32,000 nucleotides of DNA. Source: Candidatus Saccharimonadota bacterium (GTDB lineage Bacteria > Patescibacteriota > Gracilibacteria > BD1-5 > UBA6164). Numbering within the stretch: position 1 is the stretch's first letter; the number at the start of each line of letters is the position of its first letter. This document shows, piece after piece, positions 1 through 32,000 of this stretch. Below the pieces are notes generated by a model. The model saw only the letters and a list, made by a program, of their open reading frames with translations. It was not told where the DNA came from and did not search any database. The position numbers and the translations under genes are program-made. The stretch lies in the NCBI GenBank assembly GCA_004563595.2, contig CP042461.1:1170001-1202000 (forward strand). Reading direction: 5' to 3'.

Positions 1-183
1 TTCAAAAGTAATATCTTCTTTTTTCGTTTGTAATAATTTTGTAAAGAGGTCTTTTTCTTCGTTTAATAGTTCTCATAATAACTCTAAAGTTATATCTAAG
101 ACCTCTTTTGAAAAAAGAAAATTCAGATCTGGAAATTCTGGTTTTTTAAGCTCTATAATAATTTTATTTTTTATTTCGTTCAT
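1..183 (-). CDS. hypothetical protein, N-terminal part (gene runs off the window start)
   Basis: Minus-strand ATG at 183..181 opens a frame that leaves the window. Translation with TGA=Gly: MNEIKNKIIIELKKPEFPDLNFLFSKEVLDITLELLGELLNEEKDLFTKLLQTKKEDITFE. It only weakly resembles M3 oligopeptidase N-termini (from memory), so the product is left open. Confidence 0.5.
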
Positions 184-251
184 TTTTATTTATTTTTATG
201 TAAATTTATATAGAATGATTTTATAATTTTAAAAACTTATTTCAAGTAATA

Positions 252-929
252 ATGGAAATAAATAAAAATTTAGAGGCCGGCTGGAAAAAAGTATTACAGA
301 ATGAATTCCAAAAAGAGTATTTTCACAATATAGTAAATACTATTTCGCAAGATATTGAGAAATCAGAAACTCTCTACCCTCCAATACCTCTCATTTTTAA
401 TGCATTTAATCATACTCCTTTTGATAAGATAAAAGTAGTTATTTTATGACAAGATCCGTATCATGGAGAATGACAAGCTCATGGTCTTTGTTTTTCCGTT
501 CCAGAGTGAGTAAAAGCCCCACCAAGTTTGAAGAATATATTCAAAGAAATAAAAAATGACATAGGACTTGAAATAAAAGACACTTGATGTCTTGAACAAT
601 GGTCATCACAGTGAGTCTTTATGCTCAATGCAATACTTACAGTAAAAGCTGGAAAACCAGCAAGTCACAGTAAAATTTGATGGGAACAGTTCACTGATTC
701 AGTTATTAAAACTATTTCTGATAAAAAGGAATGAGTTGTCTTTTTGCTTTGGTGAGCATTTGCACAATCAAAAAAGTCACTTATTGATGACTCTAAACAT
801 ACCATTTTGGAAACCACTCATCCTTCCCCCTTTTCTGCATATAGGTGATTTTTAGGAAGTCACTGTTTTAGCGAAACAAATAAGGCTTTGAAAAAAATGG
901 GAAAGAAAGAAATTGATTGGAAGATATAA
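252..929 (+). CDS. ung: uracil-DNA glycosylase (family 1)
   Basis: ATG 252, TAA 927-929. With TGA=Gly the product shows [78 protein letters not shown] and a C-terminal IDW. All 9 in-frame TGA fall on conserved Gly positions. Confidence 0.95.
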
Positions 930-1019
930 CTTTTTGTCACCTTTCTTATTTATATTCGTTATAACATGCAAGAGACCTAAATCGCTCTTCATTACTTTAT
1001 AAATAATAATTACTTACTC

Positions 1020-1625
1020 ATGAAAACAACAAAAAATATATTAAAGATTCTTCTTTTACTTACTCTTAGTTCTTTCATATACCAAACAAGTGCTGAATAT
1101 AGAGTGTATGATAATGTATCAGAATTTGAAAAAGCCAAATGAGCAATATGTGAAGCTGCAACAGATTGATGTAATAATTACTTCATGACAAATGGAAAAG
1201 TAATGTGAGGAACAAAAATGTTCTGTCAGGATCAAAAAGTGGAATGGACTTGTACAAAACTCAAAGAATGAAGTGTTACTACTCTCTGATTACCAATGAC
1301 TACATGAATAGAGAATAGTACTGCAAGTGAAAATGATATAAATCTCCATAAACACCTCAGAAAAAACATCAAATCATCATATCAAAATAAAGTTGATACT
1401 CTCGTAAATAAAATTGAAGCAAGAGCATGAAAAATGTCTCCTCTTCTACAAGAAAGGTATTACGATAAATGGATCAATAAAATTGATAGCTTAATTTCAA
1501 AACTCTTAATGAAATACCCTGCAGATATAACCCTTCCAAAAAAGGCAAATACAGTATATCAAGTGCTCGAATTACTCAAACTTGAGATAGACCTCAACCT
1601 AAAACTGAATGTAGATCTAGAATAA
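1020..1625 (+). CDS. secreted hypothetical protein (signal peptide, Cys-containing N-domain, helical C-terminus)
   Basis: ATG 1020 is in frame with track ORF 1434..1625, with no TAA/TAG between. N-terminus MKTTKNILKILLLLTLSSFIYQTSAEY looks like a Sec signal. 7 in-frame TGA. Confidence 0.7.
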
Positions 1626-1661
1626 ACTTTTTCCTCCTTTCCTCTCTAGACTACATTCAGT

Positions 1662-1691
1662 AAAAAAGAAGCTGAAAAGCTTCTTTTTTTT
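1662..1691. terminator. bidirectional intrinsic terminator between convergent genes
   Basis: The sequence aaaaaAGAAGCtgaaaaGCTTCTttttttt has a 6-bp stem flanked by an A-run and a T-run. Confidence 0.7.
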
Positions 1692-1727
1692 GTCACAATA
1701 CATAATCCCATCTATTCTAACAAATAT

Positions 1728-2276
1728 TTACTCCACAATTATATCAAAACTATCCAAGAGTCAAAATACATTATCTCTCGAGAACTTAGTTTTTTCAAGA
1801 GTATTATTTAATGGGTTTATTGAATAATTCATAGCTCAAGTAAAGATTGTTTTTGTAAGGTTAGAGCTTAGGAATATAGACTTATCTAAGTCTGAGAAAC
1901 TAAGATCTGCTCATGTAAGATTTGTTCAAGTAAAATTTGACTCAAAAATATCAGAAGCTCAGAATCATATATTTTTTAAATTCATTTCATTAAATGAACA
2001 GAGTGTAATCATACAGTCTTTAAAATTGAAATATAATAATAAATCTTTCACTACACAAAAATCAACTCATAATATCTTTGTTTTTATAAATTCAACATTA
2101 TTAAAACACGTATTTTTTACACTAATATTTGATAGATTACATTTTTCAAATATACAATCATGAATTTTTTTTGTATCAAACTTATAATTTGAAAAATCTA
2201 TTCATGAAAAAGTAATGTTTGAAAATTCAGTTTCACTTATTATGTCTTGTAAATTATTTTCTGTTATTTTAGTCAT
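1728..2276 (-). CDS. pentapeptide repeat-containing protein
   Basis: ATG 2276..2274, TAA 1730..1728. Translation is dominated by A(D/N)LxX-type pentads: FSGIDFSNYKF, CIFEKCNLSNISVKNTCFNNVEF, ASDIFESNFTGTNLTGADLSFSDLDKSIFLSSNLTKTIFTGA. Confidence 0.8.
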
Positions 2277-2305
2277 GAATAGTAATAAAAAAATATTATT
2301 GCGAC

Positions 2306-3556
2306 TTATATTACTTCAATTTCATTTCTCCAAATATCTGACACTTCTTGCCTTTTCCTCATTTCAACTATTTCTCAGTTTGACTTTATAAGCAGTTCTC
2401 CTGCTTCTGGAAATGAGTTATAATTTTTCATAGACATAGACGAGTTATAGGCTCATGTTCATTCAACTACTATTGTATCTCAAATGCTAACTTTTGGAAG
2501 TGATATAGCCTCTAATTCTTCTTGAGAATAGAGTTTTGTAGTAAGTATATCTCAACTTTCACAACAATGCCCTACTACAACATATTCCTCAGTCTCTTCA
2601 GAGTCATTTAGTACAATAACTGGCTGTTGGACTCCATACATTGGAACTCTTGGCATTTCAGTCATTCAGGTATTTGTTCTGATAAATTTATACCCATTTT
2701 TTCAGGTATCAACTATATCATCTATTTTTGCAATCACACTACAAGAATTAATTACCATGTATTTTCCTGGTTCAACTTCTAGATGAACTTTTCTTCCTGT
2801 TTTTTCATAAAATTCCTCGAATTTTCCAGCAACACTTTTTCAAATAGCCTGTAAGTCAGCTGATTGCTCATATGGCATAATTGCTTTTTTGAATCAACCT
2901 CCCATATCAAGGATCGTAGCTGATTCAAATTGTGAAATAAAATTTAAACCAATACTTGCAGACTCAGTCCATGATTCTGGTGTATTTTCTGAACCAATAT
3001 GAATATGAATTTTTGAGATTTCTAGATTATATCTCTCTGCTAATTCTTTCACTTCTGGAACATATTCATGCCAAATACCAAAAGCTGAAGTTTCTCATCC
3101 AGTAGAAATAGCCTTGAAAGCTCATGATCCCATACCTGGATTTAATCTTACTCATATTTTTATTCCTGATTTTATTTTTCCAACTTCTTCTATTTGTTTT
3201 AAACTGGTTGCTACCATGAAGACTCATTTTTCAATAAGATCAACTAAGTTTCTAGGGGTTTCTTGCCCAGATATTTGTAAATCTTCTCACCTGTATCCAG
3301 CTTGTAATGCTCTATAAGCTTCGTATTCAGAGCTACAATCAATTTTAATTCCTTTATTTTTGAATATTTTTAATATATTTATGTTTGCATTCGCTTTCAT
3401 TGCATACCTTACGGTATGACCAAATGCATGTGGGAAAGCTAAAAAATTATCAGCTGCTTCTATGAGCTTCTCTTCTGAATAGACATATACTGGTGTAGTA
3501 AAGTTCTCTTCTATATCTGATATTTGTTCCCTTGTTAAAAAATTTAATTCGTGCAT
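2306..3556 (-). CDS. lysA: PLP-dependent Orn/DAP/Arg decarboxylase family 2 enzyme, most like diaminopimelate decarboxylase
   Basis: Every codon from ATG 3556 to TAA 2308..2306 was translated (417 codons, 14 in-frame TGA, no TAA/TAG). Motifs: RYAMKAN (PLP Lys), GGETSAFGIW, HIHIGS, LDMGGGF, EPGKYMV, GHCCESGD, GAYNSSMS. The CESGD motif favours LysA over ODC (from memory). Confidence 0.8.
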
Positions 3557-3579
3557 TTTTTGATTCTTAATTTTTAAAT

Positions 3580-4482
3580 TTATGCTGGTTCTGAAGTTTT
3601 TACACCCTCTGATCTCGTAAAACGAGTAAAATTTCAAGTTTCTTGACCTAAACATTGTAATCAATTTTTTGCATTTGATATATATGCTTCTCTTATCCCA
3701 TACATTAAGCACTGCATCACACATATAAATTTTGAGTCCATATTTCAAGTTGATTGTAAACTTATTTTTTTATGTATATATTTTCAATATTTTTTTATAT
3801 AATAATCAAACTTTTCTAAATCTATTTCCTCTCAAGGTAAAGTTTTTTTATTTCCATCATATATTCAATTTGTATCTGTCAGGTTTACAATATTATTGAT
3901 TTCAAATGATAATTGATCTCTATATCTATAAGCTACCTCTGCTGTATAACATAAGTTCTGATCATTATCAGTCTTTTTACTTATTCGCTCAAGCTCAATT
4001 GAACTTTGACCATCGTTATGGTTTAATATTGGCATTACTCACGATTCTAACGCATCATTAACCCCTTGAATAAAAGTTAAATCTTTATCATGATGTGCAT
4101 TTTGTAATGTTTTACGAGCATAATAATTAAATTTATTTTGTAAATCTAAAGGGATATCCAAATCACTTGCATACGCATATAAATATTCCTCATTTATATA
4201 ATCATCTATCAATACCTGACCAACAGGCTTTGATGAATATTGTTGATATTTTTGCATCAAAATTGGCTGTCAAACTAAGGCACAAACAGACCTTAACGTA
4301 TTCTTTGGCATTACGTTACTTCATTCAGAAACAGCTCATGATGTTATAAGCACTACCCTATTTTTAGTTTCATTTTCAAGCTTTTCAACATCTGACATTA
4401 ATTTCTTTATATTCTGATTATTCACAGAATCACTTCATATTTTTACTAATGTTACTTGAGTTTTTTCAGCATTTACTTTCAT
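3580..4482 (-). CDS. proB: amino-acid kinase family protein, glutamate 5-kinase-like (no PUA domain)
   Basis: ATG 4482..4480; the frame stays open through the track stop (TGA 4039-4041) to TAA 3582..3580. Motifs: LVKIGSDSV, VVLITSGAVSEG, ALVGQPILMQKY, ILNHNDGQS, NLTDTNGIY, STGNMDSKFICVMQCLMYGI (resembles the GTGGMxTK motif). Stop lies 23 nt upstream of the decarboxylase ATG. Confidence 0.7.
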
Positions 4483-4571
4483 TTTTTTGATAAATTAAAT
4501 AAAAAAGAACTATTTATATGAAAATAGCTCTTTTGTAATGTACAAATAATTCATTTACACACTCAAAGCAA

Positions 4572-4602
4572 CCATTTTCAAAGTTTTTGAAAATGGCTTT
4601 TT
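4572..4602. terminator. terminator-like 11-bp perfect hairpin plus T-run
   Basis: CCATTTTCAAAgttTTTGAAAATGGcttttt. The T-run is better on the plus strand, although the nearest upstream gene (4677..5684) is on the minus strand. Confidence 0.4.
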
Positions 4603-4676
4603 CGGAGATATAGTAAATAGAGTATTCATGTGTGTACATGTAAGAATATATGATGTATTTATATTAGAATTCCTGC

Positions 4677-5684
4677 TTAAGTCAAGATTTTTAAGATTTC
4701 ATCTGTTTTTTTACTGTAACTAAAGGCAATGAAGTTAATTCCATAGACCTGTGATAGAATCATGGAGTGGAGCCTCATACCAAAACATATATCTACTTTT
4801 TTTTGTTTATATATATCATATGACTCCTGCATATCCTTAGTAATTTTAAGATCATACTTTCTGGCAAAGTATTCTAGAAAACTGTAATCATTTGCGAGAT
4901 TATCTGTTTGATGAAAAGAATTTGATATTAATATAACCGTTCATCACTGAGACTGAATATTTTCAATTATTTTTTCTATACTTCTTATTTCATTTTTTAA
5001 ATACCCTTTTCTAAAAGCAATTCATACTTTTTTTCAAGAAAGATCTATTCCTTTCATAGCCCTCATATCAAATTTTGAACAATTGATTTTTTTAATGAGT
5101 TTTGTATTTTTTAAAAACTCTTGAGAATCTCCATCATCACTAAATACAGGATCTAAAATTATTTTTGATTCTATTCAAAGCTCTTCTAATAAATTATACG
5201 AGTATGAGTCTCTCACTGTAACCTCTGTATTTCATGAAAAAATTTGTTTTATTTTTTTGTAATTTTTTCTATTTTTAATATTCAGTCAAATCGCATAAAA
5301 AAGTACTTTTTTATTGAAAAATTTAAATAGAGTACTTCTAAAAGCCCATTGATTCAGTGGGTTTTTTACAGATTGAAGCTCAGTATCATATATAATCCCC
5401 CCTCCTCATACAACTATGAGATCTGATTTTTTTACTACACTCAAAAAACAAGAAAAATTGTTTTTATTTCTTAAAAAATTTTGTGGTTTTTTGACATTTA
5501 TAGGAAAATATTCAACGTATTCAACGTTATTTGCAACATAAAAAGGATTTTCTATATCATATGTGAAAACATAAAACTGAGTATCAGATCAATACTTCTC
5601 TTCTAAGATTTTTATTTCATTTTTCAAAATGAGTTCATCTCAAAGATTTTGTGATCAAATAGATGCGAAAATTGATATAATCAT
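4677..5684 (-). CDS. polysaccharide pyruvyl transferase family protein (CsaB-like)
   Basis: ATG 5684..5682, TAA 4679..4677, length divisible by 3. Motifs: ASIGSQNLGDELIL, LIVVGGGGIIYD, FGMRLHSMILSQVYGINFIAFSYSKK. Confidence 0.75.
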
Positions 5685-5731
5685 GGAATATTTTAGTTAT
5701 GCTATTTGAAAATATTATATTCAAAAACAGT

Positions 5732-5752
5732 AAAAAGCTAGATAAAATCTAG
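5732..5752 (-). terminator. intrinsic terminator after the antitoxin gene
   Basis: Hairpin CTAGAtaaaaTCTAG sits just past the stop 5757-5759, followed on the minus strand by a U-run (plus-strand aaaaa 5732-5736). Confidence 0.55.
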
Positions 5753-5756
5753 TTTT

Positions 5757-6035
5757 TTATATCTCTATTTTTATTTTTGCATCTAATCAAGATAAAATTC
5801 TTCATAATGTTTTCATACTGATATTTGCATTTCAGCTTTCTATTCTTGCAATTACAGACTGAGTTGTTCATATTTTTTTTGCAAGTTCGAATTGTGAAAG
5901 TCTTCTTTTATTCCTAATTTCTTTAATTTGAATACTTAAAAGCTCATTTAATAAAGCTTTTTCGCATTTTTCTTTTAACGTTGGGTCTTTTCTAAAAAGC
6001 TCTTCCATATGAGCATCAAAAGTATTTTCTTTCAT
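5757..6035 (-). CDS. higA: XRE-family helix-turn-helix antitoxin (HigA-like)
   Basis: ATG 6035..6033, TAA 5759..5757. Contains IKEIRNKRRLSQFELAKKIGTTQSVIARIESGNANISMKTLGRIL, a typical HTH_3 domain. It follows the toxin gene, the higBA gene order. Confidence 0.8.
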
Positions 6036-6050
6036 TTTTTAAAATATTAT

Positions 6051-6088
6051 ATTATATCAACTATGCTATATTATATCAAATATGCTAT
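6051..6088. repeat. tandem 19-bp direct repeat (2 copies, 1 mismatch)
   Basis: attatatcaaCtatgctat / attatatcaaAtatgctat. It spans the toxin stop codon and lies just upstream of the antitoxin ATG. Confidence 0.8.
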
Positions 6089-6438
6089 ATTTTTCAAGCC
6101 CTTTTTATATAATCGTACTTATATTCTTCTACTCTTTTAATAATAGATCATTTTAATTTATTATCTTTTTTTAAAAAACCATCTAGTAATAACACAACAT
6201 TATCCTGATGATGAAAATAAAACATTCTTCCTATATTATTTCCGTACCTTATTCTTAACTCAAATATACCATTTTTAATATATTTTACATCTCATGCCCC
6301 TAGCAAATCAAAACTTGATAGTTTAATTTTTCAATATACCTTTGATAATAAACCTGGTTGTTCATGAGCCATTTTAGTTAAAAATATTTTCATTGGAATA
6401 GCTCAATTTTCTTTTTCATAATATATAACCTCTTTCAT
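6085..6438 (-). CDS. higB: RelE/ParE-superfamily toxin, HigB / phage Gp49-like
   Basis: ATG 6438..6436, TAG 6087..6085. Contains GIFELRIRYGNNIGRMFYFHHQDNVVLLLDGFLKKDNKLKGSIIKRVEEY, the typical Gp49/HigB core, and lies upstream of an HTH antitoxin. Confidence 0.75.
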
Positions 6439-6455
6439 TCTTCATTTATTAAATT

Positions 6456-7991
6456 CTAATCCTCTTTCTTTCTAAAACTCAAAGCTTCAGCTATATCGGG
6501 GACTTCTATTCTTTCTTTTCATGATAAATCTGCTATTGTTCTAGATAACTTTAGGATTCTATAATAAGCTCTTGCTGATAGGTTCATATTTGTAACTGCT
6601 TGTTTGAGAATTCTATCAGCCTCATCATTTAGCTGGCAATATTTATTGATTTCCTGAGTTCACATTTCACTGTTAAAGGTGATCTGAGTTCATTGAAACC
6701 TTTTTAATTGGAGAGTTCTTGATTGCTCTACTCTTTTTTTGATATCAGAGGATGTTTCTGACGATGAATAATCATCACTTACTTTAAACTTCTCTGTTTT
6801 TACTTTTGGGACTTCAATAAATATATCCACTCTGTCTACAAGTGGTCAAGAAAGCCTTCATCTATAATTTTCAACTTGTTTATGTGAACATATACAGTCT
6901 TTATCAGGATCCGTCAAAAAACCACATGGGCATGGATTCATGGCTCAGACTAATATAAATTGGGCTGGATAATTGTATGATGCATTCACTCTATTTACAG
7001 TAATATTTCCATCCTCTAAAGGTTGTCTTAAAACTTCTAAAACTGATTTTTGAAATTCTAATATTTCATCTAAAAATAATACTCCCTTATGTGCAAGAGA
7101 AATCTCTCATGGTTTCGCATTTCTTCATCAACCAACAATACTTACTGAACTCGCTGTGTGATGAACGGTTCTAAATGGTCTTTTCCTAATGATAGGGTTT
7201 TTACTATCAAGAAGTCATGATATACTATAGAGTTTTGAGACCTCTACAGCTTCATCAATTGTTAGGTCTGGTAAAATCGTTGCAAAAGCTTTACTGAGCA
7301 TAGTTTTTCCACTTCATGGAGGACCATCCATAATAATATTGTGTCAGCCAGAAGCTGCTATTTCCAAGGCTCTTTTTGCATGCTCTTGTCATAAGACATA
7401 TTTAAAATTAAATTTATTTTCTTCTATCATATCATCGTGTCATTTTGTAAAATCTAGAAGTGGAGCAATATTTAATTCTTTTTCATTATTAAGAAAAGCT
7501 ATTATTTCATCAAGAGATTCAGTGACTACTACATCAATTCAAGGAATGATGGATGCTTCGAGTGCATTTTCTTTGGGGACAAAGATACGTTTAAATCACC
7601 TTTCTTTTGCTCAAATAGTTGCTGGCAATACTCAGCCTACTTTTCTCAACTTCCCATCGAGAGATAATTCTCACAGAAAAATAGAATCTTTCATCAGGTC
7701 TTTATTGATTACATCTTGATTCAATAAAATCCCAATAGCAATTGGTAAGTCAAAACATGGTCCTGATTTCTTTATATCAGCTGGTGCAAGGTTCACAGTA
7801 ATTCGTGATGTTGGTAATTTGTTCCTTGCTGATTTCATCGCAGATCTGAGTCTTTCTTTACTTTCCTGTATTCATTGATCTGGAAGTCAAACTATTGTAA
7901 AGCTTGGTAATCCATTATTTATATCAACCTCAACTTCAATCAATTCTGAATTGAGTCCATTCACCGTAATAGAATATACTTTTGATATCAT
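6456..7991 (-). CDS. comM: YifB/ComM family Mg-chelatase-like ATPase
   Basis: ATG 7991..7989, TAG 6458..6456 (512 codons). Motifs: Lon-like N-domain [26 protein letters not shown], Walker A MDGPPGSGKTM (Gly encoded by TGA), Walker [26 protein letters not shown]-terminal [19 protein letters not shown]. Confidence 0.92.
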
Positions 7992-8064
7992 AACTCCTTT
8001 TTGTTATATACTAAATATATACATACTATATACCTTTTATTTGAAATGTAAATTATTTTCACAA

Positions 8065-8088
8065 TAAAAAGAGCCAAAGCTCTTTTTA
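8065..8088 (-). terminator. intrinsic terminator overlapping the dehydrogenase stop
   Basis: aaaaAGAGCcaaaGCTCTtttt, flanked by an A-run and a T-run. Confidence 0.55.
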
Positions 8089-8970
8089 TATATCCAATTC
8101 TTTAAAATAATGCATTTTTTCTTCTGCCTCTTTTGTCATGGCTCAGATATGGGGGGTGATCATACAATTTTCTAATTCTAATAATTCAATTTTTGGATCA
8201 TTTGGCTCTTCTTCCCATACGTCTAAGAATGCTCATGATTCAGGATTTTCAGAGAGAAATTCTATAAGTTTATTTTCATTTATAATTCCTCCTCTTGATG
8301 TATTAATGAGAAGTGTGTCTTTTTGTAAGAGTTTAAATTCTTTTTTTCATAAAAAATTTCTTGTAGAATCTAGTAAAGGAATATGGAAACTAATCATATC
8401 ACAATTTTTAAAAATATCTTTTTTGTCTCCTGCGTAACTACAGTATTCAAAGCTTTCAACGTCTTGCTTTTTTAAAAATGGATCAAATATAAGAAACTGT
8501 GTTACTCCAAATCATTTCAATCTTTCATATACTTTTTTTCAAATATTTCAAAATCATATTATCCCAACGGTTCTTCAATTTAACTCTCTTCACATATAAA
8601 AAAACCTATTCTCAATCCCATCAAACTCATCTTGAATTTTTCTAGATACGTTAAGAATCCCCGTAATTACTAAGTCAGCTACACTGTCAGCATTTGCTCA
8701 TGGAGTATTACATATTTGTATTCCTCTTTTGCTACATTCATCCCTATCTATCTTTTCAAGTCATACCCCAACCCTACAAACATATTGTAAATTTTTATAG
8801 GTATCCAAAAGTGAACTATTTACTTCAATATTTGAACGAACAATAATTACATCAACTTCATCATTATCATATTTATCTCAAATTTTTACTATTTTATTTT
8901 TCTTATTATCAAGATAAGTAAGATAACCTTGTTTAATTTCTGGTTCATTTTCAAGTAATGCAATTAACAT
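8086..8970 (-). CDS. D-isomer-specific 2-hydroxyacid dehydrogenase family protein (phosphoglycerate dehydrogenase-like)
   Basis: ATG 8970..8968, TAA 8088..8086. Motifs: RVGVGLEKID, NTPGANADSVADL, NAD fold GRTVGIIGFGNIGKKV (four of the Gly are TGA), LINTSRGGII, LDVWEEEP, ITPHIS. Confidence 0.85.
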
Positions 8971-9048
8971 TTTTTTTATTTCAAACAATAAATCTCCTCA
9001 AGTTTAGCTTGAAAGATAAATTTGTAAAGGAAAATCACAAGAATATTA

Positions 9049-9076
9049 TTGCATAATTTCACGTTTTTCATACAAT
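9049..9076 (+). promoter_or_regulatory. candidate sigma-70-type promoter for the lipoprotein/holB pair
   Basis: TTGCAT, a 16-nt spacer, then TACAAT, about 37 nt upstream of ATG 9113. Pattern match only. Confidence 0.35.
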
Positions 9077-9112
9077 AGTCTCTATTAATATATTTATAAC
9101 CACACAAGGAAA

Positions 9113-9430
9113 ATGAAAAAAATAATTGCATTACTTTTTGTTACTCTACTTATAAGTTCATGTGGTTCTTCAAAAAATGAAGAGACTCCTTCTCACTCTG
9201 AAACATCTCCAGCAGTGACAACTGAAGAAACATGAGAGACTCCTACTAATACTGAAACTCCTGCAGCAGAAACTGAAGCTAAAACAACTACAGAAGATGA
9301 AAAAAAGGCTCTTCCTGAAACAGATAACTCTTCATCTGAAACTGAAACAAAAACTGAAGATGAGCTTGTTGATGAAACTATTCAAGAAATCGATGACTTA
9401 TTTAAATTATTAGAATCTGATGATAAATAA
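9113..9430 (+). CDS. acidic low-complexity lipoprotein
   Basis: MKKIIALLFVTLLISSCGSS carries a signal and an ISSC lipobox. The mature part is a T/E-rich repeat. TAA at 9428-9430. Confidence 0.75.
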
Positions 9431-10115
9431 AAATATCATAGAACAAATTACTCAAAAAATAGACAAGGATGAAGAGATTTCTCCTTGTTTATTTTTATGA
9501 AAAAATTGAGACATTTTAAACTCAAATGTAGAAAGTTTTGCACAAGAAATAGCAAAAAAATATGAAATCCCCCTTTCTTATATTTACACTCTAAAAGACG
9601 ATTGAGAAAAAATAAAAATTGCCGATATAAAAAGATTTTTAGAATTCTCAGTTTCAAGACCTCCCTATAAAGTTCAAATTTTTATCATTGAAAACATATC
9701 TAGGCTGACACTACAATCTGCAAATAGTTGTCTGAAATTTTTTGAAGAACCTTGAAAGCAAAATCTCATATTCCTAACAAATAATTCTGAAAGTGGAGTT
9801 TTGGATACCATACTTTCTAGAACAAGAAATATTGATATGGGGTGAGCTTCTTTTTCTAAAAAAGATGAATTTTATTTTTCACTTATCAAAAGCTACACTC
9901 AATCTAAAAGCACTGAAATATTTTCTTATTTTTTCAGAAATAAATTAGAAAAAAGTGATTATATTAAGTTTTTAGAAAACTTAATCTTGTACGCAAAAGA
10001 AAATCTTTGCTTCATTGACTTATTAACAGATATAGAGGAAGATATAAATGCGATACAACAAAATAATGTCTCAGCAAAATATATAGTTGATAAATACTTA
10101 CTTATAATAAAGTAG
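9420..10115 (+). CDS. holB: DNA polymerase III delta-prime subunit-like (short)
   Basis: ATG 9420 is the first start after an in-frame TAG at 9411 and overlaps the lipoprotein gene by 11 nt. TAG at 10113-10115. Motifs: PCLFLGKNG, IKIADIKRF, VQIFIIENISRLTLQSANSCLKFFEEPG, IFLTNNSESGVLDTILSRT. Confidence 0.7.
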
Positions 10116-10126
10116 GAAAAATTTTA

Positions 10127-10175
10127 ACCCCTCCCCTTTCACTCCGTTTCAGGTACTCCCTTTGAAAAAGGGAGA
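10127..10175. other. GC-rich island with a perfect 8-bp hairpin in the holB to pilin-like spacer
   Basis: aaCCCCTCCCCTTTCACTCCGTTTCAGGTACTCCCTTTgaaAAAGGGAG contrasts with the AT-rich flanks. The CTCCCT..AGGGAG hairpin resembles those in the element at 28262..28396. Confidence 0.5.
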
Positions 10176-10205
10176 AATAAAATATGTATATAATTTTTCT
10201 TTTGC

Positions 10206-11792
10206 ATGATAGATAATAAAGCATTTACCCTCGTAGAGCTCATAGTATGAATTACACTTTCACTTATATTGATGATGAGTGTTTCTTTATTTGTTTCATC
10301 TGGAATGCAAAATATCCTCACGCAACAAAAAGTAATTGATGAGAGTTCTCATTTCATAGAAAATACAGCTCGTTTTCAAAACTTCTTTCATCTGATAGAT
10401 TCATCAATCTTTATCCCTACAACAACAGCCTCATGAGTTATTTTTAAGATAAACAAAGAGTATTCATCTTGAGGTTTTGCTTATTTTTGAGAAGAGACTC
10501 TTTCATGATCATATTGTCTATCAGATAGTGAAACTCCTGAGACAAATCATGTCTTTCTTAAAACGTTTATTCCATTTGAGGAACAATGAGAAGATATTTT
10601 TAGTAATTTTAAACAGACGCTGACTGGATCGATTATTGTATGACTTGATACATATATTTCTGATCAAAAACATCATACTGTTTCTAAGAACTGAGATATT
10701 ATTATATGAAAGGGCATTTTTTGAGACCAATTTATAGACTGAGTATCCGGAACTGGAATATACCTGAACTCTCCTACTGGACTTGCACATGATGGAATAA
10801 ACTTATATATTTCAGATACATTAAATAATAGAATATTATATTTAGATTCATCAAATACAATGCATGTTTTACTTGATGAAAAAGATGGATTATCCGAACC
10901 AACGGGGTTATATTTTTCAAACAACTCTCTCTATATTGCAAACTCTGCAAAGTGAGAAATCCTTGAGTATTCATCATGAGATTCTGACAAAAAAATGAAT
11001 ATTAAATTTGCTATTAATAAAACAATTAATGATGTAAGAAATGTAAGTCTGGAATTTTTATCGTGAGCAATAAACATCACTGAGCCAGATAATACAAATG
11101 ACTTTGCTTTTGTTGGAATAAATAAAAATATATGAAATGATTATCTCTCTGGATCAACAAATCAACTCTTGTACTATTTTTCTGACTTTTGAAATAACTA
11201 TTCTACTCAAACAAATCAACTTTGCTCATGAACTGGACCATTTTATAATATGGATTCTTGAGAGCTTATAAAAGAAACCTTTGATAGTTGTAGTGGGACA
11301 TGAACCCTTCGAAAATGGAGGAATAGTACTATTCAAAATATACCATCCTGAACAACTATAGAAATTAACACATCTAACGATACAGCATGATCATGACCTT
11401 GAAATACTGGAAGCTATTATACTCATACAATTATTTCATGAGCAACAGATACTTACGAAAGGTATGATTATCTATTTACTGTATGAGATGATAACCTTAC
11501 TACAAAAGATGATAACAATCTCAGCATCTATTCAAGTTGATTAAATTACCCAACGTGAATATGGTGAACATGAATCAGTGATTACAACTCCTTTTCCCCT
11601 TGAATTCAAAATCTTCCATTTTCAAAAGATTATGATACTCTTTTGAATTCTCCATTAGAGTCCCTTAATCTGACTCTTGATAATACAAATAAATTATTCA
11701 CAGCAATTATTAAATATTATAGAGTCTATAATTGTTATAACCCCGATGAAAAAAACATGAAGACTTGGGTTTTAAAGAAAAATTTGAAGTAA
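10206..11792 (+). CDS. prepilin-type N-terminal cleavage/methylation domain protein with NHL-like repeats
   Basis: ATG 10206, TAA 11790-11792 (529 codons, many in-frame TGA). N-terminus MIDNKAFTLVELIVGITLSLILMM is a class III signal. Internal GLAHDGINLYISDTLNNRILYLD and PTGLYFSNNSLYIANSAKGEILEY look like NHL repeats. Confidence 0.75.
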
Positions 11793-11807
11793 TTATTTTT
11801 TATTGTA

Positions 11808-11816
11808 TGATATAAT
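11808..11816 (+). promoter_or_regulatory. extended -10 element (TGaTATAAT)
   Basis: The sequence tgatataat lies 29 nt upstream of ATG 11845. Pattern match only. Confidence 0.3.
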
Positions 11817-11844
11817 ATATAAATACTCCTCCTTATCCTAAACA

Positions 11845-12774
11845 ATGCCAAATATAGACCTCCACTTCCATACTCAACTTTCAGATTGAGCAAATAACAA
11901 TGAAGAAATAATTGAAACTGCACACAAAGAAAAAATATCTTTTCTATGTGCGACTGAACATGATATAGTAAATTTGAAATTAAGGGATTTAGCTGAAAGT
12001 GAATGAATTGATAGTTGTGAATGAGTTGAAATCTCAGCATGTAATTATGACACTCAAAAACACCTTCACCTTCCCTGTTATACAAATCAATTTTCTACTC
12101 AAACGCATATTATACTTGAGTGAGTGAGAGAAGCGAGAAAGAAAAAAATCTCAAAACAAATTGAGCTATTGCAATCTCAAGGCTTTCATATAAATGAAAT
12201 TGATTTCATCAAATATTTTACAGACTTATGAGTAAATACTGCGAATCTTAATAATTATCACCTATCTTACTATATATATTTATCCAAAGATAATACAGAT
12301 CTTTTAGAAAGCATCCTTCATTTAAAACTCGATCAAATAGGTTTTTTAAAAGAATGTTTACGTCAATCAGGAAAATTTGGTGAAATTTGAAGTGTTCAGG
12401 TGGAAAATTATGAACCTGCTATTGAAGAAGCTGGGAAAATAGCATCTGATAATTTTTGAGTACTTTCTATTGCTCACCCTAATTTTTCTTTTTCAGATGA
12501 ATGAACTCATGGTTTTATAGAATCCTTCTCTGATTATCATGACAGATGAGTAAATGCAATAGAAATTAATGCTCTTGCATCTCCTGAGTGGATTGAAGCT
12601 ATACTAAAAATTCAGAAAAAATTTAATCTTATACTTACTTTCTGAAGTGATTGTCATGAAATCTGAAAAAGGGATAAAAAACATTGAAGTTTATGAGATA
12701 TAAACCCTCATATTGATCAAGACTTTATAAAAGCTCACTTTAAGGTTTTTCATAAGAAAGTATTTTGATACTAA
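11845..12774 (+). CDS. PHP-domain metal-dependent phosphoesterase
   Basis: MPNIDLHFHTQLSDGA (PHP motif I), CATEHD, LSIAHP, TFGSDCH. TAA at 12772-12774. Confidence 0.8.
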
Positions 12775-12804
12775 AAAACTAGAAGCTTAAGCTTCTAGTT
12801 TTTC
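12775..12804. terminator. bidirectional intrinsic terminator (perfect 10-bp palindrome)
   Basis: aaaaaCTAGAAGCTTAAGCTTCTAGttttt sits between convergent genes. The GT4 stop codon lies inside the stem. Confidence 0.75.
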
Positions 12805-13905
12805 TTCTACAAATTTCAATATCTTCTCTTTAAATATCTCTTTATCAAACCCTTCAGCATATTTTCTAATCTCTTTTGAATCAAAAGTCATCTCCTCAAA
12901 GTTTTCTATTGCTTTATTCAGAGAATTGCTTGTTTGTTGTCTAAAAAATATCCCCGTCTTTCACTCTACGACTGTTTCTAATGCTCATCATTTCCCATAT
13001 GCTATTACCGGCGTACCACAAGCCATTGCTTCAAGAGGTACAATTCAGAAGTCTTCTTCTGGTGGAAACAAAAAAGCTCGTGCTTTTCCAAATAATTGGA
13101 CGATCTCTTCTCTTGGAATATCCAGTTTCCATTCAATATTTGCCCCCGAAATTGACTCTAGATCTTTCTGTAATTTATTTTTTGTATTTGTGACAACTAC
13201 TAATTTTTTTCCACTTTTATTAAAAGCCTCTATCAATAAATCAAACTTTTTATATGGAATACATCTTCACACATATAAATAAAAATCCTCTTTATTTTCT
13301 TGAAGTTGAAACTGAGAAATATCTATACATGGCATAATAACCTCTGCTTCCCTTTTATAATATTTTTCAATTCTGTTTTTTGTATTTCTTGAATTAGCGA
13401 TAAAAAAATCTGGTCTCTGCGCTGCACAATAATCCCATGACCTTAATTTATGAACGAGCTTTGGCATCAAATACTTTCAAACAAAATTGAGCATTCCAAA
13501 CTCCATCATACTTAAGTATTCATGATAATGTGACCAAAAATACCTCGTTGGAGTGTGGCAATAACAAATCTGCAAACAGTCTGGTTTTGTGATCACTCAT
13601 TTACTCTCTGCACTGGTTGATGAAATTACAATATCATATTCGCTCAGATCAAAGCTTTCAAATGCAAGTGGCCTCAAGGTCAGTGCTAACTTATGAGATT
13701 TATTTAAAAATGGTATTTTTTGTATAAATGAAGTAGTAATTTTCCTTCATGTAAAAATAGGGTTCTCTTGTTGCAAAAAAACTGACGTAAAAATATCAGC
13801 TTCTGGAAAGGCCTCCAAAAGTTGCTCTAATACAACCTCAGCTCATCACCAATCCTTGATCCAATCGCAAACTATTGCAACTTTTTTATTTTTTAATCTA
13901 TCCAC
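12787..13905 (-). CDS. glycosyltransferase family 4 (GT-B, RfaB-like)
   Basis: This frame links track ORFs 13045..13236 and 13267..13470 through TGA codons. Motifs: [51 protein letters not shown] (EX7E). There is no ATG, so GTG 13905..13903 is assumed (TTG 13920..13918 is possible); an in-frame TAG lies just upstream. TAA at 12789..12787. Confidence 0.8.
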
Positions 13906-13948
13906 TGATCCTCTTATCAAATATTTATAACAGTGTAACTATTATAAC

Positions 13949-13983
13949 AAAAAAATAAAGACAATCTCTGTCTTTATTTTTTT
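13949..13983 (-). terminator. intrinsic terminator
   Basis: AATAAAGACAatctcTGTCTTTATT is a 10-bp stem flanked by an A-run and a T-run, just past the stop at 13988-13990. Confidence 0.6.
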
Positions 13984-13987
13984 ATAT

Positions 13988-14392
13988 CTAGGCTGCTTTT
14001 CTTAATCATTCCTCATCTATATCCATTCCTGTTGTTTGCAAAATTTTTGCACATATTTTAAAGGCTTCACACCCTGTAGGCTCACCTTCTCACGGATTTT
14101 CGTAGACACATTCATTTGCTTGGGCAATTTTTGCCACCTCTTCAAACTTTCAGGTTCTGCATGATTTATTAAGTTCAAATACTATTCATTTTTTTTCAGA
14201 TCACGGATCTATTCATAATTTATCTAATGTCTTACTTTCCCTGAGTCCCCTAAAAAACTTCCCACGTATTACATTATCAAATTTTATACCAACCATAAAG
14301 TTATAGTCATCTACTATTTTTTGTACTGATTCATCAAGCTTACATGATTCAATTTGATTTATAACTCTTCATTCTAGATTTTCTGGGATCAC
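13988..14392 (-). CDS. hypothetical Cys-containing protein
   Basis: Open frame from an upstream TAA to TAG 13990..13988. There is no ATG, so GTG 14392..14390 is assumed. Product: MIPENLEGRVINQIESCKLDES...ANECVYENPGEGEPTGCEAFKICAKIL. No family recognised. Confidence 0.45.
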
Positions 14393-14473
14393 AATTTGAT
14401 ATTTATAATATATTTTTGTATTTCATATTTATTCTCTATAATCATATCATAATGCTCCCGTAATTACAAAAAT

Positions 14474-15280
14474 ATGAAAATATTTAATATCAATTTAGAC
14501 AGACTCAAATACAAAGATTTTTTTAGGAAAATTACAAAATTTGAAAAGCAAAATATTGTTTTTACTCCAAACCCCGAAATACTTTTAAAAACAAAATCTG
14601 ACAAAGAATTTTGAGATTTACTGAAAGAATCTGACTTCCTTACTCCTGATGGAATTGGTCTTTATATTGCTTTTCAAATTCTTGCAGAGAAAAATACTCT
14701 TTTTAAATATATAAAACTCCCCTATTATTTTTTCAATTTATTTTTCAGAAGACAATATTTATATAAACAATTTTGAGATAGAATTTGTGGATCAGACCTT
14801 ACAAAAGATGTATTACAATTTGCACAAAAAAATAAAATAAAAATAACAATTATAGATTTGTATAATCCTACTGATACAAAAAAGGTAGAATCTCAAGAAA
14901 TATTTTCTGATACATTAAAGTCTAAATTTCCTGAGCTTACATTTGATTATTTCATATATAATCCCGAACATAAAGATTCTATTTTAAAGAAAATCCAAAA
15001 GTCAGAAAGTAAGGTTCTTTTTTCTACTCTTGGAATGAAAAAACAAGAAGAATCTGTAATTGAAATAATAGGAAAGTGTAAAAATATCAAATTATGACTT
15101 GGAATATGAAGTAGTTTTGACTATATCATTTGATTCCAAAAACGAGCCCCTACTTTATTCAGAAAACTTTGACTAGAGTGGCTCTATCGACTTATTACTG
15201 GACCAAGAAAAATTGATAGATTAAAAAGAATTTGGAACGCAATTTTTATATTTACTTATACAATTCTGAGAGAAAAATAA
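14474..15280 (+). CDS. WecB/TagA/CpsF family glycosyltransferase
   Basis: ATG 14474 is in frame with track ORF 14858..15097. Motifs: FTPNPEILL, LTPDGIGL, LGIGSSFDYIIGFQKRAP, GLEWLYRLITGPRKIDR. TAA at 15278-15280. Confidence 0.85.
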
Positions 15281-15454
15281 TAAAAAAGATTTGATTTTAT
15301 TTCAAAATCTTATATAAAGAAAGCATATATCACGTAACGAGATTTCATATGAAAACTTGGAATACATATTTTTATTTTTATTTTTTCTTTATAAACGAGA
15401 AGGATGTATTTTTGTGATAAGTAAAATATTTTAAAACATATTTGAAGCAAAAGA

Positions 15455-15490
15455 GTCCTTTTCAAAACATTGAAAATGGCTCTTTTTTTA
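15455..15490 (+). terminator. intrinsic terminator-like hairpin
   Basis: CCTTTTCAAaacaTTGAAAATGGctcttttttt is a 9-bp stem with one bulge plus a T-run. It shares the ttgaaaatggct arm with the hairpin at 4572. Confidence 0.5.
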
Positions 15491-15514
15491 ATTTTATATA
15501 ATAAACAATGAATT

Positions 15515-16012
15515 ATGAATACTAAACCTAAAAATCACTGAAGTCATGTAATAGAAATCTGATTACCCTGACTTGAATGAAATATAAGCAATACGAACCC
15601 TCAAACAAATTCTGTAATATTTGCAAACAAAGAAAAGTGTGGAAATATAATCCAAGAACCTGCATACACTCTCTTAAGCATGATTGAGAGTTGATGATAT
15701 ACCCTGAATGAAAGAAAGAATCAAAAAAGGGAAATCATAACGGGGAAAGGATCAGAATTACATCTCCATTATTTAGCAGCATTCAAACTTACAAATTGAA
15801 CGGAAGAAATAGAGTTCGATTTATTATTCCCTCCTCATACAAATGAGGATTTTATACTCATGATAGGCTGAAAACCTTATAAAATGGAACCTACACATGA
15901 AATCATGAAAGAAATAAATAAAATCTACCCTACTCCTATCACATATACTGAAACTAAAGAATGAGACATTATTTCCACTCCAGCTCAACTTCATAATTTT
16001 ATGAATAGCTAA
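15515..16012 (+). CDS. hypothetical protein
   Basis: ATG 15515, TAA 16010-16012, 165 aa with several in-frame TGA. Begins MNTKPKNHGSHVIEIGLPGLEG. No family recognised. Confidence 0.55.
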
Positions 16013-16047
16013 AAAAATCTAGATAACACATTACCTCCCTATAAAAA

Positions 16048-17070
16048 ATGACAAATTTAAAACGAAACATAAATCAAAACTCAAATATATCACAAATAAT
16101 GAATGAGTACGGTGATTTTATTTGAACTCAGTTTCATGGAACTACTATAAATTCAGTAGATGAGTTTTCAAAACATATTAATGATACACTAAAAACTGAG
16201 AAGAGAAGCCTGATACCTATCTCTTCATACTCTTGAAGGTGAAAAAGCACATTTGTTGACGACTTAACCGAAGAGTGAATTATTTTACCAAAAAAATGAG
16301 AGGCTATCACAGGGTATGTTGTATGAGATAAAATTGATTCAAAATGATATATTCATGGAAATACTTCTGTATTTCATGCTGAAGCTGATTGGTTTTTTGA
16401 AGCTTTATGACAAGATAGGTACGATCAAATGATGGAAACCTATGAAAATTTTGTAAAATATTATTGAGATGAACAGCACGCTGTATCAGTTATATTAAAA
16501 TTTTTGAATCAGAATAAATACTTTGTAGAAAGGTGAGTCTATGGAAAAACCCAGGACGAGAAAACTAAGAAACAGAAAACTGCAAAATTATTCTTTGATG
16601 AATCTCCTGAAGATAATTCAAGACTTACTATTCTAGACTGAACAAATTCCATTGAAATAGCTAACTTAGTAAAGGATGCTACTTCTCAAAATAAGATTAA
16701 AATTTTAAAAATATTAATTGACCCTTGCCCTGAAACGTCTTTTATGTGAATATTAAAAAGAGATGTTCTTCACTTAGAAAAAGACTTAGATATTGTCTTA
16801 AATTTCAGATTAAAAGAGTTCGCATATATAACGAAAAGATGGATAAAAGAGGCTCTTGAAGATAAAGAAACTCTATTATATGATGATTATGATAGATTTA
16901 ATTATAGCTTTCATCCAAATTTTCTAACCAATGTGATAAGAAAGTTAGAATTACATAAAAAACTCCTTTTATCATCTCTCAAAGAAGAAGACACAAAAGC
17001 ATTTATTGAAGTATTCTCAAATAATTTAATAGAAACTTTTACAAGAATGTTAGATAATAAAAATTCATAA
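16048..17070 (+). CDS. P-loop NTPase/kinase-like hypothetical protein
   Basis: ATG 16048, TAA 17068-17070, 340 aa, 12 in-frame TGA. Walker A-like SSYSGRGKSTFV, where both flanking Gly are TGA. Candidate Walker B LTILDG. Confidence 0.6.
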
Positions 17071-17088
17071 AAATATTAAGAGAATATT

Positions 17089-17116
17089 AAAACCCCTGTC
17101 TATCGACAGGGGTTTT
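17089..17116. terminator. bidirectional intrinsic terminator
   Basis: aaaaCCCCTGTCtatcGACAGGGGtttt sits between convergent genes. Confidence 0.8.
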
Positions 17117-17118
17117 AG

Positions 17119-17535
17119 TTATGCGACCATAGTCAAGAAGTCAGCTCTATTCCAAAATGACGGTTGCTCTCTATGCTCTCGTATGAAATGACGTTTTTCA
17201 TACTTTAGATTTTCTACACCTAAGCATACAAATCTAGCAGCATCTAAATGATTACGCGCAATTACATAATCAATTTTTCGAAGAGGGATATCACCACTTA
17301 CGGCAAATATTTTCTTTGAGCGACTGTTCAGGTTAGTAAACATGCCCAAATATTCCAAAACTATTTTTTTCTCTCCAGCAAACTTAAGCAGGTAAGTAAA
17401 TTCATCTCCTTTTTTATACTTCACACCTTCAGAAAGTACTTCTTCAAGTGTCTTATTCTCTTCCTCCATTTTTGCAATAATTTCTTTCGGAATAACACTT
17501 TTAACGATTTCATTATTAACTGACACCTGAGACAT
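17119..17535 (-). CDS. hypothetical protein (TGA-free, strong SD)
   Basis: This is a complete ORF even under the standard code (138 aa, TAA stop). AAGGAGA lies 6 nt upstream of the ATG. All 6 Gly codons that were checked are GGN, and it uses CGN Arg codons. Confidence 0.7.
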   Translation of the reverse strand: MSQVSVNNEIVKSVIPKEIIAKMEEENKTLEEVLSEGVKYKKGDEFTYLLKFAGEKKIVLEYLGMFTNLNSRSKKIFAVSGDIPLRKIDYVIARNHLDAARFVCLGVENLKYEKRHFIREHREQPSFWNRADFLTMVA

Positions 17536-17636
17536 ACCCTTTCTCCTTTTTATAGAGTTGTTTTACAATATAGTATAATCATTACAGAACTGGACTATAT
17601 AGTTATAAATCTAAATGTCAATATTTTTCATAAACT

Positions 17637-17662
17637 AAAACCACGCTAACGCGTGGTTTTTT
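17637..17662 (-). terminator. intrinsic terminator
   Basis: aaaaCCACGCtaacGCGTGGtttttt lies directly after the TAG at 17663-17665. Confidence 0.8.
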
Positions 17663-18061
17663 CTATGGATTAGAATGTGGGATTAAAACTCTATTAGAGT
17701 CATGCTTTGGAGCTGTTCCTTCCTCTCTATTTGGTTTTAACAAGGCTAACAACTCCTTAGGAGCATCTTTAGCAGTATAACTAAAGCTTATTTCTTCAGA
17801 AAATAAGTGCACAACCACCTCTATCCTATCTTTTGTATACGAGACTCGACTTACTTCGAACTCTTTCTTGATTAATTCATCTATTCCTGGAAACTTGGGT
17901 TTCCCTAATTTTTTATAGATATCACCCTGTTCTATTTTTTCAATAAAACTTTTCCACATTGTTTTTGTTTGTTCAAGCTCTTCATTATATAGGGCCTCCT
18001 GTTTAATTTCATCAAGCATATCAAGCACTGTTGAAGCTTTAGAATTTGTTTTTTTTGCCAT
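17663..18061 (-). CDS. hypothetical protein (TGA-free, strong SD)
   Basis: This is a complete ORF under the standard code (132 aa, TAG stop). GGAGGT lies upstream of the ATG, as tTGGAGGTtagttacaATG. No family recognised. Confidence 0.7.
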   Translation of the reverse strand: MAKKTNSKASTVLDMLDEIKQEALYNEELEQTKTMWKSFIEKIEQGDIYKKLGKPKFPGIDELIKKEFEVSRVSYTKDRIEVVVHLFSEEISFSYTAKDAPKELLALLKPNREEGTAPKHDSNRVLIPHSNP

Positions 18062-18158
18062 TGTAACTAACCTCCAACTTTTAAAGTTAATACAAAACTA
18101 AAATTTAAGTAAGTATATTATATAGATAAAATATATAATATCAATAGACTCAATCAAT

Positions 18159-21100
18159 TTAAAATACCTTTGATCTTTTCAAGATCATACTTGAAAAGAT
18201 GAAAATTAACAAGAATAATAAGAAGTATAGTATCTGAAAATTTGCTTTCATTCATACTATTTCAACGTCATCGGCAAGAGAAGTAATTATAAATGTATTG
18301 CTCTTTTTTTTATTTTTTATCTTTTTTTGAGAAACAATTTCTTTCTTCTTATAGCTTAAAACGGTATTCACGTAATTTTCGTCCAAGGTAACATATGATT
18401 GTTTTTTAATTGCAAAGATTTGTCATACCTGATCTTCAACTCGGAAGCTTACATGAAAGTCTCAAGCTGAAAGATCAGTTATTTTAATAGAATATTTTCA
18501 AGTACTATCAGAAACCGTCATATATTCTTTATTTCACAACAATATAAATATTTTTAAATTTGCTTCTGTATTTCCATATATTTTTAATGATTTTTTTTGT
18601 TTTTTTATCGTTTTTGAGAAATGAACTCTCTTTCTTTTTTCTCACTTTGAAGATATAATCTTTCATGACCCATCCCATAATTGAGAAAAATATTTTTTAC
18701 TATTTTTCATTTGAGATTGAGAAAAAATTGAAATTTTCTTTTCTTTTTTCAATATTTCTTTTTCTACAAAATAGACGAACTGTTTCATATTTATTTGATA
18801 CTCTTCTCATAGAAAAATCTCTTCCTCCTCTTCTTCTATTTCAGCTATAATGACCTTTTCTTCTTGAGCCAGCGCTAACATTTCCTTTTTTATTTCTCAC
18901 TCTGACCAAATTCATATTCTTTGTTTTTTTGCTTTATTTTGTGCTTTTTTAAATTGAACAGAGTATTGGAATGGGAATCTTAGATATGCTCTCGCATATC
19001 ATTTTTCAATTAATAATTTATTAAAAAAAATGTCTTTTTCCTCTTTTCATGGCAGATATACATATCCAAGTAAACGACCATATTTATCTCGATAATTTCT
19101 TACATTTTGTTTTATAACAATATTTTTTCATTCAAGCATCATTTTTGTAAAATTTGATGCCTCTTTTCCATAAAATTGAACTTCTTTTTTTGGATGTTTT
19201 GTCTCAGGTGTATCTACTCCGACAAGACGTAATTTTTCAGTTTTTCCATTCTGATATTTTATGACAATAGTATCTCCATCTACCACTCTCTCGACCATAA
19301 CTTTTTGCTCTGTAAATTCTCAATTATCATGATTCAAAATGTATCATGAAGGCATTTCAAAATCCCAAAACAAAGTATCAATATTAGTGTTATTATATAT
19401 GAGATGTACTTCATCAACCGAATTATTTAAGGTAATATGTGTTTCATTTTTATAAAATCTTCTTATTTTACCTGGATTTAAAAAAGACTCTTTTTTTATT
19501 ACATATTCCCTACTTCCCTTTTTTAAAGTATCATCAATTATGAGTCAGCTAAGATTTAATTTTTGAGTTCAGGTATTTTTTATTTCTATATATTCAAATG
19601 TATCATTCCCATCAGGATTTGCAAGTAGCGCATGTATTTTTAAATTTGAAAATATATTATGATCAATGAAATTTTCTTCTATTGCTCAATTATCTAAGAC
19701 TTCCACAAAAAAAGAATCCTGAGATTCTTCTCAAAACTTATCTCGTACTCGCAGAGTCACTTCATATTTTCAAGTCTCATACCACATTCATGCGGGGTTA
19801 CTCTTATCGCTGCTTATACCATTTCAAAAATCCCAGAAATATCTTAAATTTTCTCGATCAGGATCACTACTCTCAGTTCCAGTAAGATTTATATTACATT
19901 TTTCTACTCATCTGCATACAACTCTATTTTTTTGTATAGATTTTGTTTTTGTTTCTTTTCATTGTAATGTAATTACAGCATTTGGGGCTCTATTATTTTT
20001 TTTTCACATACTTATATATGTGTTTTTAAACTCAAGATTTTTGATTATTATTGTATTATACTTCTTATTATAAATAGTGAGTTGTAGTTTATAATCTCAT
20101 GGCCTATAATAAATAAGTCCTGGATTACAACTAGTAATATACTTTTCCTTCACATTTCATCATCAGAAGTCCCAAATACATCTTTCTTGATAGCTATTTT
20201 GGTATTTAAAGTTCACTTTACAAATCTCACTCCTACAGGTATTATTTTCATCTAAACCTGACTGAATAATAATATTTTTCACTGACTCTATTCGGGAAGT
20301 TCATCATCAAGAGCCTACGTTTCTTTTTACTCACTTCTCTTCTTTAAGAATTATATTTTGGAAAACAATACTTTTCTCGTTATAGTTTTCGTTATTTCCC
20401 TTCTCTAAAATCTTTACAATTATTTCAAAAGTTCAAGTTTCATAATCAATATATCATGGATTACATTTTTGATCCATATTATTGGTTTGATAGCTTCAAG
20501 ATCAAAAAGACCATAAACATTCATAATCTTTCTCTTTCAATTCTCAGGTAAAACTTTTACTTACGTCTAGGTTCACCTTACAATCTTCTTTTATACACTT
20601 CCATATATTTCAAGTTCATGAGTATTCTAAACCACTTTGAATGTCTAATACTATTTCAGGAAGCTTTGCCAGACTTCATGTTTGAATAGTCCCGGTTCAC
20701 ATATCTATTCCCTCCATCTGGAGTGCAATTACTCCAGTTGCAGTTTCTATATCTCAAGTTCATGATTCTATTTGCTCACTTCAATTTTCCTCAATTTGAC
20801 TCCATATATTTTGAATGATTATAGTAGATTTTTTTAAAATTTTATCATTCTCTTTCTCATATATCTTATATTCTATTTCAAATGTTCATGTAGAGTAATT
20901 TACGTATCAAGGATTACATTTTTCTGAAGTATTTTGAGTTTTATAGGTTCATCATCCAAAATTCCATATACATGTATAATTTTTCTCTTGAAACGATCAT
21001 GTAAAAGTGAGACTAAGATCTAGATTTATTTTACATTCTTCTTTTTTACAATTCCATATATTTCAGGTTCATGAATATTCAAGTCCACTTTGAATATCCA

Positions 21101-21752
21101 ATACAAGATCAGGTACCTCTCAAATACTTCCTGTACTTACTATGAGTCAGCTACCTGTATCTATAACTCAAGTATTTCCCTCTACAGATCAAGTCTGTGA
21201 TTCTCAACTTCATAATTCACCTATAATCTCTCAAGTTCAAGTTTCATTTTCTAAGTCCACTGCCACTTCTACGATTTCTTTTTTTATAACGATTTTTCTC
21301 TCTTTATAATTTTTTCCATTCTTTTTTCCAACTATTTTAAAGAGTACTTCAGTCTCTCACTCTGGAAAAATAATAGTGGTTGGATTACATTTATTTATCT
21401 GTTCTAGGTCAGAACTAAAGAATATCTCACAAAGCAATTTCGTAGAAATATCTTTGCCCTGATTATCAACAATTTTAAAGTTTACTTTACATTCATCTTT
21501 TGTTTCATCACAGACATATATATCTTGAATTTGATTTTTCTGTTTTATGTATGATGGGTTCTGAAATATAACATTAAAATCAGGCACCACAAAAGTAACT
21601 TCTTCTTTTTTAATGGTTATTCAAGTCTGAGTATTACCTAAAGATAGTTCTGGAATTTTAACATCCTCAATTGATTCTGTTAAAATTAATCATGAATTTC
21701 AGTAAACCTGAAACGTAAAAAGAAAATAAAATAAAAAAATAAACCTCCTCAA
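18159..21752 (-). CDS. large secreted, membrane-anchored multidomain nuclease (Cys-repeats, PKD, lamin-tail domain, SNase/thermonuclease domain, C-terminal TM helix)
   Basis: Every codon was translated in the frame of track ORF 21357..21590; it is open from TAA 21755..21753 to TAA 18161..18159 (1198 codons). The only start is TTG 21752..21750, giving MRRFIFLFYFLFTFQVYG (signal). It carries five ~95-aa four-Cys repeats with a KCNP motif. PKD: YFWDFGNGISSDKSNP..GKYEVTLRVRD. LTD: LKIHALLANPDGNDTFEYIEIKNTG. SNase: VVDGDTIVI..LRLVGVDTPET..YGKEAS..DKYGRLLGYVY..GYARAY..GIWS. The end is NFQILYFLLFLLIFISSMILKRSKVF. Confidence 0.85.
20199..21104 (-). repeat. two tandem 453-nt coding repeats inside the nuclease gene
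   Basis: VLDIQSGLEYSGTGNIW begins at 21104 and again at 20651, a period of exactly 453 nt (151 aa). The DNA blocks 21054-21113 and 20601-20660 are visibly similar. Confidence 0.7.
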
Positions 21753-21834
21753 TTATATACTTTAATAATAAAATTACATTCAGTATACTCATGAGGTATT
21801 AACAGGACATTAACAAAAGAGATTTTTTTAAAAA

Positions 21835-21863
21835 TTGACAAAAACCATCTTGTTTTATATAAT
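21835..21863 (+). promoter_or_regulatory. perfect consensus sigma-70 promoter
   Basis: TTGACA (21835-21840), a 17-nt spacer, then TATAAT (21858-21863). Confidence 0.6.
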
Positions 21864-21914
21864 CTATACACTTTCAAAAATCTTTTGAGAGCATAAAAAA
21901 AAAGGAACAATAGT

Positions 21915-21971
21915 ATGAAAAAATCCACATTAGATGCAATGCGAATTAGAGGTTGGGATAGAGTTTGTTAG
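21915..21971 (+). CDS. 18-codon small ORF (may instead mark an sRNA)
   Basis: AAGGAA lies 8 nt upstream of the ATG. Product MKKSTLDAMRIRGWDRVC, TAG stop. It sits between the consensus promoter and a strong terminator. Confidence 0.3.
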   Translation: MKKSTLDAMRIRGWDRVC

Positions 21972-22032
21972 ATATTTTACTCAATAGATCTTCCCTATTA
22001 CATCAACAGGAGCATTATATTATTGAAACATT

Positions 22033-22062
22033 AAAAGCCTCTAGCAATAGAGGCTTTTAATT
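22033..22062. terminator. bidirectional intrinsic terminator
   Basis: aaAAGCCTCTAgcaaTAGAGGCTTtt is a 9-bp stem with flanking A and T runs. Confidence 0.75.
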
Positions 22063-22075
22063 TTATCTCAGTTTT

Positions 22076-22480
22076 TTAGTTTGAAACATTCTTCAGGAGT
22101 TTTTTTATTTCCTTCTCATAATGATGAGCTTTATGTTTCAAGTATTTTTCATCATAACTATCGAAATCATGAACAATTTTATTCCTCAATTTGTGAAGAT
22201 TCCATATGTTATTAATATTTTTTACTTCTTTGGGTTCCAGTTTGAGAGCATCTCCAAAAGTTCCATCATATCAAAGTTCATTTAGGATCTTATGGTACAA
22301 TTTATCATAATCAATAATTTTTGATTTTGAACTTACCTGAGTTGCAATTTTATGTAATATCTTTAAAAAATATTTGCTTTTTTCTGTACTTAGAGTTCTT
22401 CTTTTAGAATATTTCACTACCAAAAATATTCATGATATCATGGTCGCAATAAACAAGAGTACCGCAAGATATATAAGCAT
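22076..22480 (-). CDS. small membrane protein, hypothetical
   Basis: ATG 22480..22478, TAA 22078..22076. N-terminal TM segment MLIYLAVLLFIATMISGIFLVV is followed by a basic helical domain. Confidence 0.6.
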
Positions 22481-22497
22481 ATTTTAGAAGATTATTT

Positions 22498-23658
22498 TTA
22501 TAAATTTTCAACTATCTGTGTTTTGAGTTCATCAAGTCAAGTTTTCTCAACGGCTGATATAAAAATAGGATTTAGGTCAACAAATTTTTCTTTCAACTCT
22601 TTCATTCTCTCTTCACTTACTCCATCTGTTTTATTAAAAATATAGAGTTTTTTCTGATGGGCTCAAATTTTTTCTAAAATCTCATCTACGACTCTTATTT
22701 TTTCTTCTATTTTTATATCTCATGTATCCACTACATGTAATAATAAATCTGATTCAATGGAATCCTCTAAAGTTGATTTAAAAGCCTCTACAAGTTTTGG
22801 TGGAAGTTCTCTAATAAATCATATTGTATCATTGATAAGAAAGTTTTTTCCTCTTCCATCTGGAGTTGGGAGCCACATTTTTCATACACTTGTTCAGAGT
22901 GTTGCAAAGAGCTTATCTTCAGCAAGGACTCATTTTTTTGTAAGTGCATTTGTAAGAGTTGATTTTCAGGCATTTGTATATCAGACTACTCAAATAGTAA
23001 GGAATCATTTTCTTGCTCTTGATTGCCTATGCTGAGCCCTTACTTTTGAATAATGATCCAACTCTTTCCTAATATGTTGCTCTTTTTTCCTTAAATGCCT
23101 TTTCATTATTTCAGTATTTGTTTCTCATTTTCACCTTGTTCCTACTCAACCTCATTGTTTTGAAAGCTCCATTCCCATACCAAAGATTCTTGGTCACATA
23201 TGCTTTATTGCAGCGAGTTCAATCTGCATTTTTGATTCTGCACTCTGAGCATTTTTCTCAAAAATTTTCAAAATAAGATCTACCCTATCCCATGCCTTAG
23301 CTCAAATAGGCCTAAGTTTTTCATTAATCTTATATATCTGATGGGGCTTGAGTATATTCCCCAGAATAAGAATATTTGCATTTTCCCTTTCCATTTCAGA
23401 TATGATATCATCTAGCCTTCCCTCTCATATGAAGGTATTATAGTCTGGTACTGCTTTATTTTGAATATGCCTTACAATTACAACTCCTCCATATGTATTT
23501 ACAAGGTTTTCAAGCTCCAGCATCCTATCCTTCATATTTTTCCTGATCTCATAATCCTTAGGAAGAATATCTGCAACAAAGACCCTCATCTCTCAATCAG
23601 TGTACTCAATTTTTCTTTGTATATCTTCTAATTCTCTCTCTGATTTCACTCTTGTCAT
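22498..23658 (-). CDS. hflX: GTPase HflX
   Basis: ATG 23658..23656, TAA 22500..22498. Motifs: HflX N-domain [29 protein letters not shown]; G1 VVGYTNAGKSTL (both Gly are TGA); G2 LFATLG; G3 [23 protein letters not shown]; G4 NKTD. Confidence 0.9.
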
Positions 23659-23707
23659 AGCTTTTCTTTAAAATTATTGATTATCTACTTTATTTTACTT
23701 ATTTTTT

Positions 23708-23744
23708 AAAAAAAAGAAAAATAAAGTAGCCGAAACGACTACTT
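23708..23744 (-). terminator. intrinsic terminator overlapping the stop codon
   Basis: AAGTAGCCGaaaCGACTACTT (one mismatch), followed on the minus strand by a long U-run. Confidence 0.55.
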
Positions 23745-24179
23745 ATATATTGGTTTACAACTTGTAATGTCACTTATTCCTAATAAGTCGGAATAACTAG
23801 CATAAAAGTCATAGTAAGCACTATACGAAGAACTTATAGCATATTCATTTAAAAAACTTATAAAATAAGCCCGTTCAGTATTTAATGATTTTAATAAAGC
23901 CTTTGTTGCTGAAATTTCCCTCCTTATTTTTTTAACACGTGTATCAAGATTAGTTATGTTTTCCTTATATATCGGAACCATATTTTTATGACTTTCTGTC
24001 CTTTTTTTAATTTTTAACAGCTTTCGATAATATACTAAGTCTTTCCCCTTATTCTTTGCTTCTAAATTCAAGCATAAATTTCTTTCTTTTAAGCTGACTA
24101 TCTTCTGTTCTACATCAATTCTCTTTTTTTGGAGATATGTAAAATCAGAAATAATAGTATCACCTCCATATACAAACAT
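23739..24179 (-). CDS. hypothetical coiled-coil protein (TGA-free, strong SD)
   Basis: This is the frame of track ORF 23739..24245. The start is placed at ATG 24179..24177 because AAAGGAGC sits 7 nt upstream. Product: MFVYGGDTIISDFTYLQKKRIDVEQKIVSLKERN.., 146 aa, TAG stop, no in-frame TGA. Confidence 0.6.
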   Translation of the reverse strand: MFVYGGDTIISDFTYLQKKRIDVEQKIVSLKERNLCLNLEAKNKGKDLVYYRKLLKIKKRTESHKNMVPIYKENITNLDTRVKKIRREISATKALLKSLNTERAYFISFLNEYAISSSYSAYYDFYASYSDLLGISDITSCKPIYK

Positions 24180-24364
24180 AATAACAGCTCCTTTTATTAT
24201 ATGATTGTAATGTTTTTCAAGATTAATAAAATAATGGAAAATCATAAAAAGTCAATTGATATATTTCTTTGCAAAATACTCTTTTTCTTTTACACTTATT
24301 TTTAAGAATAATTTAAGATACAAAATTATACTCATACATACTTAAATACTAAAGAAAATAACAA

Positions 24365-25279
24365 ATGAATCATATTGACTACGACCTAATTATAATTTGA
24401 GCTTGAAGTGCATGATATCCTACTGGAATGTATGCAGCAAGATACAAAATTAAAAACCTCATAATTGGAGGACAACCTGGAGGTGCTCTCGCAACTTCAC
24501 ATAAGGTAGAAAATTACCCTTGAGTCATTTCAGCTTCATGAAAAAAAATAATGGATGACTTTAGAGAACATGCTATAACTTCGGGGTCTGAGGTATTAGA
24601 TGAAATGGTAACAGACGTGGAAAAATATGAAGATCATTTTCATATAAAAACAAACAGTTGAAAAAAATTTACATCTCGTTTTGTAGTGCTTGCTACTTGA
24701 AATAACTATAGACACCTCTGAGCAAAATGAGAAGAAGAAATGCTTGGAAAATGAGTCAGTTATTGTGCTACATGTGATGGAAATTTTTTCAAATGAAAAG
24801 ATGTTGTTTTAGCTTGAGGTGGAAACACAGCTCTCACTGAAGCCCTATACCTTGCTGAGCTCTGTAATAAAGTTTATATAGTACATAGAAGAGATACTTT
24901 TAGAGCTGAAGATATTTGGATAGAGCAAGCAAAAAAAGCTGATAATATAGAATTTGTTCTAAATGATGAAGTAGAAGAAATAGCTTGAAAATTCTTTGTA
25001 GAAGAGATTAAGCTTAAAAGCGGAAACACAATCAAAGCAGATGGAATATTTGTTGCTATCTGATCTGATCCAAATACAAAACTTGTTGATCATATGAATC
25101 CAAAAAAAGATAATGAATGATGTTTAGTCGTTGATGCAAGACAAGAAACAACTATTCCAGGACTATTTGCAGCCTGAGATGTGACTACCAACTCAAATAA
25201 ATTCAAACAAACCATTATGTCAGCTGCTGAATGATGCCTTGCTGCTGATAGTATTCATGAAGAAATATTAAAAGGATAA
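24365..25279 (+). CDS. trxB: thioredoxin-disulfide reductase
   Basis: ATG 24365, TAA 25277-25279. Motifs: DLIIIGAGSAGYPTGMYAAR (all three GxGxxG Gly are TGA), redox motif YCATCDGNFF, VLAGGGNTALTEALYL, GLFAAGDV. Confidence 0.92.
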
Positions 25280-25367
25280 AAAAATTGACATCTTAAAAAT
25301 ATTGAGTACATTTCGTGTGGTAATTATTATAACTACAATAAGAAACTACTAAAAAAAGGGGAAGCTC

Positions 25368-25667
25368 ATGGAAAATAATCAGGAGATAAATCAAGAATCA
25401 GTTTATGAGGAAATAATTAGTAAATACTCTGATCCTTCTCGTACATTAAGAAAAGAGGATATCGAGGCAAGTAGAAAAGATATACGAAAAGGGTACAAAT
25501 ACCTCCTTTTACTATTCTTAATAACTGTATCGATTGTAATCAAAGTGTTTTTCAACAATGAACTCATTGCAGCAATAACATACTTGAAAGATCTATTATT
25601 ATTCACAATTTTACCATATATTATGGAGATTTATTCTGAATTATCACTTGGTATTACATTCCCATAA
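25368..25667 (+). CDS. small two-TM membrane protein, hypothetical (TGA-free)
   Basis: This is a track ORF, complete under the standard code. AAGGGGAAG lies upstream of the ATG. It has hydrophobic segments YLLLLFLITVSIVIKVFF and LLLFTILPYIMEIY and is followed by a strong terminator. Confidence 0.6.
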   Translation: MENNQEINQESVYEEIISKYSDPSRTLRKEDIEASRKDIRKGYKYLLLLFLITVSIVIKVFFNNELIAAITYLKDLLLFTILPYIMEIYSELSLGITFP

Positions 25668-25670
25668 GCA

Positions 25671-25712
25671 AAAAAGAATCTGTTATTTTTTAATAACGGA
25701 TTCTTTTTTTTA
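25671..25712. terminator. bidirectional intrinsic terminator
   Basis: aaaaAGAATCTGTTATtttttaATAACGGATTCTtttttttt is a 12-bp stem with one G-U pair, between convergent genes. Confidence 0.75.
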
Positions 25713-25778
25713 AAAATATTTCTAGGGTGTTTTACTTCCCTACAAGTATTTCTTTCCCTTACTTCAAGAAAAATAATA

Positions 25779-26816
25779 TTAAAATTCCCAACTTCAGTTC
25801 ATAGCACTTGATTGAGCATAGTTTACAACCGTTGATTCAAAGAAGTTTCATTTTTCACCGTTATTATCTTGAAGTCTATCAAGATGTTTATATGGGTTTG
25901 TAACTACATTATCATATAATGGTGCGAGACCAAGCATATTTAACCTTTCATTTGCAAGCCATTTTGTATAGTTTTCAATATTCTCATGCCCCATACCAAT
26001 GATATTTTTTCAAAGAATATGCTTTGACCATTGAATTTCTTGTTCCACTGCGGTATCCATCATATCATATAACATTTTTTCATCATATACTTCAGGAGCT
26101 TCTTTTTTGATTTCTTTTATAATATTTGCAAAGATGGTTACATGAGTGAGTTCATCTCTTCTAATATAACTAATCATTCTATCTGAAGCTACCATCTTTC
26201 ATTGGTCAGCAAGAGTATCAAAAAAAGCAAAACCATTATAAAAATAAATACTTTCGAGTAAGAAATTTCAGACAACTCCTCTAAAAAAATTCTTATCCGT
26301 AGGTTTATCAACAAAATCTTGATAAATTTGTCCAATATATTCATTTCTTTCTAAAAGATGTTTATCTTCTCTCCAAAAATAATAAAAATCATCTCTATCA
26401 TTTGAATCAACAATGGATTCTAACAATACAGCATATGATTGTGAATGAATTGCTTCTTGGTATGCTTGAATTGATAAAATTAAATTTACTTCTGGTGCTG
26501 TAATATAATCATTAAAGTTTGGAAGATTTACTGTTTGAATAGAATCTAGGAATATTAAAAATGATAAGATTCATTTAAATGCTCTTTGTTCATTTTCTGG
26601 AAGTGTTTTTAATTGAATAGCATCTTCCCCAAGCCCAGATACTTTTTCTGGAAGCCAAAAGTTTCAAACCATAACTTGATACATATTTTTTGCCCAAGTA
26701 TATTTTGTTGAATTTAGCTGAAATAGTCATGTTGTATTTCATTTTATGATTTTTCTATTTGCAACCTCATCATTCCCTTCTGGATTAAAGATTTTATTTG
26801 CTTTAAATTCTGACAT
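25779..26816 (-). CDS. class I ribonucleotide reductase beta (small) subunit
   Basis: ATG 26816..26814, TAA 25781..25779; the frame contains track ORF 26010..26195. Motifs: NFWLPEKV, FLIFLDSIQT, QAYQEAIHSQSY, ESIYFYNGFAFF, SYIRRDELTHV, C-terminal WEF. Ia versus Ib was not resolved. Confidence 0.9.
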
Positions 26817-26844
26817 ATTTTTTAAATTATTAATACTAATATAA

Positions 26845-27297
26845 TTATTTATTATTTTCTAGATTTTCAGCAATAAATTTCATAAAATCTTTTGCTGTTT
26901 CAAAGTTTAAATGTACGGATGCATATCTTACGTATGCAACTTCATCAATATTAGAAAGCTCTTTTAAAACATCTGTTCAGATTTCTTTTGTTGGAATTTC
27001 AGATTTGGTATTCCATTTCAATTCCAAGCTTCTGATTAAATCATTTATTTTCTTTACACTCAGGTTTCTTTTGTTTGTTGCTTTTAACAAACTATCTTCT
27101 AGTTTTGATCTATTATATTTTTGTTTTTTATTTCATGATTTTACAACTACAAGGTTGATGAGCTCAATTTTTTCGAATGTAGTAAATCTATAACTACAAT
27201 TTTCACACTCTCTCCTTCTCCTAATAGAGTCTCATTCTTCTGTAGACCTCGAATCAATGACTCTTGTGTCTGTATTTCAACATTTTATACAATACAT
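26845..27297 (-). CDS. nrdR: transcriptional repressor NrdR
   Basis: [42 protein letters not shown] is a Zn ribbon, followed by an ATP-cone ([11 protein letters not shown]). TAA at 26847..26845. Confidence 0.92.
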
Positions 27298-27349
27298 AGT
27301 GGTTTATACAAATTATAAATAAATATAATTGACGTTTAGTATATCTTTT

Positions 27350-28051
27350 TTAAGCTCTTATTCAAATATTTCTTACATATTTTTTAGATATATTTTTAAG
27401 TTGCTCCAACTCCTGCATCTGGAAGCTTTTTCAAGTAAAATCTTTTTTTAATGTATTTCCAGATCTATAGTTTTGAAGAAAATAATTTTGTGCTCATTCT
27501 ATATTTTTTGCAATATTTTCTATATCTTCTTCTGTATGAATTCATTTAATAACTGTGGTTCTAAATTCATAAGCTATTTTTGAATTTAGTAATATTTTTA
27601 CTGATTTTTTATATTCTTCTTCACTCTCATTCACTCATACAATTTCATGCAATTTTCAAAATGGATTTTTCATATCCATTGCTACATAATCTAATAGATT
27701 GTTATCTAATAATTTTTGTAATACTTCTGGATCTCTTCCATTGGTATCAAGCTTCACTAAGAATCACATATCTTTTATTTTTTTACAAAATATATAAAGA
27801 TCTTTCTGCAAAGTTGGCTCACCTCAACAAATAGAAACTCATTCTAAAAGTCCTTTTCTTTTTTCTAAAAATGCAAGAAATGCTTTCTCAAAAATCAAAG
27901 ATTTTAAATTTTTTTTTAAAAACTCAGGAAGTACAAACTCTGGATTATGGCAAAAATCACACCTGAAATTGCATCCAGGTGTGAAAATGATACATGAGAC
28001 TTTCCCAGGAAAATCTATTAATGAAAACTTCGTTATTCAAGAAATGAGCAT
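27350..28051 (-). CDS. nrdG: anaerobic ribonucleoside-triphosphate reductase activating protein (radical SAM)
   Basis: ATG 28051..28049, TAA 27352..27350. Motifs: SLIDFPGKVSCIIFTPGCNFRCDFCHNPE (CxxxCxxC), GVSICGGEPTL, VKLDTNG. Confidence 0.9.
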
Positions 28052-28057
28052 GATTTT

Positions 28058-28237
28058 TTAGTTATATATGTTATTGAAATTATCATTTGATTTGAAATAA
28101 TTTCTACTATAAAATTCTGCTTTTTTTCAAATATTAAAACTCGAAACTGGTCTATGATATCCCATAACTCTTGTGTAAATTTCACATTTAGTTCTTTCTA
28201 CTTCTTGACCTTCTTTTGTTATAAATATTGCTGACAT
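28058..28237 (-). CDS. nrdD: stand-alone NrdD C-terminal glycyl-radical segment (59 codons)
   Basis: ATG 28237..28235, TAA 28060..28058. Product: MSAIFITKEGQEVERTKCEIYTRVMGYHRPVSSFNIGKKAEFYSRNYF. RVMGY..N.GK..E is the NrdD radical-Gly signature. It is in the same reading frame as the main nrdD ORF. Confidence 0.7.
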
Positions 28238-28261
28238 GGTTGTTTTTATTAGTTGTTAAAA

Positions 28262-28396
28262 TTTAAGCTCCCTCTGTCCTAACGGACATCTCCCTCCATG
28301 AGGGAGAACAATAAGATCCCCTTCTTGGAGGGGGATGCCTGAAAGGCAGGGGGAGTTGCAGTTCCTTCCTCTTTACACCCTCACCTTCCCTAATTC
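28262..28396. other. GC-rich multi-hairpin element embedded in the nrdD interruption
   Basis: This GC-rich block has four adjacent hairpins. They are 28275-79/28284-88, 28290-96/28300-06, 28316-24/28328-36 and 28336-39/28345-48. A long-range helix, 28268-76/28347-55, encloses them. Two G-U pairs form only in the plus-strand RNA. Confidence 0.6.
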
Positions 28397-30577
28397 CTTC
28401 ATTTTTTCTGCATCATCTGTATACTTTTCTCTAAATTTTAGATCATATTTATCTCACGTATATCCTATTTTTTCATCACATTTTGGACAATAATCATGTT
28501 CTCAAGTGATATACCCATGAGTAGGACATATAGAGAATGTGGGTGAAACTGTAATATATGGAAGTTGATAGGTTCCTATTACATTTCTGACAAAGTTTTT
28601 ACATGACTGACTATCTGTTAATCTTTCTCACATATACAAATGAAGAACTGTCCCTCAAGTATATTTACATTGAAGTTCATTTTGCTGATCTAGTGCTTCA
28701 AAAGGATCATCCGTAAATCCTACTGGGAGCTGTGAGGAGTTGGTGTAATATGGTGCTTCAGTAGTTCCTGATTGAATAATATTTGGCATTTGCTTCTTAT
28801 CTTCACGAGCAAATCTATAAGTTGTCCCTTCTGCTGGTGTTGCTTCAAGATTATACATATTTCCAGTTTCTTCTTGAAATTCTTTGAGAGTATCCCTCAT
28901 ATAATCTAGAATTTCAGTTGAAAACTCTTTTCCCCATTTACTCGCAACATTTTCTTTCCCTTTTGTAAAATTAAGAATCGCTTCATTCATACCATTTAAT
29001 CAGATGGTAGAAAAATGATTTCTAAAACTTCTTAAATATCTATATGTATATGGATATAATCCAGAATTTAACCATTTTGTGATTGTTTTTCTTTTAAGTT
29101 CAAGTGAGATTTTTGCTTGTTCCATTAAGTGTTCCACTTGTGTTTTAAATCCTTCTTTATCTCAAGCAAAAGTATATCAGATACGAGCTAGGTTCAGAGT
29201 CACCACTCCAATACTTCCAGTCATTTCTGCTGAACCAAAAAGTCCATTTCATCTTTTCTCAAGTTGTGAGAGGTCAAGTTGTAATCTACAACACATAGAT
29301 CTTACCGCTCCTGGTTTATATGCATCTGGATTTTCTACTGATTCATATTCTCCATCTTCTTTTTGTACTCTTTTGAACTGAGATCATACAAAGTTTTGGA
29401 AGTATGGTAATCCGTATTTAGCTGTCATTTCAAATAAAGCATTAATATCTGGGTCATCCCATGGGAAATCTTCTGTGATATTATATGTTGGAATTGGGAA
29501 TGTGAATACTCTTCCTTTTCTATCTCATTTTACATATACATCAATAAGTGCTCTGTTTATAATCCTCATCTCAGGTTCTAAATCACCATATTTTTTCTTA
29601 TAGTGCCCTTGTTCAGTTCCTCCAAGGAATAATGATTTTTCTTTGAGGTCATCTGGAACGGTCCAATCAAGAGTTATATTTGTAAATGGAGTTTGTGTCC
29701 CCCATCTACTTGGTACATTTAACCCAAAAATGAAATTTTGCATTTGTTGATAGACATATTTATATGTTTTATCATCAATATAGTTTTGTTTTTCTTTTTC
29801 AGTTTTAAAGCTTGCATTTGTTTCTTGTAATTCCTGAATTGTTTCTTCTTTATATTTATGAACATATGGAGCAAGGTAAGTATCAAAAGATGAAAATGCT
29901 TGTGCTCATGCCCATTCATTTTGAAGGGTTCAAAGGAAGTTTATCATTTGATTTACTGCAGCTTGTAGGTTCTTTGCTGGGCCTGAATCGATTCTATTAT
30001 CACTCCCATTAAATCATTCTTCAAGTAACGCTCTCAAACTCCACCCAGCACAATATCCACAAAACATATCAAGATCATGGATATGCATATCTCAGTTTCT
30101 ATGTAGGTTTCAAACTTCAGCTGGGTATATGTGAGAGAGCCAATAGTTCGCTGTTACTTTTCATGATAGGTTTAATATCATTCAACCCAATGAATACCCA
30201 GAGTTTGCATTTGCATTTACTCTCCAGTCTGATTTATCAAGGTATTCTTCCATACTTTGCCCTACTTCTATCACGACATTTCTATCTGATCTTTGTTCTG
30301 ATCTTTTTTCTCTATATACGATATACTTTTTTACTACTTCATCATGTCATTCTTTTATAAGTGCTTCTTCTACAGCATCTTGTATAAGTTCAACTGATGG
30401 GATTTCATTCCCTACTTCTGCCTCTATTAGAGCTATAGCAATATTTGTAATGGTTTTTACGGATTCAAAATTATCTCATCCAGCTGCTTTAATCGACTGA
30501 ACTAATGCTTCTTCAATTTTTGTTCTATCAAAAGATATAATAGCTCAATTCCTTTTTTTTACTTTGTATATAGGCAT
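28373..30577 (-). CDS. nrdD: anaerobic ribonucleoside-triphosphate reductase (class III), main body ending after the Zn ribbon
   Basis: ATG 30577..30575; the frame links track ORFs 29525..29743 and 28655..28990 through TGA codons to TAA 28375..28373 (735 codons). It has an N-terminal ATP-cone (VKKRNGAIISFDRTKI). Other motifs: HIHDLDMF, SMCCRLQL, GSIGVVTLNLARIG, EATPAEG, PYYTNSSQLP, GGTVLHLY, PTFSICPTHGYITGEHDYCPKC. Confidence 0.9.
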
Positions 30578-30611
30578 AAGAGAACATGATAATTATCTAA
30601 AATAAAAAGCA

Positions 30612-30625
30612 AGCACATGTAGTGT
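30612..30625. promoter_or_regulatory. NrdR-box-like operator (pair A, promoter-proximal)
   Basis: agcacatgtagtgt lies 33 bp centre-to-centre from the box at 30645, downstream of the candidate -10. Confidence 0.5.
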
Positions 30626-30637
30626 TTACATATTTTT

Positions 30638-30666
30638 ATAATATACAATATATAGTGTTTTTACAA
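30638..30666 (-). promoter_or_regulatory. candidate nrdD promoter with an NrdR box in the spacer
   Basis: The minus strand reads TTGTAA (30666..30661), a 17-nt spacer, then TATTAT (30643..30638). The spacer contains the box acactatatattgt. Confidence 0.45.
30645..30658. promoter_or_regulatory. NrdR-box-like operator (pair A)
   Basis: acaatatatagtgt (reverse complement acactatatattgt) closely matches the palindromic NrdR-box consensus as remembered (acaCwAtATaTwGtgt). Confidence 0.65.
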
Positions 30667-30742
30667 ATTTTTTGAGGTATTTTAGATTGACTATTTTCAT
30701 ATATATTTCAGTGGAATTTTAAGGTCTGAATTTATAGCGCAA

Positions 30743-30756
30743 AACTAGATCTAGAT
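30743..30756. promoter_or_regulatory. NrdR-box-like palindrome (pair B)
   Basis: aaCTAGATCTAGat contains a perfect 10-bp palindrome and matches 8 of 10 core consensus positions. It is 33 bp from the box at 30776. Confidence 0.4.
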
Positions 30757-30775
30757 AAATTTAAATTTAAACAAT

Positions 30776-30789
30776 ACAATATATAGTGC
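30776..30789. promoter_or_regulatory. NrdR-box-like operator (pair B)
   Basis: acaatatatagtgc, with the surrounding atacaatatatagtg(c/t)ttt, duplicates the 30645 site almost exactly. Confidence 0.6.
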
Positions 30790-30926
30790 TTTTCTGTTTT
30801 AAATTTATTATTATCATAATAACAATAAATAACTTGCAATAACCTCCTAAATTCATACAATCCATGCACCTGGGCAAGGTGTCATATAATCTATGGCGAA
30901 TTCTTAATTATATTAAGAGTTTAAAT

Positions 30927-30962
30927 AAAACCCCATACATAATATATTATGTATGGGGTTTT
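30927..30962. terminator. intrinsic terminator after the class I alpha gene
   Basis: aaaaCCCCATACATAATatATTATGTATGGGGtttt is a long perfect palindrome with flanking A and T runs. Confidence 0.8.
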
Positions 30963-30976
30963 ATGATTGGAGTTAT

Positions 30977-32000
30977 CTATCCACTACAACTTACACATTC
31001 TTTCACATCTAAACTCATTGATCTTACATAATACACTGTTTTAATCCCTTGTTTCCAAGATTTCATGTAGTATCTATATAAGTCAGCTGGAGATGTTTCT
31101 TGGGGGTTTATAATCCATTCAAATGATGCTGATTGGTCAATCCATTTGTAGACAACACTCATCATATCAATAACATCTTCCATATCCATGTTTACGTACT
31201 CTTTGTAATACCAGAAATTTTCAGAGTTTAGGTTGGGGGCAACTACAACTGTTGGAGCAACCTTATTTGTTTCTACGAAATATCTCTTATAAATCGGGAG
31301 CATAGCAGCTGTTGTTCAGACGACTCATGCTGTTGAAGTATTTGGAGCTGGAGCTAAGTGATATGCAAACCTCATACCATCTTTTTTGATATTATCAATA
31401 AGTTTACTCCACTTACCAGACATTTTAGAGTTATTTTTAAACCAATTTTTATCTTTTCAAATTATGATTCATTTTGACCATTCCGATCATTCATATATAT
31501 CATATGTACCTCTTTGTTTTGCTAATTCATTTGAAGCTTTAAATGTATGATATGCAAATAATTCCATAACTTCATCCATTTTATCTCTTGCTTCTTTTGT
31601 ATCATAAGCAAGCTTACTACATGCTAAGAATTCTGCTACTCATAAGAATCATACTCATACTGACCTATATTTTTTTGCTGTCAATTCAGCTTCTTTGATT
31701 GGATAATAATTCAAATCAATAACATTATCAAGAATCCTCATTACAACTGGAGTTACTTTTTCTATTTCCTCAGCTGTATTTACTTTCCCAATATTTATTG
31801 AAGCCAGATTACATACTACTGTATCTCAAGGAGTATATTTGATAACTATATTACCATCCTCAATTGCTTCTTCTACATATTTAGAAGCTGATGTATTTTG
31901 ACAAATCTCAGTACATAATTGTGTAGAATAAATATTTCAAGCATGTTTATTTGGATTGAGTTTGTTTACGGTATCACGATAGAATACATATGGCATTCCT
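30977..32000 (-). CDS. class I ribonucleotide reductase alpha (large) subunit, C-terminal part (gene continues beyond the window end)
   Basis: This is the frame of track ORF 30977..31303, extended upstream through TGA codons to the window edge. The C-terminus is WKQGIKTVYYVRSMSLDVKECVSCSG, with the typical YY and CxxC tail. TAG at 30979..30977. Confidence 0.85.

What the first reader, a model, noticed from the sequence alone, without database searches (positions are those of the whole stretch)
17089..18158. Two TGA-free genes with strong Shine-Dalgarno sites and their own terminators directly downstream of the giant nuclease
Seen: ORFs 17119..17535 (138 aa) and 17663..18061 (132 aa) are complete under the standard code and contain no in-frame TGA. 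Their immediate neighbours have about 3-4 TGA per 100 codons, and TGA encodes roughly half of all Gly (9 of 16 Gly in ung). All six Gly codons I checked in 17119..17535 are GGN. The gene also uses CGC/CGA/CGT Arg, CCG and GCG codons, which are rare in the flanking genes that use AGA. Both ORFs have canonical SD sequences (AAGGAGA, GGAGGT), whereas most neighbours show none. Each ends in a GC-rich perfect-stem terminator (17089-17116, 17637-17662). With 23739..24179 this makes 416 codons with zero TGA, where about 14-16 would be expected. Inference: these are recently acquired genes from a standard-code donor, either a host bacterium or a phage. Alternatively they are kept decodable in a standard-code cell. 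Their position right after a secreted nuclease also raises an immunity/inhibitor role. No family was recognised for either protein.
Basis: partly seen in the sequence, partly recalled or inferred. Interest (0 to 1): 0.7.

Follow-up and report, generated by a model that had tools for sequence, protein, structure and literature searches.

The report
Foreign TGA-free gene cassettes in Gracilibacterium
Two small orphan genes in a bacterium that reads the stop codon TGA as glycine avoid TGA entirely and carry expression signals unlike their neighbours, which marks them, and two more genes nearby, as probable recent imports from a gene pool that does not read TGA as an amino acid; their function is unknown.

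Summary
The window comes from Ca. Gracilibacteria bacterium 28_42_T64, a closed code-25 genome. ORFs 17119..17535 and 17663..18061 (both minus strand) have 0 TGA among 10 Gly codons, against 58% TGA in native genes. They also have excess CGN Arg codons, the highest GC3 in the window, strong Shine-Dalgarno sites and the two best minus-strand sigma70-like promoter matches in the 12 kb scanned. Hairpin terminators are present but are common on native genes too, so they are not distinctive.

Two more genes (23739..24179 and 25368..25667) share the signature. As a class: TGA 0/16 vs 354/603 (p=1e-6); CGN 11/24 vs 27/291 (p=1.5e-5). All four sit at synteny breakpoints of a backbone conserved in related Gracilibacteria, and no relative has homologs. 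A relative (L002) carries different TGA-free, SD-led genes in the same slots.

Best explanation: recently acquired, self-contained expression cassettes from a TGA-avoiding, SD-using gene pool, plausibly the code-11-compatible phages described for Gracilibacteria. No donor, homolog, fold or function was found, and protein 1 is an orphan among about 15 billion proteins. A nuclease-immunity role is unsupported. The case is a moderately interesting example of gene flow across a genetic-code boundary.

The parts
17088..17117 (.). Bidirectional intrinsic-terminator hairpin (13-bp stem, loop 4) shared by c1 (minus strand) and the convergent native gene 16048..17070 (plus strand)
   Evidence: dG -22 kcal/mol on either strand
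17119..17535 (-). c1: 138-aa orphan ORF (A9Q91_05545). 0 TGA of 6 Gly codons, CGN 5 of 8 Arg codons, GC3 0.283, pI 8.9. No TM segment or signal peptide seen by eye
17542..17548 (-). Shine-Dalgarno AAGGAGA, 6 nt before the ATG of c1
   Evidence: duplex -8.9 kcal/mol
17594..17621 (-). Sigma70-like promoter TTGACA-16-TATAGT (11 of 12 positions) for c1; implies a leader of about 50 nt
   Evidence: consensus match only, not an experiment
17637..17662 (-). Terminator hairpin AAAACCACGC-GTTA-GCGTGGTTTT directly after the c2 stop codon. It missed the scan's T-tail rule but folds at -15.5 kcal/mol
17663..18061 (-). c2: 132-aa orphan ORF (A9Q91_05550). 0 TGA of 4 Gly codons, CGN 1 of 4 Arg codons, GC3 0.265. 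Helical N-terminal half in a low-confidence model
18070..18075 (-). Shine-Dalgarno GGAGGT, 8 nt before the ATG of c2
   Evidence: duplex -10.5 kcal/mol, the strongest in the window
18117..18144 (-). Sigma70-like promoter TTGATA-16-TATAAT (11 of 12 positions) for c2. It starts 15 nt after the nuclease stop codon
23739..24179 (-). c3: 146-aa orphan of the same class. 0 TGA of 4 Gly codons, CGN 3 of 8 Arg codons, SD AAAGGAG, weak terminator at 23724..23744. Sits in the TrxB|HflX slot
25368..25667 (+). c4: 99-aa orphan of the same class with two hydrophobic segments. 0 TGA of 2 Gly codons, CGN 2 of 4 Arg codons, SD AAAGGGGA, promoter-like site at 25285..25312, strong downstream hairpin. Sits in the NrdB|TrxB slot
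18159..21752 (-). Context only: 1197-aa surface protein with PKD, LTD, SNase and Big_13 domains, 64 TGA. A native-code gene immediately upstream of c2

Best explanation
c1 and c2, together with c3 and c4 elsewhere in the window, are horizontally acquired, self-contained expression cassettes. Each has a promoter, a leader of about 50 nt, a Shine-Dalgarno site, a small ORF and a terminator.

They came from a gene pool in which UGA is not a sense codon and translation starts on SD-led mRNAs. They landed in variable slots between conserved operons of a code-25 Gracilibacterium.

They lack TGA because the donor never used it for glycine. Too little time has passed for the host's GGN-to-TGA drift, and its CGN-to-AGA drift, to erase that signature.

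The most plausible donor pool is the TGA-avoiding, code-11-compatible phages and mobile elements reported for Gracilibacteria. That would also account for the AT-richness and the orphan status of the genes. Entry could be by DNA uptake, since the genome has competence genes and pili, or by abortive infection followed by illegitimate recombination.

In the cell they should be transcribed separately and yield two small cytoplasmic proteins. By analogy with phage morons, I guess an accessory or conflict-type role such as exclusion, anti-defence or regulation.

Shown: the compositional signature, the expression-signal matches, the position at synteny breaks, the absence from relatives and the lack of any homolog. 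Inferred: foreign origin, recency, donor type, entry route and function.
For: - TGA: 0 of 16 Gly codons in the four genes vs 354 of 603 in native genes (Fisher p=1e-6). Off-frame TGA is not depleted.
- CGN Arg: 11 of 24 vs 27 of 291 (p=1.5e-5). GC3 of c1 and c2 is the highest in the window (z=2.4 and 1.95).
- SD: all four genes score -8 to -10.5 kcal/mol, while 26 of 28 native genes have none. Over 197 genes in 11 loci, TGA-free status goes with SD (6 of 12 vs 6 of 185, p=1e-5).
- Promoters: the two best minus-strand matches in the 12 kb scanned lie directly upstream of c1 and c2.
- Synteny: the backbone NrdA/D/G/R/B-TrxB-HflX-134aa-...-WecG-GT-PHP-holB-ComM is conserved in L002, L004, L007 and L008. 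The four genes sit exactly at its breakpoints, and tblastn under code 25 finds no homolog in any relative.
- Generality: L002 carries different TGA-free (0/16 and 0/17 Gly), SD-led genes in the same slots, one with an Amidase_6 domain and weak endolysin PHROG hits.
- Not a high-expression effect: native ribosomal-protein genes have no SD, 1 of 49 Arg codons as CGN, and still use TGA for 25% of Gly.
- Not a short-gene effect: short native genes have a normal TGA share of 0.57, and only 3 of 50 with at least 4 Gly codons are TGA-free.
- Turnover: TGA and GGN at conserved glycines are 15% discordant at about 92% aa identity and 44% discordant at 70-87%. So 0 of 16 implies a short residence time.
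- Candidate donor pool: TGA-free phages predicted to infect Gracilibacteria are documented (PMC10746230).
- Not an artefact: the arrangement is identical in independent assemblies.
Against: - No donor was found. Protein 1 has no credible relative among 1.84 billion cluster representatives (the single hit P0003 is a repeat artefact).
- Protein 2 has none in the 5.8-billion-cluster word search.
- IMG/VR, GenBank phage records, PLSDB plasmids, JGI metagenomes and GTDB genomes gave nothing.
- No integrase, phage structural gene, tRNA or flanking repeats lie nearby.
- The published survey found all integrated prophages of Gracilibacteria to be TGA-dense.
- GC content differs only slightly from the host's.
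- Taken singly, the TGA evidence is weak for c2 (p=0.03) and c4 (p=0.18).
- Half of the TGA-free genes in relatives lack an SD.
- Ribosomal-protein genes show that some selection against TGA exists.
- The background is 11 loci, not the whole genome.
Confidence: 0.65

Rival explanations
1. Native, very highly expressed small genes. Translational selection removes UGA, which would be read by a less efficient tRNA-Gly(UCA), and strong promoters, SD sites and terminators reflect high expression rather than foreign origin.
For: Ribosomal-protein genes in L003 use TGA for only 14 of 55 Gly codons, against about 60-80% elsewhere, so expression-linked avoidance of TGA exists. The promoter and SD matches are strong. 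L17 and L31 genes in relatives are TGA-free.
Against: The same ribosomal-protein genes have no SD and almost no CGN codons. The class genes are rich in CGN, which is rare in this genome and the opposite of codon optimisation. At a 25% TGA share, P(0 of 16) is still about 0.01. The genes have no orthologs in any relative or database, unlike core highly expressed genes.
Confidence: 0.12
2. Immunity or inhibitor proteins for the adjacent SNase-domain nuclease. One or both small proteins would bind and neutralise nuclease that folds in the cytoplasm before export.
For: c2 starts 97 nt after the nuclease stop codon, and c1 follows it. The ortholog of the large protein in L002 apparently lacks the PKD-LTD-SNase segment: the alignment covers residues 61-669 and 1049-1196 only. 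It is followed by YebC, not by c1 or c2. That is one co-occurrence, n=1.
Against: There is no similarity to any known nuclease inhibitor or any solved structure. The nuclease has, by eye, an N-terminal signal-like hydrophobic segment and a C-terminal hydrophobic anchor, so it is probably exported unfolded. To my knowledge, staphylococcal-type nucleases have no cognate immunity proteins. Each small gene has its own promoter and terminator. The idea explains none of the TGA, CGN or SD signature, which c3 and c4 share without being near a nuclease.
Confidence: 0.07
3. The genes are held TGA-free by selection because they must be translated where or when UGA-to-Gly decoding is unavailable. That could be in a standard-code host cell of the epibiont, or during an attack on UGA decoding by a phage.
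For: All four genes combine TGA-freeness with signals that would also work in a typical standard-code bacterium: a near-consensus sigma70 promoter, a canonical SD and an intrinsic terminator. TGA/GGN turnover is fast enough that long-term TGA-freeness would need selection.
Against: No mechanism is known for transferring genes or mRNA from a Gracilibacterium to a host. The retained CGN codons and raised GC3 point to simple recency. There are no orthologs over which to demonstrate conservation of TGA-freeness. TGA-free genes in L009 lack SD.
Confidence: 0.05
4. Artefact: a chimeric assembly that joined standard-code DNA to the Gracilibacterium, or chance ORFs that are not genes.
For: None beyond the atypical composition.
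Against: The sequence is identical in an independent 412-kb assembly at 21x coverage, and the same neighbours appear on at least 4 contigs. The genome was closed and manually curated. The terminator at 17088..17117 is shared with a TGA-rich native gene. The promoter, SD, ATG, stop and terminator are in register for both ORFs. Chance ORFs in this DNA would be expected to carry TGA at roughly the off-frame rate of about 3.5% per codon.
Confidence: 0.02

Closest known systems
Phage 'morons': autonomous promoter-gene-terminator units inserted between conserved genes (concept from lambdoid phage genomics; from my own knowledge)
   Same: Each gene is a monocistronic unit with its own promoter-like site and terminator. 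Its composition differs from that of its neighbours, it is inserted between conserved genes, and it encodes a small orphan protein.
   Different: There is no recognisable prophage around them: the flanks are chromosomal housekeeping genes and a surface-protein gene. The distinguishing mark here is the absence of a recoded codon plus a different mode of translation initiation.
Code-11-compatible (TGA-avoiding) phages predicted to infect Gracilibacteria and Absconditabacteria (Liu et al., mBio 2023, PMC10746230)
   Same: Genes without in-frame TGA associated with a code-25 host. This is a plausible donor pool, and it would explain the AT-richness and orphan status.
   Different: Those are free phage genomes larger than 20 kb. 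The same study found all integrated prophages to be TGA-dense. No sequence similarity between c1-c4 and any viral contig was found.
Genomic islets recognised by atypical codon usage and amelioration (Lawrence-Ochman framework; from my own knowledge)
   Same: Atypical codon usage, absence from relatives, position at synteny breaks, and a compositional 'clock' for residence time.
   Different: The clock here is a reassigned codon (GGN to TGA), which gives an all-or-none marker. No mobility genes or direct repeats are present.
Nuclease-inhibitor pairs (NucA-NuiA, barnase-barstar, colicin DNase-Im; from my own knowledge)
   Same: A small cytoplasmic protein gene immediately downstream of a nuclease gene.
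   Different: No sequence or fold similarity. The nuclease belongs to the SNase family and appears to be exported. The small genes are separate transcription units. The signature is shared by genes that are not next to a nuclease.

Membership tests
Horizontally acquired gene / genomic islet | Codon usage and composition atypical for the resident genome | tested here: met
   TGA 0/16 vs 354/603; CGN 11/24 vs 27/291; GC3 z-scores up to 2.4
Horizontally acquired gene / genomic islet | Absent from the syntenic position in related genomes | tested here: met
   The backbone is conserved in L002, L004, L007 and L008. The slots hold other genes or none, and no tblastn hit was found. The nearest usable relatives are only 68-75% identical in HflX.
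Horizontally acquired gene / genomic islet | Identifiable donor lineage or phylogenetic incongruence | tested here: not met
   No homolog in any collection
Horizontally acquired gene / genomic islet | Mobility genes, tRNA target or flanking repeats | tested here: not met
   No integrase or transposase, no tRNA, and no significant flanking repeats
Phage moron | Own promoter and own terminator flanking a single ORF | tested here: met
   11 of 12 consensus promoter matches and hairpins of -15.5 and -22 kcal/mol. These are sequence matches only.
Phage moron | Located inside a prophage between conserved phage genes | tested here: not met
   Neighbours are a surface nuclease, WecG, HflX, TrxB and Nrd genes
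Nuclease immunity/inhibitor protein | Homology or fold similarity to a known inhibitor family | tested here: not met
   Pfam, NCBIfam, PADLOC, PDB sequence search and Foldseek all negative. The structure models are of low confidence.
Nuclease immunity/inhibitor protein | Physical binding to and inhibition of the cognate nuclease | not testable with these tools
   Needs complex prediction or biochemistry
Type II toxin-antitoxin pair | Two small genes co-transcribed as one operon | tested here: not met
   A 127-nt spacer holds a terminator hairpin and a promoter match
Type II toxin-antitoxin pair | Match to a toxin or antitoxin family | tested here: not met
   No significant Pfam or PADLOC hit. 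By contrast, the Gp49/HTH_3 pair at 5757..6438 is recognised.

The most novel reading that the evidence does not exclude
The TGA-free, SD-led cassettes are not merely recent arrivals. They would be a standing set of 'code-neutral' genes kept free of UGA by selection, because they must be expressed where UGA-to-Gly decoding is absent or disabled. That could be inside the standard-code host or prey cell of the epibiont, or during phage interference with the recoded tRNA or release-factor system.
Probability: 0.05. Interest if true: 0.85.

Novelty: new member of a known kind. Interest (0 to 1): 0.45.

Why it matters
In a genome that reads UGA as glycine, the absence of UGA works as a built-in tag for genes that came from outside the recoded lineage. 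The fraction of glycines already switched to TGA works as a residence clock.

This window shows the tag coinciding with other marks: SD-led leadered mRNAs, CGN Arg codons and raised GC3, at synteny breakpoints. If the pattern holds genome-wide, it would give a simple way to catalogue gene flow across a genetic-code boundary in Gracilibacteria and Absconditabacteria. It could also test whether the code-11-compatible phages proposed for these hosts really deliver genes to them.

There is a practical side. These genes can be expressed unchanged in E. coli, so their function is experimentally accessible, unlike most genes of these uncultured bacteria.

Tried and rejected
- Family assignment: Pfam, PHROGs, PADLOC and NCBIfam gave only sub-threshold noise. 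Examples are REase_II at E=0.003 over 54 residues, DUF7900, FlhF and Ead_Ea22.
- Homolog searches: only self-hits for both proteins. The exhaustive HMMER search for protein 1 returned one hit, P0003, whose score is inflated by five near-identical repeats. I rejected it.
- Structure: single-sequence AlphaFold models were poor (pLDDT 37 and 52). Foldseek of the better model against the PDB gave nothing (best E=2.3). I did not run the other fold searches, because they would be meaningless on such models.
- Paralogy between c1 and c2: none.
- Phage and plasmid origin by similarity: tblastn against GenBank phages and PLSDB, and IMG/VR scans for c1-c4 and for the two TGA-free genes of L002, were all negative.
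- Metagenome and GTDB genome scans were negative and did not even recover the source genome, so those collections do not hold it.
- RNA elements: Rfam gave only sub-threshold matches to the terminator hairpins, and there are no tRNAs.
- Mobile-element boundaries: no convincing direct or inverted repeats.
- P0005, a 95%-identical HflX that looked like a close relative, is the same gene translated with TGA=Trp (19 TGA in 386 codons).
- The 106-aa and 100-aa slot genes of L007 and L008 looked like a partly ameliorated older acquisition. They align at only 33% identity, so I dropped them as evidence.
- De novo gene birth: rejected, because random local sequence would carry in-frame TGA at roughly the off-frame rate.

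Full report
**Identity of the window.** Both target proteins match only themselves in the 5.8-billion-cluster protein collection. They are named hypothetical proteins A9Q91_05545 and A9Q91_05550 of Candidatus Gracilibacteria bacterium 28_42_T64, on a 1.34-Mb contig. This is the closed, manually curated BD1-5 genome from an oil-degrading enrichment: 28.9% G+C, code 25, no prfB, with competence genes and pili (PMC6851277). Calling ORFs with TGA as a sense codon gives a dense, sensible gene map. Recognisable motifs have Gly at TGA positions, and the Pfam assignments fit a coherent backbone.

**Check of the observation.**
- The ORFs 17119..17535 (c1, 138 aa) and 17663..18061 (c2, 132 aa) lie on the minus strand, downstream of the 1197-aa ORF 18159..21752. 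That ORF carries PKD, LTD, SNase and Big_13 domains and 64 TGA codons.
- Native genes in the window use TGA for 58% of Gly codons, or 3.8 per 100 codons. c1 has 0 of 6 and c2 has 0 of 4. Jointly p=1.7e-4; singly 0.005 and 0.03.
- TGA in the two other reading frames is as common in these genes as elsewhere, so only in-frame TGA is missing.
- c1 uses CGN for 5 of 8 Arg codons, against about 9% in native genes. c1 and c2 have the two highest GC3 values in the window.
- The SD sites are real and unusual. The anti-SD duplex energies are -8.9 and -10.5 kcal/mol, while 26 of 28 native genes score near zero.
- The two best minus-strand sigma70-type matches in a 12-kb scan (11 of 12 positions) sit directly upstream of c1 and c2.
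- Both hairpin terminators exist, at -22 and -15.5 kcal/mol. Many native genes have equally strong ones, so this part of the finding is true but not distinctive.
- An independent 412-kb ENA assembly is 100% identical over 6.4 kb spanning the locus. The same arrangement is recorded on at least four contigs, so a chimeric assembly is excluded.

**The finding is part of a class.**
- Scoring SD strength for every gene showed two more small ORFs that are both SD-led and TGA-free. They are 23739..24179 (c3, whose true start lies inside the longer ORF 23739..24335) and 25368..25667 (c4).
- The four genes together have TGA 0 of 16 against 354 of 603 in native genes (p=1e-6). Their CGN count is 11 of 24 against 27 of 291 (p=1.5e-5).
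- Each is monocistronic, with a terminator and a leader of about 50 nt. c1, c2 and c4 have strong promoter-like sites; c3's best match is only 9 of 12.
- Native genes mostly lack an SD. They show a peak of -10-like boxes ending 13-18 nt before the start codon, which suggests very short leaders.

**Synteny.**
- I used HflX, which lies in the middle of the four genes, to find relatives. The 95%-identical hit P0005 is the same gene translated with TGA=Trp.
- The real relatives are 65-75% identical. Loci from L002, L004, L007 and L008 share a long backbone with the window: NrdA, NrdD, NrdG, NrdR, NrdB, TrxB, HflX, a 134-aa gene, WecG, a glycosyltransferase, PHP, holB and ComM.
- c4 lies in the NrdB|TrxB slot and c3 in the TrxB|HflX slot. 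c2 and c1 lie in the slot between the 134-aa gene and WecG, together with the nuclease and two TGA-rich orphans.
- In relatives these slots are empty or hold other genes: DAHP synthase, DUF559, PemK, ParE, Mur ligase.
- tblastn under code 25 finds the backbone genes in the relatives but no trace of c1-c4.
- L002 carries two different genes in the same two slots that are also TGA-free (0 of 16 and 0 of 17 Gly) and SD-led. One has an Amidase_6 domain and weak endolysin PHROG hits.
- Over 197 genes from 11 loci, 12 are TGA-free. Six of those have an SD, against 6 of 185 others (p=1e-5).

**Controls.**
- Short native genes have the normal TGA share of 0.57, and only 3 of 50 with at least four Gly codons lack TGA.
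- Ribosomal-protein genes in L003 do use less TGA (25%). But they have no SD and almost no CGN codons, so the class does not resemble highly expressed native genes.
- At conserved glycines, TGA and GGN are 44% discordant between the window and relatives at 70-87% identity. They are 15% discordant between L007 and L008 at about 92% identity.
- With a two-state model of my own, sixteen glycines all staying GGN is plausible only for residence times no longer than roughly that second divergence. The alternative is selection.

**What the proteins are.**
- No family, fold or homolog could be assigned. All profile libraries gave only noise. The PDB sequence search found nothing.
- The exhaustive HMMER scan of 1.84 billion cluster representatives for c1 gave only a repeat-inflated spurious hit.
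- Single-sequence AlphaFold models were of low confidence, and Foldseek on the better one was negative.
- Viral, phage, plasmid, metagenome and genome scans were negative.
- By eye, c1 (pI 8.9) and c2 (pI 6.3) have no hydrophobic segments, so they are probably cytoplasmic. c4 has two hydrophobic segments.

**Interpretation.**
- The most economical explanation is recent horizontal acquisition of self-contained cassettes from a gene pool that does not read UGA as Gly and that relies on SD-led initiation.
- Published work shows that many phages predicted to infect Gracilibacteria lack in-frame TGA and may shuttle between recoded and standard-code hosts (PMC10746230). Such elements would be AT-rich, full of orphans and built from promoter-gene-terminator units, so they fit as donors. 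This step is inference, because no similarity to any phage was found, and that study found integrated prophages to be TGA-dense.
- The nuclease-immunity idea explains none of the signature. It has only one weak point in its favour: the L002 ortholog of the large protein apparently lacks the SNase segment and is not followed by c1 or c2.
- The idea that the genes are kept TGA-free by selection, to be readable in a standard-code cell or when UGA decoding is under attack, cannot be excluded. It has no positive support.

**Verdict.** The immunity suggestion is unsupported. Function remains unknown. The case belongs to a known kind, laterally acquired moron-like orphan genes. Its useful twist is that a reassigned codon tags the imports. 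I found no prior description of such chromosomal TGA-free genes in the held literature.

Noticed in passing
window 18159..21752 (aa ~617-951 of the product); L002:11773..14991: The ortholog of the large surface protein in relative L002 aligns only to residues 61-669 and 1049-1196. The LTD-SNase segment therefore seems to be a lineage-specific domain insertion. Six of the gene's eight CGN codons fall in residues 601-900, although that part does contain TGA.
   Followed up: partly
window 5757..6035 and 6085..6438 (both minus strand): A Gp49/HigB-like toxin gene and an HTH_3 antitoxin-like gene sit between ComM and the pyruvyl transferase, which are adjacent in L007. This inserted pair carries 5 and 4 TGA codons, so it is a mobile module that is adapted to code 25, unlike c1-c4.
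   Followed up: partly
all native genes of the window and L001-L010: Most native genes have no Shine-Dalgarno site. They show a peak of -10-like hexamers ending 13-18 nt before the start codon (0.46 per gene against about 0.2 elsewhere). This suggests leaderless or very short-leader mRNAs as the normal mode in these Gracilibacteria.
   Followed up: partly
L002:5222..6088 (minus strand) and L002:8168..8833 (plus strand): A related Gracilibacterium has a 288-aa orphan and a 221-aa Amidase_6 protein in the NrdB|TrxB and TrxB|HflX slots. They have 0 of 16 and 0 of 17 Gly codons as TGA, and an AAAAGGAAA SD-like site. So the same signature occurs there on different genes.
   Followed up: partly
L009:11329..13191: Three adjacent TGA-free genes (Polyketide_cyc2, an orphan and an Asp/Glu racemase; 0 of 24 Gly codons) without SD sites, in a more distant Gracilibacterium. 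This may be an imported block from a different kind of donor.
   Followed up: no
L003:428..2917 and L005:253..1526: Ribosomal-protein genes use TGA for only about 25% of Gly codons (counted in L003), against 60-80% in neighbouring genes. This hints at translational selection against the reassigned codon in highly expressed genes.
   Followed up: partly
protein P0005: Public collections hold a second version of this organism's HflX at 95% identity. The difference equals its 19 TGA codons read as Trp (code 4). Such mistranslated duplicates can be mistaken for close relatives.
   Followed up: yes
window 17248..17649 (plus strand): A 133-aa ORF under code 25 runs antisense to c1 and contains 2 TGA. 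I saw no promoter, SD or terminator positioned to serve it, so it is most likely spurious. It illustrates how many shadow ORFs appear when only TAA and TAG act as stops.
   Followed up: no

What the first reader, a model, noticed from the sequence alone, without database searches (positions are those of the whole stretch)
28058..28490. nrdD is interrupted just before its glycyl-radical motif by a ~294-nt in-frame segment carrying exactly two TAA codons
Seen: the class III RNR gene runs in one frame from ATG 30577 and has every expected element up to the Zn ribbon SICPTHGYITGEHDYCPKC (last Cys codon 28478-28480). The radical motif EIYTRVMGYHRPVSSFNIGKKAEF is present but lies 98 codons further on, from 28183 downward (radical Gly codon GGA at 28160-28162). 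It sits inside a separate 59-codon ORF starting at ATG 28237. Both pieces are in the same reading frame, separated by only two in-frame TAA codons (28373-28375 and 28256-28258). The 38 codons between the stops are the GC-rich block. Established (from memory): in E. coli and T4 NrdD only about 15 residues separate the last ribbon Cys from the radical Gly. RNR genes are classic homing sites for introns and inteins, and T4 nrdD (sunY) carries a group I intron. Inference, option (a): an intervening RNA is spliced out or translationally bypassed. Option (b): a mobile GC-rich insertion has split nrdD, so the radical domain is made as a separate spare-part-like polypeptide. That polypeptide would be translationally coupled to nrdG, since its stop at 28058 is 6 nt from the nrdG ATG at 28051. 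Option (c): the gene is decaying. I could not fit canonical group I P/Q/R/S elements by eye.
Basis: partly seen in the sequence, partly recalled or inferred. Interest (0 to 1): 0.85.

Follow-up and report, generated by a model that had tools for sequence, protein, structure and literature searches.

The report
Two-gene anaerobic RNR plus hairpin insertion
The anaerobic ribonucleotide reductase gene here is not broken by an intron: like its relatives in many bacterial phyla it is naturally encoded as a large catalytic protein plus a separate ~60-residue protein carrying the radical glycine, and this one genome has additionally picked up a GC-rich palindromic repeat element in the short gap between the two genes.

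Summary
The window comes from Candidatus Gracilibacteria bacterium 28_42_T64 (TGA = Gly).

- **The split is old and widespread.** The large nrdD ORF (734 aa) stops 34 residues after the Zn ribbon. The glycyl-radical motif sits in a separate 59-aa ORF. I found the same arrangement in 82 of 83 related loci from Patescibacteria, Pseudomonas, Flavobacterium, Campylobacterota, Akkermansia and alpha- and betaproteobacteria.
- **The small ORF is a gene of its own.** It lies in any of the three frames relative to the large ORF. The median spacer is 31 nt. SD-using phyla have a Shine-Dalgarno site in front of it. In one genome other genes separate the two ORFs. Its dN/dS is about 0.2.
- **Rejected readings.** Intron, translational bypass and pseudogene are all rejected. 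The shared reading frame is coincidence.
- **The GC-rich block is a later insertion.** It spans about 28263-28372 and lies in the pre-existing spacer, which is 23-37 nt in six relatives. It is an inverted pair of 45-nt two-hairpin units from a repeat family dispersed in TGA-recoded AT-rich contigs. A close sequence relative occurs in Rhizobiales.
- **Literature.** I found no paper describing a split class III RNR.

The parts
28373..30577 (-). nrdD large ORF (734 aa, stop TAA 28373-28375). It contains an ATP-cone, the catalytic barrel and the Zn ribbon, but no glycyl-radical loop.
   Evidence: Table-25 translation. It is 100% identical to P0001, 'ribonucleoside triphosphate reductase [Candidatus Gracilibacteria bacterium 28_42_T64]'. 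Pfam ATP-cone and NRDD match profile positions 2-529 of 562. NCBIfam NF006126 matches at 1010 bits, up to profile position 652 of 684.
28478..28528 (-). Zn-ribbon codons C-P-T-H...C-P-K-C (CxxH-N9-CxxC).
   Evidence: Sequence and translation. C, H, C and C are invariant in the alignment of 21 relatives.
28376..28477 (-). 34-codon C-terminal tail of the large ORF (DEKIGYTGDKYDLKFREKYTDDAEKMKELGKVRV). It is family-specific and absent from contiguous NrdDs.
   Evidence: The tail is conserved up to ...YTDDxxKM in 120 homologues, nearly all of 733-738 aa. NF006126 coverage of the large ORF ends at residue 705.
28263..28372 (-). Lineage-specific insertion of about 110 nt in the intergenic spacer (the GC-rich block).
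   Evidence: Alignment with the three closest relatives shows a clean gap here. Six code-25 relatives have spacers of 23-37 nt, against 135 nt in the window.
28314..28358 (+). Left arm of the element: one two-hairpin unit, read on the + strand.
   Evidence: Covariance model R1 scores 62.6 bits, E = 4e-20.
28265..28310 (-). Right arm of the element: one two-hairpin unit (TCTCCCTC-ATG-GAGGGAGA, TGTCC-GTTA-GGACA, GAGGGAG).
   Evidence: R1 scores 70.1 bits, E = 1e-22. The two arms pair into a hairpin of about 90 nt, with MFE -51 kcal/mol for the spacer.
28238..28262 (-). Native AT-rich spacer immediately upstream of the small ORF (TTAAATTTTAACAACTAATAAAAACAACC).
   Evidence: It aligns with the whole spacer of the relatives.
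28058..28237 (-). Small ORF (59 aa plus stop) encoding the glycyl-radical loop ERTKCEIYTRVMGYHRPVSSFNIGKKAEFYSR.
   Evidence: Pfam NRDD matches profile positions 531-562 of 562, and NF006126 matches positions 649-683 of 684. The search returned 371 stand-alone homologue clusters; the best 120 are 46-73 aa. dN/dS is 0.19-0.26.
28160..28162 (-). Codon GGA for the predicted radical glycine (G26 of the small protein).
   Evidence: Sequence. The motif RVMGY is invariant in homologues.
28127..28129 (-). TGA codon read as Gly in the conserved FNIGKK motif.
   Evidence: With table 11 the ORF ends here at 36 aa. Standard-code relatives have Gly at this position, as in FNPGKQ and FNIGKK.
27350..28051 (-). 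nrdG, the radical-SAM activase. Its ATG lies 6 nt after the small-ORF stop.
   Evidence: Pfam Radical_SAM and Fer4_12. The same gene order is seen in relatives.
26845..27297 (-). nrdR repressor gene.
   Evidence: Pfam Zn_ribbon_NrdR and ATP-cone.
25779..26816 (-). Class I RNR small subunit (nrdB-like).
   Evidence: Pfam Ribonuc_red_sm, E = 1e-70.
30977..31996 (-). 3' part of a class I/II RNR large-subunit gene upstream of nrdD. It runs off the window.
   Evidence: Pfam Ribonuc_red_lgC matches positions 186-523 of 523.

Best explanation
nrdD in this genome belongs to a large, old subclass of class III ribonucleotide reductases that is encoded as two genes.

- **Large gene.** It makes the ATP-cone, the catalytic barrel and the Zn ribbon. 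It ends 8-38 residues after the last ribbon cysteine.
- **Small gene.** It is separately initiated, 43-86 codons long, and lies just downstream. It makes the loop RTxCx[VI][YW]TRVMGYxRPV that carries the radical glycine.

Inference: the small protein docks into the barrel where the covalently attached C-terminal loop sits in one-piece NrdDs. The NrdG activase encoded next to it installs the glycyl radical on it. The two polypeptides together form the active enzyme.

The GC-rich block is a separate and later event. It is an inverted pair of 45-nt two-hairpin units (REP/BIME- or MITE-like) that inserted into the already existing 25-35-nt spacer in this lineage only. It leaves both ORFs and the AT-rich leader of the small ORF intact. 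On the mRNA it forms a hairpin of about 90 nt that ends 27 nt before the small-ORF ATG. That hairpin may be neutral, or it may modulate mRNA stability or read-through.

Shown: gene architecture, conservation, selection, the insertion boundaries and repeat-family membership. Inferred: assembly of the two proteins, radical placement on the small protein, and any effect of the hairpin.
For: **Split architecture**
- All 120 best NrdD homologues (69-100% identity; Gracilibacteria, Absconditabacteria/SR1) cover only 89-93% of a fused query. Nearly all are 733-738 aa and end at the same place.
- The 59-aa ORF has 371 homologue clusters. The best 120 are all stand-alone proteins of 46-73 aa with a conserved Met start.
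- A Pseudomonas small ORF finds 1572 further clusters. The best 120 are 48-94 aa, and RefSeq annotates such proteins in Pseudomonas, Stutzerimonas, Diaphorobacter and Thiopseudomonas.
- In 83 loci analysed, 82 are split. Frames are 14 same, 38 at +1 and 30 at +2. The median spacer is 31 nt, with a range of -26 to 1172 nt.
- Of 69 standard-code loci, 41 have an SD-like purine-rich motif upstream of the small-ORF ATG. It is a clear AAGGAG or GGAGG in the proteobacterial loci.
- In Sulfuricurvum, nrdG and a cytochrome c gene separate the two ORFs.
- dN/dS of the small ORF is 0.19-0.26.
- NF006126 covers the large ORF to profile position 652 and the small ORF at positions 649-683. Together the two pieces make one complete NrdD.
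- nrdG follows immediately.

**Insertion**
- Relatives at 80-82% identity have 23-37-nt AT-rich spacers and align on both sides of a gap of about 110 nt.
- A 23-specified-base pattern from the block hit 42 metagenome contigs. Eighteen of them are AT-rich, and 17 of those are TGA-recoded: coding coverage is 0.80-0.99 with table 25 against 0.00-0.66 with table 11.
- These copies carry the same two arms around an AT-rich centre. They lie between unrelated housekeeping genes such as gatA/fmt, wecG and DUF2130.
- Model R1 finds exactly two units in the window, and both lie in this spacer.
- The hairpins are supported: 94.6% of cells form pairs, and 4 pairs show changes on both sides.
Against: - No transcript, peptide or enzyme data exist for any member, so assembly and radical placement on the small protein are inferred from homology.
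- I could not model the complex.
- Only 32 kb of this genome could be examined, so the copy number of the element in this genome is unknown.
- No target-site duplication was seen and no transposase was linked to the element, so 'mobile' rests on presence/absence at orthologous sites and on dispersal across loci.
- The covariation in the unit comes mostly from the difference between the two arm types, which means few independent events.
- The hairpin is followed by CTTAAATTTT. If it terminated transcription efficiently, it would cut off the small ORF and nrdG. That has not been excluded.
Confidence: 0.85

Rival explanations
1. An intervening RNA (a group I/II or other self-splicing intron) or a translational bypass or read-through joins the two in-frame pieces into one NrdD polypeptide.
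For: The two pieces are in the same frame and separated by only two TAA codons. RNR genes, including T4 nrdD, are known intron hosts (PMC3653736). The intervening block is highly structured.
Against: - No intron family hit appears at E<=10 on either strand. The only hits are hairpin-driven, miRNA-like matches far below threshold.
- Relatives have 23-37-nt spacers, too short for any intron, yet show the same stop and the same ATG.
- The frame differs in 68 of 82 split loci.
- The small ORF has its own SD site.
- In L014 the two ORFs are separated by other genes.
- The codon before the stop (GTG) has no matching landing codon before ATG 28237.
Confidence: 0.02
2. nrdD is decaying. The truncated large ORF and the orphan 59-codon ORF are remnants, and the cell relies on the neighbouring class I RNR.
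For: Class I RNR genes flank the locus. The genome is reduced and symbiont-like (PMC6851277).
Against: - The truncation point is identical in more than 120 homologues down to 69% identity.
- The small ORF is under purifying selection, with dN/dS about 0.2.
- A conserved Gly is encoded by TGA inside an intact motif.
- nrdG is intact and adjacent.
- The same architecture occurs in free-living Pseudomonas, Flavobacterium and others.
Confidence: 0.03
3. The GC-rich hairpin is not a neutral passenger. It works as an RNA element in the nrd operon. It could be a partial terminator or attenuator, an mRNA-stabilising 3' hairpin for the large cistron, or an RNase III processing site. In each case it would set the large:small expression ratio.
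For: - The spacer folds at -51 kcal/mol. The antisense strand folds better than shuffled sequences, with z = -3.6.
- Other copies abut stop codons and are flanked by an A-run and a T-run, like bidirectional terminators.
- Other Gracilibacteria (L001, L006) have acquired unrelated GC-rich hairpins in the same spacer.
Against: - Six relatives, including the closest, manage without it.
- The sense-strand fold is not significantly better than shuffles, with z = -1.6.
- The T-run after the window copy is interrupted (CTTAAATTTT).
- The simple scan calls only a 5-bp sub-hairpin terminator-like.
- Strong termination here would silence the small ORF and nrdG.
Confidence: 0.25
4. The small protein is an optional GrcA-like spare part that rescues oxygen-damaged enzyme. 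It is not an obligate subunit.
For: It is a stand-alone protein of about 60 aa with a glycyl-radical motif, like GrcA/YfiD for pyruvate formate-lyase (PMC13450708).
Against: The large ORF has no glycyl-radical loop of its own. Its Pfam NRDD match stops at position 529 of 562 and its NF006126 match at 652 of 684. There is therefore nothing to rescue, and the small protein must supply the only radical site. No second full-length nrdD is present in the window.
Confidence: 0.05

Closest known systems
Split class II RNR NrdJa/NrdJb of Pseudomonas aeruginosa, and split class I NrdA-a/NrdA-b of Aeromonas phage Aeh1
   Same: The RNR catalytic subunit is encoded as two consecutive ORFs that are translated separately and must assemble. 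The split is conserved across a clade (PMC4520616; PMC3267527; PMC9669993).
   Different: Those splits are in class I and class II enzymes and separate large domains. Here the enzyme is class III, and the detached piece is only about 60 aa and carries the radical-bearing glycine itself. I found no paper that lists a split class III enzyme.
GrcA/YfiD autonomous glycyl radical cofactor ('spare part') of pyruvate formate-lyase
   Same: Both are small stand-alone proteins consisting essentially of a glycyl-radical loop that is activated by a radical-SAM activase and inserted into a large barrel protein.
   Different: GrcA is homologous to the PFL C-terminus and backs up an enzyme that has its own loop. 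The protein here is homologous to the NrdD C-terminus (PF13597). Its partner has no loop, so it is obligate. A 2026 review states that formate lyases are the only GRE class with known spare-part proteins (PMC13450708).
One-piece NrdD (phage T4 1H7A, T. maritima 4COI, Prevotella copri 8P23)
   Same: Both have an ATP-cone, a barrel, a Zn ribbon, the RVxGY radical loop and an nrdG partner. P0001 aligns to 8p23 over residues 4-701.
   Different: In one-piece enzymes the loop follows the ribbon directly, with 40 further residues in 8p23. Here a stop codon, a spacer and a new start intervene, and both proteins carry extra family-specific segments: a 34-aa tail and a leader of about 15 aa.
T4 nrdD (sunY) group I intron and other intron- or intein-split phage nrd genes
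   Same: Both involve an nrdD coding sequence in two pieces (PMC3653736).
   Different: Those are spliced at the RNA or protein level into one chain. Here there is no intron or intein signature, the frames vary and the small ORF has its own start.
REP/BIME elements of enterobacteria, Correia elements of Neisseria, and other bacterial MITEs
   Same: The element is a short extragenic imperfect palindrome of about 90-125 nt. It is much more GC-rich than its surroundings, occurs as an inverted pair of units, lies directly after stop codons and inside operons, and is dispersed at unrelated loci.
   Different: It has no sequence similarity to those families and no Rfam match. No target-site duplication was seen. 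No associated transposase (RAYT or DDE) was identified. The hosts are TGA-recoded Patescibacteria.

Membership tests
Class III RNR catalytic subunit NrdD (PF13597 / NCBIfam NF006126) | NrdD barrel with N-terminal ATP-cone | tested here: met
   The large ORF matches PF13597 at E = 1e-166 and PF03477 at 3e-16. NF006126 scores 1010 bits against a cutoff of 548.
Class III RNR catalytic subunit NrdD (PF13597 / NCBIfam NF006126) | C-terminal Zn ribbon with four ligands | tested here: met
   CPTH...CPKC lies at 28478-28528. C, H, C and C are invariant in 21 relatives.
Class III RNR catalytic subunit NrdD (PF13597 / NCBIfam NF006126) | Glycyl-radical loop RVxGY on the same polypeptide | tested here: not met
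   The loop is on a separate 59-aa ORF. The large ORF's profile match ends before it. The two ORFs together satisfy the family model.
Class III RNR catalytic subunit NrdD (PF13597 / NCBIfam NF006126) | Adjacent radical-SAM activase NrdG | tested here: met
   Position 27350-28051 matches Radical_SAM and Fer4_12.
Class III RNR catalytic subunit NrdD (PF13597 / NCBIfam NF006126) | Glycyl radical formed and NTP reduction activity | not testable with these tools
   This needs EPR and an enzyme assay of the reconstituted large + small + NrdG system.
Group I / group II self-splicing intron | Conserved catalytic RNA core detectable by covariance models | tested here: not met
   An Rfam 15 scan of 27900-28700 on both strands at E<=10 gave only miRNA-like hairpin hits far below gathering scores.
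Group I / group II self-splicing intron | Uninterrupted orthologues define an empty site at which the exons are contiguous | tested here: not met
   Orthologues without the GC block still have the stop, a 23-37-nt spacer and the ATG. The frames differ.
Programmed translational bypass (T4 gene 60 type) | Matched take-off and landing codons, and a single frame relation conserved among homologues | tested here: not met
   The take-off codon would be GTG, and there is no GTG before ATG 28237. The small ORF is in a different frame in 68 of 82 loci.
Split intein (protein trans-splicing) | N-intein of about 100 aa at the end of the first protein and C-intein of about 35 aa at the start of the second | tested here: not met
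   The tail after the ribbon is 8-38 aa. The leader before the radical loop is about 10-25 aa. Pfam finds no intein domain.
GrcA/YfiD spare-part proteins | Homology to the PFL C-terminal glycyl-radical domain, and a partner enzyme with its own loop | tested here: not met
   The small ORF hits only PF13597 NRDD. The partner lacks a loop. It may work in a similar way, but it is not a member.
REP/BIME-like or MITE-like repeat | Short imperfect palindrome, with units in inverted pairs | tested here: met
   Two R1 units lie in inverted orientation at 28265-28310 (-) and 28314-28358 (+). The two hairpins per unit are 94.6% paired over 23 copies.
REP/BIME-like or MITE-like repeat | Multiple dispersed extragenic copies | tested here: met
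   Eighteen AT-rich contigs carry the unit, and 17 of them are clearly TGA-recoded. The copies lie between unrelated genes, and one contig has two copies. The copy number in this genome itself could not be tested, because only 32 kb was available.
REP/BIME-like or MITE-like repeat | Presence/absence polymorphism at orthologous sites | tested here: met
   The element is present in the window but absent from the nrdD spacer of six relatives. It is present after the wecG homologue in L098 but absent after the window's wecG at 14474-15280.
REP/BIME-like or MITE-like repeat | Target-site duplication (MITE) or an associated RAYT/transposase (REP) | tested here: inconclusive
   No consistent direct repeat flanks nine full copies. 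No transposase was found among the nine flanking ORFs scanned. The genome was not searched as a whole.

The most novel reading that the evidence does not exclude
A large, phylum-spanning subclass of anaerobic (class III) ribonucleotide reductases is an obligate two-protein enzyme. Its glycyl radical sits on a detachable protein of about 60 residues. This would act as a built-in replaceable radical cartridge: cells exposed to oxygen could rebuild an oxygen-cleaved enzyme by replacing a 6-7-kDa peptide instead of an 85-kDa protein. The hosts include Pseudomonas, Flavobacterium, Caulobacter, Akkermansia, Campylobacterota and CPR symbionts. This architecture appears not to have been described, although RefSeq annotates the pieces.
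Probability: 0.35. Interest if true: 0.7.

Novelty: new variant of a known kind. Interest (0 to 1): 0.55.

Why it matters
For genome annotation, the result removes a false alarm. This is not an intron, a recoding site or a pseudogene. The small ORF should be called as a gene and not dropped; it was left uncalled in at least one relative, L128.

For enzymology, the interest is the family rather than this locus. If the glycyl radical of a class III RNR really resides on a free 55-65-aa protein in hundreds of species, including cultivable Pseudomonas and Flavobacterium, several questions become directly testable:
- how a glycyl-radical loop is delivered to an activase and to the barrel;
- whether it exchanges;
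- whether oxygen damage is repaired by replacing the loop protein.

Until now these questions could be addressed only with PFL and GrcA.

The palindromic element adds a repeat family for TGA-recoded Patescibacteria. Its resemblance to Rhizobiales repeats is unexplained.

Tried and rejected
- **Rfam scan of 27900-28700 at E<=10.** It gave no intron or ribozyme, only hairpin-driven miRNA-like hits.
- **Rfam at gathering threshold on 11 element-bearing loci.** It gave nothing for the element; the only hit was an unrelated TPP riboswitch.
- **Repeat search within the window.** It found no other copy of the block.
- **BLASTN of the block against phages.** No match.
- **BLASTN of the block against plasmids.** It gave only 35-46-nt hits in Rhizobiales plasmids. 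Those hits led to the unit comparison.
- **Two exact-pattern scans of viral contigs.** No match.
- **phmmer of the fused C-terminal 133 aa against the PDB.** No match. The full-length query worked.
- **Exact-protein look-ups.** P0001 is not on record. I therefore could not reach the rest of this genome.
- **Structure prediction of a fused large+small chain.** An MSA mixing large and small homologues also misaligned the small ones.
- **Literature searches for a split class III RNR, an NrdD spare part, PA1920 and the repeat sequence.** Nothing was found describing either feature.
- **Split-intein reading.** Rejected on size.
- **Intrinsic terminator reading.** Not supported by the consensus scan, but not excluded.
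Full report
**1. The observation**

The window is AT-rich (29% GC) and uses TGA as a sense codon. Translating the minus strand with table 25 from ATG 30577 gives one continuous reading frame. It holds a 734-aa NrdD, then TAA (28373-28375), then 38 codons, then TAA (28256-28258), and six codons later ATG 28237. That ATG opens a 59-codon ORF ending at 28058-28060, followed by the nrdG ATG at 28051. Position 28262-28405 is one of only two stretches of the window that reach 50% GC. The large ORF is 100% identical to the NrdD of Candidatus Gracilibacteria bacterium 28_42_T64, from a 1.34-Mb contig.

**2. The split is ancestral and widespread**

I searched with a fused large+small query. All 120 best hits came from Gracilibacteria, Absconditabacteria/SR1 and 'Altimarinota', at 69-100% identity. 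They cover only 89-93% of the query, and nearly all are 733-738 aa. Their C-termini align: CPKCD, then a conserved tail ...GYxGxKFDxETRxxYTDDxxKM, a few variable residues, and a stop.

Searching with the 59-aa ORF returned 371 clusters. The best 120 are all stand-alone proteins of 46-73 aa that begin with Met and carry ERT[KR]CEIYTRVMGYHRPV.

The 80 best loci include only nine from Patescibacteria-like MAGs. The rest are Flavobacterium, Pseudomonas/Stutzerimonas, Sulfuricurvum, Sulfurospirillum, Sulfurimonas, Campylobacter, Akkermansia, Caulobacter, Burkholderiales, Thiobacillus and Chromatiales, at 58-68% identity up to the Zn ribbon.

In 82 of 83 loci analysed, the large ORF stops 8-38 residues after the last Cys. 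The radical motif then lies in a separate ORF of 43-86 codons. Relative to the large ORF, that ORF is in the same frame in 14 loci, in +1 in 38 and in +2 in 30. The spacer ranges from -26 to +1172 nt, with a median of 31.

Further points support an independent gene:
- Proteobacterial loci have AAGGAG or GGAGG upstream of the small-ORF ATG; an SD-like motif was scored in 41 of 69 standard-code loci.
- In Sulfuricurvum (L014), nrdG and a cytochrome c gene lie between the two ORFs.
- One locus (L046, Obscuribacterales) is a single 730-aa ORF with a 27-residue linker.
- A third protein search, started from a Pseudomonas small ORF, found 1572 clusters. The best 120 are 48-94 aa, and RefSeq names them 'anaerobic ribonucleoside-triphosphate reductase' or 'oxidoreductase'.

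**3. Both pieces are functional parts of one NrdD**

Pfam NRDD matches the large ORF over profile positions 2-529 and the small ORF over 531-562. NCBIfam NF006126 (684 positions) matches the large ORF up to position 652 and the small ORF at 649-683. The two proteins therefore add up to exactly one NrdD. The 34-aa tail and the leader of about 15 aa are family-specific extras.

Against solved structures, the large ORF aligns with Prevotella copri NrdD (8p23, 743 aa) over residues 4-701. After that point the solved chain continues for 40 residues.

The small ORF is under purifying selection. dN/dS is 0.19-0.26 against five relatives, with dS of 0.50-0.66. One conserved glycine (FNIGKK) is encoded by TGA at 28127-28129. 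This is why a table-11 ORF finder sees only 36 codons.

nrdG, nrdR and nrdB follow on the same strand, and a class I/II large-subunit gene precedes nrdD.

**4. What this excludes**

- *Intron.* Rfam finds nothing intron-like. Relatives that lack the GC block still have the stop, the ATG and a spacer of only 23-37 nt.
- *Bypass or read-through.* The frame relation is not conserved. There is no landing codon matching the GTG before the stop.
- *Split intein.* The extra segments are far too short.
- *Pseudogene.* Conservation and dN/dS argue against it.

The shared frame in this genome has a prior chance of about one in three, and 14 of 82 relatives show it.

**5. The GC-rich block**

The three closest relatives (80-82% identity; L081-L083) align with the window on both sides of a gap of about 110 nt. 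The gap begins directly after the TAA and ends at the AT-rich leader of the small ORF. L128, L129 and SR1 RAAC1 (L130) also have spacers of 23-34 nt. The block, at about 28263-28372, is therefore an insertion into an existing spacer.

It folds into a hairpin of about 90 nt. The spacer alone folds at -51 kcal/mol. The 171-nt region folds at -54 kcal/mol on the sense strand (z = -1.6) and at -60.6 kcal/mol on the antisense strand (z = -3.6).

A 23-specified-base pattern from its right arm found 42 metagenome contigs. Eighteen of them are 22-36% GC. Seventeen of these are TGA-recoded: coding coverage is 0.80-0.99 with table 25 against 0.00-0.66 with table 11.

At least nine copies there have the same layout:
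- a left arm, AACTCCCCCTGCCTTTCAGGCATCCCCCTCCATGAGGGGGAAC;
- an AT-rich centre of about 35 nt;
- a right arm, GTCTCCCTCATGGAGGGAGATGTCCGTTAGGACAGAGGGAGTT.

The arms are imperfect inverted repeats of each other. The window copy has the centre reduced to about 10 nt.

Each arm is a 45-nt unit with two hairpins. Over 23 copies, 94.6% of cells are paired, and 4 pairs show changes on both sides, mostly between the two arm types.

A covariance model of the unit finds exactly two copies in the window, at 28265-28310 (-) and 28314-28358 (+). It finds none in the nrdD spacers of the relatives.

Elsewhere the elements sit a few nucleotides after stop codons, between unrelated genes: gatA/fmt, wecG, DUF2130/DUF559, UPF0029/YgjP. 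Solo units also occur. I saw no target-site duplication and no transposase.

This is the profile of a REP/BIME-like or MITE-like repeat. Whether it influences nrd expression is open. The consensus scan does not call the full hairpin a terminator, and its downstream T-run is interrupted.

**6. How it most likely works**

*Shown.* There are two genes, each conserved and each with its own start. Together they cover the NrdD profile and sit next to nrdG.

*Inferred.* The small protein is the substrate of NrdG. It carries the glycyl radical on G26 and occupies the position of the C-terminal loop in the barrel of the large protein. The conserved tail of the large protein and the leader of the small one probably form the interface. 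The element is transcribed as part of the operon mRNA and is probably tolerated, possibly affecting stability.

**7. Comparison with what is known**

Split class I (phage Aeh1) and class II (NrdJa/NrdJb) RNRs have been described. Phage nrdD genes split by introns or inteins are also described. I found no paper that mentions a class III enzyme with a separately encoded radical loop. [quoted passage not shown] The genome paper for this organism mentions neither nrd genes nor this repeat.

The library I searched holds open-access papers only. The pieces are also routinely annotated by RefSeq, so specialists may know of the arrangement. I therefore rate it as a new variant of a known kind, and not as categorically new.

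**8. Verdict**

The 'interruption' has two layers. The first is an ancient two-gene architecture of a whole NrdD subclass. The second is a recent palindromic-repeat insertion in the spacer of this one lineage. Interest is moderate, and it attaches mainly to the apparently undescribed two-protein class III RNR.

Noticed in passing
window 28265-28358; L084-L088, L091, L093, L096, L100-L102, L106, L110, L111, L113-L116, L118-L120, L122-L125, L127: The 45-nt two-hairpin unit of the element is about 85% identical to a repeat in GC-rich (59-70%) Rhizobiales-type contigs and plasmids (GATCTCCCCCCTTGTGGGGGAGATGTCCGGCAGGACAGAGGGAGG). There it also occurs as inverted pairs around a centre. It is unexplained why the same unit occurs in two phyla of opposite base composition. 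No Rfam family matches, and no paper containing the sequence was found.
   Followed up: partly
L014 2988-4290 (Sulfuricurvum sp. PD_MW2): The small glycyl-radical ORF lies 1.17 kb downstream of the large nrdD ORF. nrdG (246 aa) and a 98-aa cytochrome c-like ORF lie in between, so the gene order within the split system is not fixed.
   Followed up: partly
L046 (Candidatus Obscuribacterales MAG), about 1028-3220: This is the only one-piece member among 83 loci. It is a 730-aa ORF in which CPLCD is joined to RQPCEVWTRVMGYHRPV by a 27-residue linker. It may be a secondary fusion of the two genes.
   Followed up: no
L006 3134-3390 and L001 3131-3356: Two other code-25 genomes have long nrdD spacers (253 and 222 nt). 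They contain unrelated GC-rich hairpins, for example GTGCGGCGCGCAAAGCGCGCCGCAC. This spacer seems to have acquired palindromic insertions repeatedly.
   Followed up: no
window 28127-28129: A glycine that is conserved in standard-code relatives (FNxGK) is encoded by TGA inside the small ORF. This gives a clean local confirmation of the TGA = Gly code. It also explains why table-11 gene callers truncate or miss this gene. In L128 no small ORF was called at all.
   Followed up: yes
window 25779-31996, minus strand: All RNR-related genes are clustered on one strand: a class I/II large subunit (partial), the nrdD large ORF, the nrdD small ORF, nrdG, nrdR, and a class I small subunit.
   Followed up: partly
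L098 4934-5861 versus window 14474-15280: A full copy of the element follows the wecG-type glycosyltransferase gene in a related contig. The homologous gene in the window has no copy after it, which gives a second presence/absence polymorphism.
   Followed up: partly
L004 3526-3618; window 10128-10177: Model R1 gives two weak hits. One is 27.7 bits (E = 3e-7), just downstream of the small ORF in a Peribacteria-labelled MAG. The other is 9.5 bits (E = 0.13), in the window. They could be degenerate units or chance matches.
   Followed up: no

What the first reader, a model, noticed from the sequence alone, without database searches (positions are those of the whole stretch)
28262..28396. GC-rich multi-branch RNA fold whose wobble pairs favour the strand antisense to nrdD
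Seen: in an otherwise AT-rich window this block is GC-rich and folds on paper into a compact junction. A closing helix, CUCCCUCUG (28268-76) with CAGGGGGAG (28347-55), encloses four hairpins. They are UGUCC-UAAC-GGACA, CUCCCUC-CAU-GAGGGAG, AUCCCCUUC-UUG-GAGGGGGAU and UGCC-UGAAA-GGCA. The closing helix overlaps the first and last hairpins by 2 nt, so the ends compete. Two pairs (T28273 with G28350, and T28322 with G28330) are G-U wobbles in the plus-strand transcript. In the nrdD-sense transcript they would be C-A mismatches. A weak candidate promoter, TGACAT, 19 nt, TAAAAT (28233-28263), would start a plus-strand RNA right at the first stem. A CU-rich tail (28361-28400) follows and ends in a T-run at 28402-28407. 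Inference: the element may function as RNA on the strand opposite to the gene it interrupts, as a cis-antisense or selfish structured RNA. Alternatively it is a DNA-level palindromic mobile element. No match to tRNA, SRP RNA, the hammerhead core or the cobalamin B12 box was seen by eye.
Basis: inference. Interest (0 to 1): 0.7.

Follow-up and report, generated by a model that had tools for sequence, protein, structure and literature searches.

The report
Mobile GC-rich palindromic repeat beside nrdD
The GC-rich block is one copy of a small, hairpin-forming repeat that is scattered through Gracilibacteria genomes and landed just after the nrdD stop codon; it is not an antisense RNA gene, but its relatives in four phyla sit next to genes for an uncharacterised nuclease (DUF559), which hints at what moves them.

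Summary
The helices, wobble pairs and GC island are real; it is the only GC island in 32 kb. The context was misread. The genome (Ca. Gracilibacteria 28_42_T64) reads TGA as Gly. In all relatives nrdD is natively two ORFs: 734 aa, plus about 59 aa carrying the glycyl-radical motif. The block is a roughly 110-nt insertion into the normally 25-37-nt spacer between them and is absent from seven relatives.

A metagenome scan and a covariance model found 19 further copies in 16 fetched loci, all AT-rich Gracilibacteria-like contigs, some sampling the same site twice. Each has two inverted GC-rich units, an AT-rich spacer of roughly 8-100 nt, and A/T flanks, as in a REPIN. Stem transitions keep G·T only on the window's plus strand, so the element does have a polarity. 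That strand is the mRNA-sense strand at most other sites, and no promoter, terminator or Rfam match supports an antisense sRNA here.

Unexpectedly, related doublets flank DUF559 (Vsr-fold nuclease) genes in 14 of 15 loci across four phyla, much as REPs flank RAYT genes.

Verdict: a new palindromic mobile-repeat family. The DUF559 link is the interesting lead.

The parts
28268..28356 (+). Core of the repeat element in its own '+' (E+) orientation: two inverted GC-rich units around a short AT-rich spacer
   Evidence: Covariance model R1 gives 105 bits, E = 8e-23 on the + strand, against 61 bits on the - strand. It aligns with the other family copies.
28262..28372 (.). Block inserted relative to related Gracilibacteria. 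It starts directly after the nrdD stop codon.
   Evidence: Alignment of the junction with L001 and L081-L086 shows a gap of about 110 nt in all seven relatives. Their spacers are 25-37 nt.
28268..28276 (+). 5' arm of the closing helix (terminal inverted repeat), CTCCCTCTG
   Evidence: Pairs with 28347-55. It is invariant in 10 aligned copies, including the T.G pair. The L103 variant loses one C.G pair on both arms.
28347..28355 (+). 3' arm of the closing helix, CAGGGGGAG
28275..28288 (+). Hairpin H1 (TGTCC-TAAC-GGACA)
   Evidence: Replaced by GTCAG-CAAAA-CTGAC (L091a), GTCAA-CAAAG-TTGAC (L091b), CCCC-TTCG-GGGG (L103) and TGCCC-TGCC-GGGCA (Sinorhizobium). Pairing is kept each time.
28290..28306 (+). 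Hairpin H2 (CTCCCTC-CAT-GAGGGAG)
   Evidence: The L103 copies read CTTCCCTT-TCT-AAGGGAAG, with three pairs changed on both sides.
28308..28315 (+). Short AT-rich spacer between the two units. Other copies have roughly 26-100 nt here.
   Evidence: The spacer varies in length and sequence among copies.
28316..28336 (+). Hairpin H3 (ATCCCCTTC-TTG-GAGGGGGAT). T28322 is a C in most copies.
   Evidence: L103 changes the last pair from C.G to T.A.
28336..28348 (+). Hairpin H4 (TGCC-TGAAA-GGCA)
   Evidence: It is missing in L097 and carries a T.G in L091b.
28373..30577 (-). nrdD large ORF (734 aa; ATP-cone plus NRDD domains), stop TAA at 28375-73
   Evidence: 100% identical to P0001 from Ca. Gracilibacteria bacterium 28_42_T64. 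Pfam NRDD E = 1e-166. NCBIfam NF006126.
28058..28237 (-). Small ORF (59 aa) encoding the detached NrdD C-terminus with the glycyl-radical motif RVMGY
   Evidence: Pfam NRDD profile positions 531-562. NF006126 positions 649-683. Aligns to T. maritima NrdD residues 611-643. Called as a separate 53-63-aa gene in relatives.
27350..28051 (-). nrdG activase (radical SAM)
   Evidence: TIGR02495 NrdG2, E = 7e-64.
28376..28400 (-). Not part of the repeat.
   Evidence: Codon-by-codon translation. The family consensus ends at ...GGGGGAGTT.

Best explanation
The block is a solo copy of a non-autonomous, GC-rich palindromic repeat family of Gracilibacteria, with the architecture of a REPIN (REP doublet forming a hairpin).

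Architecture (shown). It has two inverted units of about 40 nt. Each unit carries one arm of a closing helix, a short hairpin and an 8-bp CTCCC/GGGAG hairpin. The units are separated by an AT-rich spacer of variable length.

Insertion (shown). This copy sits immediately after the nrdD stop codon. It lies in the short spacer that natively separates the 734-aa NrdD ORF from the 59-aa ORF encoding the glycyl-radical C-terminus.

Spread (inferred). The family spreads at the DNA level, through a strand-specific single-stranded hairpin form of the E+ strand, using an enzyme supplied in trans. The best candidate is a DUF559/YcjD-type Vsr-fold endonuclease, whose gene is flanked by such doublets in every related genome inspected; the window's own genome encodes a homolog (P0122).

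Effect on nrdD (inferred). In this window the element points opposite to nrdD. It is passively co-transcribed as its weaker reverse complement (about -51 kcal/mol) between the two cistrons. At most it modulates mRNA stability or translational coupling. It is dispensable, because close relatives lack it.
For: Family and dispersal.
- The metagenome scan found 11 copies on 9 AT-rich contigs (22-29% GC) with unrelated flanks.
- Model R1 found more copies in L091, L097, L099-L103.
- Neighbouring genes differ between sites: gatA|fmt, glycosyltransferase|membrane protein, DUF2130|DUF559, Impact_N|YgjP.

Insertion.
- Seven relatives with NrdD 76-82% identical have no insert and 25-37-nt spacers.

REPIN-like architecture.
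- The left half is roughly the reverse complement of the right half, loops included, so the MFE fold is one long hairpin.
- The spacer varies in both length and sequence, and copies are flanked by AA...TT.
- This matches the published REPIN description (PMC3337134).

Structure under constraint.
- 98.4% of cells pair in the multi-hairpin model, and its covariation score beats 500 of 500 shuffles.
- The L103, L091 and Sinorhizobium copies show compensatory swaps in H1, H2, H3 and the closing helix.
- At the orthologous DUF2130|DUF559 site the GC modules are 93-97% identical among the L089, L095, L097 and L101 copies wherever both carry the module. The flanking coding DNA is 73-87% identical and the spacer 24-74%.

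Polarity.
- 6-7 G.T pairs and no C.A pairs on E+.

DUF559 link.
- Doublets lie next to DUF559 genes in 14 of 15 loci from four phyla.
- R1 hits the Sinorhizobium doublet at E = 6e-11.
- The E. coli doublet at ycjD has a median of only 4 places per genome.
- Hairpin cluster density is 1.86 per kb around DUF559 genes against 0.20 per kb in controls.
Against: - Only one strong copy lies in the 32-kb window, and the rest of this genome could not be scanned. Multi-copy status in this particular genome is therefore unproven.
- No target-site duplication is evident, and no transposase or RAYT was found in any held locus.
- The units lack the GTAG/CGTC head typical of RAYT-type REPs.
- High conservation of the GC modules, retention at an orthologous site and the compensatory changes would fit a selected cellular function as well as a selfish element.
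- The DUF559 role rests on adjacency alone.
Confidence: 0.8

Rival explanations
1. The family is a selected cis-acting RNA module in mRNAs. It would act as an intercistronic stabiliser, processing site or attenuator, as some REP/BIME elements do in E. coli. It would work mainly in the E+ (sense) orientation just downstream of stop codons. The nrdD copy would then be a reversed, perhaps weaker, instance.
For: - Most copies are sense-oriented and start 2-16 nt after the upstream stop codon.
- Compensatory changes occur, and wobble is retained only on E+.
- The GC modules are better conserved than the neighbouring coding DNA at an orthologous site.
- S. meliloti intergenic repeats are transcribed, and REP/BIME elements affect attenuation and mRNA stability (PMC3738161).
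Against: - The orientation bias is not significant (8 against 4, p = 0.39).
- L103 carries both of its copies reversed at the same orthologous site.
- T-tracts after the element are no more frequent than expected once its own terminal TT is discounted (7 of 14, p = 0.29).
- Close relatives manage without the element at nrdD.
- Copies also enter coding 3' ends: L096 and E. coli ycjD.
Confidence: 0.13
2. One reading: a discrete structured RNA transcribed from the plus strand, antisense to the nrdD operon, acting as a cis-antisense regulator or selfish RNA.
For: - The plus-strand fold is 6.5-7.5 kcal/mol more stable than the minus-strand fold.
- The family-wide wobble asymmetry favours this strand.
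Against: - The proposed promoter has a 19-nt spacer and fails the scan. Promoter-like sites occur at the shuffle level.
- No terminator adjoins the structure. The T-run lies 45 nt downstream, inside nrdD coding sequence.
- No Rfam match reaches a gathering score.
- The element is not conserved at this locus.
- Elsewhere the same strand is usually mRNA-sense, so the asymmetry is a property of the repeat.
Confidence: 0.04
3. The element is an intron, a ribosome-bypass ('hop') element or another recoding signal that rejoins the two in-frame halves of nrdD into one polypeptide.
For: - The large ORF and the small ORF are in the same frame. The insert between the stop and the downstream F-stop codons is 111 nt, a multiple of three.
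Against: - The split exists without the element in all relatives.
- In other lineages the two ORFs are in different frames.
- The small ORF has its own ATG and is called as a separate gene.
- Two in-frame TAA stops flank the insert.
- No group I or group II intron signal in Rfam.
Confidence: 0.01

Closest known systems
REPINs (REP doublets forming hairpins) and their RAYT transposases (Bertels & Rainey 2011; PMC3337134, PMC3116915)
   Same: - Two inverted palindrome-bearing units.
- A spacer that varies in length and sequence.
- Highly conserved units.
- A's and T's at the ends.
- A long hairpin possible in ssDNA or RNA.
- Extragenic and dispersed.
- A single-copy gene flanked by copies of the repeat.
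   Different: - The units lack the GTAG/CGTC head of most REPs (PMC3733652 abstract).
- Each unit contains two hairpins rather than one.
- The flanked single-copy gene is a DUF559 PD-(D/E)XK (Vsr-fold) nuclease, not a Y1 (HUH) RAYT.
- No RAYT was seen, and presence of one elsewhere in the genome was not testable.
- The host is a 29%-GC CPR bacterium using genetic code 25.
Bacterial MITEs such as Correia elements, RUP, ERIC and Rickettsia palindromic elements (review PMC10969869)
   Same: - About 90-175 bp and non-coding.
- Terminal inverted repeat of 11 nt (AACTCCCTCTG / CAGGGGGAGTT).
- Inserted beside or into gene ends and co-transcribed.
- Can contribute codons to the host ORF (L096 here, and ycjD in E. 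coli).
   Different: - No consistent target-site duplication.
- No parent IS with matching ends identified.
- Internal local hairpins are conserved through compensatory change, which terminal-repeat recognition alone does not require.
Rhizobiales dispersed intergenic repeat (774 places in 176 plasmid or chromid records). It may correspond to one of the catalogued RIME/MOTIF/Sm-repeat families of S. meliloti, but that was not verified.
   Same: - The left unit (closing arm, H1 and H2) is about 85% identical over 46 nt.
- The Sinorhizobium copy is a full inverted doublet that the Gracilibacteria model recognises at E = 6e-11.
- It also lies next to a DUF559 gene.
   Different: - The host is high-GC.
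- The two units are near-perfect reverse complements, without the T.G pair in the closing helix.
- Spacer content differs.
REP/BIME-type intercistronic mRNA stabilisers and attenuators of E. coli
   Same: A GC-rich hairpin between cistrons of an operon, co-transcribed with them.
   Different: No functional data exist here, and the nrdD copy is absent from close relatives.

Membership tests
REPIN / REP-RAYT system | Two REP-like palindromic units in inverted orientation separated by a variable spacer and able to form one hairpin | tested here: met
   Alignments and folds of 14 copies. The spacer ranges from roughly 8 to 100 nt and no two are alike.
REPIN / REP-RAYT system | Many dispersed, mostly extragenic copies within one genome | tested here: inconclusive
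   Two copies per short contig occur in L091, L093, L095 and L103. Only one strong copy lies in this 32-kb window, and the rest of the 1.34-Mb genome could not be scanned.
REPIN / REP-RAYT system | Cognate RAYT (Y1/HUH transposase) gene, single copy, flanked by the repeats | not testable with these tools
No Y1 transposase lies among the flanking genes examined. Instead a DUF559 nuclease gene is flanked by the repeats.
REPIN / REP-RAYT system | GTAG or CGTC tetranucleotide at one end of each REP (true of most REPs per the PMC3733652 abstract) | tested here: not met
   The units begin AACTCCCTCTG and end CAGGGGGAGTT. There is no GTAG or CGTC at the ends.
MITE | Terminal inverted repeats | tested here: met
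   11-nt arms, invariant in 10 copies.
MITE | Target-site duplication | tested here: inconclusive
   TAAA occurs at both junctions of the window copy, but the flanks of the other copies show no consistent duplication.
MITE | Autonomous parent IS with the same ends | not tested
cis-antisense or small RNA gene on the + strand | Own promoter and terminator delimiting a discrete transcript | tested here: not met
   The promoter spacer is 19 nt and fails the scan. The only terminator-like site in the element lies on the minus strand, and such sites occur at chance level (2 found against 1.4 expected).
cis-antisense or small RNA gene on the + strand | Conservation at the same locus in relatives, or membership of a curated RNA family | tested here: not met
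   Absent from seven relatives. Rfam gives only sub-threshold miRNA-like hairpin hits. ARAGORN finds nothing.
Intron, intein or translational-bypass element interrupting nrdD | The host gene is contiguous where the element is absent | tested here: not met
   nrdD is split into a roughly 734-aa ORF and a 53-63-aa ORF in relatives that lack the element. In other phyla the two ORFs are often in different frames.
Intrinsic terminator | Compact GC hairpin followed directly by a U-tract | tested here: not met
   In the window copy GGGGGAG is followed by TTGCAGTTCC. Across copies, T-richness after the element's own TT is at the expected level.

The most novel reading that the evidence does not exclude
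This repeat family and its relatives in Rhizobiales, E. coli (at ycjD), Neisseria, Photobacterium, Azospirillum, Sphingomonas and cyanobacteria may be the non-autonomous partners of DUF559/YcjD-type Vsr-fold endonucleases. That would be a second, RAYT-independent REPIN-like system spanning CPR bacteria, Proteobacteria and Cyanobacteria, and it would give the large DUF559 family a function.
Probability: 0.35. Interest if true: 0.8.

Novelty: new variant of a known kind. Interest (0 to 1): 0.55.

Why it matters
For this window, the finding removes a false lead. nrdD is not disrupted and there is no evidence for an antisense regulator. Annotators should expect a two-ORF NrdD with a mobile repeat in the spacer.

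More broadly, three points matter.
1. Small, reduced, 25-29%-GC CPR genomes maintain a GC-rich palindromic repeat whose hairpins evolve by compensatory change. One unit of it is recognisably shared with a Rhizobiales repeat.
2. Repeats of this type sit next to DUF559 genes in 14 of 15 loci across four phyla. That is the signature that led from REPs to RAYT transposases.
3. If the link is functional, it assigns a role to a widespread domain of unknown function. It can be tested directly in E. coli, with ycjD and a repeat present at about four places per genome.

Tried and rejected
- **Rfam.** Permissive thresholds on the window region, eight family contigs and the Rhizobiales locus gave only sub-threshold miRNA-like hairpin hits or nothing.
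- **tRNA/tmRNA.** ARAGORN found none.
- **Phage and viral searches.** Phage BLAST and two viral-contig pattern scans gave no match.
- **Intron, bypass or recoding.** Rejected because the split nrdD predates the element.
- **Terminator and promoter readings.** Not supported.
- **DUF559 as mobile cargo bracketed by two copies.** Rejected because the gene sits in conserved synteny (DUF2130, DUF559, Impact_N, YgjP) in at least five genomes.
- **T.G in the closing helix as a Vsr-type recognition feature.** Dropped because the Sinorhizobium doublet pairs perfectly at that position.
- **The GC-rich nrdD tail (28376-28397) as part of the insert.** Considered because it resembles the CACCCTCACC-type outer arms. 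Rejected because it aligns codon for codon with the native tail in L086.
- **Fetching the DUF559 locus of this same genome (P0122).** Failed; the gene is not on record.
- **Literature searches.** Searches for the repeat's sequence string returned only unrelated primer hits. None of the 25 papers in the library that mention DUF559 has it in the title or abstract, and none of the titles concerns repeats.
- **Long hairpin versus junction.** Thermodynamics favours the long hairpin and covariation favours the local hairpins. Both folds are possible because the two halves are inverted repeats.

Full report
**Context**

The window is 29% GC. Its ORFs are fragmented under table 11 but become long when TGA is read through: 15,251 against 2,864 codons in ORFs of at least 100 aa.

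The nrdD product is 100% identical to P0001 from Candidatus Gracilibacteria bacterium 28_42_T64, which lies on a 1.34-Mb contig. TGA encodes Gly (code 25). It falls at the conserved Gly of NxGK in the C-terminal motif and at a Gly that aligns with Gly in T. maritima NrdD.

On the minus strand the order is:
- nrdD large ORF, 30577-28373, 734 aa;
- the GC-rich block;
- a 59-aa ORF, 28237-28058, carrying RVMGY;
- nrdG, 28051-27350.

**The observation**

The block is the only GC island in 32 kb, reaching 56% GC in 80 nt against a mean of 29% and sd of 6%. Its plus strand folds far better than shuffles: -58.7 kcal/mol, z = -4.05. The minus strand is less exceptional: -52.1 kcal/mol, z = -1.57.

The four-hairpin junction is not the MFE. 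One long imperfect hairpin is 12 kcal/mol better on the plus strand and 5 kcal/mol better on the minus strand. The proposed promoter has a 19-nt spacer and is not picked up by the consensus scan. That scan finds no excess of promoter-like or terminator-like sites over shuffles.

**nrdD is not interrupted**

The best 120 NrdD homologs are mostly from Gracilibacteria and Absconditabacteria. Nearly all are 722-746 aa (most are 734) and cover about 93% of a fused query. They end shortly after a conserved protein extension, CPKCDEEIGYxGxKFDxETRxxYTDDxxKM.

The missing 7% is the glycyl-radical segment, which is encoded by a separate small ORF downstream. Pfam and NCBIfam place the large ORF up to profile positions 529/562 and 652/684. 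They place the small ORF at positions 531-562 and 649-683.

The same two-ORF arrangement occurs in Pseudomonas, Flavobacterium, Sulfuricurvum and other CPR lineages, often with the two ORFs in different frames. In five close relatives (L081-L083, L085 and L001) the spacer between the stop and the ATG is 24-37 nt, and in four of them annotators call the small ORF as a separate gene. L084's uncalled ORF aligns the same way.

Aligning the junction shows that the window has about 110 extra nucleotides (28372 to 28262) directly after TAA. They are absent from all seven relatives.

**It is a dispersed repeat**

One metagenome scan with a 24-base specified pattern from the 3' half returned nine AT-rich contigs (22-29% GC) carrying 11 copies. 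The copies share the ends AACTCCCTCTG...CAGGGGGAGTT and the four GC hairpins. They differ completely in flanks and in an AT-rich centre that ranges from roughly 8 to 45 nt.

A covariance model built on ten copies (R1) scores the window copy at 105 bits. It found further copies in L091, L097, L099-L103.

Neighbouring genes are ordinary and differ by site:
- gatA|fmt;
- glycosyltransferase|membrane protein;
- DUF2130|DUF559;
- Impact_N|YgjP;
- a HemN-like gene.

In L096 the upstream ORF reads 18 codons into the element. About 8 independent sites have the element's plus strand (E+) in mRNA sense, starting 2-16 nt after a stop codon. Four sites, including the window, are reversed. The bias is not significant (p = 0.39).

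**Structure**

It has two pairs changed on both sides and a covariation score above all 500 shuffles. The long-hairpin alternative pairs in 94% of cells, has no compensatory change and carries one mismatch in every copy.

More diverged copies decide the matter:
- L103 changes H2 from TCTCCCTC/GAGGGAGA to CTTCCCTT/AAGGGAAG, with three double changes.
- L103 changes the last pair of H3 from C.G to T.A.
- L103 replaces H1 with CCCC-TTCG-GGGG.
- L103 deletes one C.G pair from both arms of the closing helix.
- L091a and L091b carry two further H1 variants.
- Sinorhizobium has TGCCC-TGCC-GGGCA as H1.

The MFE is nevertheless a long hairpin in most copies, because the right half is roughly the reverse complement of the left half, loops included. 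This arrangement is what Bertels and Rainey call a REPIN: two inverted palindrome-bearing units, a variable spacer and A/T flanks (PMC3337134).

**Polarity**

All one-sided stem changes are C-to-T changes on E+ that leave a G.T pair. They occur in the closing helix, in H3 of the window and L095 copies, in H2 of L088, in H4 of L091b, in H3 of L094, in H3 of L103b and in the closing helix of L103a. None gives C.A, so the count is 6-7 to 0, p about 0.01.

E+ is the more stable strand in 11 of 14 copies. It fits a single-stranded DNA top strand or sense-strand RNA, and does not point to antisense transcription of nrdD.

**Conservation**

At the orthologous DUF2130|DUF559 site the element is present in at least five different organisms (L089, L095, L097, L101, L103). 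Among the L089, L095, L097 and L101 copies, the GC modules are 93-97% identical wherever both copies carry the module. Flanking coding DNA is 73-87% identical and the spacer only 24-74%. L103 carries its own variant twice, about 95% alike, in reversed orientation.

This pattern, genome-specific variants and units better conserved than coding sequence, is typical of repeat populations that are copied or homogenised within a genome. It would equally fit a selected function.

**Relatives outside the CPR, and DUF559**

A BLAST of the window element against plasmids gave weak hits only in Rhizobiales (best E = 2e-3). The matched sequence reproduces the closing arm, H1 and H2 with a compensatory difference in H2. 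It is itself a dispersed repeat, with 774 places in 176 records.

In Gracilibacteria the element lies 25-30 nt upstream of a DUF559 gene (Pfam E about 1e-25). In L091, L095 and L103 copies lie on both sides of that gene. The gene is resident and syntenic, not cargo, and the window's own genome encodes a homolog (P0122).

I therefore tested other DUF559 genes.
- **Sinorhizobium.** A full inverted doublet lies 57 nt after the gene. R1 scores it at E = 6e-11.
- **Azospirillum, N. gonorrhoeae, E. coli (ycjD), Photobacterium, Sphingomonas.** All have CCCTCCCC-loop-GGGGAGGG doublets beside the gene.
- **Cyanobacteria.** Pseudanabaena and Picosynechococcus PCC 7002 have CCCCTAGCCCC-type doublets beside the gene. 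Synechocystis B12 has none.

That makes 14 of 15 loci in four phyla.

Controls support the association. The E. coli doublet overlaps the ycjD stop codon, yet has a median of only four places per genome in 5,148 genomes. Chance adjacency is therefore about 1e-4. C-rich-arm hairpin clusters occur at 1.86 per kb around the six proteobacterial DUF559 genes, against 0.20 per kb in 298 kb of control loci. The probability that all six loci have at least two clusters is about 1e-8.

The closest solved structure to the Gracilibacteria DUF559 protein is 3HRL, an N. gonorrhoeae endonuclease-like protein. None of the 25 papers in the held library that mention DUF559 has it in the title or abstract, and none of the titles concerns repeats. 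That library is incomplete, so prior description elsewhere cannot be excluded.

**Verdict**

*Shown:*
- The block is a copy of a dispersed, structurally constrained, REPIN-like palindromic repeat.
- It is inserted after the nrdD stop codon, in a native intercistronic spacer.
- Its orientation is opposite to that of most other copies.

*Inferred:*
- It spreads at the DNA level through a strand-specific hairpin form.
- It is passively co-transcribed with nrdD.
- Its partner enzyme may be the DUF559 nuclease.

*Not supported:*
- An antisense sRNA gene.
- An intron or ribosome-bypass element.
- An intrinsic terminator.

Noticed in passing
window 28058-30577 (minus strand); also L001-L080 and L081-L085: NrdD of this subfamily (NCBIfam NF006126) is encoded as two ORFs: a large chain of about 734 aa, and a separate 53-63-aa chain carrying the glycyl-radical motif RVMGY. 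This holds across Gracilibacteria and Absconditabacteria. It also holds in Pseudomonas, Flavobacterium and other CPR bacteria, often with the two ORFs in different frames. A detachable radical-bearing tail recalls the GrcA/YfiD 'spare part' of pyruvate formate-lyase. I found no description of it in the papers searched.
   Followed up: partly
L089, L091, L095, L097, L101, L103, L105-L110, L112, L113: DUF559 (Vsr-fold nuclease; ycjD in E. coli) genes are flanked by GC-rich palindromic doublets in 14 of 15 loci from four phyla. Several doublets share an outer CCCTCACCC(C/T)AACCC / GGGTTAGGGTGAGGG or CCCCTAGCCCC motif. The pattern resembles RAYT genes flanked by REPs.
   Followed up: partly
L108 1000-1280 (E. 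coli ycjD 3' end): The last residues of E. coli YcjD (...LSPSPQPSP-stop) are encoded by the adjacent repeat. That repeat occurs at a median of 4 places per genome in 5,148 of 5,426 complete E. coli genomes.
   Followed up: partly
L096 3451-3528: A different GC-rich palindrome (-53 kcal/mol) lies in frame inside a glycosyltransferase ORF and adds roughly 27 residues (NPPPSPLHSKEGEEYNSPPARGELEGG). This resembles the way Rickettsia palindromic elements sit inside genes. Its CCCACCCCCTAGCCCCCTCC arm resembles the Photobacterium and cyanobacterial doublets.
   Followed up: no
window 10127-10185: An intergenic stretch, AACCCCTCCCC...ACTCCCTTT-GAAAA-AGGGAG, gives a weak hit to the family model (E = 0.011). 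It could be a decayed or related element, or simply a terminator hairpin.
   Followed up: partly
L086 2313-2340: In another Gracilibacterium (NrdD 80% identical) the contig ends 28 nt after the nrdD stop codon, in a C-rich string (ATCCCATCCTTGAATTCCTTCCC). The string resembles the 5' end of the L103-type variant. The same spacer may be occupied independently there, and the assembly may have broken on the repeat.
   Followed up: no
L010-L032 (Pseudomonas nrdD loci): The spacer between the nrdD large ORF and the small ORF is about 200-300 nt in Pseudomonas. Several of these loci contain multiple C-rich-arm hairpins (for example L012 and L032), so this spacer may be a recurrent landing site for palindromic repeats.
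   Followed up: no
L104 1156-1268 (Phyllobacterium plasmid): A second Rhizobiales GC-rich palindrome lies between two units of the matching repeat. It has the same layout as the Gracilibacteria element: closing helix CCCCACCC/GGGTGGGG, a short hairpin, a CCCTCCCC hairpin, a spacer, a CCCCC hairpin and another short hairpin. R1 scores it at E = 6e-4.
   Followed up: no
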